Below, one piece after another: positions 1 through 64,000 of a stretch of 64,000 nt of DNA. The DNA is from an uncultured Gammaproteobacteria bacterium. GTDB lineage: Bacteria; Patescibacteriota; Microgenomatia; UBA1406; HO2-37-13b. The notes beneath the pieces are model-generated. The model had not been told where the DNA came from. It was given only the letters and a program-made list of their open reading frames with translations, and made no database searches. Where the stretch lies: positions 6,123 to 70,122 of the forward strand of contig CAYPSA010000006.1 in the NCBI GenBank assembly GCA_964413645.1. The letters run 5' to 3'. Made by a program: the position numbers and the translations under genes. Every line of letters starts with the position of its first letter. Within the stretch, counting starts at the first letter, position 1.

Positions 1-1362
1 GGAACACTTGCAGCATACAAAGCTGATGGAACGTATTATTTGAATCAAGCATTCCTTGATCTCAATAAACCTGCGGGTCCAAGGCCAGCACATATTGGAA
101 CCACTACAACAAGCAAACAGAATACTGGGACAAGCCTTACCTTTGCTCACACAGTTTCAGGCAATAGTCCACTTTTGTTAGTAACCGCTTCCTATCGAGC
201 AGCCACAAACCCATCTGCACAGATACTAGCACTTACCTATGGTGCACAAACTATGACATTCATTCGACGTGATCAACACGCAGATCGAACAACTGAAATC
301 TGGTCTTTGGAAAACCCAATGGCTGGGACAGCAGATGTTACTACTACATTTAGTGCCAATCCAGAAGACCAAGTTATTGCGGCTACGACTATTAATGATG
401 TTGTCGCTGTTAATCCAATTGGCGCCAATGCTGGTGCTGGTTCAGATCTCCAAGATGGTACACATGTGGGAGTAGAATCTGTAACTGTACCTTCCTCTCA
501 AACAGAAGTTGTTTTGGGAGTCCTTTCAACATATCCTGATGGAGGCTCAAATATTGCAACTACGAAAAACGAAACTGCAGAGCTTTGGAATGTACGAACA
601 GGATCTAATAATATTGCCAGCCAAGGAGCTACTGAACCCGGAGCATCTTCTGTAACATTGGAATTTGGATCTCCAAAGAATTGGTCATGGGCAATGAGCG
701 CAGTTTCCGTAAGAATTGTTCCAACACCAGCTGTAAAAATGACACTCACGTCTAATAAAACAGCATATACAACCGGAGTTGATACTTCTGCAACATTTAC
801 AGCAGTCGTAACAGATGAAACAGGGGCTCCAATTACTAGCCTTACCGCTGAAGCATTTGAAACACTTCTTGATACAGCCCCAAGCTCACTTTCGTTTACA
901 GAAACAGGAACACCTGGTACATACACAAGCTCTCTTGACCTAACAACACTTCAAAATGGGACTCATCAGGTTTCAGTAAAAACGACAGATACGAGAACTC
1001 TTAATACAACCGAATTCGTATCATTCACACTTGCTGACCCTGTACAGAATCCAACGACAAGCATCGTAAATTCCATTACGTATCGTTTAGAAGGTGGGAA
1101 GAACAATAACAAAAACATTGTCATCACCGTGAATATTAAAAACAATCTTAATTCCCCTGTGTCTGGCGCAAGCGTTGGGATCAATCTCAAGAAAAATGGC
1201 TCAACAGTATTTACAGGAACAGGAACAACGAGTTTGACAGGTGATGTTTCATATACCTATCTCAATGCACCAGCAGCCTGTTATGCGACAACTGTGACAA
1301 GTGTAACTGCGGCAGGTTTGACATGGAACGGCACAACGCCTACAAATCAAGTTTGTAAGTAG
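1..1362 (+). CDS. Surface/secreted protein, 5'-partial (Thr/Ser/Asn-rich, beta-rich Ig-like C-terminal part)
   Basis: Frame 1 is open from nt 1. The track ORF 40..1362 begins on a TTG, so the gene probably starts upstream of the window. No catalytic motif recognised. Confidence 0.6.
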   Translation, partial: GTLAAYKADGTYYLNQAFLDLNKPAGPRPAHIGTTTTSKQNTGTSLTFAHTVSGNSPLLLVTASYRAATNPSAQILALTYGAQTMTFIRRDQHADRTTEIWSLENPMAGTADVTTTFSANPEDQVIAATTINDVVAVNPIGANAGAGSDLQDGTHVGVESVTVPSSQTEVVLGVLSTYPDGGSNIATTKNETAELWNVRTGSNNIASQGATEPGASSVTLEFGSPKNWSWAMSAVSVRIVPTPAVKMTLTSNKTAYTTGVDTSATFTAVVTDETGAPITSLTAEAFETLLDTAPSSLSFTETGTPGTYTSSLDLTTLQNGTHQVSVKTTDTRTLNTTEFVSFTLADPVQNPTTSIVNSITYRLEGGKNNNKNIVITVNIKNNLNSPVSGASVGINLKKNGSTVFTGTGTTSLTGDVSYTYLNAPAACYATTVTSVTAAGLTWNGTTPTNQVCK

Positions 1363-1618
1363 TCAATTACTCATTTCACCAACGCAGGCTAAGTCGCCAC
1401 ATTCATTTATTCTTACTACTGGGCACAAACTAAAAATCCGTTTACACGTAAGTTAGAAGACAATCTAATTCATAACTTGCATATATATCTTGCTAGAACA
1501 TCGAGTAATTTGAGCCAAACATCAGAACTTCATAGTAATATTCTTTCCGGTTTAGGTAATTCTAAAAACCGTAAGCTGCAACGGGAAAAGTTAAAGTTTG
1601 ATACAATAAACGGTGAGC

Positions 1619-1774
1619 ATGTTTTTTAAATCACTTTTAATTTTGCTCGTTGGATTCATTATTAATACCCCTGTTTCAGTTCATGCTCACCAGCCTCGCA
1701 TTACAGAAAATAAACAGGCCATAGTTTCTGAACCGGAAATTTCTAATTTTTTTCTCAGGATTTGCATTATTTGA
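1619..1774 (+). pseudogene. 51-codon ORF with a signal-peptide-like N-terminus and an early stop; probable gene remnant or small secreted peptide
   Basis: ATG 1619, MFFKSLLILLVGFIINTPVSVHAHQPRI..., TGA 1772-1774, with TACAAT 11 nt upstream. It lies in a ~520-nt gene-poor stretch that also holds a start-less open frame (1393..1629). Confidence 0.3.
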
Positions 1775-1879
1775 AGCGTTTTTTTAGCTGGTGTGAATTT
1801 TATGCTGCTTTTGGGTAAAAATATATGTCCATGATAAATAGTATAATAAGCAAAGCTTATAGGTATTTAAAAAACAAAA

Positions 1880-2347
1880 ATGCAGAATGTAAGCATGATT
1901 GACATAAATTTAGATTTCATTGGGTTATTTTTATTTATTGCAGGATTCATTATTGGTCTTGGGGCTGTAACAGTGATTGATATTCTTGGTTTTTTAGGAA
2001 GAAAATCTGCGTATTGGACAGAAGCTACGATTCGTACTCACAAAGTAACCAAGCCTCTGATTTGGATTGGAATAGTGCTTACAATAATTGGAGGACGTGT
2101 GGTGTATCGCAATGAAGCTTTTGAAGGAATTCCACTGTATCATACGCTGATTGCATGTGTACTTATTCTAAATGGATTATTTCTTACTTTTTATGTAAGT
2201 CCGTTTTTATTGCGAAAAGAACGTGCAAAAAAGCAACGAGAACTTTTGCCTAATTCTCTACAACATAAATTAATTATTAGCTTGATCCTTTCAGATATTG
2301 GCTGGTGGGGAGGATTATTACTATTAGTTCAGTATATTACTCGTTAA
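1880..2347 (+). CDS. Integral membrane protein, function unknown
   Basis: 155-aa ORF with 4-5 hydrophobic helices. An alternative start is ATG 1895. Confidence 0.6.
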   Translation: MQNVSMIDINLDFIGLFLFIAGFIIGLGAVTVIDILGFLGRKSAYWTEATIRTHKVTKPLIWIGIVLTIIGGRVVYRNEAFEGIPLYHTLIACVLILNGLFLTFYVSPFLLRKERAKKQRELLPNSLQHKLIISLILSDIGWWGGLLLLVQYITR

Positions 2348-2355
2348 TACTTAGT

Positions 2356-2799
2356 ATGTCCAAAAAGACAGTTGATTTACTCTTCAAACCCGACCTGTCG
2401 CCAAAAGAAATGCTTGAACTTGGCGTTTTTGGAGGATTATATTTTGCCGATAAACCAGATGAGTTTCCAGATGAGTGGTGGACTAAAGCAAAGCTTTCTC
2501 CTGATGGAAAAAAACACAATGAACTCAATTATTTTAAGGTTAACGCAAGTCAACCACTTTCAGTGTGGCAAGCAAAAGGATGGATTAACCCACAAGATCC
2601 GCGAGGCTGGTTTCAATGGTATTGTAGATATTATCTGGGACGCAGAAGTGAGGATGACGAGCGACAAATAAAAAGATGGAAAGCTATACGAAGACATGTT
2701 GCTCAAATAAAGAATAATTGCAAACTGGGCGATATTACATGTCGACCAAAGCAGCGACAGGCCTTGTTACACTGGGCATATGATTCAAGAAAAATTTGA
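2356..2799 (+). CDS. Conserved hypothetical protein (WFQWYCRYYLGRR motif)
   Basis: The track ORF 2305..2799 overlaps the previous gene. The internal ATG 2356 (MSKKTVDLLF) follows that gene's stop and has a TAATAC/AATACT -10-like box just upstream. Confidence 0.6.
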   Translation: MSKKTVDLLFKPDLSPKEMLELGVFGGLYFADKPDEFPDEWWTKAKLSPDGKKHNELNYFKVNASQPLSVWQAKGWINPQDPRGWFQWYCRYYLGRRSEDDERQIKRWKAIRRHVAQIKNNCKLGDITCRPKQRQALLHWAYDSRKI

Positions 2800-2938
2800 A
2801 AAAATATCTTATGCGAGTCATATCGTTGTGAATATAGAAACTTATATAGTATAAATAAAGAAAAAATGGCCCTTGCATATTTAATTATTATTTTCTTTGC
2901 TTTATATAGACTAGATGATACCTGCTATACTAATTCAT

Positions 2939-3325
2939 ATGGAAATTAATCTAATAGCCGCATTCGTTGCGTCGTTTACTGGTTTAATTCTAGGTTTCAT
3001 GTGGTACTCAGTATTATTTGCTCGTTCTTGGCAGAAACTTGCTGGTGTAAGCGATAATCAAATGAAAACAGGTATGCCAAAACGTGCGCTTGGCTCTTAC
3101 CTACTCACACTTGTTATGGCATTAAATTTGGCCGCATTTATTGGATCAAATCAATCTGCGTCGTTTGGTCTTTTTGCAGGCTTTGCGGCAGGGTTTGGTT
3201 GGGTGGCAATGGCATTTGGAAGTAATTATTTATTTGAACATCGACCCCTAAAATTATTTTTCATTAATGCAGGATACAACATAATCCTGCTTTCCGTAAT
3301 GGGGCTTATTATTGGCTATTTCTAA
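2939..3325 (+). CDS. DUF1761-like small membrane protein
   Basis: MEINLIAAFVASFTGLILGFMWYSVLFARSWQKLAG resembles the DUF1761 family. Start moved to ATG 2939 because TGcTATACT (2923-2931) lies 7 nt upstream. Confidence 0.6.
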   Translation: MEINLIAAFVASFTGLILGFMWYSVLFARSWQKLAGVSDNQMKTGMPKRALGSYLLTLVMALNLAAFIGSNQSASFGLFAGFAAGFGWVAMAFGSNYLFEHRPLKLFFINAGYNIILLSVMGLIIGYF

Positions 3326-3331
3326 TAAATT

Positions 3332-3832
3332 ATGAGTAAATTAATCAACTGTATATGGTTTTCCAATAATAACGGAGAAGAAGCGGCGCACTATTATATC
3401 GATACTTTTAATGCGGCTCCGGGTGACCACGCCGCAACAATGGGGGATATTACAAAATCTCCTCAAGCGAGTGAAGAAGTTTCTGGTATACCCGCAGGTT
3501 CCGTTATGACAGCCGAATGCGAGCTCGATGGTATAAATTTTATGTTTCTAAATGCTGGTCCCGTTGATCAATTTAAATTAAACGGAGCAACGTCTTATAT
3601 TATTGAATGCGAAACGCAAGAAGAAATTGATTTTTTCTGGGAAAAATTATCTGCAGTTCCGCAAGCCGAGCAGTGTGGATGGTGCACTGATAAATTCGGA
3701 ATAACCTGGCAGGTTGTACCTAGAATTCTAGATGAAATGATGCGCGATCCTTCAAAAGCAGAAGCGGTAACGGCTGTTTTCATGCCCATGAAAAAACTTA
3801 ATCTTGAAGCAATTCGAAAAGCTGGAGAATAA
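3332..3832 (+). CDS. VOC/glyoxalase-superfamily protein (PhnB / 3-demethylubiquinone-9 3-methyltransferase-domain type)
   Basis: The N-terminal CIWF..NGEEAAHYY and C-terminal DKFGITWQVVP motifs are typical of this family. Confidence 0.6.
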   Translation: MSKLINCIWFSNNNGEEAAHYYIDTFNAAPGDHAATMGDITKSPQASEEVSGIPAGSVMTAECELDGINFMFLNAGPVDQFKLNGATSYIIECETQEEIDFFWEKLSAVPQAEQCGWCTDKFGITWQVVPRILDEMMRDPSKAEAVTAVFMPMKKLNLEAIRKAGE

Positions 3833-3928
3833 ATTGATCCCCTGTTCAACGTGAACGTACCAGATAGTTTGCAGACCACATCTTTGTTACAATAAAAACC
3901 ACTAATTAAGTGTACCGCAAAAAAATAT

Positions 3929-4849
3929 ATGAAAGCAGTAATCGCAAATGGCTATGGAGCGCCCGAAGTGTTGAGTGTTCAAAATGTTGAAAAGCCAATA
4001 CCAAAGAAAGGCGAGATTTTAATTAAAGTTAAAGCGGCTAGTTTGAATTCCGGGGACGTACGGATTCGATCGCTTGACGCTGGTGCAGGGTTAAAAGGTG
4101 TTATTGCAAAAACAATTATTCGTTTGCTTGTGGGAATTACAAAACCAAAACGAGTCCCTGGCATGGTGTTAGCTGGTGAAGTTGTAGCACTCGGTGACGG
4201 TGTGGATCAGTTTAAAATAGGCGATCAAGTGTTTGCAATGGCAGGATTTAGCTTTGGAGCATTCGGCGAGTATTGTGCTTTGCCTATTAAGCGAGCAATT
4301 GCACTAAAGCCAAAAAATGCTAGTTTTGAAGAAGCGAGCGCATTGCCCTTTGGTGGTAATACCGCATTATATTTTTTACGTAAAGCTGGTGCGGGTAAAA
4401 ATAAGCGCGTATTAATTTATGGATCTACGGGTGCAGTTGGATCATCAGCAGTTCAAGTTGCGAAATACTTGGGCTGTACTGTTACCGCCGTGTGCAGTAA
4501 AGATGGAATGAATTTATCAAAAACATTGGGAGCAAGCAAAGTATATGATTACCGAGCGACCGGACTCAATGAGATAGAAGGAACATTCGACTTAGTTTTT
4601 GATGCAGTGGGTAAAATTTCTAAAACAAAAGCAAAACATCTAATTTCTGTAAACGGCCAATACATTTCTGTTGAAGGTCTTGATGTTGCTAAGGAAAGTT
4701 CTGCGGATTTAGAACAACTTGCGAAAATGTTTGATAGTGGAAAATTAGTCGCGGTGATCGACAAAACATTTAAGTTAGAAGAAATTGTTGAAGCAAATAG
4801 ATATGTCGACACCGGGCACAAAAAAGGGAACGTAGTTTTAAAAATTTAA
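3929..4849 (+). CDS. NAD(P)-dependent quinone oxidoreductase / zinc-type alcohol dehydrogenase family (MDR)
   Basis: GroES-like N-terminus (GEILIKVKAASLNSGD) and Rossmann motif (YGSTGAVGSSAVQVAK). 306 aa. Confidence 0.75.
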   Translation: MKAVIANGYGAPEVLSVQNVEKPIPKKGEILIKVKAASLNSGDVRIRSLDAGAGLKGVIAKTIIRLLVGITKPKRVPGMVLAGEVVALGDGVDQFKIGDQVFAMAGFSFGAFGEYCALPIKRAIALKPKNASFEEASALPFGGNTALYFLRKAGAGKNKRVLIYGSTGAVGSSAVQVAKYLGCTVTAVCSKDGMNLSKTLGASKVYDYRATGLNEIEGTFDLVFDAVGKISKTKAKHLISVNGQYISVEGLDVAKESSADLEQLAKMFDSGKLVAVIDKTFKLEEIVEANRYVDTGHKKGNVVLKI

Positions 4850-4896
4850 AACAACTTTCGAAATTTTTGTAGTATGATTACTGGTACTACTTCATA

Positions 4897-6006
4897 ATGA
4901 TAAAAATACTTACAATTCTTTTTTTGTTCCTAACTTTTAGCGTTCAATTTACCACATCTGCTTTTGCCCAACAAACTCATGGAAATAGGCCTAATACTAC
5001 ATATTTTGAGGTTCGTGTTCTAAGCGTTAAAGATAAGTCGAATATTTTGTATCAAAATATGGCTGGAATAACTACGGTTGGTCTTGAAGTCGAAATTGAT
5101 TCGGGAAAATCGAAGGGTAAAAAGATTTCGATTGAACGAACAGACATTCCAAATAGTATGGGAGAGAAGCTAAGAACCGGGGATCATATTATTGTGGCTC
5201 GTAATATCGACCCGATAACCGGAAAAGAAATGTATTATATGACCGATTATGTACGTAAGAACCAACTATTTATTTTATTTGCTCTGTTCCTACTTTTTGT
5301 AGTTGTTATTGGTCGATTTCAAGGTCTTTTATCAGTCGGTGGAATGATTCTATCTTTTTTAATTATTATGAATCTAATAATTCCCCAAATTATGAATGGT
5401 GTTAATCCAGTGGGAGTAACGCTTTTGGGATCTCTTTTCATCATTCCATTAACATTCTATATGGCCCACGGAATTAATAAACACACAACTGTTGCGATAG
5501 TTGCTACATTTATCACGCTTGCATTGACCGGTGCTCTTGCTGTATTTTTTGTAGATTTTACTCGTCTTACTGGTTTTGCCATGGAAGAAGCTGTGTTTAT
5601 TCAGGCCATGAAAGGGAATGCAATTAATATTAAGAATTTACTTCTTGCGGGAATAATTATTGGAGCATTAGGAGTGCTTGACGATATTACTGTTTCGCAA
5701 ACATCAATAACTGAACGCCTGCATCATGCGAATCCTAAGTACGCCTTTAAGGAGCTGTATAACCAATCAATGAAAGTTGGTCGCGATCATATTGCATCGC
5801 TCGTTAATACTCTAATAATAGTCTATGCCGGAGCATCACTTCCATTGTTTTTATTATTTTCAGATCAGAATTTATCATTAATTCCGGTATTAAATCATGA
5901 AATAATTGCGACAGAAGTTGTGCGAACACTTGTTTCTAGTATTGGTATTATCTCCGCCGTGCCTATTGCAACGCTTCTTGCATGTATTGTTATAAAAAGA
6001 AAATAA
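4897..6006 (+). CDS. YibE/F family membrane protein
   Basis: Signal peptide plus a soluble N-domain, followed by about 7 TM helices with GVLDDITVSQ and RDHIAS motifs typical of YibE/F. Confidence 0.65.
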   Translation: MIKILTILFLFLTFSVQFTTSAFAQQTHGNRPNTTYFEVRVLSVKDKSNILYQNMAGITTVGLEVEIDSGKSKGKKISIERTDIPNSMGEKLRTGDHIIVARNIDPITGKEMYYMTDYVRKNQLFILFALFLLFVVVIGRFQGLLSVGGMILSFLIIMNLIIPQIMNGVNPVGVTLLGSLFIIPLTFYMAHGINKHTTVAIVATFITLALTGALAVFFVDFTRLTGFAMEEAVFIQAMKGNAINIKNLLLAGIIIGALGVLDDITVSQTSITERLHHANPKYAFKELYNQSMKVGRDHIASLVNTLIIVYAGASLPLFLLFSDQNLSLIPVLNHEIIATEVVRTLVSSIGIISAVPIATLLACIVIKRK

Positions 6007-6029
6007 AAGTAAATTACCTCTTGATTTAA

Positions 6030-6044
6030 TGCAAACCATTTGCA
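6030..6044 (+). promoter_or_regulatory. Putative Zur/Fur-family operator (perfect palindrome TGCAAA-CCA-TTTGCA) in the zur-znuABC promoter region
   Basis: 6-bp inverted arms with a 3-nt spacer, 4 nt downstream of TTGATT (6021-6026) and 19 nt upstream of the zur ATG. Confidence 0.45.
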
Positions 6045-6062
6045 ATAATAGTCTTTATAGCT

Positions 6063-6467
6063 ATGAACAAATTGGATCAACTTGTAAAAAATGGATTTCG
6101 AATTACAAAACCACGCCAGGCAATACTTGATGTGCTGGTTTCACACCCTGTAACGGTTCAAGAAATTTATGAATCATTAGAAAAAAAAGGCATTCATATT
6201 GATCTTACTTCCGTATATCGTTCACTTGAATTGTTTGTGGAACTTAAACTTGTGCAAGTTATCGAACTTGGAGAAGGTAAAAAACGATACGAATTGCTTA
6301 ACACCGACAATCATCATCACCATGTGATTTGTAATACTTGCGGAGTTATTGAAGATGTATCTATTGAACAGGAAAAAGAAATCCTTAAACATGTTACAAC
6401 GAAATCTCATTTTAAGATAGATACCCATACGTTAGAATTTTTTGGACAATGTCAGAATTGTCAGTGA
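6063..6467 (+). CDS. zur: Fur-family metalloregulator, probably Zur
   Basis: Winged-helix N-terminus, HHHHVIC..C and CxxC (CQNC) metal sites. It lies directly upstream of the zinc ABC transporter genes. Confidence 0.8.
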   Translation: MNKLDQLVKNGFRITKPRQAILDVLVSHPVTVQEIYESLEKKGIHIDLTSVYRSLELFVELKLVQVIELGEGKKRYELLNTDNHHHHVICNTCGVIEDVSIEQEKEILKHVTTKSHFKIDTHTLEFFGQCQNCQ

Positions 6468-6472
6468 TATAT

Positions 6473-7408
6473 ATGAAAAAAAACACGGTAATTTCCTTAC
6501 TTGTAATCGTCGTCATTTCTCTTGTAGTAAGCTTCTTATATATAGGATCTATTAATAAAAAATCGCAATCAAATCTGAAAGAGGAAAGCAATATTAGTGT
6601 TGTTGCATCATTTTATCCACTTCATTTCTTTGCTTCTCAAATTGCTGGTAATAAAGCAAATGTAATTAATCTTACTCCCGCAGGGGCCGAACCACATGAT
6701 TTTGAGCCAAGCACAAAAGATGTGGGAATAATTGAGAACAGTGACCTTGTGCTCATTAATGGCGTAGGTTTTGAACCGTGGGCTGAAAAGATCAAAGGAA
6801 ACCTGAAAAATAGCTCTGTCATATTTGAGCCAATTGCAGAGGGTTTGGCAAATATGGAAATTGTAGAAGAAGGTGAACTTATTCGGGATCCACATGTCTG
6901 GCTTGATCCTGTCCTCGCTAAACAGCAAGTTTTGAAAATAAGTCAGTTGTTCACTGAAATTGATCCTCAGAATGAAGCAATGTATGCGGCGAATAGTAAA
7001 AATCTTACGAATCAACTTGATGAACTTAATAGGCAATTTGAACAAGGTTTGTCTCAATGTAGTCAAAAAGAATTTATTACGTCACATAGCGCATTTACGT
7101 ATCTTGCATCGCGTTATGGAATTAAGCAAGTGTCTATTGCTGGCTTGTCGCCTGATCAAGAACCATCACCCAAGGAATTGGCTGAAGTAACATCGTTTGC
7201 AAAAGCAAATAATGTTAAGTATATTTTTTTTGAAACATTGGTGAGTCCCCGATTATCTCAAGCAGTTGCTCAAGAAATTGGCGCTCAAACGCTTGTGTTA
7301 AATCCTTTGGAAGGAATAGTAGAAGAAGAGCAGAAAGCGGGGCGTAATTACTTTACCGTACAAGAAGAAAACTTAAAAAATTTGAAAATTGCATTACAGT
7401 GTAAATAA
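6473..7408 (+). CDS. znuA: Metal (zinc) ABC transporter substrate-binding lipoprotein, ZnuA/TroA family
   Basis: EPHDFEPS and DPHVWLDP motifs with a TM/signal N-terminus. Start moved to ATG 6473 (MKKNTV), just after the zur stop. Confidence 0.8.
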   Translation: MKKNTVISLLVIVVISLVVSFLYIGSINKKSQSNLKEESNISVVASFYPLHFFASQIAGNKANVINLTPAGAEPHDFEPSTKDVGIIENSDLVLINGVGFEPWAEKIKGNLKNSSVIFEPIAEGLANMEIVEEGELIRDPHVWLDPVLAKQQVLKISQLFTEIDPQNEAMYAANSKNLTNQLDELNRQFEQGLSQCSQKEFITSHSAFTYLASRYGIKQVSIAGLSPDQEPSPKELAEVTSFAKANNVKYIFFETLVSPRLSQAVAQEIGAQTLVLNPLEGIVEEEQKAGRNYFTVQEENLKNLKIALQCK

Positions 7409-8131
7409 ATGATTATGAACAACAATACGCTCGTTAAAATCAGCAAAGTGAGCTTTACGTATAATGAAGAACGAGTGCTTGACGACATAAACTTAGAAAT
7501 AAAACGGGGAGATTTCTTAGGACTCATTGGGCCAAACGGAAGTGGTAAAACAACATTGCTAAAAATTATTCTCGGGCTTCTAAAATTGCAAGATGGGAAG
7601 ATTTCGCTTTTTGATCAGGATATTCAAAGTTTTAACCAATGGAAAAAAATAGGGTACGTTCCCCAAAAAGCGGCAGCGTTTATTTCACAATTTCCAATTA
7701 CTGTTGAAGAAGTGGTTAGTATGGGGGGAGCAAGCAAAGAATCCGTCAATGAAGCGCTGGCTGCAGTGAGCATGCAAAATCATAATAATAAATTAATAAA
7801 TCAACTTTCAGGTGGACAGCAACAACGCGTATTTATTGCTCGAGCGCTTGCTTCAAAACCAGAGCTTCTAATTCTAGACGAGCCGACCGTTGGGGTAGAT
7901 GTTGATTCACAAACAAAGTTTTATCAATTACTCCGAGACTTAAATAAAAACCTTAATCTTACACTCGTATTAGTTTCGCATGATATTGATGTTGTGGCAC
8001 ATGAAGTTAGCACGCTTGCGTGTATAAATAGTAAGCTGATATGTCATGGAAAACCCAAAGATATTATTACAAGTGATTTTATGAAAAAAATATATGGTAA
8101 GGATTTACGATTTGTTATACACGCACATTGA
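7409..8131 (+). CDS. znuC: Metal ABC transporter ATP-binding protein
   Basis: Walker A GPNGSGKTT, signature LSGGQQQR and Walker B LLILDEP. Confidence 0.85.
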   Translation: MIMNNNTLVKISKVSFTYNEERVLDDINLEIKRGDFLGLIGPNGSGKTTLLKIILGLLKLQDGKISLFDQDIQSFNQWKKIGYVPQKAAAFISQFPITVEEVVSMGGASKESVNEALAAVSMQNHNNKLINQLSGGQQQRVFIARALASKPELLILDEPTVGVDVDSQTKFYQLLRDLNKNLNLTLVLVSHDIDVVAHEVSTLACINSKLICHGKPKDIITSDFMKKIYGKDLRFVIHAH

Positions 8132-8133
8132 CT

Positions 8134-8928
8134 ATGTTTGAAATCTTTCAATATAGCTTTATGATTCGAGCGTTCCTTGCAGGAGGAATGATTGCAATTA
8201 TTGCTCCACTTATTGGTAATTTTTTGGTCATGCGTCGGTTTTCGCTTATTGCCGACACGTTATCGCATGTTGCACTGTCAGGAGTTGCGATAGGACTTCT
8301 TACGGGGACGCAACCATTGGTAGCAACGCTTGTAATAACAATTCTTGCTGCTATTGGTATTGAGCATTTGCGGACAAGTAAAAAAATTCCCGGCGATGCA
8401 GTGCTTGCAATGTTTCTTCCAGGAGGACTGGCGTTATCAATTGTATTAATAAGTCTTGCTAATGGATTTAATACAAATTTGTTTAGTTATTTATTTGGAA
8501 GTATTACTACGGTACAAGAAAATGAACTTTGGCTAATTTTAGTGCTCGGTATTTGTACGGTAGTTATTATTTCTACACTTTATAAAAAGCTGCTCTATGC
8601 ATCGTTTGATGAAGACAGTGCACGAGTTAGTGGAATTTCGATCGAAAGAATTAATACGATTCTGATTATTTTGACAGCAATAACGGTGTCATTATCAATG
8701 CGTGTTGTGGGTATATTATTAATAGGGGCACTTATGGTAATTCCCGTAGTTACAGCAATGCAGGTTGCCAGAAGCTTTCGACAAAGTATATTTATTTCTC
8801 TTTTATTTGCCTTACTATCAGTTTTTGGTGGTTTGGTAGCGGCATATTATTTCAATCTTCCAGCGGGTGGGGCGATTGTTCTTTTGTCGCTCGCAATTTT
8901 CGGTGTAGTGGTTACGATTAAGAGATAA
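8134..8928 (+). CDS. znuB: Metal ABC transporter permease
   Basis: Polytopic membrane protein of the ABC-3 type that follows znuC. ATG 8134 is preferred over the TTG 8128 used by the track. Confidence 0.8.
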   Translation: MFEIFQYSFMIRAFLAGGMIAIIAPLIGNFLVMRRFSLIADTLSHVALSGVAIGLLTGTQPLVATLVITILAAIGIEHLRTSKKIPGDAVLAMFLPGGLALSIVLISLANGFNTNLFSYLFGSITTVQENELWLILVLGICTVVIISTLYKKLLYASFDEDSARVSGISIERINTILIILTAITVSLSMRVVGILLIGALMVIPVVTAMQVARSFRQSIFISLLFALLSVFGGLVAAYYFNLPAGGAIVLLSLAIFGVVVTIKR

Positions 8929-8961
8929 TGTGTCAGGTTCAGATTCTGATAGAATCTATAT

Positions 8962-9510
8962 ATGAGCAATCTTCTGAAAATTTTATTACATAGTAACTAC
9001 CTAAATGTATTTGCTTATTCATTATTTGGTCCATTGTATGCTTTATACGTTGTCCAAGTTGGTGGCTCTGCTTTTCATGTCGGTGCAACATGGAGCATGT
9101 ATATGTTTATCACAGGAATATCTATGATTTACTTATCTAAAATCGCAGATAAGTCAGATAGAAACAAGAAGGTCATGATAGTATCCGGGTATTTTATTCT
9201 TTCAATCGGAGCTTTTATGTTTGCATTTGTGCAAAACACAACACAGATATACTTGGTACAAATGCTTAATGCTTTTGGAGTGGGTTTACTGAATCCTTCA
9301 TGGAAAGCAATGTATTCCAAGCTTGAAGACAAAGGTAAGGAAGCGCAAGAATGGGCTTCATTCGACGGTGGAAATACCATCCTAACCGCAATGGCTGCTT
9401 TAATGGGTGGACTTTTTATTACCTATTTCTCGTTTCAATCATTATTCCTTATTATCAGTGCGATCCAATTATTCGCAGCTCTTATATCTCTGAAAATTCT
9501 TCAGAAGTAA
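8962..9510 (+). CDS. Half-size (6-TM) MFS-like membrane protein
   Basis: 182 aa with about 6 TM helices and an MFS-like loop (SKIADKSDRNKK). TAGAAT lies 6 nt upstream of the ATG. Confidence 0.5.
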   Translation: MSNLLKILLHSNYLNVFAYSLFGPLYALYVVQVGGSAFHVGATWSMYMFITGISMIYLSKIADKSDRNKKVMIVSGYFILSIGAFMFAFVQNTTQIYLVQMLNAFGVGLLNPSWKAMYSKLEDKGKEAQEWASFDGGNTILTAMAALMGGLFITYFSFQSLFLIISAIQLFAALISLKILQK

Positions 9511-9590
9511 TCGTAACTTACATCTGGAAAGTAAATTGAAGCGGCTATGTTTTTGCGTTCTCTCAGCATTTTTATATAGTAGTATTTAAT

Positions 9591-10190
9591 ATGGCGCAGT
9601 CATATAAACTCAACATAAAGCCTATTATCGGGATCGGCACTTTTTTATTAATTGGTATCGTTTCATATCTATATCAAAGACCAGTATCACTTTTTCATAA
9701 TGAAATCGACGCTATTCAAATGGAAGAAGTTCGTTTTAAAAACATGAAATTGAAACTTCCCCTCGAAAGCGAAAAAATAAACGATGATTACAGATTTGGA
9801 CTATTCTACACGTTTGGCATTGGTAAAGATCAATTATTGCAGAGCCAGTCGCCTATAGATTTCTCCGTTACTATTGCACAGCGTGATTACGACGACATTA
9901 CTGATGCTGAATTTCAAGAGTCGACAATGGCGTATATTAATGATGATCACATGTATCATCAGAGTGTATGTGGTACCGATAACGTTAAAGAACTCCTGGA
10001 AATTTCTAATGCATCACTGGAAGGCTGGCAGTTTGAAGCTGATTGCTTGGGTGAGGTATATACGTATTATATTAATGGACCAGCACAGCAACTCTATACA
10101 ATAGCCATGAAAATTGAACCAAAAGCTCAAAAGAAGATGTTATATCGCGATATTATAGATGCAACTATTAAAAGTATTGAGTTTGAATAG
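9591..10190 (+). CDS. Hypothetical membrane-anchored protein
   Basis: 199-aa ORF with an N-terminal TM helix. No recognised domain. Confidence 0.5.
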   Translation: MAQSYKLNIKPIIGIGTFLLIGIVSYLYQRPVSLFHNEIDAIQMEEVRFKNMKLKLPLESEKINDDYRFGLFYTFGIGKDQLLQSQSPIDFSVTIAQRDYDDITDAEFQESTMAYINDDHMYHQSVCGTDNVKELLEISNASLEGWQFEADCLGEVYTYYINGPAQQLYTIAMKIEPKAQKKMLYRDIIDATIKSIEFE

Positions 10191-10250
10191 ATAATAATTC
10201 AGATAATCCAATAACGAATAATACGATGTGGCCTCTGCTATACTTTTCTC

Positions 10251-10829
10251 ATGAAAGAAACTTTTGCCATTGTAGCTACGATCTTTGCAATAGTCGGTAA
10301 TATTTCATATTTTCGTGATGTTCTTTCCAAAAGAGTTAAGCCGCATCCATACACGTGGTTTGTATGGTCAATAGTTTCGGGGGTGACATTCTTCGGACAG
10401 CTGGTAAAAGGGGCAGGTATTGGCGCGCTTCCCACCGGCGTTGCTGAATCGTTTACCATAATGATTTTTCTATTTTCTCTGCAATATGGATTTAAACACA
10501 TAACAAAAACCGATACATACTTTCTTATTTTTGCATTACTTGGCCTAATCCCTTGGATTATGTTGAAGGATCCAACTGTTTCGATTATTATTGTCGTTAC
10601 GATCGATGTTATCGCCTTTATTCCAACATTACGCAAAACGAAATTGCATCCCTCAACAGAAGCTCCCGCTTTATATAGTATGAATGTTGCTCGGCATATT
10701 TTGACGTTATTCTCTTTACAAACATATAATATCGCCACAACACTCCATTCATTTGTCATGATTATTATTAATTCATACATGACTTTCTTAATTGTGCACC
10801 GGCCAAAAAGTAGCAGTAAGAAAAAGTAG
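10251..10829 (+). CDS. Polytopic membrane protein, function unknown
   Basis: 192 aa with 6-7 TM helices. TGcTATACT lies 6 nt upstream of the ATG. The mirrored minus-strand ORF 10238..10780 is judged spurious. Confidence 0.65.
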   Translation: MKETFAIVATIFAIVGNISYFRDVLSKRVKPHPYTWFVWSIVSGVTFFGQLVKGAGIGALPTGVAESFTIMIFLFSLQYGFKHITKTDTYFLIFALLGLIPWIMLKDPTVSIIIVVTIDVIAFIPTLRKTKLHPSTEAPALYSMNVARHILTLFSLQTYNIATTLHSFVMIIINSYMTFLIVHRPKSSSKKK

Positions 10830-10867
10830 AATAATAACGTTGTCTACGCTTTTGGTACAATACAAGC

Positions 10868-11209
10868 ATGTCCCTAGAAATTTTTGATGATGCAGGTGAT
10901 TTTTTTGAAGATTTATATGAAAATCTTTTTGAGCGAAAAAAACTTCGAACTAAAGATCAGGCTACACTCCTTGCTCGAACAAAGCACGCATATCATTACA
11001 CTGAAAGAGTAGAGGGTGTTTTAAAAATGATCTTCGGATTTTCTATTTTTATTTCTGCGGTTGTTGCTACCGTGTGGGGCTTTTCAAGTGTAGGGGAAAT
11101 TGTAAAAGCATTGGTTTCGAGTTGGTATGGAAGAGTAGCATTGAGCATGATTGGAATCAGTTATTTCCTTAACGGATTGTGGCGCTACATTCACGCGCGA
11201 ACTGCCTAG
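10868..11209 (+). CDS. Hypothetical small membrane protein
   Basis: 113 aa with an acidic N-terminus and 2 TM helices. TACAAT lies 6 nt upstream of the ATG. Confidence 0.5.
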   Translation: MSLEIFDDAGDFFEDLYENLFERKKLRTKDQATLLARTKHAYHYTERVEGVLKMIFGFSIFISAVVATVWGFSSVGEIVKALVSSWYGRVALSMIGISYFLNGLWRYIHARTA

Positions 11210-11269
11210 AGTATCTCCGATCTTTTTTGGGCGTATGAACAATTTTGAATAAGTATGATACAAATCCCC

Positions 11270-11298
11270 TTGACGCATAAATATTTACCCTCTATAAT
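11270..11298 (+). promoter_or_regulatory. Sigma-70-type promoter of mscL (TTGACG-17 nt-TATAAT)
   Basis: TTGACG at 11270-11275 and TATAAT at 11293-11298. The ATG follows 8 nt downstream with no Shine-Dalgarno. Confidence 0.6.
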
Positions 11299-11306
11299 CA
11301 CGGTAT

Positions 11307-11606
11307 ATGAAAGGATTCTTAGAATTTATTCGTGAACAAGGAGTCGTTGGTTTAGCTGTGGGGTTTATTCTTGGCGGAGCCGTTTCAAAGCTCGTAACCG
11401 CACTTGTTACCGACATCATTAGCCCGATCTTATCTTTAGGAATGAATAATGTTAAGAATCTTAAAGAAGCATATGTTCAAGTCGGTGCTGCAAAAATTAT
11501 GTGGGGCGACTTCTTGAATGTTTCAATTGATTTTTTGGTTATCGCTTGCGTAGTGTACTTCGGTGTTAAGCTTCTCAAGTTAGATAAACTTGATAAGAAG
11601 AAGTAA
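11307..11606 (+). CDS. mscL: Large-conductance mechanosensitive channel (short form)
   Basis: MKGFLEFIREQGVVGLAVGFILGGAVSKLVTALVTDIISP matches the MscL N-terminus and TM1. 99 aa. Confidence 0.8.
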   Translation: MKGFLEFIREQGVVGLAVGFILGGAVSKLVTALVTDIISPILSLGMNNVKNLKEAYVQVGAAKIMWGDFLNVSIDFLVIACVVYFGVKLLKLDKLDKKK

Positions 11607-11740
11607 TAGATCCAACGTAGGATAAATCAACGCTTTAAATAGCATTGGAATGTATTTACTGTTAAGTAATCCGCAACTGTATCCCCTTTACTCTTAGTCA
11701 CAATTCCTGTATTATAACTAAGTTATAAAGTCTAAAAATT

Positions 11741-12361
11741 ATGAAAAAATTTGATGAACAAGCCAATCAGGAGTCGATCGATAAAGTTGTTGCCAATTTA
11801 AAAGCGCACAATATTGATTCAATTGTAGTTGATACTGGAAAAGAAGCGCACGACAAAATTCTTACATTAATCCCAAATGGAGCGTCAGTTATGAACGGTT
11901 CATCACGAGCTCTTGAACAAATTGGTTTTATCGATCATTTAAAGTCTGACGATCATCAGTGGAACAATTACCACGCGGCAATTGTTGCAGAGACTGATCC
12001 GGTCAAGCAGGCTGCTCTTCGACAGCAAGCACTTCTGTCGGAATTTTACCTAGGAAGCGTGCACGCAATTACCGAAGAAGGAGAATTTGTTGTTGCTTCA
12101 AATACCGGAAGTCAATTACCGCATATTGCATATTCATCAGCTAATTTGGTGTTAGTTGTAGGTACTCAGAAAATTGTAGCGAATCTTGATGAGGCCATGA
12201 AGCGAATTAATGAATATGTTATTCCTTTGGAGGACGAAAATATGCAGCAAAAATATGGTATGGGAACACAGTTAAATAAAATGCTTATTTTCAAAGGCGA
12301 GAATCCAATGTTCGGTCGAAAAATAACGGTGATTTTGGTGAAAGAAAAATTGGGATTTTAA
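11741..12361 (+). CDS. LUD-domain (lactate-utilisation LutC/YkgG-like) protein
   Basis: The 206-aa length and sequence resemble stand-alone LUD-domain proteins. Confidence 0.5.
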   Translation: MKKFDEQANQESIDKVVANLKAHNIDSIVVDTGKEAHDKILTLIPNGASVMNGSSRALEQIGFIDHLKSDDHQWNNYHAAIVAETDPVKQAALRQQALLSEFYLGSVHAITEEGEFVVASNTGSQLPHIAYSSANLVLVVGTQKIVANLDEAMKRINEYVIPLEDENMQQKYGMGTQLNKMLIFKGENPMFGRKITVILVKEKLGF

Positions 12362-12368
12362 AACGACA

Positions 12369-13895
12369 TTATTTTTCCATATCAAACACTTCATCGACTC
12401 GAATTTGCGCAACAAATTCAGGAACGTGGGAGACCATAATCATCATTCCTTTGTACTCGCTTAGCGCTTGCGCAATTACTGGTAGATGACGAAAGTTAAT
12501 GTGATTTGTCGGTTCATCAAGAATCAACAGTCCTGGTTTTAATAAAACTAATCGTGCAAATGAAACAAGTCCCTTCTGGCCTTCCGACAGCATACCGATT
12601 TTAGAGTGAATGTGTTGGGAGGTAATTAAGAAGCCTGCGGCAACAGATCGAATTTCTTGTTCAATAATTTTGCCGTCGGCTGCAAGCATTGCTTTAGTAA
12701 AGGTTGCATATACCGTATCATTAAAATCGAGCGATGAAAAATCCTGGGCGTATGAGCCGACTCTAACTCCAGAGGTCATACAGATATCCTCGGCAGTACC
12801 ATCAACGAGAGATCTAATAAAACTGCTTTTGCCAATGCCATTTGGTCCTTTAATAAGAACGTGTTTTCCTTTTTCTAAAAATATACTTTTCTGTTTCGTA
12901 ATAATTTGATGATCTTGCATCACTTTAATCGATGAAATTCTAAGTTCTTCGTTTACTAAATTTTCCTGCGGAGGAATGGTAAATGGTCGAATTGTTTTAT
13001 CTTCTCGACGAATATCTACCTTTGCTTCTTCCATTTCTTCCGCTTTATTTCTCATTTTTTTAGCAACGAGTCGCATGCGGCCTCCTTTATTTGCAAAAAA
13101 GTTTGCACTATCTTTATTTTCTTGAATCACGCGTTCCATTTGTGCATTTTGTCTTCGATCGCGTTCTAGTCGAAGTTGAATTTGTTCAAGCACATCATTG
13201 TAGTCACCTGCGTATTGTTCGACTTTTTTAGTAAAGTTGTCTAAATATAAAACGCCCTCGGTAAATGCATTTAAAAATTCCGCATCGTGTGAAATTACAA
13301 TAACGCTTTTGTCGTAATAAATAAGAAATTCAGTTAAATGATCAATTCCCGTGTGATCAAGATTATTCGTAGGTTCATCAAGTAGTAACAAATCAGGGTC
13401 TTGAATAAGTGCGGCTGCCAAAAGCAATCTGGCTTGTTGTCCTCCGGAAAACTGGTGGATTATTTTTTCAAGAGGTGCGACTAGATTTACGACCTGTAAC
13501 ACATCGCTAATCTTTTTCAGCAATTCATGCTTTTGCACATTTGGTATATATTGTGAAAAGAAGTCTTGAACAGAAAGATCTTTATTGGCAGGGTCCATTA
13601 CTTGGTGAGCCGTTGCAACAACCAATCGTTTATCAATAGAAATCGTTCCAGATGTTGGCTGCAATGATCCTACAAGGAGTTTAAACAGAGTACTCTTGCC
13701 TGCACCATTTTGGCCCATGAGCGCAATTTTCATGCCTTTTCGCACAGAAAAGCTAGCCTCGTCAATAATGGTCTTATCGTGTCCGAAGTCAAAACAAACT
13801 TGCGCGAATCTAATAATAGTTTCCAGAACTACTATTTTACCATATCGGCTATGGCTAAGTAGATTGTTGTATACTATTAATATGCCACTTGTCAT
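12369..13895 (-). CDS. ABC-F family ATPase (two ABC cassettes, no TM domain)
   Basis: Cassette 1 has GQNGAGKST, LSGGQQARLLLA and LLLLDEPTNNLD. Cassette 2 has GPNGIGKSS, LSEGQKGLVSFA and LLILDEPTNHIN. A charged linker separates them. The start is uncertain because ATG 13895 overlaps the divergent kinase gene by 14 nt. Confidence 0.85.
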   Translation of the reverse strand: MTSGILIVYNNLLSHSRYGKIVVLETIIRFAQVCFDFGHDKTIIDEASFSVRKGMKIALMGQNGAGKSTLFKLLVGSLQPTSGTISIDKRLVVATAHQVMDPANKDLSVQDFFSQYIPNVQKHELLKKISDVLQVVNLVAPLEKIIHQFSGGQQARLLLAAALIQDPDLLLLDEPTNNLDHTGIDHLTEFLIYYDKSVIVISHDAEFLNAFTEGVLYLDNFTKKVEQYAGDYNDVLEQIQLRLERDRRQNAQMERVIQENKDSANFFANKGGRMRLVAKKMRNKAEEMEEAKVDIRREDKTIRPFTIPPQENLVNEELRISSIKVMQDHQIITKQKSIFLEKGKHVLIKGPNGIGKSSFIRSLVDGTAEDICMTSGVRVGSYAQDFSSLDFNDTVYATFTKAMLAADGKIIEQEIRSVAAGFLITSQHIHSKIGMLSEGQKGLVSFARLVLLKPGLLILDEPTNHINFRHLPVIAQALSEYKGMMIMVSHVPEFVAQIRVDEVFDMEK

Positions 13896-14451
13896 AATAA
13901 TCTCTGGCCCACCTGGAAGCGGAAAAACTACACTTGCTCATAAACTAGCTGAAACGCTACGATTACCTCTGGTTAGTCGCGATGCTATTAAGCAGACTAT
14001 TGCCGCTACATTTAGTAAATCAAACGCAAGATTTAGTAAACAAATCTCTAAAGAATCATATGAGATATTGCTCTCGAAGTGTGAACAGTTACTTGAGTTG
14101 GATAATTCATTTATTGTTGAAAGCAACTTTCAGCCCGCATTTGCAAATGCCACGTTTAAAAAGTTGCAACAAAAACATTATTTTACTGCGGTGCAAATTT
14201 ACTTTACAGCAGCAGAAGAGATACTCTATGATCGATTCAAGCGAAGAGTAGGCTCTGGCGATCGACACCCAGGTCATAATGATGAAAATGTAACTTTGGA
14301 AAAATTTGCACATACTATTCAAAACAAGTTCGGGCCATTAAAAATCAACGGGCGATTGATTCAAATAAATACGAACGATTTCGAAAAGGTCGATATGAAC
14401 CGTCTTATCACGGATATGCGAGATGCATTAGCTGATGTACAAATTTCGTAA
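13882..14451 (+). CDS. P-loop kinase-like AAA ATPase
   Basis: MPLVIIISGPPGSGKTTLAHKL carries the Walker A motif at the N-terminus. The track ORF start (13696) is an antisense read-through artefact. Confidence 0.65.
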   Translation: MPLVIIISGPPGSGKTTLAHKLAETLRLPLVSRDAIKQTIAATFSKSNARFSKQISKESYEILLSKCEQLLELDNSFIVESNFQPAFANATFKKLQQKHYFTAVQIYFTAAEEILYDRFKRRVGSGDRHPGHNDENVTLEKFAHTIQNKFGPLKINGRLIQINTNDFEKVDMNRLITDMRDALADVQIS

Positions 14452-14521
14452 TCAGAGAAGAGCTTTGTAATCCGAAAGTACCTATGAAGAAGTAGGGGGC
14501 TTGCTTGAAATCAGTTGCTGC

Positions 14522-15064
14522 CTATATATTGTTATACCACATCCCAAATTCTTGCCAGAAGCTAGAGTCATTGAATGGATTAATTCCCTGCTCTATGCAT
14601 TCTGCAACCGATTTTCCATCATTAGTCATCGAAACAACCCTCATTGCAGAAAACCCGTTTCCTTGAATGGAGTCTATAAATTGCCCTTCGTAGCTAGCGT
14701 TAAAACTGCGCACGTTTTTGGAATCGACATAGCATAATGCTACTGACTTTATAATTGTTTTATTGCTGTAACTTTCCATAAGGTGTAAATAATCTTGTGG
14801 CGAAAGCCACTCGTTCATATATTTCATATACGCTCCAGGGAATCCATTGAGAGCTGGAATCGACCAGCCTTCATCAGTTACAAACACCGGAGTACCAAGC
14901 ATTGCAAATGCTTGTTTCCCTTTATGTAGTGCAATTTCTTCAATAGAGGACGATTGTATTTCTAATAATTCGAGTGCTTTTGTTTTAAATGTAATTCCCA
15001 GCGGTTCCAAGCCTTTTTTTGCAAAAAATATTTTATCGTTATTTGCCGTAATGTAAGTAAGCAT
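14522..15064 (-). CDS. Non-canonical purine NTP pyrophosphatase-like (Ham1/RdgB/ITPase family)
   Basis: ITANNDK..., FVTDEGWSIPALNGFPGAYMKY resembles ITPase motifs. Confidence 0.55.
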   Translation of the reverse strand: MLTYITANNDKIFFAKKGLEPLGITFKTKALELLEIQSSSIEEIALHKGKQAFAMLGTPVFVTDEGWSIPALNGFPGAYMKYMNEWLSPQDYLHLMESYSNKTIIKSVALCYVDSKNVRSFNASYEGQFIDSIQGNGFSAMRVVSMTNDGKSVAECIEQGINPFNDSSFWQEFGMWYNNI

Positions 15065-15343
15065 AACATTAGTTTACCATTATACAGTCGTATTCTTTTG
15101 GGATTAATATTCGGCTCTGCTTATCGATGCTATTAACCTGTTCATTCTACATATGCGTTACTGTTGAAAGTTTTTCTTTAACCTTAGTTTGTGATCATAG
15201 ATGCGTTGAGCCATTTCGTTTGTAAGTCTCGATGCTCGTTCAATGATCTCTTACCATGTAGAGTGACGGGTCAATAACTCAAATTCTCATAAGAGTATTT
15301 TACACATGGAGAACTGTTCTATTTAGTGCTGTATAATGATTTT

Positions 15344-15913
15344 ATGAAAAATGCACTTATTTTACATGGAGCGGAAAATAACTCCCAGGGTAATTGGTTT
15401 CCATGGCTAAAACAAAAGCTTGAATCTAAAGATTATATTGTATGGTCTCCTGATTTACCCAACGCAGAAGAACCGAAACAAGAGCATTGGTTAGAAACTA
15501 TTTTCTCAAATAAAGAATGGGAGTTTAATGACGAGTCGGTAATAGTTGGGCACTCTGCTGGAGCAACACTTATTCTAAGGATTCTAGAGAATTTACCTGA
15601 TGGAGTACAAATTAATATTGCAATTCTTGTTGCGGGTCCGGTAAAGATCGGTGAAAAGAACCCTGAATTTTTTCAATACAAACGTGACTTGACGAAAAAT
15701 CAATTTATATGGGAAAAGATTAAAAAATCTGCTAAATCATTTTATTTTATATATTCCGATAATGACCCTTACGAGTGTGGACATGAGAATGGCGAGATTA
15801 TGCAGGAGCACTTAGGAGGAAATTTGATTATTAAGAGCGGAGAGGCACATTTTAATTTAGAAAAGAGTTCGAAGTATAAAGAGTTTCCATTTTTATTAAG
15901 TTTAATAAATTAA
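15344..15913 (+). CDS. Alpha/beta hydrolase, YdeN/RBBP9-like serine hydrolase
   Basis: ILHG...GHSAG nucleophile elbow (VGHSAGA). Start set to ATG 15344 because TATAAT lies 6 nt upstream. Confidence 0.65.
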   Translation: MKNALILHGAENNSQGNWFPWLKQKLESKDYIVWSPDLPNAEEPKQEHWLETIFSNKEWEFNDESVIVGHSAGATLILRILENLPDGVQINIAILVAGPVKIGEKNPEFFQYKRDLTKNQFIWEKIKKSAKSFYFIYSDNDPYECGHENGEIMQEHLGGNLIIKSGEAHFNLEKSSKYKEFPFLLSLIN

Positions 15914-15915
15914 CT

Positions 15916-16374
15916 ATGTCCAAAACGGTAAATGAATTTTATGTTTTAGAATTTCTAAAAAAGAATAATATGGGAATTTTGGCTACGGTAAAGCCTACAG
16001 GTGCTCCACATGCTTCTCCAATTTATTTTATTCCGCATGCGTCTTTTGAGATGTTTTTTGTAACACCTTCTCAAACTGAAAAGTACGAAAATATTCAAGT
16101 AAATAGCGCGGTTGCATTGACGGTAGTGAGCGAAGACCGTACGGAAACGGTGAGTATTGAAGGACGCGCGGTAGAAACTTCTGAGAAACTTGAGGAAATT
16201 ATTGGTCAACTTGCTCGTTCTTTAAAATATGGAGAAAACTTTTTAAGTGATTTACCATTATTGCAGTATCATAAACAAAAGAGAGCGGTATTGAAAATTG
16301 TTCCAACGTATATCCGATATCGACAGTATGGAGAAAATATATTATTTGAGAAAATAATTAAGCCAGAGGCTTAA
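15916..16374 (+). CDS. Pyridoxamine 5'-phosphate oxidase-family (FMN-binding split barrel) protein
   Basis: Length and N-terminal pattern (GILATV..G.PHASPIYF) fit this family. Confidence 0.6.
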   Translation: MSKTVNEFYVLEFLKKNNMGILATVKPTGAPHASPIYFIPHASFEMFFVTPSQTEKYENIQVNSAVALTVVSEDRTETVSIEGRAVETSEKLEEIIGQLARSLKYGENFLSDLPLLQYHKQKRAVLKIVPTYIRYRQYGENILFEKIIKPEA

Positions 16375-16539
16375 ATTCTTTTTTAATACGTCGAAATTTT
16401 AAAATGTTTTTGATATAATCGATTTGTAAGCGGCTGAAAGACACGCTGGGTACCTGTTAGTATCTGCAAAAAACTGTTTAAGAAACGGTCGTAAGAGTCT
16501 GATTATCAAGGTGTGAATTTTAGATGAGTACTATTTTAT

Positions 16540-18288
16540 ATGGCAAATACAAAACATCAACACATATATTTGGATGAAAAATATTCCACTGCGATTTGTG
16601 GTAATGATATTTTAAGTTCGACATTATATGTAAGTGGTATTGCAATTATTTTTGCGGGAGTATATGCTCCTATCGTATTTATTTTAGTTGCATTGGTATT
16701 GTATTTATATAAATCGGTATATACCGAAGTTGTTGAAGCTTTACCAGTTAACGGAGGCGCGTATAACTGCTTGTTAAATGGAACTTCAAAGTCTTTTGCA
16801 GCTAATGCTGGGATCATGACACTTCTGTCATATGTCGCGACAGCAGTTATTTCAGCGAAAGTTGCAGTGGAGTATTTACATTCACTTATTCCTGCATTTT
16901 CCATAATTCCAACAACAATTTTGTTACTTGGTTTTTTTGCAGTATTAGTAATAGGTGGTTTGAAGGATTCCGCACGCGTTGCGCTTGGAATCTTTATTCT
17001 ACACATACTCACATTAATTGGTTTTCTTGCTTTGGGCGCTATATACGCGTTTCAAAACACAGGGTTTTTTACTCAGAATATTGCACATACCAATACAATT
17101 CTGTTTTCGCATGGCGGTCTGATTAATGCGCTTATCCTTGGATTTTCAGCTTCATTACTTGGTGTTTCTGGCTTTGAAAGTTCTGCCAACTTTGTAGAAG
17201 AGCAGCAAAAAGGGGTCTTTAGAAAAACACTTCGCAATATGTTACTTGGAGTAGCTTTTTTTAGCCCACTTATTGCGTTAGTTGTTTTAAATACTATGCC
17301 ATTTGAAGCAATCGCAAAAGCGAAAGATTTCTTACTTGCTGATGCAGCCAATGCATTAGGAGGTTCAATTTTTAAAACAATTGTTGCCCTTGATGCCGTC
17401 GCCGTCTTATCGGGAGCAGTTTTAACTTCTTTTGTTGGAGTAAGTGGACTTATGCAGCGAATGGCTGCAGATGCTTGCCTTCCAAACTACTTTTCTAAGC
17501 AAAATAAGAATGGTTCTTTTGGTAGAATTATTGTTTTTTTCTTCTTGCTTTGTGTGTCAATATTACTAATGACACAAGGAGATTTATTATCACTTGCGGG
17601 TATGTATACAATTTCATTTTTAGGAGTTATGACACTGTTTGCTCTTGGGAATATTATTTTAAACGAGACTAGAACTGAATTAAAACGTACATTCCATGCT
17701 CCTCGAATATATGTGTATATTGCTATGGTTGCAACGGCAGTAGGAATAGTGGGTAACATAATTATTAATGTTCAAAATCTTTTGTTTTTCGCAATGTACT
17801 TTTTCCCATTTGCGCTATTAGTATTTACCGTAATGAATCAGGAAGCTATACTAAAGACTGTTTTACAAAAATTCACCTATGATAGCCATTTTAGAAAGTA
17901 TCTTGAAAAAAAGTTCAAACGAGTTATTTCGGGAAGATACGTAATTTTCCTTAGTAGTATAAATAGATTATTTCCTACCATAGAGTATTTAGTACGTAAT
18001 GAAAATAATTACAATCTTACCATCGTACATTGCGGTCCCTACAAAAAAGAAGGAGATGACAAGAAATACCTACGTATTAAACAAACAATTCCAATGCTTC
18101 AAGCAGCAGGAGTTCATCCATATTTAAGCATCGAAACAATTTATAAGAATGCAGAATTTGGGCCCGATATTATTAATGAAATATCAGAAGAACTAGACAT
18201 TCCTAAGAATCGTATTTTAATTGGATCAATTCATCATAGCCATGATTTTGACTATGATCAGTTGGGAGGCGTTCGAATAATCTTCTAA
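16540..18288 (+). CDS. APC-superfamily permease with a C-terminal cytosolic domain
   Basis: About 12 TM helices in the first ~430 aa, followed by a soluble ~150-aa tail. Confidence 0.7.
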   Translation: MANTKHQHIYLDEKYSTAICGNDILSSTLYVSGIAIIFAGVYAPIVFILVALVLYLYKSVYTEVVEALPVNGGAYNCLLNGTSKSFAANAGIMTLLSYVATAVISAKVAVEYLHSLIPAFSIIPTTILLLGFFAVLVIGGLKDSARVALGIFILHILTLIGFLALGAIYAFQNTGFFTQNIAHTNTILFSHGGLINALILGFSASLLGVSGFESSANFVEEQQKGVFRKTLRNMLLGVAFFSPLIALVVLNTMPFEAIAKAKDFLLADAANALGGSIFKTIVALDAVAVLSGAVLTSFVGVSGLMQRMAADACLPNYFSKQNKNGSFGRIIVFFFLLCVSILLMTQGDLLSLAGMYTISFLGVMTLFALGNIILNETRTELKRTFHAPRIYVYIAMVATAVGIVGNIIINVQNLLFFAMYFFPFALLVFTVMNQEAILKTVLQKFTYDSHFRKYLEKKFKRVISGRYVIFLSSINRLFPTIEYLVRNENNYNLTIVHCGPYKKEGDDKKYLRIKQTIPMLQAAGVHPYLSIETIYKNAEFGPDIINEISEELDIPKNRILIGSIHHSHDFDYDQLGGVRIIF

Positions 18289-18373
18289 TACTTGGTCTAC
18301 CGCTTCACTATTTTTTGCTTGATTGGATTTGGAGTAATTATGTTTCTATCCGCATCTAAGGTACAATCATTTT

Positions 18374-18625
18374 ATGAGATATTTTTTCTACATGCTTCGA
18401 TGTAGCGATGACTCGTTATATTGCGGAATAACCAATGATGTGGAGCATCGTTTAAATGAGCATAATCATGGTAAAGGATCAAAGTATGTTCGATCGCGAA
18501 AGCCAGCCTATCTTGTATATGCAGAAGAGCACGCCGACATTTCAAGAGCACTTAAGCGCGAAGCGGAAGTTAAAAAATGGAGCAAAGCGAAAAAAGAGAA
18601 GTTGGTTAGTAATGAACTCGGGTAA
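18374..18625 (+). CDS. GIY-YIG nuclease-superfamily protein (stand-alone URI domain)
   Basis: YFFYMLRCSDDSLYCGITNDVEHRLNEHN carries the GIY-YIG signature. TACAAT lies 6 nt upstream of the ATG. Confidence 0.8.
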   Translation: MRYFFYMLRCSDDSLYCGITNDVEHRLNEHNHGKGSKYVRSRKPAYLVYAEEHADISRALKREAEVKKWSKAKKEKLVSNELG

Positions 18626-18655
18626 CTGTATTTGGCTCGCGTGCTATACTATAGT

Positions 18656-20128
18656 ATGTCTGCAAAAAAGATAATAATTATTGGAAGTGGTTTTGGCGGA
18701 TTGTGCAGTGCAGTACTTTTGGCAAAGCAAGGCCATCATGTTACGGTACTCGAGAAAAATGCACGATTAGGTGGCAGAGCCATGACATTTGATCAAAAGG
18801 GATACCATTTCGATATGGGTCCTTCATGGTATTTAATGCCCGAAGTATTTGAAGATTATTTCAAATTATTCGGAAAAGATATTACGCAATATATCAAGTT
18901 ACATCCCCTTGATCCGATGTATCGAATGTTTTTCTCTCCAAACGATCATGTCGATATTGTGCGAAGTTTAGACAAAAATTTGAAATTGTTTGAATCATTT
19001 GAGAAAGGAGCGGGAGCATCGATAAAAGCATACCTTGATGAGTCTAAAGTGCAATATGAAATTGCGATGAAACACTTTTTGTACACTGAATTTCGAACAA
19101 TCTTTGATTTTCTAAAACCCCAGTTATTCACCGTTGGAAAAAAAGTACCGGTGCTTAAGAATCTTCAAGATCATATCGCTTCATATACTAAAGATCCTCG
19201 TTTACAAAAGATTTTAGGTTACACAATGGTCTTTTTGGGAGGTGCGCCGAGTAATACGCCCGCACTTTATTCCCTTATGTCGCACGTAGATTACAATTTG
19301 GGGGTATTTTATCCAATGGGTGGATTCGGAGCACTAGTCGATGCATTTGTAAAGCTTGGGAAAGAATATGGTGTTCGCTATATCGCCTCACATCCGGTTA
19401 TAAAAATTGAAACGGAACGTGGAAAAGCAACTACGGTTAAGACTACAAAAAAGAACTTTTCTGCAGATATTGTTCTTGCGAATGCTGACTATCAACACGT
19501 GGAATCTAAACTGCTTGATGAACACGATAGAACATATAACAAATCATATTGGGAATCGAAAACAATGGCGCCATCAGCATTTATTATTCATCTTGGCATG
19601 AAGGAGCGAGTTCCAAATCTTCAACATCATAATCTCATATTAACGCAAGATTGGCAGAAACATTTTGATGCAATATTTGACAAGCCTAAGTGGCCTCAAA
19701 AACCATCTTATTACGTGTGTTGTCCAACAAAAACAGATACAACTATAGCACCTAAAAATTGTGATGAATTATTTATTCTTGTGCCTGTAGCGGCAGGATT
19801 AAAAGACACTCCACTACAACGAAAAAAATACTATGAAAAAATTATGGACGATCTTGAGCTCCACATAAAGTATCCACTTCGTAAACATATTGCTTACAAG
19901 AGAATGTATGCTCATAATGATTTTAGTGCAGATTATAATGCATATAAAGGAACCGCTTTAGGTCTTGCACATACACTTTCGCAAACAGCCATTTTACGCC
20001 CTGCAATGAAGAGTAAGAAAGTGTCTAATTTATATTATGTAGGACAGTACACACAGCCCGGAATTGGTGTTCCAATTGCTGTTATTTCTGCACAACTCGT
20101 TGCAAAGAGAATTTATGAAGACAATTAA
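18656..20128 (+). CDS. crtI: Phytoene desaturase-family FAD oxidoreductase
   Basis: N-terminal FAD fold IIIIGSGFGGLCSAVLLAKQGHHVTVLEKNARLGGRA and C-terminal YYVGQYTQPGIGVP. Start set to ATG 18656 because TGcTATACT lies 5 nt upstream. Confidence 0.8.
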   Translation: MSAKKIIIIGSGFGGLCSAVLLAKQGHHVTVLEKNARLGGRAMTFDQKGYHFDMGPSWYLMPEVFEDYFKLFGKDITQYIKLHPLDPMYRMFFSPNDHVDIVRSLDKNLKLFESFEKGAGASIKAYLDESKVQYEIAMKHFLYTEFRTIFDFLKPQLFTVGKKVPVLKNLQDHIASYTKDPRLQKILGYTMVFLGGAPSNTPALYSLMSHVDYNLGVFYPMGGFGALVDAFVKLGKEYGVRYIASHPVIKIETERGKATTVKTTKKNFSADIVLANADYQHVESKLLDEHDRTYNKSYWESKTMAPSAFIIHLGMKERVPNLQHHNLILTQDWQKHFDAIFDKPKWPQKPSYYVCCPTKTDTTIAPKNCDELFILVPVAAGLKDTPLQRKKYYEKIMDDLELHIKYPLRKHIAYKRMYAHNDFSADYNAYKGTALGLAHTLSQTAILRPAMKSKKVSNLYYVGQYTQPGIGVPIAVISAQLVAKRIYEDN

Positions 20129-20942
20129 TTCGACTGAAGAAAAAAGAAAGATTTTTAAACGGTCGAGCACGACTTACTATTATTCAAGTTTATTTTTTAC
20201 GGGTCAAACAAAAGAAGATGTTTTTACCTTATATGCATTTGTGCGATATGCAGATAATTTAGTCGATGCAATTCCTCCGAAAAAAAATGAGTTCTTTGAT
20301 TTTTGTAAAAATGTGCAACGCGCATATAAAGGAGAAGTAATTGGAGATCATATTATTGATGATTTTATTGAACTATCGAAAAGAAAGAAGTTTGAGCAAG
20401 CTTGGACGTCTGCATTTTTAGATTCTATGAAGGCAGATTTGACCAAGCATACATATCATACATACGAAGAATTGCAGAAATATATGTATGGATCTGCTAA
20501 TGTGATTGGTTTGTTTATGTGCGCAATTTTTGATACAGGCGCACGTGCATTGCCAAATGCCCAAGCACAAGGAGAAGCAATGCAATTTATAAACTTTATT
20601 CGCGATATTGATGAGGATTTCAAATTGGGCCGGCAGTATATTCCTACACACGACGTTAAAAAATTCCATACGCATATTCCACCAAAACCTAGCGAAGAGG
20701 AAGCATTTCGTTCACTTGTGCGAAATCAGATTGATAAATATAGAAAAGTTCAGCAGTATGCAAGGAAAGGGCATAAATATATAGATCGCCGTTTTAGGAT
20801 AATGGTAAAAACTTCAGCCGACATGTATGAATGGACTGCAGACCAAATTTATAAAGATCCCATGGTTGTATTCCAGAAAAAAATAAAACCTGCAAAATGG
20901 TATGTGATTGCAACTGTTATAAAGCACGCTCTCTTTTCTTAA
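20115..20942 (+). CDS. crtB: Phytoene/squalene synthase-family enzyme
   Basis: The two Asp-rich motifs are YAFVRYADNLVD and FIRDIDEDFKLGRQYIP. ATG 20115 overlaps the crtI end by 14 nt. Confidence 0.8.
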   Translation: MKTINSTEEKRKIFKRSSTTYYYSSLFFTGQTKEDVFTLYAFVRYADNLVDAIPPKKNEFFDFCKNVQRAYKGEVIGDHIIDDFIELSKRKKFEQAWTSAFLDSMKADLTKHTYHTYEELQKYMYGSANVIGLFMCAIFDTGARALPNAQAQGEAMQFINFIRDIDEDFKLGRQYIPTHDVKKFHTHIPPKPSEEEAFRSLVRNQIDKYRKVQQYARKGHKYIDRRFRIMVKTSADMYEWTADQIYKDPMVVFQKKIKPAKWYVIATVIKHALFS

Positions 20943-20946
20943 GAGT

Positions 20947-21795
20947 ATGTCGATAGACAAACTGCTGTTTATTACCAAAGTTTCTCGTCCACGATTTTGG
21001 CTGTATTTGGCAGGACCATATTTACTTGGTTCCGTAGCATTTTCTACATTAGAGCGTTCTCTTGCGGAATGGGTCTTATTATTCTATGGTTTTATTTTCT
21101 TTTTAATTCCAGCAAACATTTTTCTATATGGTTTAAATGATTTCTTTGATTTTGATACTGATCAATTTAATAAGAAAAAAACCGATAAGGAATCGTTACT
21201 GCGCGGTGCTTCTAATCGAATACTGGTTTCACGACTCGTTGGTTTCAGTTTTATCTTATCATTGCCATTGTTTTATTATTTGGATTTTTATGGAAGGGTT
21301 TTGCTTGGATTGTTTTTATTTCTTTCGTTTTCATATAGTGCTCCCCCTTTGCGATTCAAGTCGAAAGTAATCTTCGATAGTCTTTCAAACATCTTGTATA
21401 TACTTCCCGGATTAATCGCTTATATGTTTACTTCACAACTTTTTCCTTCGATGCAAATTATTCTTGCAGGCTTTCTATGGGCAATAGCAATGCATTTATT
21501 TTCTGCAATACCAGACATAGTTCCCGATAAGAAAGCAGGCATTCAAACGAGCGCAGTTTTTTTTGGGAAAGAAAAGTCACTATTTATTTGCTCTGTTTTA
21601 TGGTCTTTGGTAGGAGTATGTTTGCTCCCAAATATGGTTTTTTTCTTCATTGGACTGTTGTACGCTAGTATTCCGCTAGTTCTTCTAATTCGAGGAGCTT
21701 CAAGTTATGAACTGGAAAAAACATATTGGAGATTCCCATATATTAATGGTTTACTAGGCTTTCTTACTTTTATATATATGTTTTACAAAGCATGA
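20947..21795 (+). CDS. UbiA-family prenyltransferase (lycopene-elongase-like by context)
   Basis: About 8 TM helices and an NDxxDxxxD motif (LNDFFDFDTDQ). It sits between crtB and a glycosyltransferase gene. Confidence 0.7.
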   Translation: MSIDKLLFITKVSRPRFWLYLAGPYLLGSVAFSTLERSLAEWVLLFYGFIFFLIPANIFLYGLNDFFDFDTDQFNKKKTDKESLLRGASNRILVSRLVGFSFILSLPLFYYLDFYGRVLLGLFLFLSFSYSAPPLRFKSKVIFDSLSNILYILPGLIAYMFTSQLFPSMQIILAGFLWAIAMHLFSAIPDIVPDKKAGIQTSAVFFGKEKSLFICSVLWSLVGVCLLPNMVFFFIGLLYASIPLVLLIRGASSYELEKTYWRFPYINGLLGFLTFIYMFYKA

Positions 21796-22514
21796 AAGTT
21801 TCGATCATAATACCAACATTAAATGAGGAGTTGTATATTGGCACGCTCCTTGCATCAATACAAGCACAGTCGTATATGGTCGATGAAGTATTTGTAGTTG
21901 ATGGAGGATCAGTTGATACAACAAAAAAGATTGTGAGTTCTTTTAAAAACGTCCACTTTGTTATTGCTAATCAACCTGTAGGAAACCAACGTACTGCAGG
22001 AGGAAAAAATGCCTCGGGAGATTTACTTATTTTTTTGGATGCAGATGTGAAATTAGAGAAGAACTTTGTGACCGATGTGCTTGCTGAGATGAAAGATAGA
22101 TCTCTTGACGTGGCTTGTCCGAAATATTTACCTTATCCGGGTAGCGTACTTATTAATGCATTTTACTTTTTGTTCAACTCATTATTTTTACTTGTTCAAA
22201 GTTCAGTACATTCTGGTGCAGGATCATGTATTTGTGTAAGAAAGGATTTGTTTAGACGAATAGGCGGCTTCGACGCAAATATGCATTTTGATGACATAGT
22301 ATTTATCCGTAAAGCAGGAAAACTTGGTAAGTATGGAATTTTATCTTCGGCCGTAAATGTTTCTGATAGGCGATTTCGTAAATATGGAATTCTTCAAACA
22401 TGTTTGACGTATGTTTTATTGTCTATTCTATTTACATTTGGATTATATCGATACGCGAATTCTATTCCTTATGTGTTTGGTGCATTTAACGTATTTAACA
22501 AAAAAAAGGTATAA
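21792..22514 (+). CDS. Family-2 glycosyltransferase
   Basis: VSIIIPTLNEE and VVDGGSVDTT motifs, with FLDADV as the DxD. Overlaps the upstream gene by 4 nt. Confidence 0.75.
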   Translation: MKVSIIIPTLNEELYIGTLLASIQAQSYMVDEVFVVDGGSVDTTKKIVSSFKNVHFVIANQPVGNQRTAGGKNASGDLLIFLDADVKLEKNFVTDVLAEMKDRSLDVACPKYLPYPGSVLINAFYFLFNSLFLLVQSSVHSGAGSCICVRKDLFRRIGGFDANMHFDDIVFIRKAGKLGKYGILSSAVNVSDRRFRKYGILQTCLTYVLLSILFTFGLYRYANSIPYVFGAFNVFNKKKV

Positions 22515-22521
22515 TCTAACA

Positions 22522-23580
22522 ATGAAAAATCTACTATTGTATAGTACTCAAAAAAAAGAACTGCTCAAATCGTTTATGCAGTTATTTTTCCAAGAACAAA
22601 AGAAGTATTCGTCTGGTGAACAATCAAGAAAAGCACTTGAACGTTTAGAAGAATTTGCTCTTCAAGGAAAAATGCTTCGTGGCACGTTCGTACTTCTTTC
22701 CAATGAAATGTATGGTGGTGAAGTTTCACAAGATGCTTTGTCGATAGCAAGTGCTGTGGAATTGACTCATGCCATACTTCTTATTCATGACGATATTATG
22801 GATAATGATGAAAAGCGCAGAAATGCTCCTTCAATGTTCGCTCAATACGCTTCAGATGCTCGAATACAAAAGCTTACAAGTCCAGATGTATATGGAAAAT
22901 CTGTTGCTATGATAGTCGGTGACGTAGGTCTTTTACTGGCTTTTGAGCTTTTATCTAATCTTAACGCAACTCAAAATGTTTCAAATAAAATTCGTCAAAG
23001 TTTTTCACAGGAAATGGTGCAAGTTGCATATGGACAATTGATGGATTTTGATTTTGGTCAGATAGCCGAGATGAGAAGTGAAAAAGACATTGAGAATATG
23101 TATAAACTTAAAACAGGGGGCTATACTTTTACTCTCCCTTTCAAATTCGGCGCGTTACTTTCGAATGTAACTGATGAAGAGCAAATGAAACTTGATAAAT
23201 TAACTCAGCTATTGGGAATAACATTTCAGCTTAAGGATGACGAGTTGGGGATAATGGGAGAGAGTGATGTTACAGGGAAAAGTATTGGCTCAGATGTTCG
23301 AGAAGGTAAAAAGACATTATTGTGGGTACGGCTCTATGCCGCGTGTACTGATAGTGAAAAGAACCTATTGAGTTCATATTTAGGAGAAGAAATAAATACT
23401 GAGCAAATCAATGAAATACGATCGCTGTTACAGAAATATAAGGTACTAGTAAGAATCCAAGATGAAATAAATGACGCTTCTATTCGTGCGAATTCAATCG
23501 TTGACTTATTATCGGTAGATGTTAAATATAAAGTGATTCTGAAGGAATTGATAGAGTACAACGCACATCGCAACTCGTAA
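22522..23580 (+). CDS. Polyprenyl (geranylgeranyl/farnesyl) diphosphate synthase family
   Basis: The first Asp-rich motif is LLIHDDIMDNDEKRR. The second-motif region is FQLKDDELG followed by GKSIGSDVREGKKT. Start set to ATG 22522 because TATAAT lies 6 nt upstream. Confidence 0.8.
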   Translation: MKNLLLYSTQKKELLKSFMQLFFQEQKKYSSGEQSRKALERLEEFALQGKMLRGTFVLLSNEMYGGEVSQDALSIASAVELTHAILLIHDDIMDNDEKRRNAPSMFAQYASDARIQKLTSPDVYGKSVAMIVGDVGLLLAFELLSNLNATQNVSNKIRQSFSQEMVQVAYGQLMDFDFGQIAEMRSEKDIENMYKLKTGGYTFTLPFKFGALLSNVTDEEQMKLDKLTQLLGITFQLKDDELGIMGESDVTGKSIGSDVREGKKTLLWVRLYAACTDSEKNLLSSYLGEEINTEQINEIRSLLQKYKVLVRIQDEINDASIRANSIVDLLSVDVKYKVILKELIEYNAHRNS

Positions 23581-23622
23581 GTGTCTCGGAATGGAAATGT
23601 CACATTGTTTTTAAATAACCAT

Positions 23623-24201
23623 ATGCAAATTGAATTTGAAGCAACGTTCACAAACATCGATAAGGATGTAATGCGAAAAAAACTTTCTTTAGTTGGAGCT
23701 ACTCTGGTGAGAGCAGAATATTTACAAAAGAGAATTGTTTTTGAACTTCCACCAGGTCATGAAATTCCCGGAGGGTGGTTGAGAGTACGTGATGAAGGTG
23801 ACAAGATTACTATGAGTTTGAAAGTGGTGAGTGGAAACAGGATTGAAGATCAAAAAGAAGTATGCTTAACCGTCGACAATTTTGATGAAGCAGTATTATT
23901 CTTGAAATCAATTGGTTGTGTCCAAAAAGCGTACCAAGAAAGTAGGCGCGAATTATGGGTGCTTGATGATGTGGAAATTACGATCGATGAGTGGCCATTT
24001 TTGGAACCGTTCGTTGAGGTAGAAGGGAAGTCGAAAGAAGTGGTTAAAAGTGTTTCACAAAAGCTTGGATTTGATTACTCAAAAGCACTTTTTTGCGCTG
24101 TAACGAAGTTATATAGCGACAAATATGGAATTCCCATGAACGTAATAAATGATCATACTGAGAAGATTGTTTTTGGAGGAGAAAACCCATTTAAGATTTG
24201 A
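23623..24201 (+). CDS. CYTH-like domain protein (weak call)
   Basis: Starts MQIEFEATF, an ExExK-like motif with Thr in place of Lys. About 190 aa. The track start 23581 is a GTG. Confidence 0.4.
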   Translation: MQIEFEATFTNIDKDVMRKKLSLVGATLVRAEYLQKRIVFELPPGHEIPGGWLRVRDEGDKITMSLKVVSGNRIEDQKEVCLTVDNFDEAVLFLKSIGCVQKAYQESRRELWVLDDVEITIDEWPFLEPFVEVEGKSKEVVKSVSQKLGFDYSKALFCAVTKLYSDKYGIPMNVINDHTEKIVFGGENPFKI

Positions 24202-24209
24202 TCTATTAT

Positions 24210-24764
24210 TTACGGTCGGGGAGCAACTCTACGTATATCGTCACTAATACATCGAGGATCATTCGTTGGATTTTTTGGGTCGCAGCACATAAAATAGCTA
24301 CCGCCTGAAAGTCGTACTACGTGTTTGCATTCCACTCCATAGCCACATGCAACTGCTACAGAAGCGTCGGGTAATCTTCTGTTAGCCCGTACCGTTGATC
24401 GTTGGTCACAGTAATCAAATTCTTTTGCTTGACCCAAAGGAACTACACAATCTCGCTTTGCTTTTTCACCGATTATGCAATTGGTACCATATCCGCAAAG
24501 ACAAAGTCCTTTTTTATCAGTTGACTTGGTTTTCGTACATGTTGTTCCTGTAGCACAGTCTTTGTCGGAAGAACAGCTTAGGTTGCATCCATTGGCAGTT
24601 TTTTTTGCAGCCGATGATGGAAGCGTAACTTGTGAAGTTAATACAGCTGATGAAACTAAGTAAGCAAGAATAAGAAGGACTCCAATGGTTAATACAGGTA
24701 AAATCATTGGATTAAATCTACTTCGATAGGTGTATGTCTTTAGTTTCGATCGTGATTTACTCAT
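24210..24764 (-). CDS. Cys-rich membrane-anchored extracytoplasmic protein
   Basis: N-terminal TM helix (ILPVLTIGVLLILAYLVSSAV) followed by a ~130-aa domain with many Cys. TATAAT lies 10 nt upstream of the ATG. Confidence 0.65.
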   Translation of the reverse strand: MSKSRSKLKTYTYRSRFNPMILPVLTIGVLLILAYLVSSAVLTSQVTLPSSAAKKTANGCNLSCSSDKDCATGTTCTKTKSTDKKGLCLCGYGTNCIIGEKAKRDCVVPLGQAKEFDYCDQRSTVRANRRLPDASVAVACGYGVECKHVVRLSGGSYFMCCDPKNPTNDPRCISDDIRRVAPRP

Positions 24765-24871
24765 ATATAGTTTGATTATACGAGGATTCGAAATTAAATG
24801 TCAAGCATTATCTTCGACCTTATTTATAGTAACAACTTGCAAATTGATGGAGTGAAGATTAGAATAACCCC

Positions 24872-25357
24872 ATGAGCGAAAAAGAATCAGATTCATCTAA
24901 AAGCGTATCAACGTTCCAACGTCTTCGTGCAAGCCACAATTTCCGTTTAGGTCTAATTTTGGTCCTCATGGCGATCACGGCGATTCTGTTTTACTTCTGG
25001 GAAAAGGGTCGTATACTACTAGTTGTGGCGTTTATAGCTCTTTTGGCTGCCTTTGGACTTGAAGTAGGAAAAACGGATTATGATTTAGGAAAACTGTGGG
25101 ATACAAAATCGTTGCAAGAATCTAAAGTTTCTCGTGATGAATCTGGAAATATTCTATTTGATAAGCTTGGAAATATTACCACCGATAGCTCTAAAGGTAA
25201 AGCTGCCGATGAGTATAATTGCGCTGATTTTGAAACACGTCCGGAAGCACAATCTTTCTACTTGAAAGTCGGGGGTTCAAAAAATGATGTAAATCGACTC
25301 GATGGTAATAAAGATGGACAAGCCTGCGAAAGTCTTCCCCAGGGATCAAAAAATTAA
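24872..25357 (+). CDS. Membrane protein with a C-terminal Excalibur calcium-binding domain
   Basis: CADFETRPEAQSFY...NRLDGNKDGQACE is the Excalibur signature. TAGAAT lies 6 nt upstream of the ATG. Confidence 0.75.
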   Translation: MSEKESDSSKSVSTFQRLRASHNFRLGLILVLMAITAILFYFWEKGRILLVVAFIALLAAFGLEVGKTDYDLGKLWDTKSLQESKVSRDESGNILFDKLGNITTDSSKGKAADEYNCADFETRPEAQSFYLKVGGSKNDVNRLDGNKDGQACESLPQGSKN

Positions 25358-25402
25358 TTAGCTTCAGGAAAAGGAACTTGGAGATTAGATGTATAATAAG
25401 AT

Positions 25403-25510
25403 ATGTCAGAAAAAGATAAATCAAAGTTTCTATGGGTTGAAAAGGATACGTGGAAAAAAGTAGGAATCGGAGCGCTTGCTATTGGCGTGCTTGGAATGGT
25501 CTTACTTTAA
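25403..25510 (+). CDS. 35-aa single-TM micro-protein (below the ORF-track size cutoff)
   Basis: MSEKDKSKFLWVEKDTWKKVGIGALAIGVLGMVLL. TATAAT (25392-25397) lies 5 nt upstream of the ATG, the promoter geometry seen at many genes here. Confidence 0.4.
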   Translation: MSEKDKSKFLWVEKDTWKKVGIGALAIGVLGMVLL

Positions 25511-25540
25511 GGAAAGAAACTGCAATGATATACTCTTAGT

Positions 25541-26116
25541 ATGACGGGTCGAACACATGATTTATTTGCTTTTACTGCGCTATCGGTACTTGTTGCTACA
25601 AATCCTGTTCCTAGCATGACGCTTGCTACGGCAATAACTGCACTTTCGGCTTGTTTTATTGGTGGACTTGCACCCGATATTGATCAGCCAACGGCTGATT
25701 TGTGGGGACGGTTACCTGCTGGTAATGTTATTGGGCGTGTTTTTACACCTTTTTTAGGAGGACATCGGTGGATTTCACATTCACTAATAGGGGTTGGACT
25801 ATTTGCAATTATCACGAAAATGCTTCTAAATTTATTAGGAACATTTGTATTAGTTGATATGCACATTGTTTGGCAGGCGTTTATGATAGGCTTCATTTCT
25901 CATTTACTAATCGATATGATTACAAAAGAAGGTATTGCATGGCTTTTTCCGCTACCTATTCATTTCGGCTTTCCTCCGTTGCGGTTTATGCGAATTCAGT
26001 CGAGTGGAATGGTTGAAAAAACAATTATTTTCCCCGGTCTACTGTTTTTTAATGTATTCTGGTATTCGAGTCATTATAAATCGTTTTACGCAATTGTCCG
26101 ATCGTTTGTGAAGTAA
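25541..26116 (+). CDS. Membrane-bound metal-dependent hydrolase (YdjM/DUF457-like)
   Basis: MTGRTHD...APDIDQP...SH..D pattern plus TM helices. TATACT lies 6 nt upstream of the ATG. Confidence 0.65.
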   Translation: MTGRTHDLFAFTALSVLVATNPVPSMTLATAITALSACFIGGLAPDIDQPTADLWGRLPAGNVIGRVFTPFLGGHRWISHSLIGVGLFAIITKMLLNLLGTFVLVDMHIVWQAFMIGFISHLLIDMITKEGIAWLFPLPIHFGFPPLRFMRIQSSGMVEKTIIFPGLLFFNVFWYSSHYKSFYAIVRSFVK

Positions 26117-26121
26117 TGTGG

Positions 26122-26173
26122 CAACCTAAGAGGTTGACCGTGCCTGTCCAACCTAAGAGGTTGACCGTGCCTG
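26122..26173. repeat. Tandem pair (27-nt period) of the unit CAACCTAAGAGGTTG-ACCGTGCCTG
   Basis: Exact 25-nt copies at 26122-26146 and 26149-26173. The core is a 6-3-6 palindrome. Intergenic, upstream of typA. Confidence 0.9.
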
Positions 26174-26233
26174 GTCGTTTTCTACACATCTATCGGCTTA
26201 AATCTGATATAATTGGTACTTCTTTGTAATATT

Positions 26234-28057
26234 ATGAATATTCGAAACATAGCCATTATTGCGCACGTCGATCACGGCAAAACCACGTTGGTGGATGCAC
26301 TTCTAAAGCAAACACACACATTCCGCGATAATCAAAAGGAAATGGATCAAACTTTGATCATGGACTCTAATGATTTGGAACGTGAAAAGGGAATTACCAT
26401 TCTTGCAAAAAACACGAGTGTTTTTTATAAGGGTGAAAAAATTAACATTATCGACACCCCTGGCCACGCTGATTTTGGTGGAGAAGTTGAGCGAACGATT
26501 AATATGGCAAGTGGCGCAATTCTTTTAGTTGATGCTGCAGAAGGTCCATTACCGCAAACTCGATTTGTTCTAAAAAAAGCGCTTGAAGCAAAACTTAAAA
26601 TTATTTTAGTTATTAATAAGATCGATAAGAAAGACGAGCGGTCAGATGAAGTTATTCACGAAGTTGAAAACCTCTTTTTAGAATTAGCTCACGACGAAGA
26701 AGCCCTTCATTTCACTACGCTTTTTGCTGTAGGTCGTGATGGAAAAATGTTTTTTGAAAAACCAGAAAGTTATTCTTCCGAAACTCCTGGCGACCTTACC
26801 CCTCTTTTTGACACAATCCTTGAACAGGTACCAAACGCTGCAATTAACGAAGATAAGCCATTCCAAATGCTAATTTCTACACTCGATCATGATTTGTATG
26901 TTGGTAAATTATGTATTGGAAAAGTGAATCAAGGTAAATTAACCAAAGGCTCAAAAATAGTTGTGGTCAACGAATCAGGAGTTTTGGGAAACTACACAGC
27001 TTCTAAACTTTACACGAGCGAAGGGCTTGCAAAGGTCGAAGTAAACGAAATTACTGCCGGCGACATTGTAGCACTTGCTGGAATTTCTGAACTTACCATT
27101 GGTCAAACGGTTGCGGATCCGGCAAATCCAGTGGCACTTCCAACTATTGAAATTGAAGAACCAACTATTAAAGTAACAATTGCTCCAAATACATCGCCAC
27201 TCGGAGGTAAGGAGGGGCAATTTACAACATCTCGACAAATTCGTGAACGGTTAATGAAAGAAATGCAAACAAATTTAGGTCTTCGATTTGAAGATGATCC
27301 AGAACGCGGAGGATTCATGGTAAGCGGTCGAGGTGAACTTCATCTTGCTATTCTTATTGAAACCATGCGACGTGAAGGATTTGAACTTGAAGTTTCTCGA
27401 CCTCAAGTTATTTACAAAAAAATCGATGGGGAAACGTGTGAACCATATGAAGAAGTAACCATTGATGTTCATAAAGATCATATGGGCGCTGTAAGTGAGG
27501 AACTTGGAAAGCGAAAAGCAAGCATGATCGATCTTATAACCGATCGAAGCGAACATGTTCGAATGATTTACAAGATTTCGAGCCAAAATTTAATTGGAAT
27601 CCGAAGTTCACTTCTTACCAAAACTCGAGGAACGCTGGTTATGAGTTCATACTTATTGGGATACGAGAAAAAAGGAAGCGCTATGGAATCAATTCGAAAT
27701 GGAGCGCTTATTGCAACGCAATTAGGACCATCAATGACTTATGGACTTATTAACGCCCAAGAACGAGGAACATTGTTTATTGGTCCAACAGTGCAAGTAT
27801 ATCAGGGAATGGTTGTTGGTTTGGCTTCAAAAGATGATGATGTTGAAGTTAATGTATGTCGAGAAAAGAAATTGACAAATAATCGTTCTTCGGGAGAAGG
27901 AGTTTCAGTGGCACTTATTCCACCAACAATTCTTTCGCTTGAACAATGTTTGGATTTTATCGGTGACGATGAACTTTTGGAAGTAACTCCAGTGAATTTG
28001 CGCATCCGCAAACGATATCTTACTCAAAGCGCACGAAAAGTAGCGGAACGCAGATAA
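26234..28057 (+). CDS. typA: Translational GTPase TypA/BipA
   Basis: AIIAHVDHGKTTLVD, DTPGHADFGGEV and NKIDK motifs, about 607 aa. ATG 26234 is preferred over the upstream TTG. Confidence 0.9.
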   Translation: MNIRNIAIIAHVDHGKTTLVDALLKQTHTFRDNQKEMDQTLIMDSNDLEREKGITILAKNTSVFYKGEKINIIDTPGHADFGGEVERTINMASGAILLVDAAEGPLPQTRFVLKKALEAKLKIILVINKIDKKDERSDEVIHEVENLFLELAHDEEALHFTTLFAVGRDGKMFFEKPESYSSETPGDLTPLFDTILEQVPNAAINEDKPFQMLISTLDHDLYVGKLCIGKVNQGKLTKGSKIVVVNESGVLGNYTASKLYTSEGLAKVEVNEITAGDIVALAGISELTIGQTVADPANPVALPTIEIEEPTIKVTIAPNTSPLGGKEGQFTTSRQIRERLMKEMQTNLGLRFEDDPERGGFMVSGRGELHLAILIETMRREGFELEVSRPQVIYKKIDGETCEPYEEVTIDVHKDHMGAVSEELGKRKASMIDLITDRSEHVRMIYKISSQNLIGIRSSLLTKTRGTLVMSSYLLGYEKKGSAMESIRNGALIATQLGPSMTYGLINAQERGTLFIGPTVQVYQGMVVGLASKDDDVEVNVCREKKLTNNRSSGEGVSVALIPPTILSLEQCLDFIGDDELLEVTPVNLRIRKRYLTQSARKVAERR

Positions 28058-28074
28058 TTTTTGTACTAGCCCCA

Positions 28075-28103
28075 TTGACATCTTCATAATTATTTTCTAT
28101 CAT
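28075..28103 (+). promoter_or_regulatory. Sigma-70-type promoter (TTGACA-17 nt-TATCAT)
   Basis: TTGACA at 28075-28080 and TATCAT at 28098-28103. ATG 28111 lies 7 nt downstream. Confidence 0.6.
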
Positions 28104-28110
28104 CGTTGTA

Positions 28111-28887
28111 ATGGAAGACCTTTTGCAGGTAAAAAAGCATGTTGCTGGTCAGCGATTGATCATTTGGCTTCTTGTTGGATTCATACTATTTTTTGTAGCC
28201 TTACTTGTAATTTCCACAAAATCTCTACAAGAACAAGCGATAGGCTTATCTACGCAGGCTGCTCAAATTAAATCTAAAGTACCCGAAGCCACGGTGGATA
28301 GTGTCGACGGATCTGCAAATTGCATAGCTCAAATTAAGGATCTTGCATTTAAACAAGCCATTGGCGGTGAGGCATGTTATTCTCGTGCAAGCTTTACATG
28401 TGTAGGAGGTCCAAATAACGGGAAAAAAATGTCACAAGATGCTCCGGCCCAAAGCGGCGGATGTTTATCGCAAGAAAAATGGGTAGAACTTGCAGATCGG
28501 AGTTGCGGATGCGGAGGACAGGAAGGGAATTGTAAATATAAGAAAATTGATTATAGATCGATTGGTATTAATCGTGAAAGTATTTCTTGTAATAAAGCAA
28601 GTACGAGTTCGTGTAATTATGAAGCAGTAATTACCTGTGCAGATGATAAAGAATATAAAGCTTTCAGACCAACGTGTATGGGTGCTAGAGTTAATAGAGA
28701 TAAGAGTCCCGATACGTGGGATTTTTACGCAAATATGATTTGTTGTTACAACATTGGAAAGCCTGCGTGTCGTGAATTTACGCTAAATGACTATGGTATT
28801 TGCAATGCATACTGTTCAGCACGAAATTCCAAGTGTGTTCCGGGTGGTGACTTAGGACTTCATTGTGCCAATCAAACCTGTCTTTAA
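28111..28887 (+). CDS. Cys-rich membrane-anchored extracytoplasmic protein
   Basis: N-terminal TM helix (LIIWLLVGFILFFVALLVI) followed by a ~200-aa domain with more than 25 Cys, including CGCGG and CC pairs. Confidence 0.65.
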   Translation: MEDLLQVKKHVAGQRLIIWLLVGFILFFVALLVISTKSLQEQAIGLSTQAAQIKSKVPEATVDSVDGSANCIAQIKDLAFKQAIGGEACYSRASFTCVGGPNNGKKMSQDAPAQSGGCLSQEKWVELADRSCGCGGQEGNCKYKKIDYRSIGINRESISCNKASTSSCNYEAVITCADDKEYKAFRPTCMGARVNRDKSPDTWDFYANMICCYNIGKPACREFTLNDYGICNAYCSARNSKCVPGGDLGLHCANQTCL

Positions 28888-29507
28888 AACGAGCATTTAT
28901 TCCATAAACCTCGCTTATTTTCCTGTGCAGATTTTTGTGCGAGCGCTAACGCATCTTTGAATTTCACATCGGGTGGGTACGCGTGTGCAAATGCAAAACC
29001 TGAATCCACGAGATGATGATTGACGAAAATGTTATCGATATAAACGTATCTCAACAGCCTACCGAATCGATCAGTTTCTGAACGATCTTTTTCCATACGA
29101 ATTCTTTTATTCAATATTAGATCGCTTAATTTTTGCGTAGCTTGAATCCCAAAACATTCAGGCTCACGGGCATTTGCTTTATTAAGTTCAGGAGTGTCAA
29201 TACCAATGAGTCGAACTTTTTGTTTTGTTTCAATTTCAAAAGTATCGCCATCGATAATGCGCGTAACGACATATTGTTCACTGTTTGCTCCTTTGACTGC
29301 AGTATTAGTTACTGCGAGAATCTTGCTTGCATTAGGAGTTGGTGTTGTGAGGTTCGTGGAGAATGACGACGATTGGCAACCTAAGAGGTTGTCACGCACG
29401 TTCCACCTAAGAGGTTGACAGATTAGGTATGAAGAAATGATTCCAATTATTAAAATAGCGAATATTGAGACAATGAGGATGGTGCTGACTTTTTGTTTTA
29501 ACGGCAT
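28884..29507 (-). CDS. Membrane-anchored thermonuclease (SNase family)
   Basis: VTRIIDGDTFEI...VRLIGIDTPE...GRLLRYVY...LVDSGFA are staphylococcal-nuclease motifs, and there is an N-terminal TM anchor. Confidence 0.8.
   Translation of the reverse strand: MPLKQKVSTILIVSIFAILIIGIISSYLICQPLRWNVRDNLLGCQSSSFSTNLTTPTPNASKILAVTNTAVKGANSEQYVVTRIIDGDTFEIETKQKVRLIGIDTPELNKANAREPECFGIQATQKLSDLILNKRIRMEKDRSETDRFGRLLRYVYIDNIFVNHHLVDSGFAFAHAYPPDVKFKDALALAQKSAQENKRGLWNKCSF
29377..29417. repeat. Second pair of the CAACCTAAGAGGTTG palindrome (one perfect copy, one CCACCT variant; 26-nt period), inside the nuclease ORF
   Basis: Copies at 29377-29391 and 29403-29417, translated on the minus strand as DNLLGCQ and QPLRW. 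Confidence 0.9.
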
Positions 29508-29509
29508 GT

Positions 29510-30382
29510 TCAGGCAATAGTATACACCTGGTTTTTGAAAGTTATCATTCCTTCTTTTTCTAGCCCCGCGAGAATTTCGGCAATTTCCAATTCTTCTCGA
29601 TTAATTAGTGAGAATAAGTCCTTCTTCGAGAGTATTTTTCTCTCTAAGAGCAGTCGAATAATCTCTCCTCGAACTTGTCTTCGCGACCCATCAAATTTAC
29701 TCTGCTTAGAGTATGAACTACTTTTCCGAGACGGATTTTTAAAACTTTTTTTCAAATAAACACCATAATCCATAAGCGCATAATACCAGTCGCGCGGATC
29801 AATATTATCATTTTCGGCGTAGTCTGTTGGCAGGTAGGGCGCTTGTAAAACTTTCTCAATTATTGGGAGTATGTCTTTGTCATTTACAGACTCTTTATCA
29901 GTAAAAAAGCGATGAATAAAAACGGTTCGAATATTTGTTTCGATAAAAACAACGGGTTTATTAAATGCAAAAGCAACAATTGCACATGCGGTGTTGTACC
30001 CAATTCCAGGAAGTTTTTGCAGATCCTCTACATTAGTAGGCACTATCCCTTCATATTCAGAAACTATTTTTTCCGCAGATTTTTTCAGAAAGATACCACG
30101 ACGATTGTATCCTAACCCCTGCCAAACCCTTAGAACCTCTTCATTAGATGCTTTTGCAAGTGTGTTTATTGTCGGAAACTCAGTAATAAATTCATTGAAT
30201 TTTTCAATCACCCGAGGAGCTTGCGTTTGCTGCAGCATTATTTCGGAAACTAAAATAAAATATGGATTTTCAATATCTCTCCAGGGAAAATGTCTTTTAT
30301 GAAAATGATAAAAGTCGATAACTGTTTTTTTGAAATCTACCAGTGAATTGTTTGAAGGAGAGTTCGGTCCAATTTTCTTCAT
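29510..30382 (-). CDS. mutY: MutY-like adenine DNA glycosylase (HhH-GPD), without the Cys cluster, with a short C-terminal winged-helix-like tail
   Basis: EIMLQQTQ, GLGYNRR and LPGIGYNTACAI (HhH) motifs. There are no Cys residues where the 4Fe-4S loop normally sits. Confidence 0.7.
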   Translation of the reverse strand: MKKIGPNSPSNNSLVDFKKTVIDFYHFHKRHFPWRDIENPYFILVSEIMLQQTQAPRVIEKFNEFITEFPTINTLAKASNEEVLRVWQGLGYNRRGIFLKKSAEKIVSEYEGIVPTNVEDLQKLPGIGYNTACAIVAFAFNKPVVFIETNIRTVFIHRFFTDKESVNDKDILPIIEKVLQAPYLPTDYAENDNIDPRDWYYALMDYGVYLKKSFKNPSRKSSSYSKQSKFDGSRRQVRGEIIRLLLERKILSKKDLFSLINREELEIAEILAGLEKEGMITFKNQVYTIA

Positions 30383-30909
30383 TTCTTATATACAATAACC
30401 GACTTGGTTTCTGAATTCGGCAAAAATATTGCATTTCCTTTTGAGTCTTTCAGTTCAGTGGTTCGAAGATTTATTTTTTGTACAACACCTTTCGTATCAT
30501 TAATTTTTACGTCATCTCCAATATTATATTGATTTTCTACAATAATAATAAACCCAGAAATTAAATCGCGGACAATTGTCTGTGCGCCAAATGAAATTGC
30601 CAATCCAATGATTCCAGCACCAGTAATAATAGGGGTTACATCGAGTCCAATCTTACGCATTGAAATTAAAAGGGCCATGCTTAAAACCACAAACATAACT
30701 GTGTTATTTATTAAGCTCTCCATTGTATTTATTCGAGAAATATATGAGGTCAATCGCGATCTGTTTTTTAAACCACCAAAAAATAATCTAACAGCTCGTT
30801 GAATGAGTAAGATAATCGTTAAGCTCGCAATAAAAATTACTGTTATCTGAATGGCTTTTTCTATTGAAGCGGGGGATAGTTTTAGAACAATTCTGTTGTA
30901 GTAATCCAT
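30379..30909 (-). CDS. Small-conductance mechanosensitive channel family protein (short)
   Basis: FGAQTIVRDLISGFIIIVENQYNIGDDVKI is an MscS-type pore/beta-domain motif. 176 aa. Confidence 0.7.
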   Translation of the reverse strand: MDYYNRIVLKLSPASIEKAIQITVIFIASLTIILLIQRAVRLFFGGLKNRSRLTSYISRINTMESLINNTVMFVVLSMALLISMRKIGLDVTPIITGAGIIGLAISFGAQTIVRDLISGFIIIVENQYNIGDDVKINDTKGVVQKINLRTTELKDSKGNAIFLPNSETKSVIVYKK

Positions 30910-30912
30910 GGA

Positions 30913-31476
30913 TTATGAAACCCGTTCAACGTATTCGCCAGTTTCGGGGTTTACTACGATTGTATCACCTTTTTTTATGAAAAGGGGAACTTTCACCGTA
31001 ATGCCAGTTTCAAGCGTTACATCCTTTTTTGCGCTTGTTGCAGTATCGCCTTTTGCTGCGTCATCGGCTTGGGTAACCACGAGTCGTACACTTTGTGGAG
31101 GGCGAACGCTAAAGGGCTCATCGTTGTACATAAGAATATACAAAAGATCACCTTCTTTAATAAAATCAGCCAAGTTATCTGTTTTTTTACTTTCAACCTC
31201 AATCTGCTCGTAGGTTATCGGATTCATGAAATACAACTTCGTTGCATCCTTATATAAATATTGCCCTTGCACTTGTTCAATATCGGGAATTTCATACTCG
31301 AAATTTGACTTGGTGCCGTTTTCAATTGTTGTCCCTTTTAACACGTTTCGGATCCGTGCAGATACGTTTGCAGAGCCGCGCCCTTGGTAATTAAATTCGG
31401 TTTTTTGAACTTGCCAAATTTCTCCGTTATGAAGAATGTAGTCGCCTTTTTTTAATGCACTTGCTTCTTTTTTCAT
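30913..31476 (-). CDS. efp: Translation elongation factor P
   Basis: 187 aa with the KOW-like domain and two OB domains. The tip loop reads YQGRGSA. Confidence 0.9.
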   Translation of the reverse strand: MKKEASALKKGDYILHNGEIWQVQKTEFNYQGRGSANVSARIRNVLKGTTIENGTKSNFEYEIPDIEQVQGQYLYKDATKLYFMNPITYEQIEVESKKTDNLADFIKEGDLLYILMYNDEPFSVRPPQSVRLVVTQADDAAKGDTATSAKKDVTLETGITVKVPLFIKKGDTIVVNPETGEYVERVS

Positions 31477-31646
31477 AATATCTAATTGTTTAATTATTAA
31501 CTTCGCTCGATATCCTGCTTCTCAACCAGGGTGAGACCGCCTCAATTATAGAACAATTAAAGTAGCGCTCTCAACTGGTCTCGAATCAGATATCTCGCGC
31601 CGCTAAATTTGATGAACATTAGATATTATACTACAGAGGGGCTTTT

Positions 31647-32495
31647 TTACGCATCTAATTCTTCAATCAGCTCTTTCTGGCGGCCTGTTAGTCGTTCGGG
31701 AATTTTGATTTTGAATATTACATATTGATCTCCATGTCGATTTGAGTTGGGATAGGCGAGTCCTTTTCCAGCAAGTCGAACTGCTGAATTTGGCTGAGTT
31801 CCGGTGCGAACTTTCAATGTAATTCCTTTTTTATCGAGTGATGGAACGGTAACTTCTCCTCCTAAGATAGCGATCTTTAGAGATAGCGGAAATTCGATAT
31901 ATACATCTTGTCCTTCGCGTTTAAAATCTTTGCTATTTCCAACTTGTACAGAAATATCGAAATCTGAAAATCGGATGCGTGAACCTGAATCTACCCCAGC
32001 AGGAATTTTTATTGTTTTGCGTTCTCTATTAATCTCGAATGTTTTTGTAACTCCGGTAACTGCCTCTTCAAATGTAATATTGACTTGATACACGGGGTGC
32101 GCTTGTCGTCGACCTTGTTGAGCGCCAAAACCAAAAAATTGTTCGAAAATATCAAAGGGGTCAGATCCTCCAAATCCTTCGAATGGATTACTTCCGGAAG
32201 ATGTATATGTGTACGTAAACGGTCCTCCTTGTTGGCCGCCAAATGGATTTCCACCACTTGCTGAATTTCCTCCGCGCGCATTAAACCCTTCATGACCTAC
32301 TTGGTCATACATTTGTTTCTTTTTGGAGTCGGAAAGTACTTCGTACGCTTGATTTATTTCTTTGAATTTGCTTTCAGCTCCTGGTTCCTTATTACGATCT
32401 GGGTGCCATTTCAATGCTAATTTACGATACGCAGACTTTATCTGTGCACCAGTAGCATTTTTTGAAACACCCAGAACATCGTAATAACTTGCCAT
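31647..32495 (-). CDS. dnaJ: J-domain co-chaperone, class B (CbpA-like, no zinc-finger domain)
   Basis: YYDVLGV...HPDRN J-domain, a G/F-rich region, then the C-terminal substrate domains directly. No CxxCxGxG repeats. Confidence 0.85.
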
Positions 32496-32500
32496 AAAAC

Positions 32501-34411
32501 TTAAGAGACGACTTCTCCTTCTTCAACATTAGCTTTTTTCTCGTCACCAACGGTTTCGCTGTCAGATGTCGCTCCAGGAGCTTCACCTGCAGTAGTATTG
32601 GATGGAGCACTCTCCGCACCTTGCTTACTCATGTGTTCTCCAATCTTTTGAAGCGAGGTTGAAAGCTCACTTGACTTGGATTCAATTTCTTCTTTAGAAC
32701 CTGATTCCAAGACATCTTTTACTGCTTTTATTTTATCTTCGATTTCGGTTTTAAGTTCTGCTGGAACTTTGTCGCCGGCATCTTTAAGCGACTTTTGAGC
32801 AGTAAAGATAAGATTATCTGCCATATTTCGTGCAGTAATTTTTTCAACTTCTGCTTTATCTTCATCAGCATGCTTTTCAGCCTCTTCCTTCATTCTTTCG
32901 ATTTCGTCTTTAGTAAGGCCTGTTGAACCAGTAATTTTAATACTTTGTTCTTTACTAGTAGCCTTATCTTTAGCTGTTACTGTAAGAATTCCGTTGGCAT
33001 CAAGATCAAAGGTAACTTCGACTTGAGGAATTCCTCGTGGTGCAGGTGGAATGCCTTCCAAAACGAATCGACCAAGCGACTTATTATCGCGGGCCAATGG
33101 TCGTTCACCTTGTAAAACATGGATTTCAACCTGCGTTTGATTGTCCGCAGCAGTTGAAAATACTTCAGATTTTGAAGTAGGCACTGATGTGTTCTTGTTA
33201 ATAAGTGGAGTAGTTACTCCGCCTAATGTTTCAAGACCTAAAGTTAAAGGAGTTACGTCCAAAAGGACAACGTCTTTAACTTCTCCACCAATAATTCCAG
33301 CTTGAATTGCTGCTCCAATAGCAACGGCTTCATCAGGATTTACTGATTTATTAGGTTCTTTGCCGAAGAATTCCTTTACCTTTGTTTGAATCAACGGCAT
33401 TCGGGTCATTCCTCCGACCAAAATGACTTCTTGAATATCTTTTTTGTCGATCTTTGAATCTTTCAAGGCTTCTTTTACTGGTTCAAATGATTTTTCTACC
33501 AGTGCGCCTGCAATTGATTCAAATTTAGCACGTGTAATTTTGGTTACAAAGTGCAAGGGTTGACCATCTTTTACCGTTACGAATGGTAAATTGATTTCAC
33601 TTTCCATTGAGCTTGAAAGCTCAATTTTTGCTTTTTCCGCTGCGTCACGTAGACGTTGTAGCGCTTGCACATCTTTGGAAAGATCAATGCCGTTTTCGTT
33701 TTTGAATTCGCTTACTAAATAGTCAACGAGTTCTTTGTCGAAATCATCTCCACCTAAATGGGTGTCTCCATTAGTTGATTTGACTTCAAAAACTCCATCT
33801 CCAAGTTCGAGAATTGTAATATCAAACGTGCCACCACCAAAATCGTAGACGGCAATATTGTGCGCGTCTTTTCGATCAAGACCATATGCGAGTGCTGCTG
33901 CAGTTGGTTCGTTTACGATACGAATTACATCTAATCCTGCAACTTCACCGGCTTGTTTGGTAGCTTGTCGTTGAGCATCGTCAAAATATGCAGGTACGGT
34001 AATAACTGCTTTATCGACGGTTTCACCTAAATAATCTTCAGCATCTTTTTTGGCTTTTGCCAAAATCATCGATGAAAGTTCTTGAGGTGTATACTCCTTG
34101 CCTTCAACAGATACAACCGCCATGCCATCACGTCCTTCTTTAACGGTGTACGGAAGCCATTTCATGTCTTTTTGAACAGAGGCATCGTTGAATTTTCGTC
34201 CAACGAGCCGTTTAATTGAGAAAATAACTTCTTTTGGTTTCATTACCATTTGACGTTTTGCAACGTCACCAACGACGCGGCTTTTTGGATCCACGACCGA
34301 TGGAATGGTATTTCGACCTTCTTTTGAATGAATAATTTTTGGTTTGCCGGCTTCCATTACGGCAACGACTGAATTTGTTGTCCCTAAATCAATACCTATT
34401 GTTTTTGCCAT
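32501..34411 (-). CDS. dnaK: Hsp70 chaperone DnaK
   Basis: [17 protein letters not shown] and [11 protein letters not shown] motifs. 636 aa. Confidence 0.95.
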
Positions 34412-34437
34412 ATATTTGATTGAAATTTATAATTGTG

Positions 34438-34929
34438 TCATTTCGACACTTTAACTTGTGCATGACGCAGTACTTCGTCATACAATGTATATCCATTTTT
34501 AACTACTTCTGAAACAGTGTCAGGTTTGTCGCCGGCCACCATCTCAATGACTTCTGCAACATAAGGATCGTATGGTTTTCCAGCCAAATCCATTTGCTTA
34601 ACGCCTTCGTTTGCAAGAAGTTTTGAAAATTCATCTTTTACTAATTTTAAGCCAGCGTCTTTAACAAACACCTCGGCTTGATCGATAACATCTAAAATGT
34701 CGATTAATTTGAGCAAAATCTTTTTATTTGCTCGTTTATATATATCTGCTGTCTGATTTTCAGTCCTTCTTTCTAAATTTTCGTAATCGGCTAGTGCGCG
34801 TAAATATTTATTTTTCCAAACCATCGCTTCGTCTTCAACGTTCTGTGCGGCTGTCGTTTGCTCAACCTCTTCATCAGGAGTAATTGGAGGGTTGACTGCA
34901 TCATTTACATTATTTTGTTGTTTTTTCAT
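34438..34929 (-). CDS. grpE: Nucleotide exchange factor GrpE
   Basis: YLRALADYENLERR motif and its position between hrcA and dnaK. Confidence 0.9.
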   Translation of the reverse strand: MKKQQNNVNDAVNPPITPDEEVEQTTAAQNVEDEAMVWKNKYLRALADYENLERRTENQTADIYKRANKKILLKLIDILDVIDQAEVFVKDAGLKLVKDEFSKLLANEGVKQMDLAGKPYDPYVAEVIEMVAGDKPDTVSEVVKNGYTLYDEVLRHAQVKVSK

Positions 34930-35654
34930 AATCCTTCTTGTTCTACAATTGTATTAATTAAATTAGTAAAGTATCGAACGCTGGGAACAACAACGTCGTA
35001 TCGCATACGACGAGGCCCCATGACTCCGATTGCTCCACTTACATGTTTGCCTTTAAATTCGCCAAATACCGAAGCACTAATGCTTTTAGTATCTTGTTCT
35101 TCAAACATGAAAAGCAGTTCATTTTCAATTCGTGCTAATTCTTGCAAAACCGACGAGCAAAATGCGCCTTCATCAAACCGGCTAAAAATTAATCGAGCTT
35201 CTGCAATATCTTGAAATTCTCGATTTGCAAGTAAATTATTGACCCCAAAATAGTAAATATCGCCTCGATCGGTGGTTGTTACTGCTAGCAAGCCGGTTCG
35301 ACGAGCTAAAACGCGTGTTGCGGTTTGCAACAGTTCGCTAAGGTCGTGTTTATGATCCCACACGTCATTTTTATACGATACTTCATCAGTTGTCGAAAGT
35401 TCTTTTTCCTGCATTATATTGTTAATATAAAACCGAAAGGCCTTGGCTGTTGGAACTCGGCCCGATGAGAAGTGCTCCTTTTTGAGATACCCCTTTTTAG
35501 AGAGTTCCACCATCTCGTTGCGAATAGTCGCTGGCGAGACGCCCAAATTGTACTTTTTATCTAGAATTTCCGAGCCAACAGCCTCGCCTTTATCGGTATA
35601 TTGAGCAATAATTGTCTTTAAAATCTCGGTCTGCCTAGGCGTTAGATCATCCAT
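34926..35654 (-). CDS. hrcA: Heat-inducible repressor HrcA (short form, ~242 aa)
   Basis: LTPRQTEILKTII...GSEIL...SPATIRNEM winged helix. Start set to ATG 35654 because the CIRCE element lies immediately upstream. Confidence 0.8.
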   Translation of the reverse strand: MDDLTPRQTEILKTIIAQYTDKGEAVGSEILDKKYNLGVSPATIRNEMVELSKKGYLKKEHFSSGRVPTAKAFRFYINNIMQEKELSTTDEVSYKNDVWDHKHDLSELLQTATRVLARRTGLLAVTTTDRGDIYYFGVNNLLANREFQDIAEARLIFSRFDEGAFCSSVLQELARIENELLFMFEEQDTKSISASVFGEFKGKHVSGAIGVMGPRRMRYDVVVPSVRYFTNLINTIVEQEGL

Positions 35655-35656
35655 AA

Positions 35657-35683
35657 TTAGCACTATTCTATACCTTCTGCTAA
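35657..35683 (-). promoter_or_regulatory. CIRCE-like operator (9-9-9 architecture)
   Basis: The plus strand reads TTAGCACTA-TTCTATACC-TTCTGCTAA against the consensus TTAGCACTC-N9-GAGTGCTAA. One arm matches 8/9 and the other 6/9. Confidence 0.65.
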
Positions 35684-35856
35684 TGTTTGTCAAGAGGAAA
35701 TTTGTAGTAAAAACAAGCTTCCAGGTACCTGCTTTTTTTCAAGAGAAGCTCAACTCCCATTTAATTCACTACCATAATGTATGTATTGGTATTTATGAGT
35801 ACTGCATAGGTTACTTGTTGCATAAAATGCCCTGTTCCAGTATAATTTGATCAATT

Positions 35857-36279
35857 ATGGCAGATAAAAAGGTAAAAAAAACAACCGCTAAGGCTCCCGC
35901 CAAAGCTCCAAAAGTAGTTAAAGCTCCTAAGAAAGCTGTTGAAATAGCTGAAGAATTGGTCGAAACCGTTGCAAAGGAAACCAAAGTTCCTGCAGGTGCA
36001 AAATCTCCTGAATGGATTGCTGGTGCTTCCAAGCAAGACTTAATTGTTGAATTTGCTACTAAAGGTGGCGATACCGGATCCCCTGAAGTTCAAGTTGCAT
36101 TAGCTACCCATAAAATTTTGAATTTGACGATGCATTTGGAACAAAATCCAAAAGATAATCATTCACGACGAGGATTATTAAAAGTCATTTCTAAACGACG
36201 AAGAATTTTGAACTACTTAAACGAAAAAGATAATGCACGATACAAAGACTTGATCAAAAAAGTCAACCTTTCGAAATAA
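35857..36279 (+). CDS. rpsO: Ribosomal protein uS15 with a ~55-aa Lys/Ala/Pro-rich N-terminal extension
   Basis: The C-terminal ~85 aa ([11 protein letters not shown]...HSRRGLLK...RRRILNYL) form canonical S15. The only ATG upstream of that domain is at 35857, which has TATAAT 10 nt upstream. Confidence 0.85.
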
Positions 36280-36329
36280 GCTTTATTATTAATTTACGAT
36301 CCAAGAGAAAGCTGAAGAAAAGAAATCGT

Positions 36330-36394
36330 GTGGAAGTTGAAATTTGAGAGCCATCCAACGCATGCTGGATTGAGTTCGAATCTCAATCTCCACA
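36330..36394 (+). ncRNA. tRNA-like element (acceptor stem plus canonical T-arm, no D-arm) in the rpsO-pnp spacer
   Basis: GTGGAAG...ATCCA-ACGCATGC-TGGAT-TGAG-TTCGAAT-CTCA-A-TCTCCAC-A. The T-loop TTCGAAT is canonical. The acceptor pairs at 5 Watson-Crick positions plus 1 GU out of 7. Confidence 0.35.
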
Positions 36395-36436
36395 TACTCT
36401 TCACAATTCTTATACGGTCTAGCTTACTACAATTAT

Positions 36437-38542
36437 ATGAACATGATTGAAGAATCAATCGTCATTGACGATAAAAAACTTACGTTACAATTTGGAAAAC
36501 TTGCCCAAGCGGTAGACTCATCAGTTTACGCTACACTCGGTGACACTGCAGTATTAGTTACTGTAGCTGTTGGTGCTGAAAACCCAAATATTGATTATTT
36601 TCCACTTTCAGTAGAATATGCTGAAAAACTGTATGCTGGTGGAGTAATTAAGGGCTCACGATGGGTAAAACGCGAAGGACGACCTTCGGATGAAGCTGTG
36701 TTGACCGGACGACTTATTGATCGTTCAATTCGTCCATTGTTTCCAAAAAATTACAAAAACCAAGTACAGGTTGTTATTACCTTACTTTCAGTCGATGGAG
36801 AAAACTCTCCTGAAATCCTTTCAGCAATTGCTGTTTCTGCTGCTTTGCATGTTTCAAGTGTTCCATGGGCCGGTCCTATTAGTACTATGCGAGTTGGATA
36901 CGTGCAATCAGCAATTGAAGGTGCTGATGCTGGGTTAATTTTGAATCCAACCGATTTAGAACAACAGCATTCAATTTTAGATCTTGTCGTCTCATCTACC
37001 AGCGATAAAGTACTTATGATCGAAACAGAAGCCAAGATGGTTTCTGAAAGTATTATTAAGCAGGGAATCGAGATGGCAAAAGCTGAAAACAAAAAAATCA
37101 TCGATTTTATTAGTGGATTAACTGCAAAAGTTGGAAAAGAAAAGCAAGTTACCAAAGAAGCTCCAACCTATGATGAGGTTATATCTCTCATAAAGAGCGA
37201 TTATGTAGATGTGCTTGATAAAGCTATTAAGAGCGCCGCAGTTACGGCAGGCTCTGATAGCGAATTGCTTAACGAGGTCGTAGACGCCATTTATGAAAAA
37301 TTAGAAGAAAAATACGACAAAAAGCAGATTCTTTCTGCAGTAACGTATTATAACTACGCGAATATTAAAGAAAATATCCTAACGAACAAAAAACGACCCG
37401 ATGGACGAGGGCTTGATGAAGTTCGATCAATCATGGTTGAGACATCATTGCTACCACGAACCCACGGTTCAGCATTGTTTCAACGTGGTCAAACTCAGGT
37501 TCTTTCAACTGTAACACTCGGATCATCAACACTCGAGCAAACAATTGAAGGTCCTGATGGTATGGAAACCAAACGATATATGCATCATTATTCCGATGGT
37601 CCTTACTCATATGGAACCGTTGGTCGTATGATGAGTCCAAGTCGACGAGCAATTGGGCACGGTGCTTTGGCTGAAAAAGCCTTGGAACCTGTATTACCTA
37701 GTGTCGACGAGTTTCCATATGCTATGCGAGTTGTTTCTGAAATCTTAGCCGAAAACGGATCGTCATCGATGGGATCTGTTTGTGGATCATCACTTGCGTT
37801 AATGGATGCTGGTGTAAAGATTAAAGAAGCAGTCGCTGGTGTTGCTATGGGAATTGTAACCAGATCTGATGATGATTATGCCATTTTAACTGACATTGTT
37901 GGTTTGGAAGACTTTTCAGGTGAAATGGATTTCAAGATCGCTGGAACAAAAACAGGAATCACTGCAATCCAACTTGATGTAAAGAATAAAGGATTGACTG
38001 AAAAAATGATAGATCAAATTCTTGATCAAGGTAAAGCGGCCCGATTACATATCCTTGAAAAAATGGAGAGTGTAATTAGTGCTCCAAAAGCTGATGTTTC
38101 ACCATTTGCTCCAAAAGTGATCGTATTGACCCCTCCGGAAGATAAGATCGGTGAAATTATCGGACCAGGTGGCAAGAATATTAAACGTGTTATTGCCCAA
38201 ACCCAAACTGAAATTAACATTACTGATGACGGTAAAGTAAGTATTTCAGGTGTTGACCGAAAAATGGTCGATATGGCAGCAGAACTCGTCCAAAATGTGT
38301 ATCGTCAAGTTCAACCTGGCGAAGAATTCGATGGCGAAGTGAAACGAATTTTACAATTCGGAGCATTCGTTGAATTCTTGCCTGGTAAAGAAGGATTGGT
38401 ACACGTTTCAAAAATGGGCCGAGGATTTGTGAAAGATCCGCACGATGTCGTTCAAATTGGCGACAAAGTACGGGTTAAAGTTGAACAAATCGACCAAATG
38501 GGACGCGTGAACTTGATCATGTTGCCTACCGATGCGCAATAA
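36437..38542 (+). CDS. pnp: Polyribonucleotide nucleotidyltransferase (PNPase)
   Basis: Two RNase PH domains, then KH (GPGGKNIKRV) and S1 (GEVKRILQFGAFVEF) domains. The start could instead be ATG 36443. Confidence 0.95.
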   Translation: MNMIEESIVIDDKKLTLQFGKLAQAVDSSVYATLGDTAVLVTVAVGAENPNIDYFPLSVEYAEKLYAGGVIKGSRWVKREGRPSDEAVLTGRLIDRSIRPLFPKNYKNQVQVVITLLSVDGENSPEILSAIAVSAALHVSSVPWAGPISTMRVGYVQSAIEGADAGLILNPTDLEQQHSILDLVVSSTSDKVLMIETEAKMVSESIIKQGIEMAKAENKKIIDFISGLTAKVGKEKQVTKEAPTYDEVISLIKSDYVDVLDKAIKSAAVTAGSDSELLNEVVDAIYEKLEEKYDKKQILSAVTYYNYANIKENILTNKKRPDGRGLDEVRSIMVETSLLPRTHGSALFQRGQTQVLSTVTLGSSTLEQTIEGPDGMETKRYMHHYSDGPYSYGTVGRMMSPSRRAIGHGALAEKALEPVLPSVDEFPYAMRVVSEILAENGSSSMGSVCGSSLALMDAGVKIKEAVAGVAMGIVTRSDDDYAILTDIVGLEDFSGEMDFKIAGTKTGITAIQLDVKNKGLTEKMIDQILDQGKAARLHILEKMESVISAPKADVSPFAPKVIVLTPPEDKIGEIIGPGGKNIKRVIAQTQTEINITDDGKVSISGVDRKMVDMAAELVQNVYRQVQPGEEFDGEVKRILQFGAFVEFLPGKEGLVHVSKMGRGFVKDPHDVVQIGDKVRVKVEQIDQMGRVNLIMLPTDAQ

Positions 38543-38550
38543 GAATTGCT

Positions 38551-38580
38551 TTGACATGTGAGCCGTATATAGCGTACAAT
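38551..38580 (+). promoter_or_regulatory. Sigma-70-type promoter of ftsK (TTGACA-18 nt-TACAAT)
   Basis: TTGACA at 38551-38556 and TACAAT at 38575-38580. ATG 38592 lies 11 nt downstream, and the TTG 38586 used by the track lies 5 nt downstream. Confidence 0.6.
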
Positions 38581-38591
38581 GATGCTTGTAT

Positions 38592-40703
38592 ATGGCTCGC
38601 ACAAAGAAATTTTTTAAAATTCGCTTACCCTTTTTAAAGCTAAAAATTAATCAGCGGACGTTTTTTACGATTCTTGGATTAATTACAGTGGGCGTATCAC
38701 TTCTTTTATTTCTCTCATTCCTGCAACAGGGAAGCGTTCTTATTGAGATTAATAATCGCTTAGCAACCCAATTTGGCTTTGTGTCTTTATTTGTGCCTGT
38801 GTTAATTCTTCTTTTTGGATCGCATTTTTTTAATTCTAAAAAACTGAAAATAGTGAAGTTCAACCTGTCGATTGGCCTTTTACTACTGTTTATTGCAGTG
38901 CTTGGACTTCTCCGATCCGGAGAATTTGGCAAACTTGTTTTTAACAATCTCGTAGAAGATTTTTCCATGTTTGGCGCACTAATAATCCTTCTGACAACAT
39001 TTATTGTGGGGCTCATTGTTTTCTTAAACACGTCTATTGACTCATTGCTCGCATTTGTAGTCGGTATGATTAAAAATGCGTTTTCAGGTGTAGGTGAAGT
39101 GGCAGGGTCTTTTTCGAAGCGTACTGCTGAATCACGCAATGATAATGATCAGAATTTTATTCAAGATAAGAAAAAGTTACCTTTGGTTATTCCTACCCAT
39201 GCAACGGTAGCGAGTCAGGGTGAAGTTTCTATGAAGCCACTTTCAAAGTCGCAAGCTCCGTGGGTTTTTCCTCCTCTTGCTTTGCTTTCTGATATTACAC
39301 AAACCGAAGCTGATCGAGGTGATGTAAAAAAGAACTCGGAAACGATTGAACAAACACTCGATAGTTTTGGTATTCGGGCTAGGGTAGTTGAGATTAATAA
39401 GGGGCCAACTGTAACACAATATGCGCTTGAGATCGTGATGGGAACGAAATTGTCAAAGATCACTGCACTTTCAAACGACTTGGCTTTAGCAATTGCCGCA
39501 ACGACAGGACAAGTCCGTATTGAAGCGCCGATCCCTGGTAGATCACTCGTAGGTATTGAAATTCCAAATAAAAAAGGTGAGGTTGTCGCATTAAAGCGCA
39601 TGCTCTCTGTTGACGTAATGACAAAAAATCCAAATCCACTCCTTGTTCCGTTGGGACTTGATGTTTCAGGAATTCCTCAGGTAGCTGATGTCGGAAAAAT
39701 GCCTCATGTGCTTATTGCGGGTACGACTGGAGCCGGAAAGTCGGTTATTTTGAATGCGTGGATTTGTGCATTCTTATTCCGAACAAAACCTGAAGATTTG
39801 CGACTCATTTTAGTTGATCCAAAACGTGTGGAGCTAGGTCTTTATAACGGAATTCCACATTTAATGACCGAAGTTATTGTGGAGCCTGAAAAAATTATTT
39901 CAGCACTAAAATGGACCGTCGCAGAAATGGAAAATCGATATAAAAAATTTGCAACAGTTGGAGCTCGAAATATTGAAGGGTATAACTCCTTACCTGACGT
40001 GGAGAAATATCCATACATTGTATTCATAATCGATGAGCTTGCCGATCTTATGATGTTTGCAGCTCGTGATGCTGAAGAGTTGATAACTCGAATTGCTCAA
40101 ATGGCTCGCGCAACGGGAATTCATTTGATTTTGGCCACGCAGCGACCGTCGGTTGATGTTATTACCGGGCTTATGAAAGCTAACATTCCTTCTCGAATTG
40201 CGTTTAACGTAGCGAGCATGATTGATTCACGAGTTGTTTTGGATACTCCAGGCGCAGAAAAACTTTTAGGAAAAGGAGACATGCTCTTTTTACCTCCTGA
40301 TCAAGCAAAACCTCGACGAATTCAAAGTCCATTCCTTTCAGAAAAAGATGCTGCCGCTGTGGTAGCGTTCATAAAGAAGAATGCCCCAGCCGTTCACTAT
40401 ACGGAAGAAGTAGTGAGTCAGGAAGTGGCTGTGCGTGGTCAAGGAGGTCGTTCGGTCGGTGGGGGAGGTGAGGGTAAGGATCCACTCTTTGGACAGGCTA
40501 TAGAGGTTGTGAGCTCGTTTGGGAAGGCATCGTCATCACTCCTACAGCGTAAACTCTCGGTAGGCTACGCGCGAGCTGCTAAACTCCTTGATCAGCTTGA
40601 AGAAGCGGGATTTGTGAGTGCCGCAGAAGGTTCAAAGCCTCGTGAGGTACTACGACGACAAAGTGCAGTGGATGGTGGAGTTGAACCCGATGCGGTGAGT
40701 TAA
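38592..40703 (+). CDS. ftsK: DNA translocase FtsK/SpoIIIE
   Basis: N-terminal TM helices, Walker A GTTGAGKS, Walker B IIDELADLM, and the gamma wHTH LLQRKLSVGYARAAKLLDQLEEAGFV. Confidence 0.9.
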   Translation: MARTKKFFKIRLPFLKLKINQRTFFTILGLITVGVSLLLFLSFLQQGSVLIEINNRLATQFGFVSLFVPVLILLFGSHFFNSKKLKIVKFNLSIGLLLLFIAVLGLLRSGEFGKLVFNNLVEDFSMFGALIILLTTFIVGLIVFLNTSIDSLLAFVVGMIKNAFSGVGEVAGSFSKRTAESRNDNDQNFIQDKKKLPLVIPTHATVASQGEVSMKPLSKSQAPWVFPPLALLSDITQTEADRGDVKKNSETIEQTLDSFGIRARVVEINKGPTVTQYALEIVMGTKLSKITALSNDLALAIAATTGQVRIEAPIPGRSLVGIEIPNKKGEVVALKRMLSVDVMTKNPNPLLVPLGLDVSGIPQVADVGKMPHVLIAGTTGAGKSVILNAWICAFLFRTKPEDLRLILVDPKRVELGLYNGIPHLMTEVIVEPEKIISALKWTVAEMENRYKKFATVGARNIEGYNSLPDVEKYPYIVFIIDELADLMMFAARDAEELITRIAQMARATGIHLILATQRPSVDVITGLMKANIPSRIAFNVASMIDSRVVLDTPGAEKLLGKGDMLFLPPDQAKPRRIQSPFLSEKDAAAVVAFIKKNAPAVHYTEEVVSQEVAVRGQGGRSVGGGGEGKDPLFGQAIEVVSSFGKASSSLLQRKLSVGYARAAKLLDQLEEAGFVSAAEGSKPREVLRRQSAVDGGVEPDAVS

Positions 40704-41671
40704 TTCAAATACTTTTCAATATTTTTATTATGTTCTTCAAGCGTTCGTCCGTAATGCATGGTTGATCCGTCACGTGATGAAATATAGAACCAATATGGTG
40801 TGTTAGGATCAGCCTGCAATACCGCATTGATAGAATCTAGTCCAGGATTACAGATTGCAGTAGGTGGAAGCCCTTTATTTTTATATGTATTGTAAGGTGA
40901 GGCTGCGCTTAAGTCGCTGTTGACGACTACTTTTTTCCACCACGTTTTTTTAATAGGGTCATATCCAAGTGCGTATTGAACTGTCGCATCAAGTTCTAGT
41001 GGCCAATCACGTTTATATCGTTTCAGAATAATCGATGCTACTTTTACTTTATTTTCAAAGCTACGAGCTTCTTTTTCAACTAATGAAGCTAGAATTATGA
41101 CTTCTTCATCGGTCAACCCTTTTTGCGCAGCAATACTTTGCATATCGGGAGTGTATTTTTTATTGAAATTGTTTTGCAAAATTGAAAGCACCGTTTCAGA
41201 CGTGGATTGTTTAGGAATCAGGTAAGTATCGGGAAACAGATATCCTTCTTGCGCCATTTGACTAAATTCTTCTTGATCAATACCTACTTTTTCATTCAAT
41301 ATCTGAGCAATCTCTTCTTTTCGCAATCCTTCAATAATTGTGACCCATTGATCTAAACTTCCTTTAGTTAGCGATTGAGCAATTTGAGGGGCAGACATTG
41401 ATGGGCTTAATCTAAAGTCGCCTGCTTGGATTTTGTTTTCAAGGCCTTTTAGGCGTACTACAAAATAGAAAACTAATTTGCTTCGAATTAAATTCTCTTT
41501 GTGCAGATCCGCAGCAATTTGATTTACTCCAGAACCTGGTTCGATTACAAATATTTTTGTTGTGTCGTCTGAGTTATCTACAGGTAAGCTACCTTCCTTA
41601 TATACCAAAAACGCAGTGAGTCCGACAATGAGAAGAACAGAAAATAAAATGTACCTTTTTTTTAATTTCAT
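40700..41671 (-). CDS. mltG: Endolytic murein transglycosylase MltG (YceG-like)
   Basis: N-terminal TM helix and LASLVEKEA...PYNTY motifs. Confidence 0.85.
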   Translation of the reverse strand: MKLKKRYILFSVLLIVGLTAFLVYKEGSLPVDNSDDTTKIFVIEPGSGVNQIAADLHKENLIRSKLVFYFVVRLKGLENKIQAGDFRLSPSMSAPQIAQSLTKGSLDQWVTIIEGLRKEEIAQILNEKVGIDQEEFSQMAQEGYLFPDTYLIPKQSTSETVLSILQNNFNKKYTPDMQSIAAQKGLTDEEVIILASLVEKEARSFENKVKVASIILKRYKRDWPLELDATVQYALGYDPIKKTWWKKVVVNSDLSAASPYNTYKNKGLPPTAICNPGLDSINAVLQADPNTPYWFYISSRDGSTMHYGRTLEEHNKNIEKYLN

Positions 41672-41699
41672 TTGATAATACGTATTATACTAAACTCTC

Positions 41700-42959
41700 T
41701 TACTCTATAGTATACACTGGAATATGTTTATACGTATCCAGTGCTTCTTTCAATCGGTACTTTTCAGTTGAATGGAATTCCAGTAGCGGCTCACCTTTAT
41801 CGATCATTTCATCAATTCGTTTTAGTAAATATACTCCAGCTTTCTTATCAACAGGCGCCCCAAGTACCTTAGCTAGCGTATTCAAGTTGATATTATTTAC
41901 TTCGGTAATTTTTCCTTTTTTGGGTGATTCGATATGCGCGATATGTGAAGCAAGTCTCAGGGAACGCGATGAAACGTGTTCGTTTCCATCTTGTGCTTTA
42001 ATTATTTCCTTAAACTTTTCCAGTGCTTTTCCAGATTGTAGAATATTGCGTGCTTCTTCTTCACCCTGCTTGTCAATTTTAGCTTTTTTAAAACAGCTAT
42101 CAAGTAATTTACCAGCCAATCGCAGAGCTTTTTCTTCAAGTTTTAGCGGGCGCTGAGGGTCTTGTTCAAGCACGCGTAGCACATCACGCGCCTCAAGGAT
42201 TGGCCCTACTCCTCGCCCAGCCGGTTCATGAGTTTCATTAATATCTACTATAATCTCAATATCGAATCGCTTTGCAAGACGTTTAAATTTAGTTGCAACT
42301 TTTTCTGCATCTTCAAAATTGTGAACTTTCATGGTTGGTCCAACTGGAATATCTAAAATTAAATGATTGGCTGAGACTGCAATTTTTTTGGCCATAATTG
42401 AGATTATGACTTTATCGTATGATTCAAAATTAAGCGGTTCTTCGATTTTAATGATAATATCGTCAGCAGGAGCAATGCCCATGTCACCATTCCATACAAT
42501 GCATCCCCCAACTTTTTCTACAATATGGTGAACTTTATCTACGGTTAAAGTAACATCGGCAAGTGTTTCCATAGTGTCAGCAGTCCCAGAAGGGGAAGTG
42601 ATTGCTCGTGAAGATAATTTTGGAATTTTAAAACCGGCCGCAGCAATAATTGGAACCACAAGCATGGTTGTTCGTGTTCCTGAAATTCCACCAATACAAT
42701 GTTTGTCTGCAACGATGCCGGTGAATTTTATTTTTTTTCCAGTTTCAACCATGGCTTTGGTTAGGAAATATAGCTCTTCATCTGAAAATCCTTCTCTAAA
42801 CGAAGAGGCGACGAAATAGGTGGTTAAAACATCACTCATGTGATGATGTGAAATTTCATCCATTAAATTAAAAATCTCGGAGTACGTGATTTTTTTACCA
42901 AGGAGTTGTTTTTGAATTGTCTCAATAGCATCTCTGGTCTTTTGATCGTGGTTTTGCAT
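41700..42959 (-). CDS. Thymidine/AMP phosphorylase-family enzyme
   Basis: DKHCIGGISGTRTT phosphate-binding loop, helical-bundle N-domain and C-terminal PYNP-type domain. ATG 42959 (MQNHDQ) is preferred over the track start. Confidence 0.75.
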   Translation of the reverse strand: MQNHDQKTRDAIETIQKQLLGKKITYSEIFNLMDEISHHHMSDVLTTYFVASSFREGFSDEELYFLTKAMVETGKKIKFTGIVADKHCIGGISGTRTTMLVVPIIAAAGFKIPKLSSRAITSPSGTADTMETLADVTLTVDKVHHIVEKVGGCIVWNGDMGIAPADDIIIKIEEPLNFESYDKVIISIMAKKIAVSANHLILDIPVGPTMKVHNFEDAEKVATKFKRLAKRFDIEIIVDINETHEPAGRGVGPILEARDVLRVLEQDPQRPLKLEEKALRLAGKLLDSCFKKAKIDKQGEEEARNILQSGKALEKFKEIIKAQDGNEHVSSRSLRLASHIAHIESPKKGKITEVNNINLNTLAKVLGAPVDKKAGVYLLKRIDEMIDKGEPLLEFHSTEKYRLKEALDTYKHIPVYTIE

Positions 42960-42963
42960 AGTA

Positions 42964-44592
42964 TTAGCGAGCGTCGGTGTACATTTCACCAAGCATTTTT
43001 CTAAAAGCCCGCATTTTGATAAGCAGGTTTCCTAAAAAGTACATTTCTTCGATATTCAATAGCCAACAAATAAAGAAGTACAGAGAAGTATAAAGCATGC
43101 CGGTAGATATAAGCAAGATTAACAGGTTTATTGTGCGCGATGTATCAATAATAAGACCATCAAGAAGTTTCATAATAGGAAATGTGATTGCTGCACATGC
43201 AAGTGCCACAAGGTAGATTTTGCTGGTATTCGTAATAAGTTTAATCACATCAAATCCTCGTATTTCTTTGTGGAATGAATAAAGAAGCAAAGCGATATTG
43301 ATAATAATAGTAATAGAAAACGATAGTCCTAGATACCATATAGGCAGTTTTAATTGAATAATAAAAAATGCACTGAGCAGTGAATTTAGGAGCGTTGCGG
43401 CGAAATTAATTTTAAATGGTGTTTTTGTATTGTGTATGGCATAAAACGAACGAGTAATGAAATAAAATACTGTATGAAATGGAATTGTTACTGCAAAATA
43501 AGATAAAACTCGCGCTGTTTGAACGGTACCTTCCCAATCAAACATTTGTCCTCCAACAAAGAATCGAACAATTGGCGTTCTTGCAAATACAAAAAATAAT
43601 GAAAGAGGAATAGACAAAAAGAAAAGCTGTAAAATTGAGTTCACAAATATTTTTCTAATTTCATCAATACGATCTTCTTTGAACAAGTCACTTAAATAGG
43701 GAAGCGAAGCCTGTCCATAAGCTAGCCCAAGAAATGTAACGGGAGCAAACTGGATCCGTTGAGCAAACAAATAAATAGTAATACCCGTAGGTCCAAATAG
43801 TGAAGCAAGCGCGAAATCAATTGTAAATTCAATTTGAGTCGTTAGAACTGACAGAAAACGGGGGGTAAAAATGGTTACGAACTCACGTAATACATTTCGT
43901 TTAAATGAAAGAAGTGCATATTTGAATTTAACAATAAACATTACCGGTAGCTGTGTTAATAGAAATAAGAGACTTCCGATAACTGCTCCCGCTATAGGAG
44001 CGTAAACTCCCAATGAATCATGTAGAAATATGGTTCCCAGGATAATGCCGATGTTATATAAAACTGGAGCAACCGCAGAAACAAAAAAGATCTTGTTTGC
44101 TTGTGCAATTCCAGAAACCATATTTCCAATAACTAAAAAAGGCAATTGGCATAACACAAGTATTTGGGTAAATATTACTACTTGAGCTTGTTTTGAGCTG
44201 TCGAACCCTGGAGTAACAATTTGGACAAGGTATGGGGCGGTAATGGTTATTACAACAATCAAAACCAAAAGAGTAATTGAAATGAAGTTGATTATTGTGG
44301 AAATATTTTCAGAAAGCTTACCATCATCGTTACGATATTTACTGTATAACGGTATTAGGGCACTACTTAGCGCGCCAGTAATAAGAATTTCAAAAGTAAA
44401 GTCGGGAATACGAAATGCGGCAAGAAATATTCCCAATTCTTCGGTTGGAAAGAAAGTTGCAAAGGTATGGAGTCGTACAAATCCAAAGACTGCTGAGAGT
44501 AACGTCATAAGTGAAATGATAATTGCGCCCGAAAGAATATCCTTTTGTTTATGAAAAATGATCTTTTTTGTATTATTTAGCAGTGTATCCAT
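42964..44592 (-). CDS. murJ: Lipid II flippase MurJ
   Basis: About 14 TM helices in a MviN/MurJ-like pattern. ATG 44592 (MDTLLNN) has TATACT 10 nt upstream. The track start 44622 is a GTG. Confidence 0.8.
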   Translation of the reverse strand: MDTLLNNTKKIIFHKQKDILSGAIIISLMTLLSAVFGFVRLHTFATFFPTEELGIFLAAFRIPDFTFEILITGALSSALIPLYSKYRNDDGKLSENISTIINFISITLLVLIVVITITAPYLVQIVTPGFDSSKQAQVVIFTQILVLCQLPFLVIGNMVSGIAQANKIFFVSAVAPVLYNIGIILGTIFLHDSLGVYAPIAGAVIGSLLFLLTQLPVMFIVKFKYALLSFKRNVLREFVTIFTPRFLSVLTTQIEFTIDFALASLFGPTGITIYLFAQRIQFAPVTFLGLAYGQASLPYLSDLFKEDRIDEIRKIFVNSILQLFFLSIPLSLFFVFARTPIVRFFVGGQMFDWEGTVQTARVLSYFAVTIPFHTVFYFITRSFYAIHNTKTPFKINFAATLLNSLLSAFFIIQLKLPIWYLGLSFSITIIINIALLLYSFHKEIRGFDVIKLITNTSKIYLVALACAAITFPIMKLLDGLIIDTSRTINLLILLISTGMLYTSLYFFICWLLNIEEMYFLGNLLIKMRAFRKMLGEMYTDAR

Positions 44593-44678
44593 AACCAATT
44601 CCAGTATACCAGAGTGAGCCACAGTCTGATATACTCAACTTGTATATTTGTTAGTAATTATTTACACTGTAAAAGGAG

Positions 44679-44948
44679 GTGAACCGTATGCCAATTATCA
44701 AATCAGCCAAAAAAAAATTAAAGCAAGACAAAAAACGAACTGCAGAAAATCTTACGTACAAGAAGAAGTATAAGCTTGCCGTAAAAATCGCTAAAAAGAG
44801 CGTCGCAGCAAAAGGAGCAAAAACGATGAGCTTAGTTTCTAAAGCAATTTCATTGATCGACAAAGCCGCCAAAAAAGGGGTTATGCATAAGAACAAAGCC
44901 GCTCGATTAAAATCCCGAGTTACGAAATCTGCTAATAAGAAAAAATGA
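44679..44948 (+). CDS. rpsT: Ribosomal protein bS20
   Basis: MPIIKSAKKKLKQDKKRT... is canonical S20. A strong Shine-Dalgarno (AAGGAGGTGA) lies upstream. The antisense ORF 44651..44956 is spurious. Confidence 0.9.
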   Translation: MNRMPIIKSAKKKLKQDKKRTAENLTYKKKYKLAVKIAKKSVAAKGAKTMSLVSKAISLIDKAAKKGVMHKNKAARLKSRVTKSANKKK

Positions 44949-45463
44949 GCAAGCACGTAATAAATCTCTTGCCTGAGAAGGACAAGGGCTTTACCGAAAA
45001 GATTCTATATTTTGCACTGCATTATTTGCGGTATATCGTTGTTATTACCCAAATCGTGGTTATTTCTGTTTTCTTCTTTCGGTTTACCATTGATCAACAA
45101 ATCGTCGATCTAAAAGAGCGCGTAAACCAGAAGCAGGAAATTATCAAACTTACTCGGCCAATTGAAGTTGAAGCAGTAGAAGTTTCAGAAAAGATGGAGT
45201 ATGTAAAAAAACAGCTGACCATGCAAAGTGCTTTTCAGGAGCGTTTAGATGTAATTTTCTCAATTGTTCCAAAGGAGATAATACTTTTTGATTTTAACGT
45301 GGTTGAAAAGAATATTTCTTTCAAAGGACGTTCAACAACTATTGATGCGATTAAATATCTAAACTCTACTTTGCAGAAAAAGAAAATCTTTAAGGCCGTG
45401 CGTATTGATACGGTAGTAAAAGGCAAAGACGGATTTGTATTTTCAATGGTAATTGATTTATGA
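44945..45463 (+). CDS. PilN-like (fimbrial assembly) single-TM protein
   Basis: N-terminal INLLPEK motif, then a TM helix and a coiled coil. ATGA overlap with the rpsT stop. Confidence 0.5.
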   Translation: MSKHVINLLPEKDKGFTEKILYFALHYLRYIVVITQIVVISVFFFRFTIDQQIVDLKERVNQKQEIIKLTRPIEVEAVEVSEKMEYVKKQLTMQSAFQERLDVIFSIVPKEIILFDFNVVEKNISFKGRSTTIDAIKYLNSTLQKKKIFKAVRIDTVVKGKDGFVFSMVIDL

Positions 45464-46035
45464 ACACTAAAGAATTGATAGAAAAGTTAACGCAAGATAC
45501 TAAGGTAAAGGACTATTCCTACGCGATTTTATTTTTTATGATATCGTCATTTTTTGCATGGTTTGTTATTAAACCGGTATTGGGAATTGCGTTTTCTCTT
45601 GATCGTCAAAAAAAAGATCTTGTAGTTATTGACTCTGTGTACGAAAAGAGTTTGAATGAACTTATTGATACTCAATCAAAACTCGAACTTATTCGCGATC
45701 GGGTAGATTTATTAGACCAAGCGTTGCCAGCCGGACCCCACACGCAAACGGTACTACTTTCAATTCAAAATGCAGCTGCAAAAACAGGCGTGAGTATGAG
45801 TAAGGTAAATATTGCTCGAATTAATTTGAAAACGAACGGAAAAACACCCGAAACATTTAGTGTGAACACCCAGATTGATGGATCGTTTGGTCAAGCGCAG
45901 GCATTTGTGCGGGAATTATTAAAACAAAGAAGGATTAAAACGATTAAAAATTTACATATGGTAAGCGTTAACGCTATGGCCGAGACTTCATCGGCAGTTC
46001 GAATTGATATTGTTGTTGAAGTTGCATATTTATAA
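45460..46035 (+). CDS. PilO-like single-TM protein
   Basis: TM helix, coiled coil and ferredoxin-like C-terminus arrangement. ATGA overlap with the upstream gene. Confidence 0.45.
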   Translation: MNTKELIEKLTQDTKVKDYSYAILFFMISSFFAWFVIKPVLGIAFSLDRQKKDLVVIDSVYEKSLNELIDTQSKLELIRDRVDLLDQALPAGPHTQTVLLSIQNAAAKTGVSMSKVNIARINLKTNGKTPETFSVNTQIDGSFGQAQAFVRELLKQRRIKTIKNLHMVSVNAMAETSSAVRIDIVVEVAYL

Positions 46036-46039
46036 AAGT

Positions 46040-46231
46040 ATGAGACAAAAAGAATTATTAATAATTTCGGTTACAGTGTTTTTTACGATTATCACGTGGA
46101 TAATTGCTGATATTTATCACGTAAGTACGACTCAAAATATTACGCCACTTGAAACGCCGTCGACAACAAATAAAACAAAAACAATTGATACATCCGTGTT
46201 AGACGTTTTACAGTCAAAAATAGATGAGTGA
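46040..46231 (+). CDS. Small single-TM protein
   Basis: MRQKELLIISVTVFFTIITWIIADIY.... ATG 46040 follows the PilO-like stop. Confidence 0.5.
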   Translation: MRQKELLIISVTVFFTIITWIIADIYHVSTTQNITPLETPSTTNKTKTIDTSVLDVLQSKIDE

Positions 46232-47549
46232 TTATTATAACTACTATCGAAGTGAACGAAAAGTGCCAGGAATTCTGGTGCTTATTTTGGTTGGTATAAT
46301 TTTTTCTATACCATTTTTCTTTATTAAGAATCAAACTCCTTCAACGAAAAGTCTTGGAGCATCAAGAGAGCGGCCATTTGAGGTAACTCATCTTAATGTT
46401 ACTGCAACAAGTGCTGATTTATTTTGGAAAACTACTGTGCCGTCGATTGATTCAATGACTGTTTGGGACAGTAATAATAAAACATTTACTGTATCTGATA
46501 TTCATGATATTGATTCAAATAAGCAGCCTCGAAAATTACATTATTTTTCACTTCGAAATTTACAGGCGAACACGAAGTATTTTATTTCTATAAGGCAAGG
46601 AGAAACTCTATTGGGCGATTCTTCAAATCCATATTTCTCTTTTACCACGCTTGCTTCTTCGTCAATTACCACATCGCTTCCACCAATTTATGGAAAGATT
46701 GTAAATGAGGCTGGTAAGGCGCAGGCGAACATGCTTCTTGTTGCTAAAATTGGTGAGGCAAATATGCTTGGAGGATTTACAAAGCCCGACGGAAGTTTTT
46801 TGGTCTCACTGTGTTGTTTGTATGACAAAAGTAACGGTACTCCTTTGAATCCCGCTCGAGATCAAGTAGTCTCACTGCATTTTGAAAATGAAGAAGGAAA
46901 AAAAGCCAAGGTCTCTGCGCCGATTTCAAAAACAAGTCCGTTCCAAGAAGCTATTGTGTTAGGACGTGATAGTAATTTAACGAATGACACTCTGGAAGAA
47001 AAACCAGTTCTTGGATCTACTACAGAAACAAATAAAGCGACAGTGCAAAACGACGAGTTAAGAATACTGTATCCAAAAGAAAGTGCAACAATCCCAGGTA
47101 AGCGACCATTGGTAAAAGGTACCGCAATTGGTGGGAGTATCGTGAAAATAAGTTTTCCATTGCAGAAACGATCGTTTGAAGTTACTGCGAATGAAAGCGG
47201 GGTTTTTGAATTAAGTACTCCTTTCGATTTGAAAGGTGGAACGCAAACGGTCGTAGCTCAAAGCAAAAATAACAGAGGTAAATTAATTTCGGTATCGCAA
47301 ACATTTACGATTCCAAAAAGTGGGGAAACAGTGCTGGGTGAAGCAACGCCTTCCGGTTCTCTTATTACGCCAACCGTTACTGTAGTTCCCACAGAGGTAA
47401 TCACACCTGAACCAACAGATGTTCTAATACCGACCTCGGCGACCACTCCTGCACCAACATTAATACCAGCCGGAATTGATTTTAGCATCTTCAGCATGAT
47501 GAGTGCGATGCTTATATTATTTGGCGTTGGTTTAATTTTGATTTTTTAA
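46224..47549 (+). CDS. Membrane-anchored surface protein with FN3-like, CarboxypepD_reg-like and Ig-like modules, and a C-terminal hydrophobic anchor
   Basis: N-terminal TM helix, FN3-like PFEVTHLNVTATSADLFWKT...NTKYFISI, IYGKIVNE...KPDGSF, a Pro/Thr linker and the C-terminal LIPAGIDFSIF plus a TM helix. Confidence 0.7.
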   Translation: MSDYYNYYRSERKVPGILVLILVGIIFSIPFFFIKNQTPSTKSLGASRERPFEVTHLNVTATSADLFWKTTVPSIDSMTVWDSNNKTFTVSDIHDIDSNKQPRKLHYFSLRNLQANTKYFISIRQGETLLGDSSNPYFSFTTLASSSITTSLPPIYGKIVNEAGKAQANMLLVAKIGEANMLGGFTKPDGSFLVSLCCLYDKSNGTPLNPARDQVVSLHFENEEGKKAKVSAPISKTSPFQEAIVLGRDSNLTNDTLEEKPVLGSTTETNKATVQNDELRILYPKESATIPGKRPLVKGTAIGGSIVKISFPLQKRSFEVTANESGVFELSTPFDLKGGTQTVVAQSKNNRGKLISVSQTFTIPKSGETVLGEATPSGSLITPTVTVVPTEVITPEPTDVLIPTSATTPAPTLIPAGIDFSIFSMMSAMLILFGVGLILIF

Positions 47550-47550
47550 T

Positions 47551-48237
47551 ATGGATATAGGAAATTTTTTGTCGTCTATTAGTACTGTAGCGATACTTGC
47601 TTTAGTTGCAACTGTATTAATTCTTTTGTTTGAGCTGCGACATCTGTTTTTTCATAAAAAAGCAGCGGCAAACCCTGAAATTCCCGACTTTGACGGTAAT
47701 ATTCATATGGCACCTGAACACGCAACGCTTATTGACGTAGACAAGATCGAAAATGGCGTTAATAAAAAGCTCATATTTCTATTGCTAATAATCATGGCGA
47801 TATTGGTCGTAATTGTAATAGGAGGATTTTTGTATGGAAAAAAGAAAGCGACTCCAAGAAGACAAGTAATGCCAGAGCCCACTGTTATACCAACTGAGAT
47901 TATTGAAATTGACCGTATTTCACCAACTTCGCCTTTTGGTGAAGTCGTCGAAATTCCTTTTGATTTATCGGGGACACCAAAGCAGGTTACAAATACACCA
48001 AAAGTAAATCCAACACAGAGTTCTATCGTTTCTGAAGATATTGTGAATACGGCAATTTCTCCTACAACACCTATTGGAGTGAGTACGATCGCCCTTGCCA
48101 CGATTGCTTCGACTCAATCAGCTCGTGCTACTAATGTTGATGCAAATCCATCACTCCCGGCAAGTGGAGGATTTTCATATTTTGCGCTCATTGCATTGGT
48201 CCCGTTTCTACTCGTAGCACTTGCGATCATATTGTAA
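47551..48237 (+). CDS. Pro/Thr-rich membrane/surface protein with a C-terminal LPASG-type anchor
   Basis: Two internal TM helices, a P/T/S-rich region, then the C-terminal SLPASGGFSYF plus a TM helix. Confidence 0.6.
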   Translation: MDIGNFLSSISTVAILALVATVLILLFELRHLFFHKKAAANPEIPDFDGNIHMAPEHATLIDVDKIENGVNKKLIFLLLIIMAILVVIVIGGFLYGKKKATPRRQVMPEPTVIPTEIIEIDRISPTSPFGEVVEIPFDLSGTPKQVTNTPKVNPTQSSIVSEDIVNTAISPTTPIGVSTIALATIASTQSARATNVDANPSLPASGGFSYFALIALVPFLLVALAIIL

Positions 48238-48238
48238 T

Positions 48239-49249
48239 TCAACAGCTCTTCTCGTTCATCTTGCATTCAATATATTTATGAAGAGTAGGGAAGTTGTTAT
48301 CTTTTGGAATTAAAACATACTTTCCAAAATAGTCATCAACCGGAGGGATTTCAAATAAGTCTTCTGAAAGCGGAATGTTAATGAGTTCTACATTTCGTGA
48401 AAGTACATATTTTTTTGCCAAAAATGCTGCAGACTCATTTTCAATGTCTCGTTCAATTGCGCTATCGAGTTCTGTATAGAGTGCTTCAAGTTTTTTTACA
48501 CTTCCGCCTTTTACAACTCCTAGAATTTTTTCGGCAAGTGCGCCAATAATTAATTGCTGTCGTTGTCCACGAGCAAAATCGGTTCCTTGTTCACCCTTAG
48601 CATTGCGTGAACGTGCGTATTTTAACGCTGTTTTACCATCCATGTATTGTTCACCTTTTTCAAATTGAATCGTTTCATATCTGCATTTGTATTCAGGATC
48701 CCCATTGCAAGTGTCATTTTCTTTTCCTTCTATTGGATATTCATTGTCGGTAAAAGCATGCTGTACGTTAATAGAAAGTCCTCCTAATAAATCGATTGTT
48801 TCGCTGAATTTATCAAAATCAACAACTACAGCATAGTGAATAGGCAAATCAACGATCGCTCCTACTTCTGATTTCGCCAAAATCATGCCCCCACCTTTTC
48901 TTTTAGCTTCTCCAAATGCGTATGCGGCATTTATTTTTTCCTCAAGTGTAGTGCTCCAAACATCTCGAGGAATTGAAATAAGAAAAAGTTTATTTTTACT
49001 TAAATCGTACGACGCTACGATAATGGAATCGGTTAAATTTGGTCCATCATGAATTGCGTCACCCTTTCCTAGCAGTAGAATGTTTACCTTGTTATCGGTA
49101 GTTTTGAATCGATTGTTTAAAAAGATTAATCGAAGTGGAGATTTGCCGGTAATTTTTCCTGCCAATGAATAAAATGGAATGAAGAAATATAGTAATGCCC
49201 CCAGGAAAATTAACACCAGTGTTAAGATCTTGATTCGATTTTTTTTCAT
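48239..49249 (-). CDS. LytR-CpsA-Psr (LCP) family cell-wall polymer ligase
   Basis: N-terminal TM helix and NILLLG.D......LTDSIIV...ISIPRD motifs. Confidence 0.85.
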   Translation of the reverse strand: MKKNRIKILTLVLIFLGALLYFFIPFYSLAGKITGKSPLRLIFLNNRFKTTDNKVNILLLGKGDAIHDGPNLTDSIIVASYDLSKNKLFLISIPRDVWSTTLEEKINAAYAFGEAKRKGGGMILAKSEVGAIVDLPIHYAVVVDFDKFSETIDLLGGLSINVQHAFTDNEYPIEGKENDTCNGDPEYKCRYETIQFEKGEQYMDGKTALKYARSRNAKGEQGTDFARGQRQQLIIGALAEKILGVVKGGSVKKLEALYTELDSAIERDIENESAAFLAKKYVLSRNVELINIPLSEDLFEIPPVDDYFGKYVLIPKDNNFPTLHKYIECKMNEKSC

Positions 49250-49905
49250 AGAAGCGCAGCTTTAATAGTAGCATAAAATTCCTGCTGGTTTAAAGAAGCG
49301 GTTCCAATGCAAACTCCCATAATTGAGTCTTGCGATATGTACTCGGAAATATTGTCTGCATTAACGGAGCCACCATATAAAAATGCAAATTTATTTTGCC
49401 GATCAATTTCCCGTTGCATTTTTAAAACAAAATCAATAGGTTGATTGTTGCCGTTTCCAATTGATGAAAGATCTTCATACACAATTATTTTCGTTTGATT
49501 TGGAATTGAATCATCATCTGAACGAACGAGGATAATTGGTTCAATCCCAAATGTTTTTGCCCATTTTGTTTTTTGATGAACAGCTTCGTTTGACTCTGCA
49601 AAGAGTTTGCGTCGTTCACTATGGCCGATGAGAACGTATTCCGCAAGTCCATACAACATTTGAGCAGAAACTTCTCCTGTGTATGACCCAGTCTCAAAAC
49701 GCGATACATCTTGAGCGGCAACATTCATAAATGTATACTGATCGGTAACCCGCTTAACACTTTCAAGTGCATGGAAAGGTGCTGCAATAATAATTTTAAA
49801 TTGGTCTTTGATTTCAGAAAAGTCATTTTTCACGAATTCCGACATCCATTCATTGGCATCGCCGATAGTTTTGTGCGCTTTCCAATTAGCAATAATGTAT
49901 TTCAT
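49246..49905 (-). CDS. tpiA: Triose-phosphate isomerase (short, 219 aa)
   Basis: ANWKAHK (Lys), IGHSERR (His) and VYEDLSSIGNG (Glu loop, divergent). TGcTATAAT lies 6 nt upstream of the ATG. Confidence 0.8.
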   Translation of the reverse strand: MKYIIANWKAHKTIGDANEWMSEFVKNDFSEIKDQFKIIIAAPFHALESVKRVTDQYTFMNVAAQDVSRFETGSYTGEVSAQMLYGLAEYVLIGHSERRKLFAESNEAVHQKTKWAKTFGIEPIILVRSDDDSIPNQTKIIVYEDLSSIGNGNNQPIDFVLKMQREIDRQNKFAFLYGGSVNADNISEYISQDSIMGVCIGTASLNQQEFYATIKAALL

Positions 49906-49957
49906 GGTATGATTATAGCACTTACAACGATCGTACAGATCTCACTAACCTGTCTAT

Positions 49958-51748
49958 ATGCCTAAATTTACATTCAATGAACTTAATGATCAACAACGAG
50001 AAGCCGTTGAAGCGGTAAAGGGACCTTCGATTATTCTCGCAGGTGCGGGATCAGGGAAGACTCGTGTGCTAACAAGTAAAGTAAAAAATTTGATTCAAAA
50101 TTATAACGTAGATCCATTACATATCATGATGGTTACCTTCACCAATAAGGCTGCTGCAGAAATGAAGGAGCGGGTTGGAGAGAAACTTGGTTTTATTGGA
50201 ACATTTCATTCATTTGGAGTTCGAGTATTACGTCGTTTCGCTCCGCTTGCACATCTTGATCCAGAATTCATTATTTACGACCGTGACGATCAAGAGTCGC
50301 TAATAAAAGAAGTATTAGTAGAGCTTGAGATAGACAAAAAATATACACCTGCATTTTTCTTAGGTAGAATTTCTAGTGCCAAAGATGAGCTGATTTCTCC
50401 GGCAAAATATCAAGAAATGTTTAAAGATTTCTTGGGTAAAATGGTTGGACCTGTTTATGCTTTATATCAAAAAAAGTTGGAACGAAATAATGCAGTCGAT
50501 TTTGACGACTTAATTTACAAAGTCGTTAATCTTCTTAAATCCAATGAATCCGTGTTGGATTTTTATCAAAAGCAATTTCAATATATTCTTGTTGATGAGT
50601 TTCAAGATACAAATTTTGCTCAATATTTACTTACGAAACTTCTTGGTCGAGCGGATCAGAATGTAACGATTGTTGGGGACTTTTCGCAAAGTATCTACTC
50701 GTGGCGAGGCGCGCAAATTAAGAATCTTGAGAAATTTAAAACAGACTTTGAAGATGCACAGACTTTTTATTTGGAGGAAAATTATCGATCAACTCAAAAA
50801 ATTTTGGATTTTGCATATGACATAATTTCTCAGAATGAAACGCATCCAATTTTAAAAGTGTTTACACAACAAGGTGGTGGGGAAGAGGTGGTAATTGAGG
50901 AGCTTGAAAATGAAGAATATGAGGCTCTGTATGTTGCGGCTCAGATTGAGAATGCAGTGTCGCAAGGCGATCGTGAGTATGATTCATTTGCTGTTTTGTA
51001 TCGCATCAATGCGCAATCGCGAGCAATCGAAGAAGCATTTTTACATATGGGAATTCCATATGTTCTTATTGGCGGAACACGGTTTTATGAGCGAAAGGAA
51101 GTAAAAGATGTTTTGTCGTATTTGCGATTGTTGGCTAACGAACGAGATTCTGTTTCACAGGCGCGTGTAGAAAAAATTGGAAAAAGGCGATTTGATAGTT
51201 TCAAGATTTTGTACGAAGTGATGCGCGACAAACTTCAAACAACTCCCACACTTGAAATCATCGATGCCATTCTTGAGAGGACGAGATATACCGAACTATA
51301 CAATGGAGATCAGGAAGATGACATCGCACGACTCGAAAACATTAAGGAACTTCGTTCGGTTGCGCTGAATTTTCCATCGCTACACGATTTCTTGGAACAA
51401 GTTGCATTAGTTGAATCTGAGTATTCTCAGAATGAGAAGAATAATCGTGAGAAAAAAGGAGTTCGTTTAATGACACTTCACCAGGCTAAGGGTTTGGAGT
51501 TTCCTTTTGTATTTATTGTAGGACTTGAAGAAGGGATTCTTCCACATAGTAGAGCAGTTGATGATTTATATGAGCTTGAAGAGGAGCGAAGACTCTTTTA
51601 TGTGGGTATTACTCGAGCTCGTGAAAAGCTCCATATAACCCATTCTCGTAAACGATTTATGTTTGGACGAAGAAATTACAGTCAAAAATCGCGCTTTTTA
51701 GATGATACAATTACAGCATCTGCAGATCCAATTACTGATTGGGACTAA
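49958..51748 (+). CDS. UvrD/PcrA/Rep-family SF1 DNA helicase (compact, 596 aa)
   Basis: AGAGSGKT, VDEFQDTN, TLHQAKGLEF and YVGITRA motifs. Confidence 0.85.
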   Translation: MPKFTFNELNDQQREAVEAVKGPSIILAGAGSGKTRVLTSKVKNLIQNYNVDPLHIMMVTFTNKAAAEMKERVGEKLGFIGTFHSFGVRVLRRFAPLAHLDPEFIIYDRDDQESLIKEVLVELEIDKKYTPAFFLGRISSAKDELISPAKYQEMFKDFLGKMVGPVYALYQKKLERNNAVDFDDLIYKVVNLLKSNESVLDFYQKQFQYILVDEFQDTNFAQYLLTKLLGRADQNVTIVGDFSQSIYSWRGAQIKNLEKFKTDFEDAQTFYLEENYRSTQKILDFAYDIISQNETHPILKVFTQQGGGEEVVIEELENEEYEALYVAAQIENAVSQGDREYDSFAVLYRINAQSRAIEEAFLHMGIPYVLIGGTRFYERKEVKDVLSYLRLLANERDSVSQARVEKIGKRRFDSFKILYEVMRDKLQTTPTLEIIDAILERTRYTELYNGDQEDDIARLENIKELRSVALNFPSLHDFLEQVALVESEYSQNEKNNREKKGVRLMTLHQAKGLEFPFVFIVGLEEGILPHSRAVDDLYELEEERRLFYVGITRAREKLHITHSRKRFMFGRRNYSQKSRFLDDTITASADPITDWD

Positions 51749-51751
51749 CAT

Positions 51752-52756
51752 ATGAAAATAGAAATATTACCCGATGATTTTAATCAGGAATTATACAATT
51801 CTGTCGCTATTCATCCGCTACAATCATGGCAATGGGGAGAAGCTCGAAAGAAAATGGGAATTCGGGTTATGAGAGTTGGGGTATTTGTTGGCGAAGAGTT
51901 AAGAAATGTTTTTCAAGTTACATTTCACTCCATACCAAAAACTCCTTTTACCATTGGATATTTACCAAGAAGTACATTTCCCAATAAAGACGTTTTACAT
52001 TTTTTGCAGAAAGAAGGAAAGAAGCGAAACTGCATTTTTATCAAAGTAGAGCCATATGTTTCTAAAGGGCAGCCGAGCCAACTTTTTCATCCGGATTTAG
52101 TAAAGTCGCCTCATCCACTCTTTCCAAAGTTTACACAAATACTTGACCTTACCCTTTCTGAAAGTGAGCTATTAAAGCGTCTTAAGTCAAAAACTCGATA
52201 CAACATTGGTATTGCGCAAAAGAGGGGAGTCGAAATTAGAGAAATGACCAGTGATGAGGGATTTTCAATTTTTTCCGGATTATTTTTTGACACAGCAAGT
52301 CGGCAAAAATACTACGGTCACAATAGGGAATACCACAAAGTTATTTTTGACTCATTAAAAGGGAGTATGGCACATATTTTGATTGCTTTATATCGAGCGC
52401 ATGGGAAGCTTACTCCCCTAGCCGCTTACGAACTCTTCATATTTAACGACGTTATGTATTATCCATATGGTGGTTCATCTGTTGATTATCGTAATGTAAT
52501 GGCTCCTAATTTACTTATGTGGGAAGCGATTTTATTTGCAAAAAACCATGGTTGTAAAAAATTCGACATGTGGGGATCATTACCGCCCGACTATGACCCG
52601 AATGATTCATGGAGTGGTTTTACGCGGTTCAAGCAGGGATACGGAACGGAATTTATTGAATTTGTAAGCGGGAGAGATTTGATAATATCGCAGCCGCTGT
52701 ACCATTTATATAATCTTGCTCATACAATTCGAAAAAAAGTCTTACGAATGGGGTAA
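51752..52756 (+). CDS. FemAB-family peptidoglycan interpeptide-bridge aminoacyltransferase
   Basis: SWQWGE, TRYNIGIAQKRGVEI and FKQGYG motifs. Confidence 0.75.
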   Translation: MKIEILPDDFNQELYNSVAIHPLQSWQWGEARKKMGIRVMRVGVFVGEELRNVFQVTFHSIPKTPFTIGYLPRSTFPNKDVLHFLQKEGKKRNCIFIKVEPYVSKGQPSQLFHPDLVKSPHPLFPKFTQILDLTLSESELLKRLKSKTRYNIGIAQKRGVEIREMTSDEGFSIFSGLFFDTASRQKYYGHNREYHKVIFDSLKGSMAHILIALYRAHGKLTPLAAYELFIFNDVMYYPYGGSSVDYRNVMAPNLLMWEAILFAKNHGCKKFDMWGSLPPDYDPNDSWSGFTRFKQGYGTEFIEFVSGRDLIISQPLYHLYNLAHTIRKKVLRMG

Positions 52757-52776
52757 CCCGCATGCCGGCAGGCAGA

Positions 52777-55719
52777 TTATTGCCACGCTTCACAGTTTAT
52801 TTTAAAAGGGCACCAGCTACACCAAGGCCCAGTATGTGCGTCAAACTTCCCTACTTTAATTTTAGAAACCACATCTTCAATAGTACCGATAACAACATCT
52901 AAATCTTTCTGAGTCTTTGTAAATGAAACCTTCTTGTTTTCTTGAAAGTAAATGTAGCTTACTGTAATTTTATCTAATGGTTTTCCAAACAAGCTCGGGT
53001 CAGTTGCTGCACGGGCGTACAACGAAAGTTGCATTTCCTTTTTAAAATCTGCATCGCTTGGAACTTTGCCCGTTTTATAATCGATGATTTCGATAGTTCC
53101 ATTTTGCAAATAATCAATTCGATCAATTTTTCCAGAAATATATATTCCTTCTTCAATTTTTATTTTGAACGACTGTTCAAGTCCTGCGATCTTAATTTCT
53201 TTTGAGTGGTATGTATTGTAGAATTCACGTAAAATCCGTTCTCCTTCCTGTTTCATTTCTTGCTCATATTTTTTTGAACCATATCCAATAGGAACCCAAT
53301 TCGTTTTATATAAATCTAAGAGCGTGGTAAGTGTTGGTTGTAGATTTTGCATGTGTTGTTGGTAAAAGAATTGCAGCGCAGCATGAATTGAAGTTCCAAA
53401 AGATGCAGCAGATCCGGCAGCAGTTGGAATTTTTAAAATATATTGGTATTTGTATTTGAGCGGACAAGTAAGATATGTTTGTATCTGTGAAAAAGAAAAA
53501 GCACGGGGGATATGTTTTACTTTTATTTCTTTAGTTGGTTTTTTATCTTCTGTTAATTTTCCAAATGAATTTCGTAAGCTTGGCAAATCAAAAATTGCAA
53601 GTTGCCCTTTGGAATCCTGTGCTGATACGAGCGCTTTTTGAATACCGTTTTCCCCAACTGCTTCAAAAACATACGGAGAAATTTTGTGTTCACGCTTCCC
53701 TTCTCCGTAAAAACTTGAGCCCGACATAAATAATCTTTTTTTTGCACGAGTCATTCCTACGTAAAATAATCGACGTTCTTCTTGCAAGTGTGCATTTCCT
53801 ACAGGTAAAACTTCTTTGATTAAATCATCGGGTAACGGAATTTGTTCTTTACGATCGTATGTAGGAAATCGACCCGATGTAAGATTTATCATAAAAACCG
53901 TATCAAACTCTAAGCCCTTAGCAGCATGAATAGTTGAGATAACTACTGCATTTTGACTTTCAAAATCATCTTCATCCACTGGAGTGCTGTCGCCCAGCTC
54001 CATACTTAAATTTATAAAATCTACAACCGCAATGACCGAAGCATCTTCTTCTTGCAATTCGTACGCTTTTAATTTGTTAAAAAACTTAGAAATATTTTTG
54101 GCTCGGTCTTCTTCCTTTTCAGTTGTGAAGTGGGAAATTTTCGCAAGGTATCCACTGTTTTCAAGAAAGTAAAAAAGTAATTGACCCGCAGTATCTTTTT
54201 TCATGCGAGCAATACTCTGATTAATGAGCGTAACAAGTTTATAAAGGTGCTCTTTTGAATCCTTTCGCATTGAAAAGATGTAGGGTTTGTAATGAATGTT
54301 TTCCTCACTTGAAAGATCACTATACGAAAAGCCAAGATATATAAGTGCGCTTTCGAATAAAGATAGTCCAATTTTTCGACTGAATGAAACTAGCCGAGCC
54401 AAGTCAATTTCATGAATATTGAAAACTTCCATTTGCGTAATCCGATAAAACGCTGCAGAATTATTGATGTCATATAAAACTTCCAAGTATGCAATGAGCT
54501 CTTTTATTTCCGGCTGGCGAAGAAGCATTCCCGGACCAGGAAGTTGAAATGGAATCCCCTTTTTTAACAATGCTCGAATAAATGGCTCACTGTGGCTATT
54601 TGCACGGGTAAGAATTGCAAAGTCGCTGTAGGTGAGTGTTGAGTTTTCTTTTTTCGTTTTAATTATTGTCTTTACTACTTGTTCAGCCTCAGATGTCACA
54701 AAAGGATGGATTTGGAATTGGGGACTTGTTTCGCTTGTACCGATTTTAGAAATAAGATTCTTGGAAATTTTAAGGCGAGCTTCCAACGTATCGTGATCGT
54801 TGTTTTTGATTAGCTTATACGATGTGTCTAAAATAGACTGCGTACTTCTAAAGTTTTCAGTTAATACAATTTGTTTTGATTTTTTATAATCTTTGGTGAA
54901 TGTGAGAATGTTGGAAATAGACGCCCCGCGGAACTTATAAATGCTTTGATTATCGTCACCAATGACAGTGAGATTTGGTTTATTTTTTGTAGGAGCAAGA
55001 AGTTTAATAAGCTCGTACTGTGCTATATTAGTATCCTGAAATTCATCGACTAGAATATATTTAAATTTCTTTTGATACTGCGCAAGAATGTTCTTTCTCT
55101 TTCTGAATAATGTTAGAGTGTATGAGATTAAATCGGCAAAATCCATGATATTGTGAGTGCGTTTCAATTCCTCGAAAGCAGCGTATGCTTGAGCAAGTTC
55201 CACATATTTTTCTTTGTCTTCTTTTTGTTTTGCAGCAAACACTCTATAAGCAGCAGGAGATACGTCTTCGTCAGCAAGTCGTGAGAAATGCTGAAGCAGC
55301 CCAAATAAAAATTTATTTGGATTAGAAAGAGGTTTGAAATATTTTAAATTTAAATTCCCAATATTCCGGCGCAAAAACATAATTGCCTGAGCTTGTGTGT
55401 GGAGCTTATACGCCGGCGACATTCCAATATGAATAATTTCATCGCGCAGGATTTTATCTGCAAATGCATGAAACGTACTAATGTTTGTTTGAAAAAAGCC
55501 AATGGGCAAGGCCTTATCTACCCGATCTTCCATTTCTTTAGCAGCCTTTTCGGTGAAGGTAAGCGCAAGAATTTCATCGGGCTTCGCGAGTTTTTTTTCA
55601 ATTAAGTGTTTTATTTTTTCAACCAATACTGTCGTCTTTCCAGTTCCTGCTCCGGCGATAAGGAGTAGTGGGCCTTTAGTGTGTTTGACTGCCTTAATTT
55701 GTGTGGGAGTAAGTTGCAT
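52777..55719 (-). CDS. UvrD-type helicase fused to a PD-(D/E)XK nuclease with a Cas4/AddB-like 4-Cys cluster
   Basis: GAGTGKT and VDEFQDTN motifs. The C-terminus has TCPLKYKY, GKIDRID, EIIDYKTGK, QLSLY and CSWCPFKINC. TATAAT lies 8 nt upstream of the ATG. Confidence 0.85.
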   Translation of the reverse strand: MQLTPTQIKAVKHTKGPLLLIAGAGTGKTTVLVEKIKHLIEKKLAKPDEILALTFTEKAAKEMEDRVDKALPIGFFQTNISTFHAFADKILRDEIIHIGMSPAYKLHTQAQAIMFLRRNIGNLNLKYFKPLSNPNKFLFGLLQHFSRLADEDVSPAAYRVFAAKQKEDKEKYVELAQAYAAFEELKRTHNIMDFADLISYTLTLFRKRKNILAQYQKKFKYILVDEFQDTNIAQYELIKLLAPTKNKPNLTVIGDDNQSIYKFRGASISNILTFTKDYKKSKQIVLTENFRSTQSILDTSYKLIKNNDHDTLEARLKISKNLISKIGTSETSPQFQIHPFVTSEAEQVVKTIIKTKKENSTLTYSDFAILTRANSHSEPFIRALLKKGIPFQLPGPGMLLRQPEIKELIAYLEVLYDINNSAAFYRITQMEVFNIHEIDLARLVSFSRKIGLSLFESALIYLGFSYSDLSSEENIHYKPYIFSMRKDSKEHLYKLVTLINQSIARMKKDTAGQLLFYFLENSGYLAKISHFTTEKEEDRAKNISKFFNKLKAYELQEEDASVIAVVDFINLSMELGDSTPVDEDDFESQNAVVISTIHAAKGLEFDTVFMINLTSGRFPTYDRKEQIPLPDDLIKEVLPVGNAHLQEERRLFYVGMTRAKKRLFMSGSSFYGEGKREHKISPYVFEAVGENGIQKALVSAQDSKGQLAIFDLPSLRNSFGKLTEDKKPTKEIKVKHIPRAFSFSQIQTYLTCPLKYKYQYILKIPTAAGSAASFGTSIHAALQFFYQQHMQNLQPTLTTLLDLYKTNWVPIGYGSKKYEQEMKQEGERILREFYNTYHSKEIKIAGLEQSFKIKIEEGIYISGKIDRIDYLQNGTIEIIDYKTGKVPSDADFKKEMQLSLYARAATDPSLFGKPLDKITVSYIYFQENKKVSFTKTQKDLDVVIGTIEDVVSKIKVGKFDAHTGPWCSWCPFKINCEAWQ

Positions 55720-55779
55720 GGTACCCCATTATATGCTATAATACGTGCCTATTGGAAGGAAATTAAAGATAAAATAAAT

Positions 55780-56055
55780 ATGGAAGGATCTCTTAGAATA
55801 ATTAGACCAAATGCGTTTTCAAGCTGTATGGATTGTCCAGTCGCCGCGAAAGCTATTGACGCAGCAGCTCCATGTGTCGAAGGCGGTACGCTTACGGAAG
55901 TCGCACTTCGTTGTGAACAGTCAGGGGGAGTCATTTTTATGGGAGTTCAAACTACAGAGGTTGTAGACAATTACATGAAACTAGGAATGAGAATTGTAAC
56001 TCATAGAGAACCTGGCGCTTTAGTAGAATGCCCCGGTCTTCAGTCAAATCAATAA
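55780..56055 (+). CDS. Small 4-Cys protein, unknown family (paralog 1)
   Basis: 91 aa: FSSCMDCPVA...RCEQ...ECPGL. A TGcTATAAT promoter lies at 55734-55742. The track start 55681 overlaps the divergent helicase gene. Confidence 0.55.
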   Translation: MEGSLRIIRPNAFSSCMDCPVAAKAIDAAAPCVEGGTLTEVALRCEQSGGVIFMGVQTTEVVDNYMKLGMRIVTHREPGALVECPGLQSNQ

Positions 56056-56056
56056 C

Positions 56057-56383
56057 ATGCGCGTAGAAAATATATCCGTAGAGCCAAGAAAAAAGTTTTC
56101 AGACTGTGCTACCTGTCCCCAAGCTCAAGACGTTGCTTTAAAAGTAATTCGTGAAGTAAGAGTGCGTCCGACTGATCTGATACAGATTTCTGGTTATGTC
56201 TACAAAGGTGATCAACCAACCAGTTTAGCGATAGCATGTGAGCGCATTCCGGGTAATACATGTCAAATGGTTATGGGAGGTAGTATTCAAGTGGTAAATG
56301 AGCGAGATGGGGTACCGCAAGAAATGGCGATATATGACCGGGCAGTTATTTGTCCTGCACTTTCTACTCCACAAAATCCTTAA
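56057..56383 (+). CDS. Small 4-Cys protein, unknown family (paralog 2)
   Basis: 108 aa: [10 protein letters not shown]...ACER...ICPAL. It starts 1 nt after the paralog 1 stop, and its 3' end overlaps the rpoD 3' end by 20 nt. Confidence 0.55.
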
Positions 56384-57455
56384 GTTTTCGTGCGCGGGTG
56401 GGGTGACGCAATTTTCGAATTGCTTTTGCTTCAATTTGTCGAATACGTTCACGGGTTACATTAAATTCTTTTCCAACATCTTCAAGCGTTTTGCTTTTTC
56501 CATCATCTAATCCAAATCGCATAATAAGTACTTTTCTCTCGCGCTCGGACAACGTATCAAGAACCTCATTTAAGTAATCACGCAAAAATTCTTTAGAAAC
56601 AGTGTCATATAATGTTGGCTGATCAGTATCTGCAACAAATTGCTCAAGCGTCGTTTCCTTATCATCTCCAATAGGAGTAGAAAGTGATTTTGGATGCTGG
56701 GAAATTTTGATTAAATTCTCAACTTCTTTTACAGAAATTTCCATTTCTTTGGCAACTTCTTCATTTGAAGGATCGCGGCCAAGTTTTTGAATAAGTTTTC
56801 GTTGAATTTTGTAGTATCGATTAATATTATCGACCATATGAACTGGAATACGAATGGTCCGTGATTGATCGGCAATAGCACGTGTAATAGCTTGTCGAAT
56901 CCACCAGGTGGCATATGTAGAGAATTTGTATCCTCGGCGCCAGTCATATTTTTCTACACCTTTAATAAGTCCCTGATTACCTTCTTGAATCAAATCCAAA
57001 AATGATAAGCGACGACCTAAGTATTTTTTTGCAATAGAAACAACCAAACGTAAGTTTGATTTAATGAGTTTTTCACGAGCATCAAGGTCTTTCTTTTCGT
57101 ATGCTTTAGCAAGTTTAATTTCATCTTCGAATTGAAGAAGTGGGTATTGACCAATTTCTTTCAAATACATCTTGATAGGATCTAGCGATTCACCGTGACG
57201 AATAGTAACGAGCTGTTTCAGCTCTCGCTCTAGCTCCTCAATGGTTTTTTTTGCATCTTCTTCATCGCGAGTAGAAACATTTTCAAAAATATCGATCTTT
57301 TTTTTCATTGACTTATCAAATAAGTCATCAATTTCTTCGATATGGTGTTCAGGGTCGGGGTAAACAAAGAAGATATCATCAAGAACCAAAAAGCCGTTTT
57401 CTTCTCCCTGCTTAAGAAGTTCTTTGATTGATTTAGGAATTTTTTGCAAAGACAT
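56364..57455 (-). CDS. rpoD: Primary RNA polymerase sigma factor (sigma-70 family)
   Basis: [13 protein letters not shown] (region 2.4) and [20 protein letters not shown] (region 4.2). Confidence 0.9.
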
Positions 57456-57494
57456 ATACTTTGGCCAAAATTAATTAATAATTCTGGTAGAGCG

Positions 57495-57554
57495 GTGACT
57501 GAGATCCTTCGGTCGCTCTGCTCCCTCAGGATGACAGAAAGCGTTCCGGATCAC
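57495..57554 (-). other. ~60-nt imperfect hairpin in the dnaG-rpoD spacer
   Basis: The minus strand reads GTGATCCGGAACGCTTTCTG-[TCATCCTGAGGGAG]-CAGAGCGACCGAAGGATCTCAGTCAC. The arms pair with bulges, and the element looks G+C-richer than its surroundings by eye. Confidence 0.5.
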
Positions 57555-57579
57555 AGAAACTTACTCAACAGGTGTTATT

Positions 57580-59370
57580 TTACAGTACTAGAAGCTTTTT
57601 TTCCACTGCAGATAATTCATCGGTAAGTTTTTGAATCAATGAATTATCGGAATCGGTATTTTCTGAACTTGTTTCGGGTGTATTAATAAGCTCTTTTAGA
57701 CGACGCTTGAGCGCAATTCTCTTAAATTCGTGCAAAAATCTGTCAAAATCGCCAGCTACCGTTGCTACGGTGTCACTTTCGAAAAGAAATAGACTATTGT
57801 AAGAACTAATCAATTCGTTGGGTAATAGACGGCTAAATTCCTGTGGATCAATTGTATCCCCGGTGTATTCCAATAACTTTTCATAAATTTTACGATACGA
57901 TCCGATTGAAAAATCTTCAGGAAGAATAAATCCTTCAAGTCGCCCTAAAACTTCACGTGGTTTTTCATTTTGAAAAACCATTGATAAAATATATTGCTCA
58001 ATAATCTCATGTCTTTTTTTGGCGCCGCCCAGAGGGCTCTGCCCGGCGGGCTTTTCTTCAACAAACCGCTTGTTGGTTTTGGATATTTGACCTTTCAAAA
58101 AATCGCGTAAACTCGAGTCGACCGATGCTTCATCGACTTCTAAAATCTGGCTTAACCGACGGATGTAATGTGACTTAATTATTGGATTTTCTATGTGTGC
58201 AACAAATGGAATAATGACATCGGCAATTTCACGTTTAGCAAATGCATCAATTTTAGGATAGCGAGACAATGTGTTTTCGATAATAAAATCGTAAATATTT
58301 ATTGGGTTATGCAAAACTTTTTTGTAACCAATTGGATTATTTTTAAAAGCCTCATCGGGGTCTTTTCCATCTTTTGAAACTGCAACTTCAATTTTAAAGT
58401 CAAGTGCTTGCGCATCTTTAATGGCTCGTTTTATTGTTTCACTTCCCGAAAAATCACTATCGAGGGCAAGGATAATATGTTTACATAAACGACTCAGGAG
58501 AATTAACTGATCCTTTGTTACAGCAGAACCTTTAATGGCGACAGCATTTTCAATACCATTAGCAAAGCACGAAATCATGTCGAATTCTCCTTCAACCAAT
58601 ACAACTGATTCAGTTTTTCGAATTGCATCGCGACTAATATCAATGCCAAATAGAGTTTCCCGTTTATGATAAATGTGAGTTTCGGGGGTATTTACGTATT
58701 TAGCTCCCTCTACGTCACCCATTGCCCGACCCGAAAAACCTAAAATATTTCCTCGCGCGTCTTTTAATGGAAAAACAATTCGCCCTCGAAAACGATCATA
58801 ATAAGAACCTTTACTGCCTTTTAATGCAAGTCCAACTGCTTCCAAATCTTGTGCAGAATATTTTTTCTTTGCCATAAAAGTTAACAAAGAATCCCACGAA
58901 TTTGGAGCGTACCCGAGCGAGAATGTTTTGATTAATTTATCTGAAACTTTTCGCTCTGTTAAATATTCCCGCGCTCCTGCGGCAACCGCATGATTTTCAA
59001 GTAAATAGTTGTAGTACTTTGCTGCAAGGGCATTAATGGTAAATAATCTCTCTTTTTGTTTCCATGCATTGTCTTCAATTGCCGTTGTTACGAGTTTTGT
59101 ATTTGTCTTTAAGGCAAGTTCCTTGAGCGCTTCGTAAAACGTAATATTTTCCCATTTCATGAAAAACGTAATCACGTCTCCCCCATCTTGACACGCGCCA
59201 AAACAATGCCAAATTTGCCGATCGGGGGAAATTACAAAAGAGGGAGTTTTTTCGTTGTGGAAAGGGCAGTTGGCTTTATAATTTCGCCCTGCCTTTTTGA
59301 GCGTAATGAATGTGCTTAGGAATTCTACGATATCGAGCTTTGATTTGATTTCTGCAATTGCGCCATCCAT
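57580..59370 (-). CDS. dnaG: DNA primase
   Basis: Zinc ribbon CPFHNEKTPSF...C..C and TOPRIM EGEFD. ATG 59370 (MDGAIAEIK) has TGcTATACT 10 nt upstream. Confidence 0.9.
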   Translation of the reverse strand: MDGAIAEIKSKLDIVEFLSTFITLKKAGRNYKANCPFHNEKTPSFVISPDRQIWHCFGACQDGGDVITFFMKWENITFYEALKELALKTNTKLVTTAIEDNAWKQKERLFTINALAAKYYNYLLENHAVAAGAREYLTERKVSDKLIKTFSLGYAPNSWDSLLTFMAKKKYSAQDLEAVGLALKGSKGSYYDRFRGRIVFPLKDARGNILGFSGRAMGDVEGAKYVNTPETHIYHKRETLFGIDISRDAIRKTESVVLVEGEFDMISCFANGIENAVAIKGSAVTKDQLILLSRLCKHIILALDSDFSGSETIKRAIKDAQALDFKIEVAVSKDGKDPDEAFKNNPIGYKKVLHNPINIYDFIIENTLSRYPKIDAFAKREIADVIIPFVAHIENPIIKSHYIRRLSQILEVDEASVDSSLRDFLKGQISKTNKRFVEEKPAGQSPLGGAKKRHEIIEQYILSMVFQNEKPREVLGRLEGFILPEDFSIGSYRKIYEKLLEYTGDTIDPQEFSRLLPNELISSYNSLFLFESDTVATVAGDFDRFLHEFKRIALKRRLKELINTPETSSENTDSDNSLIQKLTDELSAVEKKLLVL

Positions 59371-59437
59371 GGTGAGAAAGAGTATAGCACATGTTTCTAC
59401 TTGAGCATAGAAAGAGTAATTGATAGTATTTAAATAC

Positions 59438-60607
59438 ATGAACAACGAGCAGAAGATATATGATGTAGTAATTGTAGGTGCTGGATATGCTGGTTTGTAC
59501 TTAGCTCAGCTACTTTCGCAACAATATTCAGTATGTCTAGTAGAGAAAAAGAAGGACTTGGTAGGAGAGCTTAACACAACGGGTTCTACTCTTTTTAACC
59601 AGAAAGATGATATTTTTACTCTCTTTAACATTCCAGAAGAGCTTATATTGACAAAGTATAGCTCGATAAGTATCCAGTCTAAGATAAATAAGGTTACAAC
59701 TGAAAAGAATATGTTTCCATGGGTATTACTAGATATCCCTGCTTTAAAAAAGTATCTCGTGAATAATATTCACAAGTCTGCCTACATTATGAAAGGGAGT
59801 GAGGTAATAGATATCATTAAGCATAAAGACTCTTATGAAGGGGTTACGGTTCAAAATATTGATACTAGAGAAGAAGTTCAAATAAAGGGGAAAATGATCG
59901 TGGATGCTTCGGGTTCAAGTGATGCTTTGGCGACTAAAACACATATGAGGATACCTCGATTTAAATCGCAATGTTATCAGGTTGATGCAGATATAGATAT
60001 TGATTTTGATGATTCACATGTGCAAACATTTATGGGGCACCCTTTTTGTGAAAAAGGCTATGCATACATTTTCCCCATAAGTAAGAAGCGCGTTCGGATT
60101 GGTACCAACTCTATTTACAGTCTGACGGGAAATAAGGCTGGTATTGAAGATCTTTTCGCAGACTTTCTACGATATTTGAATGCCACCCCTACCAACATTG
60201 ATAATGAGGTAAAGATAGAAGTTTACACGGGAGGTGTAAATATAAACAATTCAAAAAATAATTTATTAATAATTGGAGACGCTGCGGGATATATATCACC
60301 ATTTGTTGGTGAAGGAATTCGTTTTGCATTCCATTCAGCGGACATTGCTTCTAAACTAGTTGCTTCGTATTTAGAATCTGGGAATAAGAGTTCACTAGAA
60401 CAATTCTATAGTCAGTGGGAAAAACGCTTTGGGCGCACGTTTAAGTTATCGTATTATTTGCAGTATATTTTATTGCATATTAATGATAATCTTATAGATA
60501 GTTTCGTGTATAAATTACAGAAAGTATCGAGAAAACACCCTTTGTTGTTGTTTAAATTTATTGCTACTAAGAATACTTTCATCGATTTTGTACGAATCAT
60601 AGTATGA
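59438..60607 (+). CDS. Geranylgeranyl-reductase-family FAD-dependent oxidoreductase
   Basis: YDVVIVGAGYAGL FAD fold and IGDAAGYISPFVGEGI motif. Confidence 0.6.
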   Translation: MNNEQKIYDVVIVGAGYAGLYLAQLLSQQYSVCLVEKKKDLVGELNTTGSTLFNQKDDIFTLFNIPEELILTKYSSISIQSKINKVTTEKNMFPWVLLDIPALKKYLVNNIHKSAYIMKGSEVIDIIKHKDSYEGVTVQNIDTREEVQIKGKMIVDASGSSDALATKTHMRIPRFKSQCYQVDADIDIDFDDSHVQTFMGHPFCEKGYAYIFPISKKRVRIGTNSIYSLTGNKAGIEDLFADFLRYLNATPTNIDNEVKIEVYTGGVNINNSKNNLLIIGDAAGYISPFVGEGIRFAFHSADIASKLVASYLESGNKSSLEQFYSQWEKRFGRTFKLSYYLQYILLHINDNLIDSFVYKLQKVSRKHPLLLFKFIATKNTFIDFVRIIV

Positions 60608-61008
60608 GTAAACCGATGTTGCTTTTTTTATATTTATGCATGATAGTGATAAGCTTGTCTTTGGATGTTCTTGTGGAAAAAGTGTTTTTGAGGTATTCAA
60701 AGAAGAAGTATAAAAAACACCATATACCGCTGAGTCGTTATGTAATGGCATTTATTTTACCTTTAATAGTAATTCTGCTTTTGGCTTTTCACGTAGATTT
60801 CTCATATCTAAGTATCTTTATTTTAGTAGCTATTTTAGGAACTCTTTTGGAATTATTTGCAGGGTGGTGGTCTCATGCGATATTGGGTAAAAAGTTATGG
60901 ACGTATCATCAATATAAGATCACGACTTACACGAGTTTTCTTTCAGTTCCTATGTGGGGGGTTTGCGGTGTGCTGATAAGCTTGTTGTACAATGTTATAA
61001 ATTCTTAA
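60604..61008 (+). CDS. Small polytopic membrane protein (CmpB / 'ABC-transporter type IV'-like, weak call)
   Basis: 4 TM helices and a GKKLWTYHQY motif. Overlaps the upstream gene by 4 nt. Confidence 0.4.
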   Translation: MSKPMLLFLYLCMIVISLSLDVLVEKVFLRYSKKKYKKHHIPLSRYVMAFILPLIVILLLAFHVDFSYLSIFILVAILGTLLELFAGWWSHAILGKKLWTYHQYKITTYTSFLSVPMWGVCGVLISLLYNVINS

Positions 61009-61048
61009 GACTCCAGAAAATTTGCGACGCTTAATAACTTCACGTTAA

Positions 61049-62335
61049 TTATCTTTTCACGTTAACTAATCTTATTAGCTCCCCGATCTTTTTATGCTCC
61101 TCAGTTTCTTCTCCTTTTACTAGCTTGGCATATAAATGCTCAATTCCCCATAACCGTAAAGTGGTTGGTTTAGATGTGTCTACAAAGGGGAATGATCGTA
61201 ATACTGCAAAGCGTAATGATTGAGCACTATTTCCAGGTTGCGTGCGGTTTCCCCATGGTTCTGCTTGCAGCTCAGTAACTTCGGTACGAATGCCGCTGGT
61301 TGTCATGTCTGCTACGTAGTCGTGCAAAACATGTTCTGTGCGTGACGATAGTAATGCCATTTGGGTGTCAACTTGCAGTCCATCGGAAAATGGAACGGTC
61401 ATGCTATGTGGTGTTTCAGGGTATACATCAACTCCGGTAATTACGTGAGTTCCCGGACGTGCTGCTACGATTGATTTTGCAAGCTGCGCTGTATACTCAA
61501 GTGTTGATAAGTGAGGAATGGGACTTTTAGATTGTTTTACTGCGGGACTATTAAGCAAAATAGGGCTATTGGGAAAATGATCTAGGATTGTTCCAACGAC
61601 AGCAAATAAATGGTCGTTACTCGCAACCCATTCATGTTCTCCAAAGGGTGTTTGCGCTTCGTTTTCAGGTTGAATGCTTACAGTGTGGTCGCCAGTGAGT
61701 TTTTTAAGTTCGGGGAGCATGGCATTAAGATATTCAAGGCCTTCACGGGCTAATGGATCAGCTGGTTGTATAAGAGCTCCTTTTTTAGGAAGAGTCCCCG
61801 CTTGTTCATGACGAGCCCTGACGGTTTCTGGTACATGATCTTCGGGCCAGCGGAACACCTTGACTGGACCGACATTAAGACATAGATTCATACCCCGTTT
61901 CAAACTCTGCTCAATCCAGGGAGCGTAATATGACAAATCTACTTCTCCATTTTTATTGACACTGCGATTCCAGCGAAGACCTAAGCGAACTTCATTAATA
62001 CCATTTTCTTGCAAAAAATCTAAAACCTGCTCAGGGGAGTCGTGTATACCAAGCCACTCAAGTTGTTCGGGTGAAAGTGAACAGCCCAAGCGGATATTCT
62101 TAAGTTCGTCTTTATGTTCTTCTATAAATTGCGCATTTTCTGCGCTAGCAGTTTCCCAATCAGCTTTGAGTTGTAGTGCGGGTTGTAGAAGACGATCGTT
62201 TGCCTCATTCAATATATTTGTTGTACCGCCTGCAAAAAGACCAGCTCCAAGAGCGCCTGCACGTTTTAATAACGTACGTCGGGTTATTGGGTCTATTGAT
62301 TCAGAATTTTGAGAAGGTAGTGTTTCATCGGACAT
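61049..62335 (-). CDS. Secreted (twin-arginine signal) clan GH-A-like TIM-barrel glycoside hydrolase
   Basis: The N-terminal TRRTLLKRAGALGAG is Tat-like. IQPENEAQTP is a candidate acid/base NE motif and TELQAEPWG a candidate nucleophile. The gene looks richer in G+C than its neighbours by eye. Confidence 0.55.
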   Translation of the reverse strand: MSDETLPSQNSESIDPITRRTLLKRAGALGAGLFAGGTTNILNEANDRLLQPALQLKADWETASAENAQFIEEHKDELKNIRLGCSLSPEQLEWLGIHDSPEQVLDFLQENGINEVRLGLRWNRSVNKNGEVDLSYYAPWIEQSLKRGMNLCLNVGPVKVFRWPEDHVPETVRARHEQAGTLPKKGALIQPADPLAREGLEYLNAMLPELKKLTGDHTVSIQPENEAQTPFGEHEWVASNDHLFAVVGTILDHFPNSPILLNSPAVKQSKSPIPHLSTLEYTAQLAKSIVAARPGTHVITGVDVYPETPHSMTVPFSDGLQVDTQMALLSSRTEHVLHDYVADMTTSGIRTEVTELQAEPWGNRTQPGNSAQSLRFAVLRSFPFVDTSKPTTLRLWGIEHLYAKLVKGEETEEHKKIGELIRLVNVKR

Positions 62336-62346
62336 AGTTGCGAGGG

Positions 62347-62433
62347 CGGTGGGGGCGAGATTCGAACTCGCGGTAACATTGCTGCTACACTGGTTTTCGA
62401 AACCAGCTCATTCGACCACTCTGACACCCCACC
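62347..62433 (-). tRNA. tRNA-Ser (anticodon CGA)
   Basis: Hand-folded. Acceptor GGTGGGG/CCCCACC, anticodon arm CTGGT-TTCGAAA-ACCAG, long variable arm GTAGCA-GCAA-TGTTAC, T-arm GCGAG-TTCGAAT-CTCGC and discriminator G. No encoded CCA. Confidence 0.85.
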
Positions 62434-62454
62434 AGTGGGTATATTGTATAACGC

Positions 62455-63516
62455 TTAGGCCGACATATCAATTACAAGGTGGGGGAGTTTGCCGAGCTTA
62501 ATTTTTTCTTCATTCGTTTTGGTAATAATCGTTTGATACTTCCCTATTAGGTCAATTACGTATTCCCTATTAATATCATCAAGTTCTGAGAAAATGTCAT
62601 CAAGAAGTAATAATGGACGAATAGTAAAAGTCTCTTCGTAGAGCTTGAGCTCGTTAACGATAATCCAAAAAAGTGCAAGTCGTTGCTCGGACCGACTTCC
62701 GAATTGATGCACATTCTTTTTTTCCGGATTTTTTTGGAGTAAGTTTTTTTGAATAATTTCGTATGAATCTCGTTGCGGTCCAACTCGAGTGGATTTAAGT
62801 AAATATTGTTTTTCAAATGTTTCTTCGAGAGTTTTTTTTGACATTTCTTTTTTTGAATATTCCAGTTTAAATTCATGATTAGTAACCTGAACTCCAGTAT
62901 TGAGTTTTTCTACAAACCATTCGCGTTTTGCACAAATATAGTTTGCCTGTTCGATTAAGTAATCATCCCAAAACGACAACTCATCACGAAGTTTATTTAC
63001 ATCATGCACTTTTTCTAAAATTTTATTTCTCTTACGAAGTGCAGTTTCATAATTGTGTAATCTTTTTTTATATTCAATATCTAATTTTGAAAGAATGCGA
63101 TCAATGAATTTTCTGCGACTTGCCGGATCGCCATCAATTATATGTACAAGTTTCGGAGTAAAGAAAACGGAGGGGATTGTTTGCTTGGAATATTCAAAAA
63201 GGCGTTTTTGTGTTTTGTTAATACTAAAGACTTTTTTAACAGCGACTCCCCTTTCCAAATAAATTCGAAAAAGTGTTCCGGCATCTTCTTGAATGATTTC
63301 TCCCTCAATAGTCGAGACGATTTGCCCAAGTGAAATTAGCTCGTCTTGTTTTTCATCTTTAATTCCACTTCCCGTCATTAGTAAATAAATTGATTCAAGG
63401 ATATTTGTTTTTCCAACAGAATTGGGACCGGTAATAATGGTGACATTTTTATGGAGCTCATTCTGCTTTTGAGAGATGTTGCGGAAGTTAAGTAATGAGA
63501 TTTTTGTTAGAAGCAT
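62455..63516 (-). CDS. recF: DNA replication and repair protein RecF
   Basis: LLNFRN...ITGPNSVGKTNILE Walker A and the SMC-like signature region. TATAAT lies 6 nt upstream of the ATG. Confidence 0.9.
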   Translation of the reverse strand: MLLTKISLLNFRNISQKQNELHKNVTIITGPNSVGKTNILESIYLLMTGSGIKDEKQDELISLGQIVSTIEGEIIQEDAGTLFRIYLERGVAVKKVFSINKTQKRLFEYSKQTIPSVFFTPKLVHIIDGDPASRRKFIDRILSKLDIEYKKRLHNYETALRKRNKILEKVHDVNKLRDELSFWDDYLIEQANYICAKREWFVEKLNTGVQVTNHEFKLEYSKKEMSKKTLEETFEKQYLLKSTRVGPQRDSYEIIQKNLLQKNPEKKNVHQFGSRSEQRLALFWIIVNELKLYEETFTIRPLLLLDDIFSELDDINREYVIDLIGKYQTIITKTNEEKIKLGKLPHLVIDMSA

Positions 63517-63543
63517 TTATGTATTATACAGGAGAGTATCTAT

Positions 63544-64000
63544 TTACGAGCTCCGGGGGCTCGTAATGGAGTTGGAGATTACAGTGCCGGTGAATGGTTT
63601 GTTATTAATGATATTACTTACGTTCTCTAAATTCTTTCCGTTACAAATGACTACTTTTAAATTTAGTCGATTGGCAAGTTTTGAAGCGATTGGGTCAAAC
63701 GGCGTATTTGCTCCGGGGGTCCAACTGGTTCCAACAATATTTTGAAAATCAGGCCAGTTTATACTCTCAATTCTCTTTGCATCTGTATGCGCTTTGGGGT
63801 CTTTATCGTACGCATAGTCAATATTTGAAAGATTAATAATTAGATTTGCGCCGTAATCACGAGCTAAAATAACTGCATCATAATCTGTCGACCAGCCTGG
63901 TTTCCATCCGGCTCCTATTACTAACGGTTCAGGATGAGTTGAGAGCTTATGTTCATAATTTTCAATAATGCGTGGGTGAGCAATGTCTTTAAAAATTGTT
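63544..64000 (-). CDS. pyrH: UMP kinase, 5'-partial (runs off the window)
   Basis: My translation of the minus strand gives ...PLVIGAGWKPGWSTDYDAVILARDYGANLIINLSNIDYAYDKDP...KVVICNGKNLENV...*. This is an amino-acid-kinase fold with a PG(W)STD motif. It is absent from the ORF track because the start lies beyond nt 64000. Confidence 0.7.
   Translation of the reverse strand, partial: TIFKDIAHPRIIENYEHKLSTHPEPLVIGAGWKPGWSTDYDAVILARDYGANLIINLSNIDYAYDKDPKAHTDAKRIESINWPDFQNIVGTSWTPGANTPFDPIASKLANRLNLKVVICNGKNLENVSNIINNKPFTGTVISNSITSPRSS

Follow-up and report, generated by a model that had tools for sequence, protein, structure and literature searches.

What are two small adjacent genes doing between rpoD and a helicase-nuclease gene, and why do their closest relatives differ so strongly in them? 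The question arises from a stretch of 64,000 nucleotides (the window) of an uncultivated groundwater bacterium (Roizmanbacteria), in which the pair, ORF1 and ORF2, lies antisense between these two co-directional neighbours. Genomes of the CPR (Patescibacteria) contain many unannotated small genes, undescribed small families are common in them, and next to nothing has been learned of the way in which these ultra-small and probably symbiotic cells deal with phages, competitors or hosts. The locus described here constitutes a compact and well-delimited case, with a minimal four-cysteine core, several allele types at a single site and alleles that move faster than the core genes diverge. A literature search retrieved no description of this locus; a published account of 'hypervariation' in CPR bacteria treats an extracellular protein with repeats and has no bearing on the pair (PMC6851277).

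Gene pair, promoter block and flanking genes

The features of the locus are located in the window as follows.

52777-55719, minus strand: UvrD-type helicase fused to a PD-(D/E)XK nuclease, downstream flank of the probable insertion site
55709-55742, both strands: 34-nt block with two back-to-back -10 elements, spanning the first four helicase codons (minus strand)
55714-55742, plus strand: putative promoter of the pair, TTGCAT (55714-55719), 17-nt spacer and extended -10 TGcTATAAT
55728-55733, minus strand: putative helicase-nuclease -10 element TATAAT, 8 nt before the helicase ATG
55780-56055, plus strand: first gene (ORF1), allele type I, 91 aa, start ATG at 55780
55825-27, 55834-36, 55912-14 and 56029-31, plus strand: codons of the invariant ORF1 cysteines C16, C19, C45 and C84
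56057-56383, plus strand: second gene (ORF2), allele type I, 108 aa
56105-07, 56114-16, 56237-39 and 56351-53, plus strand: codons of the invariant ORF2 cysteines C17, C20, C61 and C99
56364-56383, both strands: 20-nt antisense overlap of the 3' ends of ORF2 and rpoD
56364-57455, minus strand: rpoD (sigma-70), upstream flank of the probable insertion site

The coordinates confirm the two ORFs of 91 and 108 aa reported in the first-pass annotation, with a single base (C, 56056) between the ORF1 stop and the ORF2 ATG. Translation of ORF2 is probably coupled to that of ORF1 through this TAAcATG junction. The span initially assigned to the pair, 55734-56383, is correct at its end, while position 55734 belongs to the promoter and ORF1 starts at 55780. 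The 20-nt overlap with the rpoD 3' end was likewise found as described. It is present in the 108-aa second-gene allele type I and also in the L091 relative of that type, whose terminal Q-N-P it dictates. The second-gene allele type II, of 91 aa, ends exactly at the rpoD stop codon.

In both genes the annotated frame is the sole open frame in all alleles. The pN/pS ratio measured in this frame lies between 0.26 and 0.54 for the first gene and is significantly below 1 in three out of four pairs (p = 4e-4, 1e-6 and 2e-4). For the second gene it lies between 0.26 and 0.62, with p = 0.014 in the comparison with L002 and non-significant values in the other pairs. Significant purifying selection acts on the first gene and a weaker one on the second, and ORF1 and ORF2 are genuine protein-coding paralogs. 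Neither a Shine-Dalgarno motif before the ORFs nor a terminator after them was found; such a motif precedes 0 of 40 long ORFs of this organism.

The block at 55709-55742 (GTAAGTTGCATGGTACCCCATTATATGCTATAAT) is the same in eight related loci except at 2 positions, while the adjacent small genes cannot be aligned. It holds the promoter that had been attributed to the pair, divergent from that of the helicase (55733-55728). The extended -10 element TGCTATAAT is located at 55734-55742 on the plus strand with TTGCAT 17 nt upstream, and this putative promoter is conserved in all allele types. A consensus scan did not list it because the -35 element fits at just three out of six positions. The start codon is found very close to the -10 element in some allele types, at 3 nt in L087 (according to the gene call), 10 nt in L090 and 11 nt in L099, and leaderless or near-leaderless mRNAs are therefore predicted. 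A helicase-nuclease transcript initiated from the putative TATAAT would be leaderless.

Both flanking genes are readily identified. The rpoD orthologue displays the Pfam domains Sigma70_r1_2, r2, r3 and r4, and its C-terminal 129 codons are 98-100% identical across the clade. The helicase-nuclease orthologue displays UvrD-helicase, UvrD_C and PDDEXK_1, is 89.7% identical to its L007 counterpart (best tblastn segment) and is 94-100% identical across the clade over its first 140 codons. The pair is convergent with rpoD and is not co-transcribed with it.

A rare family with four invariant cysteines

When seeded with single sequences, a word-based search of 5.8 billion proteins retrieved near-identical relatives only; the use of the divergent L007 sequences as seeds extended it. 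An exhaustive profile search of 1.84 billion representatives produced 16 sequences at E <= 1e-3, of which 15 are true members. The remaining one, P0029 (1,975 aa, 13 matched stretches), is a repeat protein matching through F-N-S-C-S-A-C-P-P only and was rejected as a false positive. The homologs thus obtained possess the conserved cysteines, and 18 diverse members could be aligned. The family is very rare, with lengths of 88-110 aa, and has been encountered so far only on Roizmanbacteria/Microgenomates-type CPR contigs and on unassigned metagenome contigs. Its proteins are soluble and mostly acidic to neutral, and none displays a signal peptide, a double-glycine leader or a membrane or hydrophobic segment. 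Inspection of the gene neighbourhoods revealed that the distant members are singletons placed in unrelated contexts, namely next to trmD, in an S21 ribosomal protein/ECF sigma-factor region or beside secreted proteins. No toxin, phage or defence gene was seen beside any family member.

The paralogy of ORF1 and ORF2 claimed at first pass is weakly supported when the two sequences are taken alone: BLASTP yields E 0.011 over the N-terminus only, the global identity is 26%, and a shuffle test gives z of about 3 (p about 0.01). It becomes solid once relatives are included, since the profiles of the first-gene and second-gene groups align in Hhalign with a probability of 97.8% (E 9.5e-13, 88 columns). 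All motif blocks quoted initially are present in both proteins. The four cysteines noticed in each of them are invariant in the 18 members at 20-30% identity, with C16, C19, C45 and C84 of ORF1 aligned to C17, C20, C61 and C99 of ORF2. The layout consists of C-x2-C, a single cysteine and then C-P-G near the C-terminus, with the spacing C-x2-C-x(25-40)-C-x(about 38)-C. Together with a proline and a methionine, these cysteines are almost all that stays constant in the family. Each protein has in addition a fifth, non-conserved cysteine (C32 in ORF1, C69 in ORF2), the latter being replaced by Tyr in a 94%-identical relative.

The family had been presented as unrecognised, and the searches agree. 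Single-sequence scans of Pfam and NCBIfam with ORF1 and ORF2 gave no match. The 18 members gave none against Pfam at E <= 1 and 0 matches against PADLOC, and PHROGs returned single-member matches only, all at E >= 0.1. The profile search of PDB sequences returned Eps1p alone at E 0.48, which is noise. No match was obtained by tblastn of both proteins against 50,697 phage records. A sub-alignment built on P0030 and P0031 found nothing among the IMG/VR viral contigs and no further contig elsewhere, and the invariant promoter block, used as the query in a scan of metagenome DNA, had 0 matches. A structured RNA is not supported, as there was no Rfam match at E <= 1. Judged by these comparisons the family is undescribed, new being used here in the sense that no described protein family or system matched among Pfam, NCBIfam, PHROGs, PADLOC, PDB sequences and PDB folds.

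AlphaFold2 models were obtained for both proteins, each at low confidence. A strand-helix-strand-strand-strand-strand order is predicted for ORF1 (pLDDT 66.6), and the same order of elements for ORF2 (pLDDT 61.4). A Foldseek search of the PDB with these low-confidence models identified no described fold (best E 0.04, TM <= 0.41). PelC (E 0.04, TM 0.40) was rejected as non-significant. So was the HPF/YfiA/RaiA group (TM 0.30-0.38, E 0.1-1.3), which shares a strand-helix-strand-strand-strand organization of about 95 aa and a weak Foldseek match with both models. These proteins lack a four-cysteine core, bind an invariant target, at odds with the hypervariability of the pair, and correspond to a Pfam family (S30AE / sigma-54 modulation) that was not matched.

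Small C-x2-C metal domains, such as HMA, rubredoxin or zinc-ribbon domains and single-cluster ferredoxins, are similar to the pair in size, in their Cys-Pro dipeptides and in their four potential cysteine ligands; in the models of the pair, too, the C-x2-C is predicted in a loop entering a helix after the first strand. The pair differs from them by its single C-x2-C, the other cysteines being isolated at distances of 25-40 and about 38 residues. It also differs by the absence of G-M-x-C-x2-C, C-x2-C-x2-C-x3-C-P or second-knuckle motifs and of any Pfam or PDB sequence match at E <= 1-10. An HMA metallochaperone was discarded for lack of a Pfam match, the presence of F/Y-x-x instead of M-x before C-x2-C and the missing second helix in the models. 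Zinc-ribbon or rubredoxin-like Cys4 proteins need two knuckles, whereas the family has a single C-x2-C with its last two cysteines isolated, and neither Pfam nor the PDB sequences matched. In the case of 4Fe-4S ferredoxins, the first motif has two cysteines rather than three, again with no Pfam match. WhiB-like (Wbl) proteins, all-helical with the spacing C-x(14-22)-C-x2-C-x5-C, differ in cysteine spacing and from the mostly strand models of the pair, and were not matched in Pfam. ZAS anti-sigma factors (H-x3-C-x2-C) are usually co-transcribed with an ECF sigma factor, whereas the pair is convergent with rpoD; there is no His four residues before C-x2-C and no Pfam match.

Probable insertion and allele exchange at the rpoD-helicase junction

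In the two outgroup Roizmanbacteria that do not carry the cassette (L008 and L009), the helicase ATG follows the rpoD stop codon after 13 bp and 1 bp, respectively, an operon-like arrangement. The gap that holds the pair measures 663 bp in L007 and 644 bp in the window. Judging from these two outgroup genomes and their 1-13 bp gap, the cassette was therefore probably inserted between rpoD and helicase genes that had been closely spaced before. The pair locus is missing at 79 of 80 related rpoD loci. The number of genes at the junction is one or two within the clade and none in the outgroups; L001 possesses the first gene alone, and the spacing between the two genes is 1-12 nt across loci. A mobile element delimited by terminal repeats or a target duplication was rejected as neither was seen. 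A lone 10-nt inverted repeat, of which about 0.3 are expected by chance, is not conserved in L002.

In this small sample of about 10 independent contigs, several of them short, the junction displays at least five types of the first gene and three or four types of the second, with only 25-45% identity between types, beside flanking genes whose compared parts are 94-100% identical. The boundaries are well illustrated by L007 against L087 and L089 against L090, where the flanks and the second gene share 93-100% DNA identity and the body of the first gene 25-41%. Conversely, L087 and L090 carry a single first-gene type on helicase flanks that are just 80-85% identical. Allele types are distributed incongruently with the phylogeny of the flanks, and between cassettes of one allele type synonymous sites have mostly diverged 4-8 times less than those of the flanks. 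Synonymous differences in the cassette and in the flanks amount to 12/138 vs 70/178 (p = 2e-10), 24/141 vs 95/180 (p = 2e-11) and 0/62 vs 62/180 (p = 5e-10) in three comparisons. Both observations point to allelic replacement by recombination: alleles are exchanged between lineages through their conserved flanks, and their spread is more recent than the divergence of the core genes.

The dN/dS ratio is 0.00-0.03 in the flanks and 0.23-0.74 in the cassette. Every value is below 1, and positive selection was not demonstrated; the 7 nonsynonymous to 0 synonymous differences between the second genes of L089 and L090 were rejected as evidence for it, being non-significant alone. An alternative reading is that the raised dN/dS and the turnover of alleles could reflect weak constraint on a dispensable gene. 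A diversity-generating retroelement was discarded as the source of the diversity, since the variation concerns whole genes without a preference for adenines, and a template repeat was not detected.

Base composition must be considered separately. The impression given by the first-pass annotation that both ORFs are richer in G+C than their surroundings is accurate (0.442 for ORF1 and 0.428 for ORF2, where genes average 0.377 with an sd of 0.025). Their GC3 values of 0.283 and 0.275 are those of the genome (0.298, sd 0.029), with GC1 > GC2 > GC3 in both, and the excess is therefore located in codon positions 1 and 2. The raised G+C is an amino-acid effect and not a sign of foreign DNA. Between the two explanations advanced initially, strong composition constraints is thus the correct one, and recent acquisition cannot be read from G+C because GC3 is native. 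The cassette did move recently between related lineages by recombination, a conclusion based on synonymous divergence and on the incongruent distribution of alleles rather than on composition.

Candidate functions of the pair

The swapping of alleles that look unrelated is more suggestive of strain-specific recognition or defence than of a housekeeping role. We judge it on balance probable, with modest confidence, that the pair belongs to a hypervariable, exchanged Cys4 family of putative metal-stapled binding proteins, related to genetic conflict and provided with a diversifying surface. The metal or redox binding proposed at first pass is plausible. A single structural metal ion, in all likelihood Zn, or else an Fe-S cluster, would be bound by the four cysteines; it would staple a small strand-helix-strand-strand-strand domain and leave the remaining surface free to diversify. 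The protein would bind a partner that is itself variable, and would serve strain-specific recognition, immunity or inhibition in a genetic conflict with a phage, a mobile element or the toxin of a competitor; the sigma factor and the helicase, both invariant, would not be that partner. The second gene would have arisen by tandem duplication, and the two products may act as a heterodimer, and those of single-gene loci as homodimers.

Other explanations have to be weighed against this conflict-related reading. A small metal or redox protein of housekeeping type (Zn, Fe-S or thiol-disulfide), for instance a metallochaperone, an electron carrier or a redox sensor, evolving fast as a result of small size and weak constraint, is unlikely but retains some credit. 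It accounts for the four invariant cysteines, the C-x2-C at the N-terminus of a predicted helix, the two Cys-Pro dipeptides, the purifying selection and the native GC3. It does not sit well with a locus missing at 79 of 80 related rpoD loci, in two same-order outgroups and in nearly all of the 1.84 billion representatives, with a copy number of 0, 1 or 2, or with the absence of any HMA, ferredoxin, rubredoxin, thioredoxin or glutaredoxin model match at E <= 1. Allele types of about 25% identity, exchanged between lineages on flanks that are 94-100% identical, are unlike a conserved biochemical function. An accessory of the neighbouring genes is a good deal less probable, whether a modulator or inhibitor of the helicase-nuclease, a small sigma-70-binding (anti-sigma-like) protein or an autoregulator of the bidirectional promoter. 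All Roizmanbacteria-clade loci are tightly linked to the start of the helicase and to the end of rpoD, with a promoter block common with the helicase. The small proteins are nevertheless hypervariable, at about 25% identity, beside a near-invariant promoter and rpoD and helicase genes that are 94-100% identical in the parts compared; L008 and L009 keep rpoD and helicase in the same order without the pair, and distant members lie beside unrelated genes. The proteins are moreover acidic to neutral, which is atypical of DNA binders, and have neither the H-x3-C-x2-C motif of ZAS proteins nor the cysteine spacing of WhiB. The partnership with the adjacent DNA-repair enzyme envisaged at first pass is accordingly unlikely.

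Marginally less probable still is a two-gene addiction module (toxin-antitoxin-like) or selfish mini-cassette maintained by post-segregational killing. Two small genes 1-12 nt apart under one putative promoter, a presence that differs among close relatives and a cassette transferred between lineages at a site between housekeeping genes would all fit such a module. Its products are paralogs of each other, however, the first gene stands alone in L001 and the distant members are singletons; no toxin or antitoxin domain was detected in Pfam or PADLOC, and there are neither terminal repeats nor a target duplication, the one 10-nt inverted repeat not being conserved. A type II toxin-antitoxin system proper, made of two unrelated and always paired proteins, was rejected on the grounds of paralogy, of existing single-gene loci and of the lack of PADLOC or Pfam matches. 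Exported cysteine-containing peptide precursors (modified ribosomal peptides, a two-peptide bacteriocin or a pheromone), in which hypervariability would encode the specificity of signalling or killing, appear highly improbable. Tandem paralogous small ORFs with conserved cysteines, a hypervariable remainder and discrete allele types like those of pherotype loci recall such systems. Signal peptide, double-glycine leader and hydrophobic segment are nonetheless all absent, none of the genomic contexts includes an adjacent gene for a maturase, a transporter or a kinase, and conservation extends over the whole 90 aa of a predicted folded domain rather than following a leader-plus-core organization. 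The least credible possibility is that the ORFs are open by chance, in a variable spacer that would actually serve as a promoter, terminator or antisense RNA for rpoD and the helicase. The missing Shine-Dalgarno and terminator, the very few homologs and the position of the region antisense to a possible rpoD-helicase read-through transcript could be invoked in its favour. It is effectively refuted by the conservation of the family, in which the four cysteines, the proline, the methionine and CPG are kept in 18 proteins at 20-30% identity, including some in unrelated contexts. It is also opposed by a single open frame with pN < pS, by GC1 > GC2 > GC3, by the absence of an Rfam match and by the general lack of Shine-Dalgarno motifs in this organism (0/40 long ORFs).

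Two groups of known systems, compared here as functional analogues and not by homology, resemble the proposed conflict-related proteins. Orphan or polymorphic immunity-gene arrays, such as acquired interbacterial defence clusters and the immunity cassettes of polymorphic toxins, share with the pair soluble intracellular products of small size (about 90-110 aa), divergent paralogs in tandem, a copy number of 0, 1 or 2, discrete allele types and horizontal exchange between strains with conserved flanks. The pair differs from them in having neither a nearby toxin gene nor a toxin-domain remnant and no match to an immunity or defence family, in its fixed chromosomal junction instead of an island with integrases, and in its invariant Cys4 core, which is atypical of known immunity families. 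The agr groups, the competence pherotypes and hsdS are allelic specificity loci under recombination and frequency-dependent selection. By analogy, they share a sharp boundary between a hypervariable segment and conserved flanks, a single allele type on different backgrounds and alleles younger than the flanks. In contrast to these loci, no cognate receptor, kinase, transporter or methylase accompanies the pair, and its products are predicted folded cytoplasmic domains rather than exported peptides or enzyme subunits. Tentatively, the pair might represent the founding example of a CPR-restricted class of strain-specificity proteins, in which tiny Cys4-stapled binding domains with a wholly replaceable surface occupy a fixed junction beside a bidirectional promoter, and discrete alleles spread in populations by gene-specific sweeps. 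In ultra-small episymbionts, such proteins might confer immunity to toxins of competitors or hosts, or neutralise phage proteins.

If the conflict-related reading is true, the locus would give access to strain-level interactions among uncultivated bacteria, as well as a natural and very small metal-stapled scaffold that tolerates near-total replacement of its surface. If it is wrong, the locus still offers a clean gene-specific sweep in a CPR population, and a case of a small insertion that possibly separated rpoD from the helicase gene and brought in new promoter elements.

Organization of the rpoD-helicase junction

The two small genes (ORF1 and ORF2, collectively the cassette) lie antisense within the 644-bp gap that separates rpoD from the helicase-nuclease gene of the window. 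Both neighbours point the same way on the minus strand, where dnaG, rpoD and the helicase follow one another in that order, an arrangement left unmentioned by the first-pass annotation. The features of the region are the following:

49958-51745, plus strand: UvrD-type helicase gene, 596 aa
51752-52756, plus strand: FemAB-family gene
52777-55719, minus strand: UvrD-helicase/PD-(D/E)XK-nuclease gene, 980 aa
55733 to 55728, minus strand: perfect TATAAT, 8 nt ahead of the helicase ATG (55717-55719)
55734-55742, plus strand: TGCTATAAT, the -10 promoter element of the pair, not a gene start
55780-56055, plus strand: ORF1, 91 aa, ATG start
56057-56383, plus strand: ORF2, 108 aa, ATG start
56364-57455, minus strand: rpoD, its 3' end overlapped over 20 nt by ORF2

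ORF1 and ORF2 are spaced by a single base (TAA-c-ATG). The putative promoter attributed to the pair by the first-pass annotation is indeed present, with a TTGCAT placed 17 nt upstream of its -10 element; position 55734, from which the pair had been counted, is the start of this element, the gene itself beginning at 55780. The 34-nt block carrying both -10 elements (55709-55742) is invariant, bar two positions, in all eight clade loci compared; the loci collected for the clade were the window, L001, L002-L006, L007, L087, L089, L090, L091-L093 and L099. By the source names of its rpoD cluster, the organism of the window is a Candidatus Roizmanbacteria (Microgenomates, CPR).

A co-directional rpoD-helicase adjacency was found in only three of 80 genomes. 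In two of them, the outgroups L008 and L009, whose helicases are 60% and 50% identical to that of the window, the gap measures 13 bp and 1 bp, respectively. Going by these two outgroups, the simplest reading of the pair is an insertion into a once-tight junction, made in a clade with rpoD identities of at least 98%. Should the TATAAT of the invariant block be a working promoter, the insertion would uncouple the helicase from rpoD. Within the clade, L001 holds the first gene only, in a gap of 407 bp, and all the other loci hold two genes.

An undescribed four-cysteine family

The coding status of the cassette is backed by several lines of evidence. Across all alleles the annotated frame is the only stop-free one. 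In this frame pN is lower than pS: the ratio is 0.26-0.54 for the first gene (three pairs out of four being significant, at p = 4e-4, 1e-6 and 2e-4) and 0.26-0.62 for the second (p = 0.014 against L002, the other pairs not being significant). The G+C content by codon position (0.58, 0.45 and 0.28, with a GC3 equal to the genome's) likewise speaks for coding. A Shine-Dalgarno core of 4-5 nt, sought at -18 to -4, was detected in none of the 40 long window ORFs (at least 200 aa, starts chosen mechanically), and the organism appears to be devoid of such motifs. A leaderless look is shared by the helicase gene and several alleles of the cassette, which start 3-11 nt past a -10 element, and leaderless mRNA is implied by these short distances in the alleles. 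The missing Shine-Dalgarno motif is consequently uninformative on coding. The second gene of L091 (760-1093; also L092 and L093) starts with ATC in place of ATG (TAA-t-ATC), so that gene callers report a 71-aa product (P0027) deprived of the C-x2-C motif; the codons upstream of the called start encode the conserved N-terminus with both cysteines. Either translation begins at this ATC by non-canonical coupling, or the start codon was lost very recently.

Taken by themselves, the two window sequences are only suggestive of paralogy: BLASTP aligns the N-termini only (E 0.011), and the global alignment, in which the four cysteines are matched, displays 26% identity (shuffle test z about 3, p about 0.01). 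The question was settled by the relatives, since the profile of the first-gene group (10 sequences) matches that of the second-gene group (6 sequences) over 88 columns with a probability of 97.8% and an E of 9.5e-13, which bears out the paralogy originally proposed.

A word-seeded search of 5.8 billion proteins retrieved near-identical copies only. An rpoD scan of 80 Roizmanbacteria/Microgenomates genomes led to L007, with an rpoD about 100% identical and, at the same place, two small ORFs that are almost unrecognisably diverged and keep the same cysteines. Further relatives were obtained by seeding searches with these ORFs. When 1.84 billion representative proteins were searched exhaustively with an HMMER profile, only 16 matches came back at E <= 1e-3, including one false positive: P0029, a giant protein of 1,975 aa with 13 repeats each bearing F-N-S-C-S-A-C-P-P, was rejected as its profile match depends on that motif alone, and it has no relation to the locus. 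In the resulting 18-member alignment, C16, C19, C45 and C84 (ORF1 numbering) are invariant and P10, M54 and P85 nearly so, defining the pattern P-x2-[FY]-x2-C-x2-C ... C ... M ... C-P-G-[LF]; outside the conserved positions the members share just 20-30% identity. Most have exactly four cysteines. All are soluble proteins, acidic to neutral for the most part, that lack signal peptides and membrane segments. Both window proteins carry a fifth, non-core cysteine: ORF1 C32 (55873-55875) is shared only by the window, L001 and L002, the three type I sequences closest to one another, and ORF2 C69 (56261-56263) gives way to Tyr in L002 (5230-5556), whose copy is 94% identical.

The AlphaFold2 models are of low confidence (pLDDT 66.6 for ORF1 and 61.4 for ORF2) and mutually consistent, both displaying a strand and a helix followed by another three or four strands. 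The C-x2-C motif is placed just before the helix, the third cysteine in the long strand following it, and the fourth where the last strand ends or just past that point. No match was obtained in Pfam or NCBIfam, and none of significance in PHROGs, PADLOC, the phage and viral collections or the PDB, by sequence or by fold. The family, rightly termed unrecognised from the outset, is undescribed and extremely rare, occurring so far only on CPR-type and unassigned metagenome contigs. Membership of the HMA, zinc-ribbon/rubredoxin, ferredoxin, WhiB-like, ZAS anti-sigma, toxin-antitoxin, PADLOC and PHROG families and of the HPF/YfiA fold was tested and rejected in each case. HPF/YfiA/RaiA proteins figure among the weak Foldseek matches of both models (m9943a888e81c, m886a90881828; TM 0.30-0.38, E 0.1-1.3), a likeness probably confined to a generic strand-helix-strand-strand-strand topology.

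Allelic exchange between lineages

The cassette genes occur as discrete types, about 25-45% identical to one another. The compared flanks remain conserved in the genome pairs concerned, with 98-100% identity over the C-terminal 129 rpoD codons and 94-100% over the first 140 helicase codons. A blastn comparison of the window with L007 aligns rpoD to its stop codon, then nothing up to the 5' end of ORF1, and resumes about 20 nt inside that end.

Table. Distribution of the allele types
First gene, type I: window, L001, L002
First gene, type II: L007, L089
First gene, type III: L087, L090
First gene, type IV: L091
First gene, type V: L099
Second gene, type I: window, L002
Second gene, 47%-identical relative of type I: L091
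Second gene, type II: L007, L087, L089, L090
Second gene, type III: L099

The hypervariable alleles are exchanged by recombination. In sliding windows, L007 and L087 agree over the helicase flank (85-96% identity), the second gene (98-100%) and rpoD (75-96%), but identity falls to 25-40% in the body of the first gene, no better than when unrelated DNA is forced into alignment; L089 and L090 behave alike. Even so, L087 and L090 have a common first-gene type (86-95% DNA identity) despite helicase flanks only 80-85% identical. The first-gene tree, grouping L007 with L089 and L087 with L090, is incongruent with the helicase and second-gene tree, grouping L007 with L087 and L089 with L090. Between loci of the same type, the cassette has for the most part diverged far less than the flanks at synonymous sites.

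Table. Synonymous differences per sites compared (cassette; flank; Fisher p)
Window vs L002, both genes: 12/138; 70/178; 2e-10
L087 vs L090, both genes: 24/141; 95/180; 2e-11
L007 vs L087, second gene: 0/62; 62/180; 5e-10
L089 vs L090, second gene: 0/62; 44/180; 6e-7

The exception is the type II first gene, with a dS of 0.92 between L007 and L089, near that of the helicase flank (1.08); type II accordingly looks resident, and type III would have recently replaced it in both lineages. The dN/dS is 0.00-0.03 in the flanks and 0.23-0.74 in the cassette, no cassette value above 1 being found. The left breakpoint is directly after the TATAAT. When the last 17 first-gene codons of L087 and L090 are compared with those of L007 and L089, the tail V-D-C-P-G-[FL]-Q-A-Q-S-A-[AV]-T-P-P-Q-G is nearly identical in types II and III (at most two substitutions), the rest of the proteins being unalignable; it marks the right-hand recombination breakpoint, within the first gene.

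Recent acquisition had been suggested from base composition. ORF1 and ORF2 are indeed G+C-richer than their surroundings (0.442 and 0.428, the 55 proxy genes of the window averaging 0.377 with an sd of 0.025, so that the two lie 2.1-2.6 sd above the mean). With cassette values of 0.58, 0.45 and 0.28 at the three codon positions, the excess is entirely due to positions 1 and 2, and GC3 equals that of the genome (0.298, sd 0.029). Composition is hence no sign of foreign origin; the excess stems from the abundance of Ala, Gly, Pro, Val, Glu, Arg and Cys in the protein. The conclusion drawn was sound although its ground was not, recent movement being evidenced by the synonymous-site pattern.

Likely nature of the cassette

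The original observation of a four-cysteine paralog pair is upheld as a whole, and the interpretation given with it in part. We are highly confident that, jointly, this is a real, tandemly duplicated pair from an undescribed rare family with a four-cysteine core, forming a cassette next to a conserved block of two -10 elements, whose alleles are exchanged. Since undescribed families abound in CPR genomes, what is surprising here is chiefly how the locus behaves in population-genetic terms.

Judging by well-established Cys4 sites, the cysteines would together coordinate a single structural metal (possibly an Fe-S cluster instead), holding the small domain together and leaving its surface free to change; the evolutionary pattern suggests that the binding partner may be variable in its turn. 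The cassette combines presence/absence and copy-number polymorphism, discrete divergent alleles and gene-specific spread across lineages, and scattered singletons are found in other contigs after trmD and near genes for a zeta-toxin-like kinase, secreted proteins and an ECF sigma factor. Such traits match conflict or recognition genes and not partners of invariant housekeeping proteins. The partnership with the helicase proposed in the first-pass annotation is unlikely. A conflict function is put forward tentatively and is itself rather doubtful; the overall account, joining the pair and its exchange to this function, is held to be somewhat probable. The closest behavioural analogies, offered as analogies only, are arrays of polymorphic or orphan immunity genes and allelic specificity loci such as the agr groups or competence pherotypes.

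Two additional observations concern the surroundings. The two UvrD-type helicase genes flank the FemAB-family gene (49958-55719), and the 980-aa helicase-PD-(D/E)XK fusion ends with an AddB-like C-x2-C-x5-C motif; together with the 596-aa helicase it may constitute a split, convergently arranged AddAB-like pair. Finally, L007, L009, L010, L013 and many other records with a Roizmanbacteria/Microgenomates-type rpoD (74-100% identical to that of the window) are titled "uncultured Gammaproteobacteria bacterium", a label that looks like a placeholder, or else a taxonomic error, of these MAG submissions.
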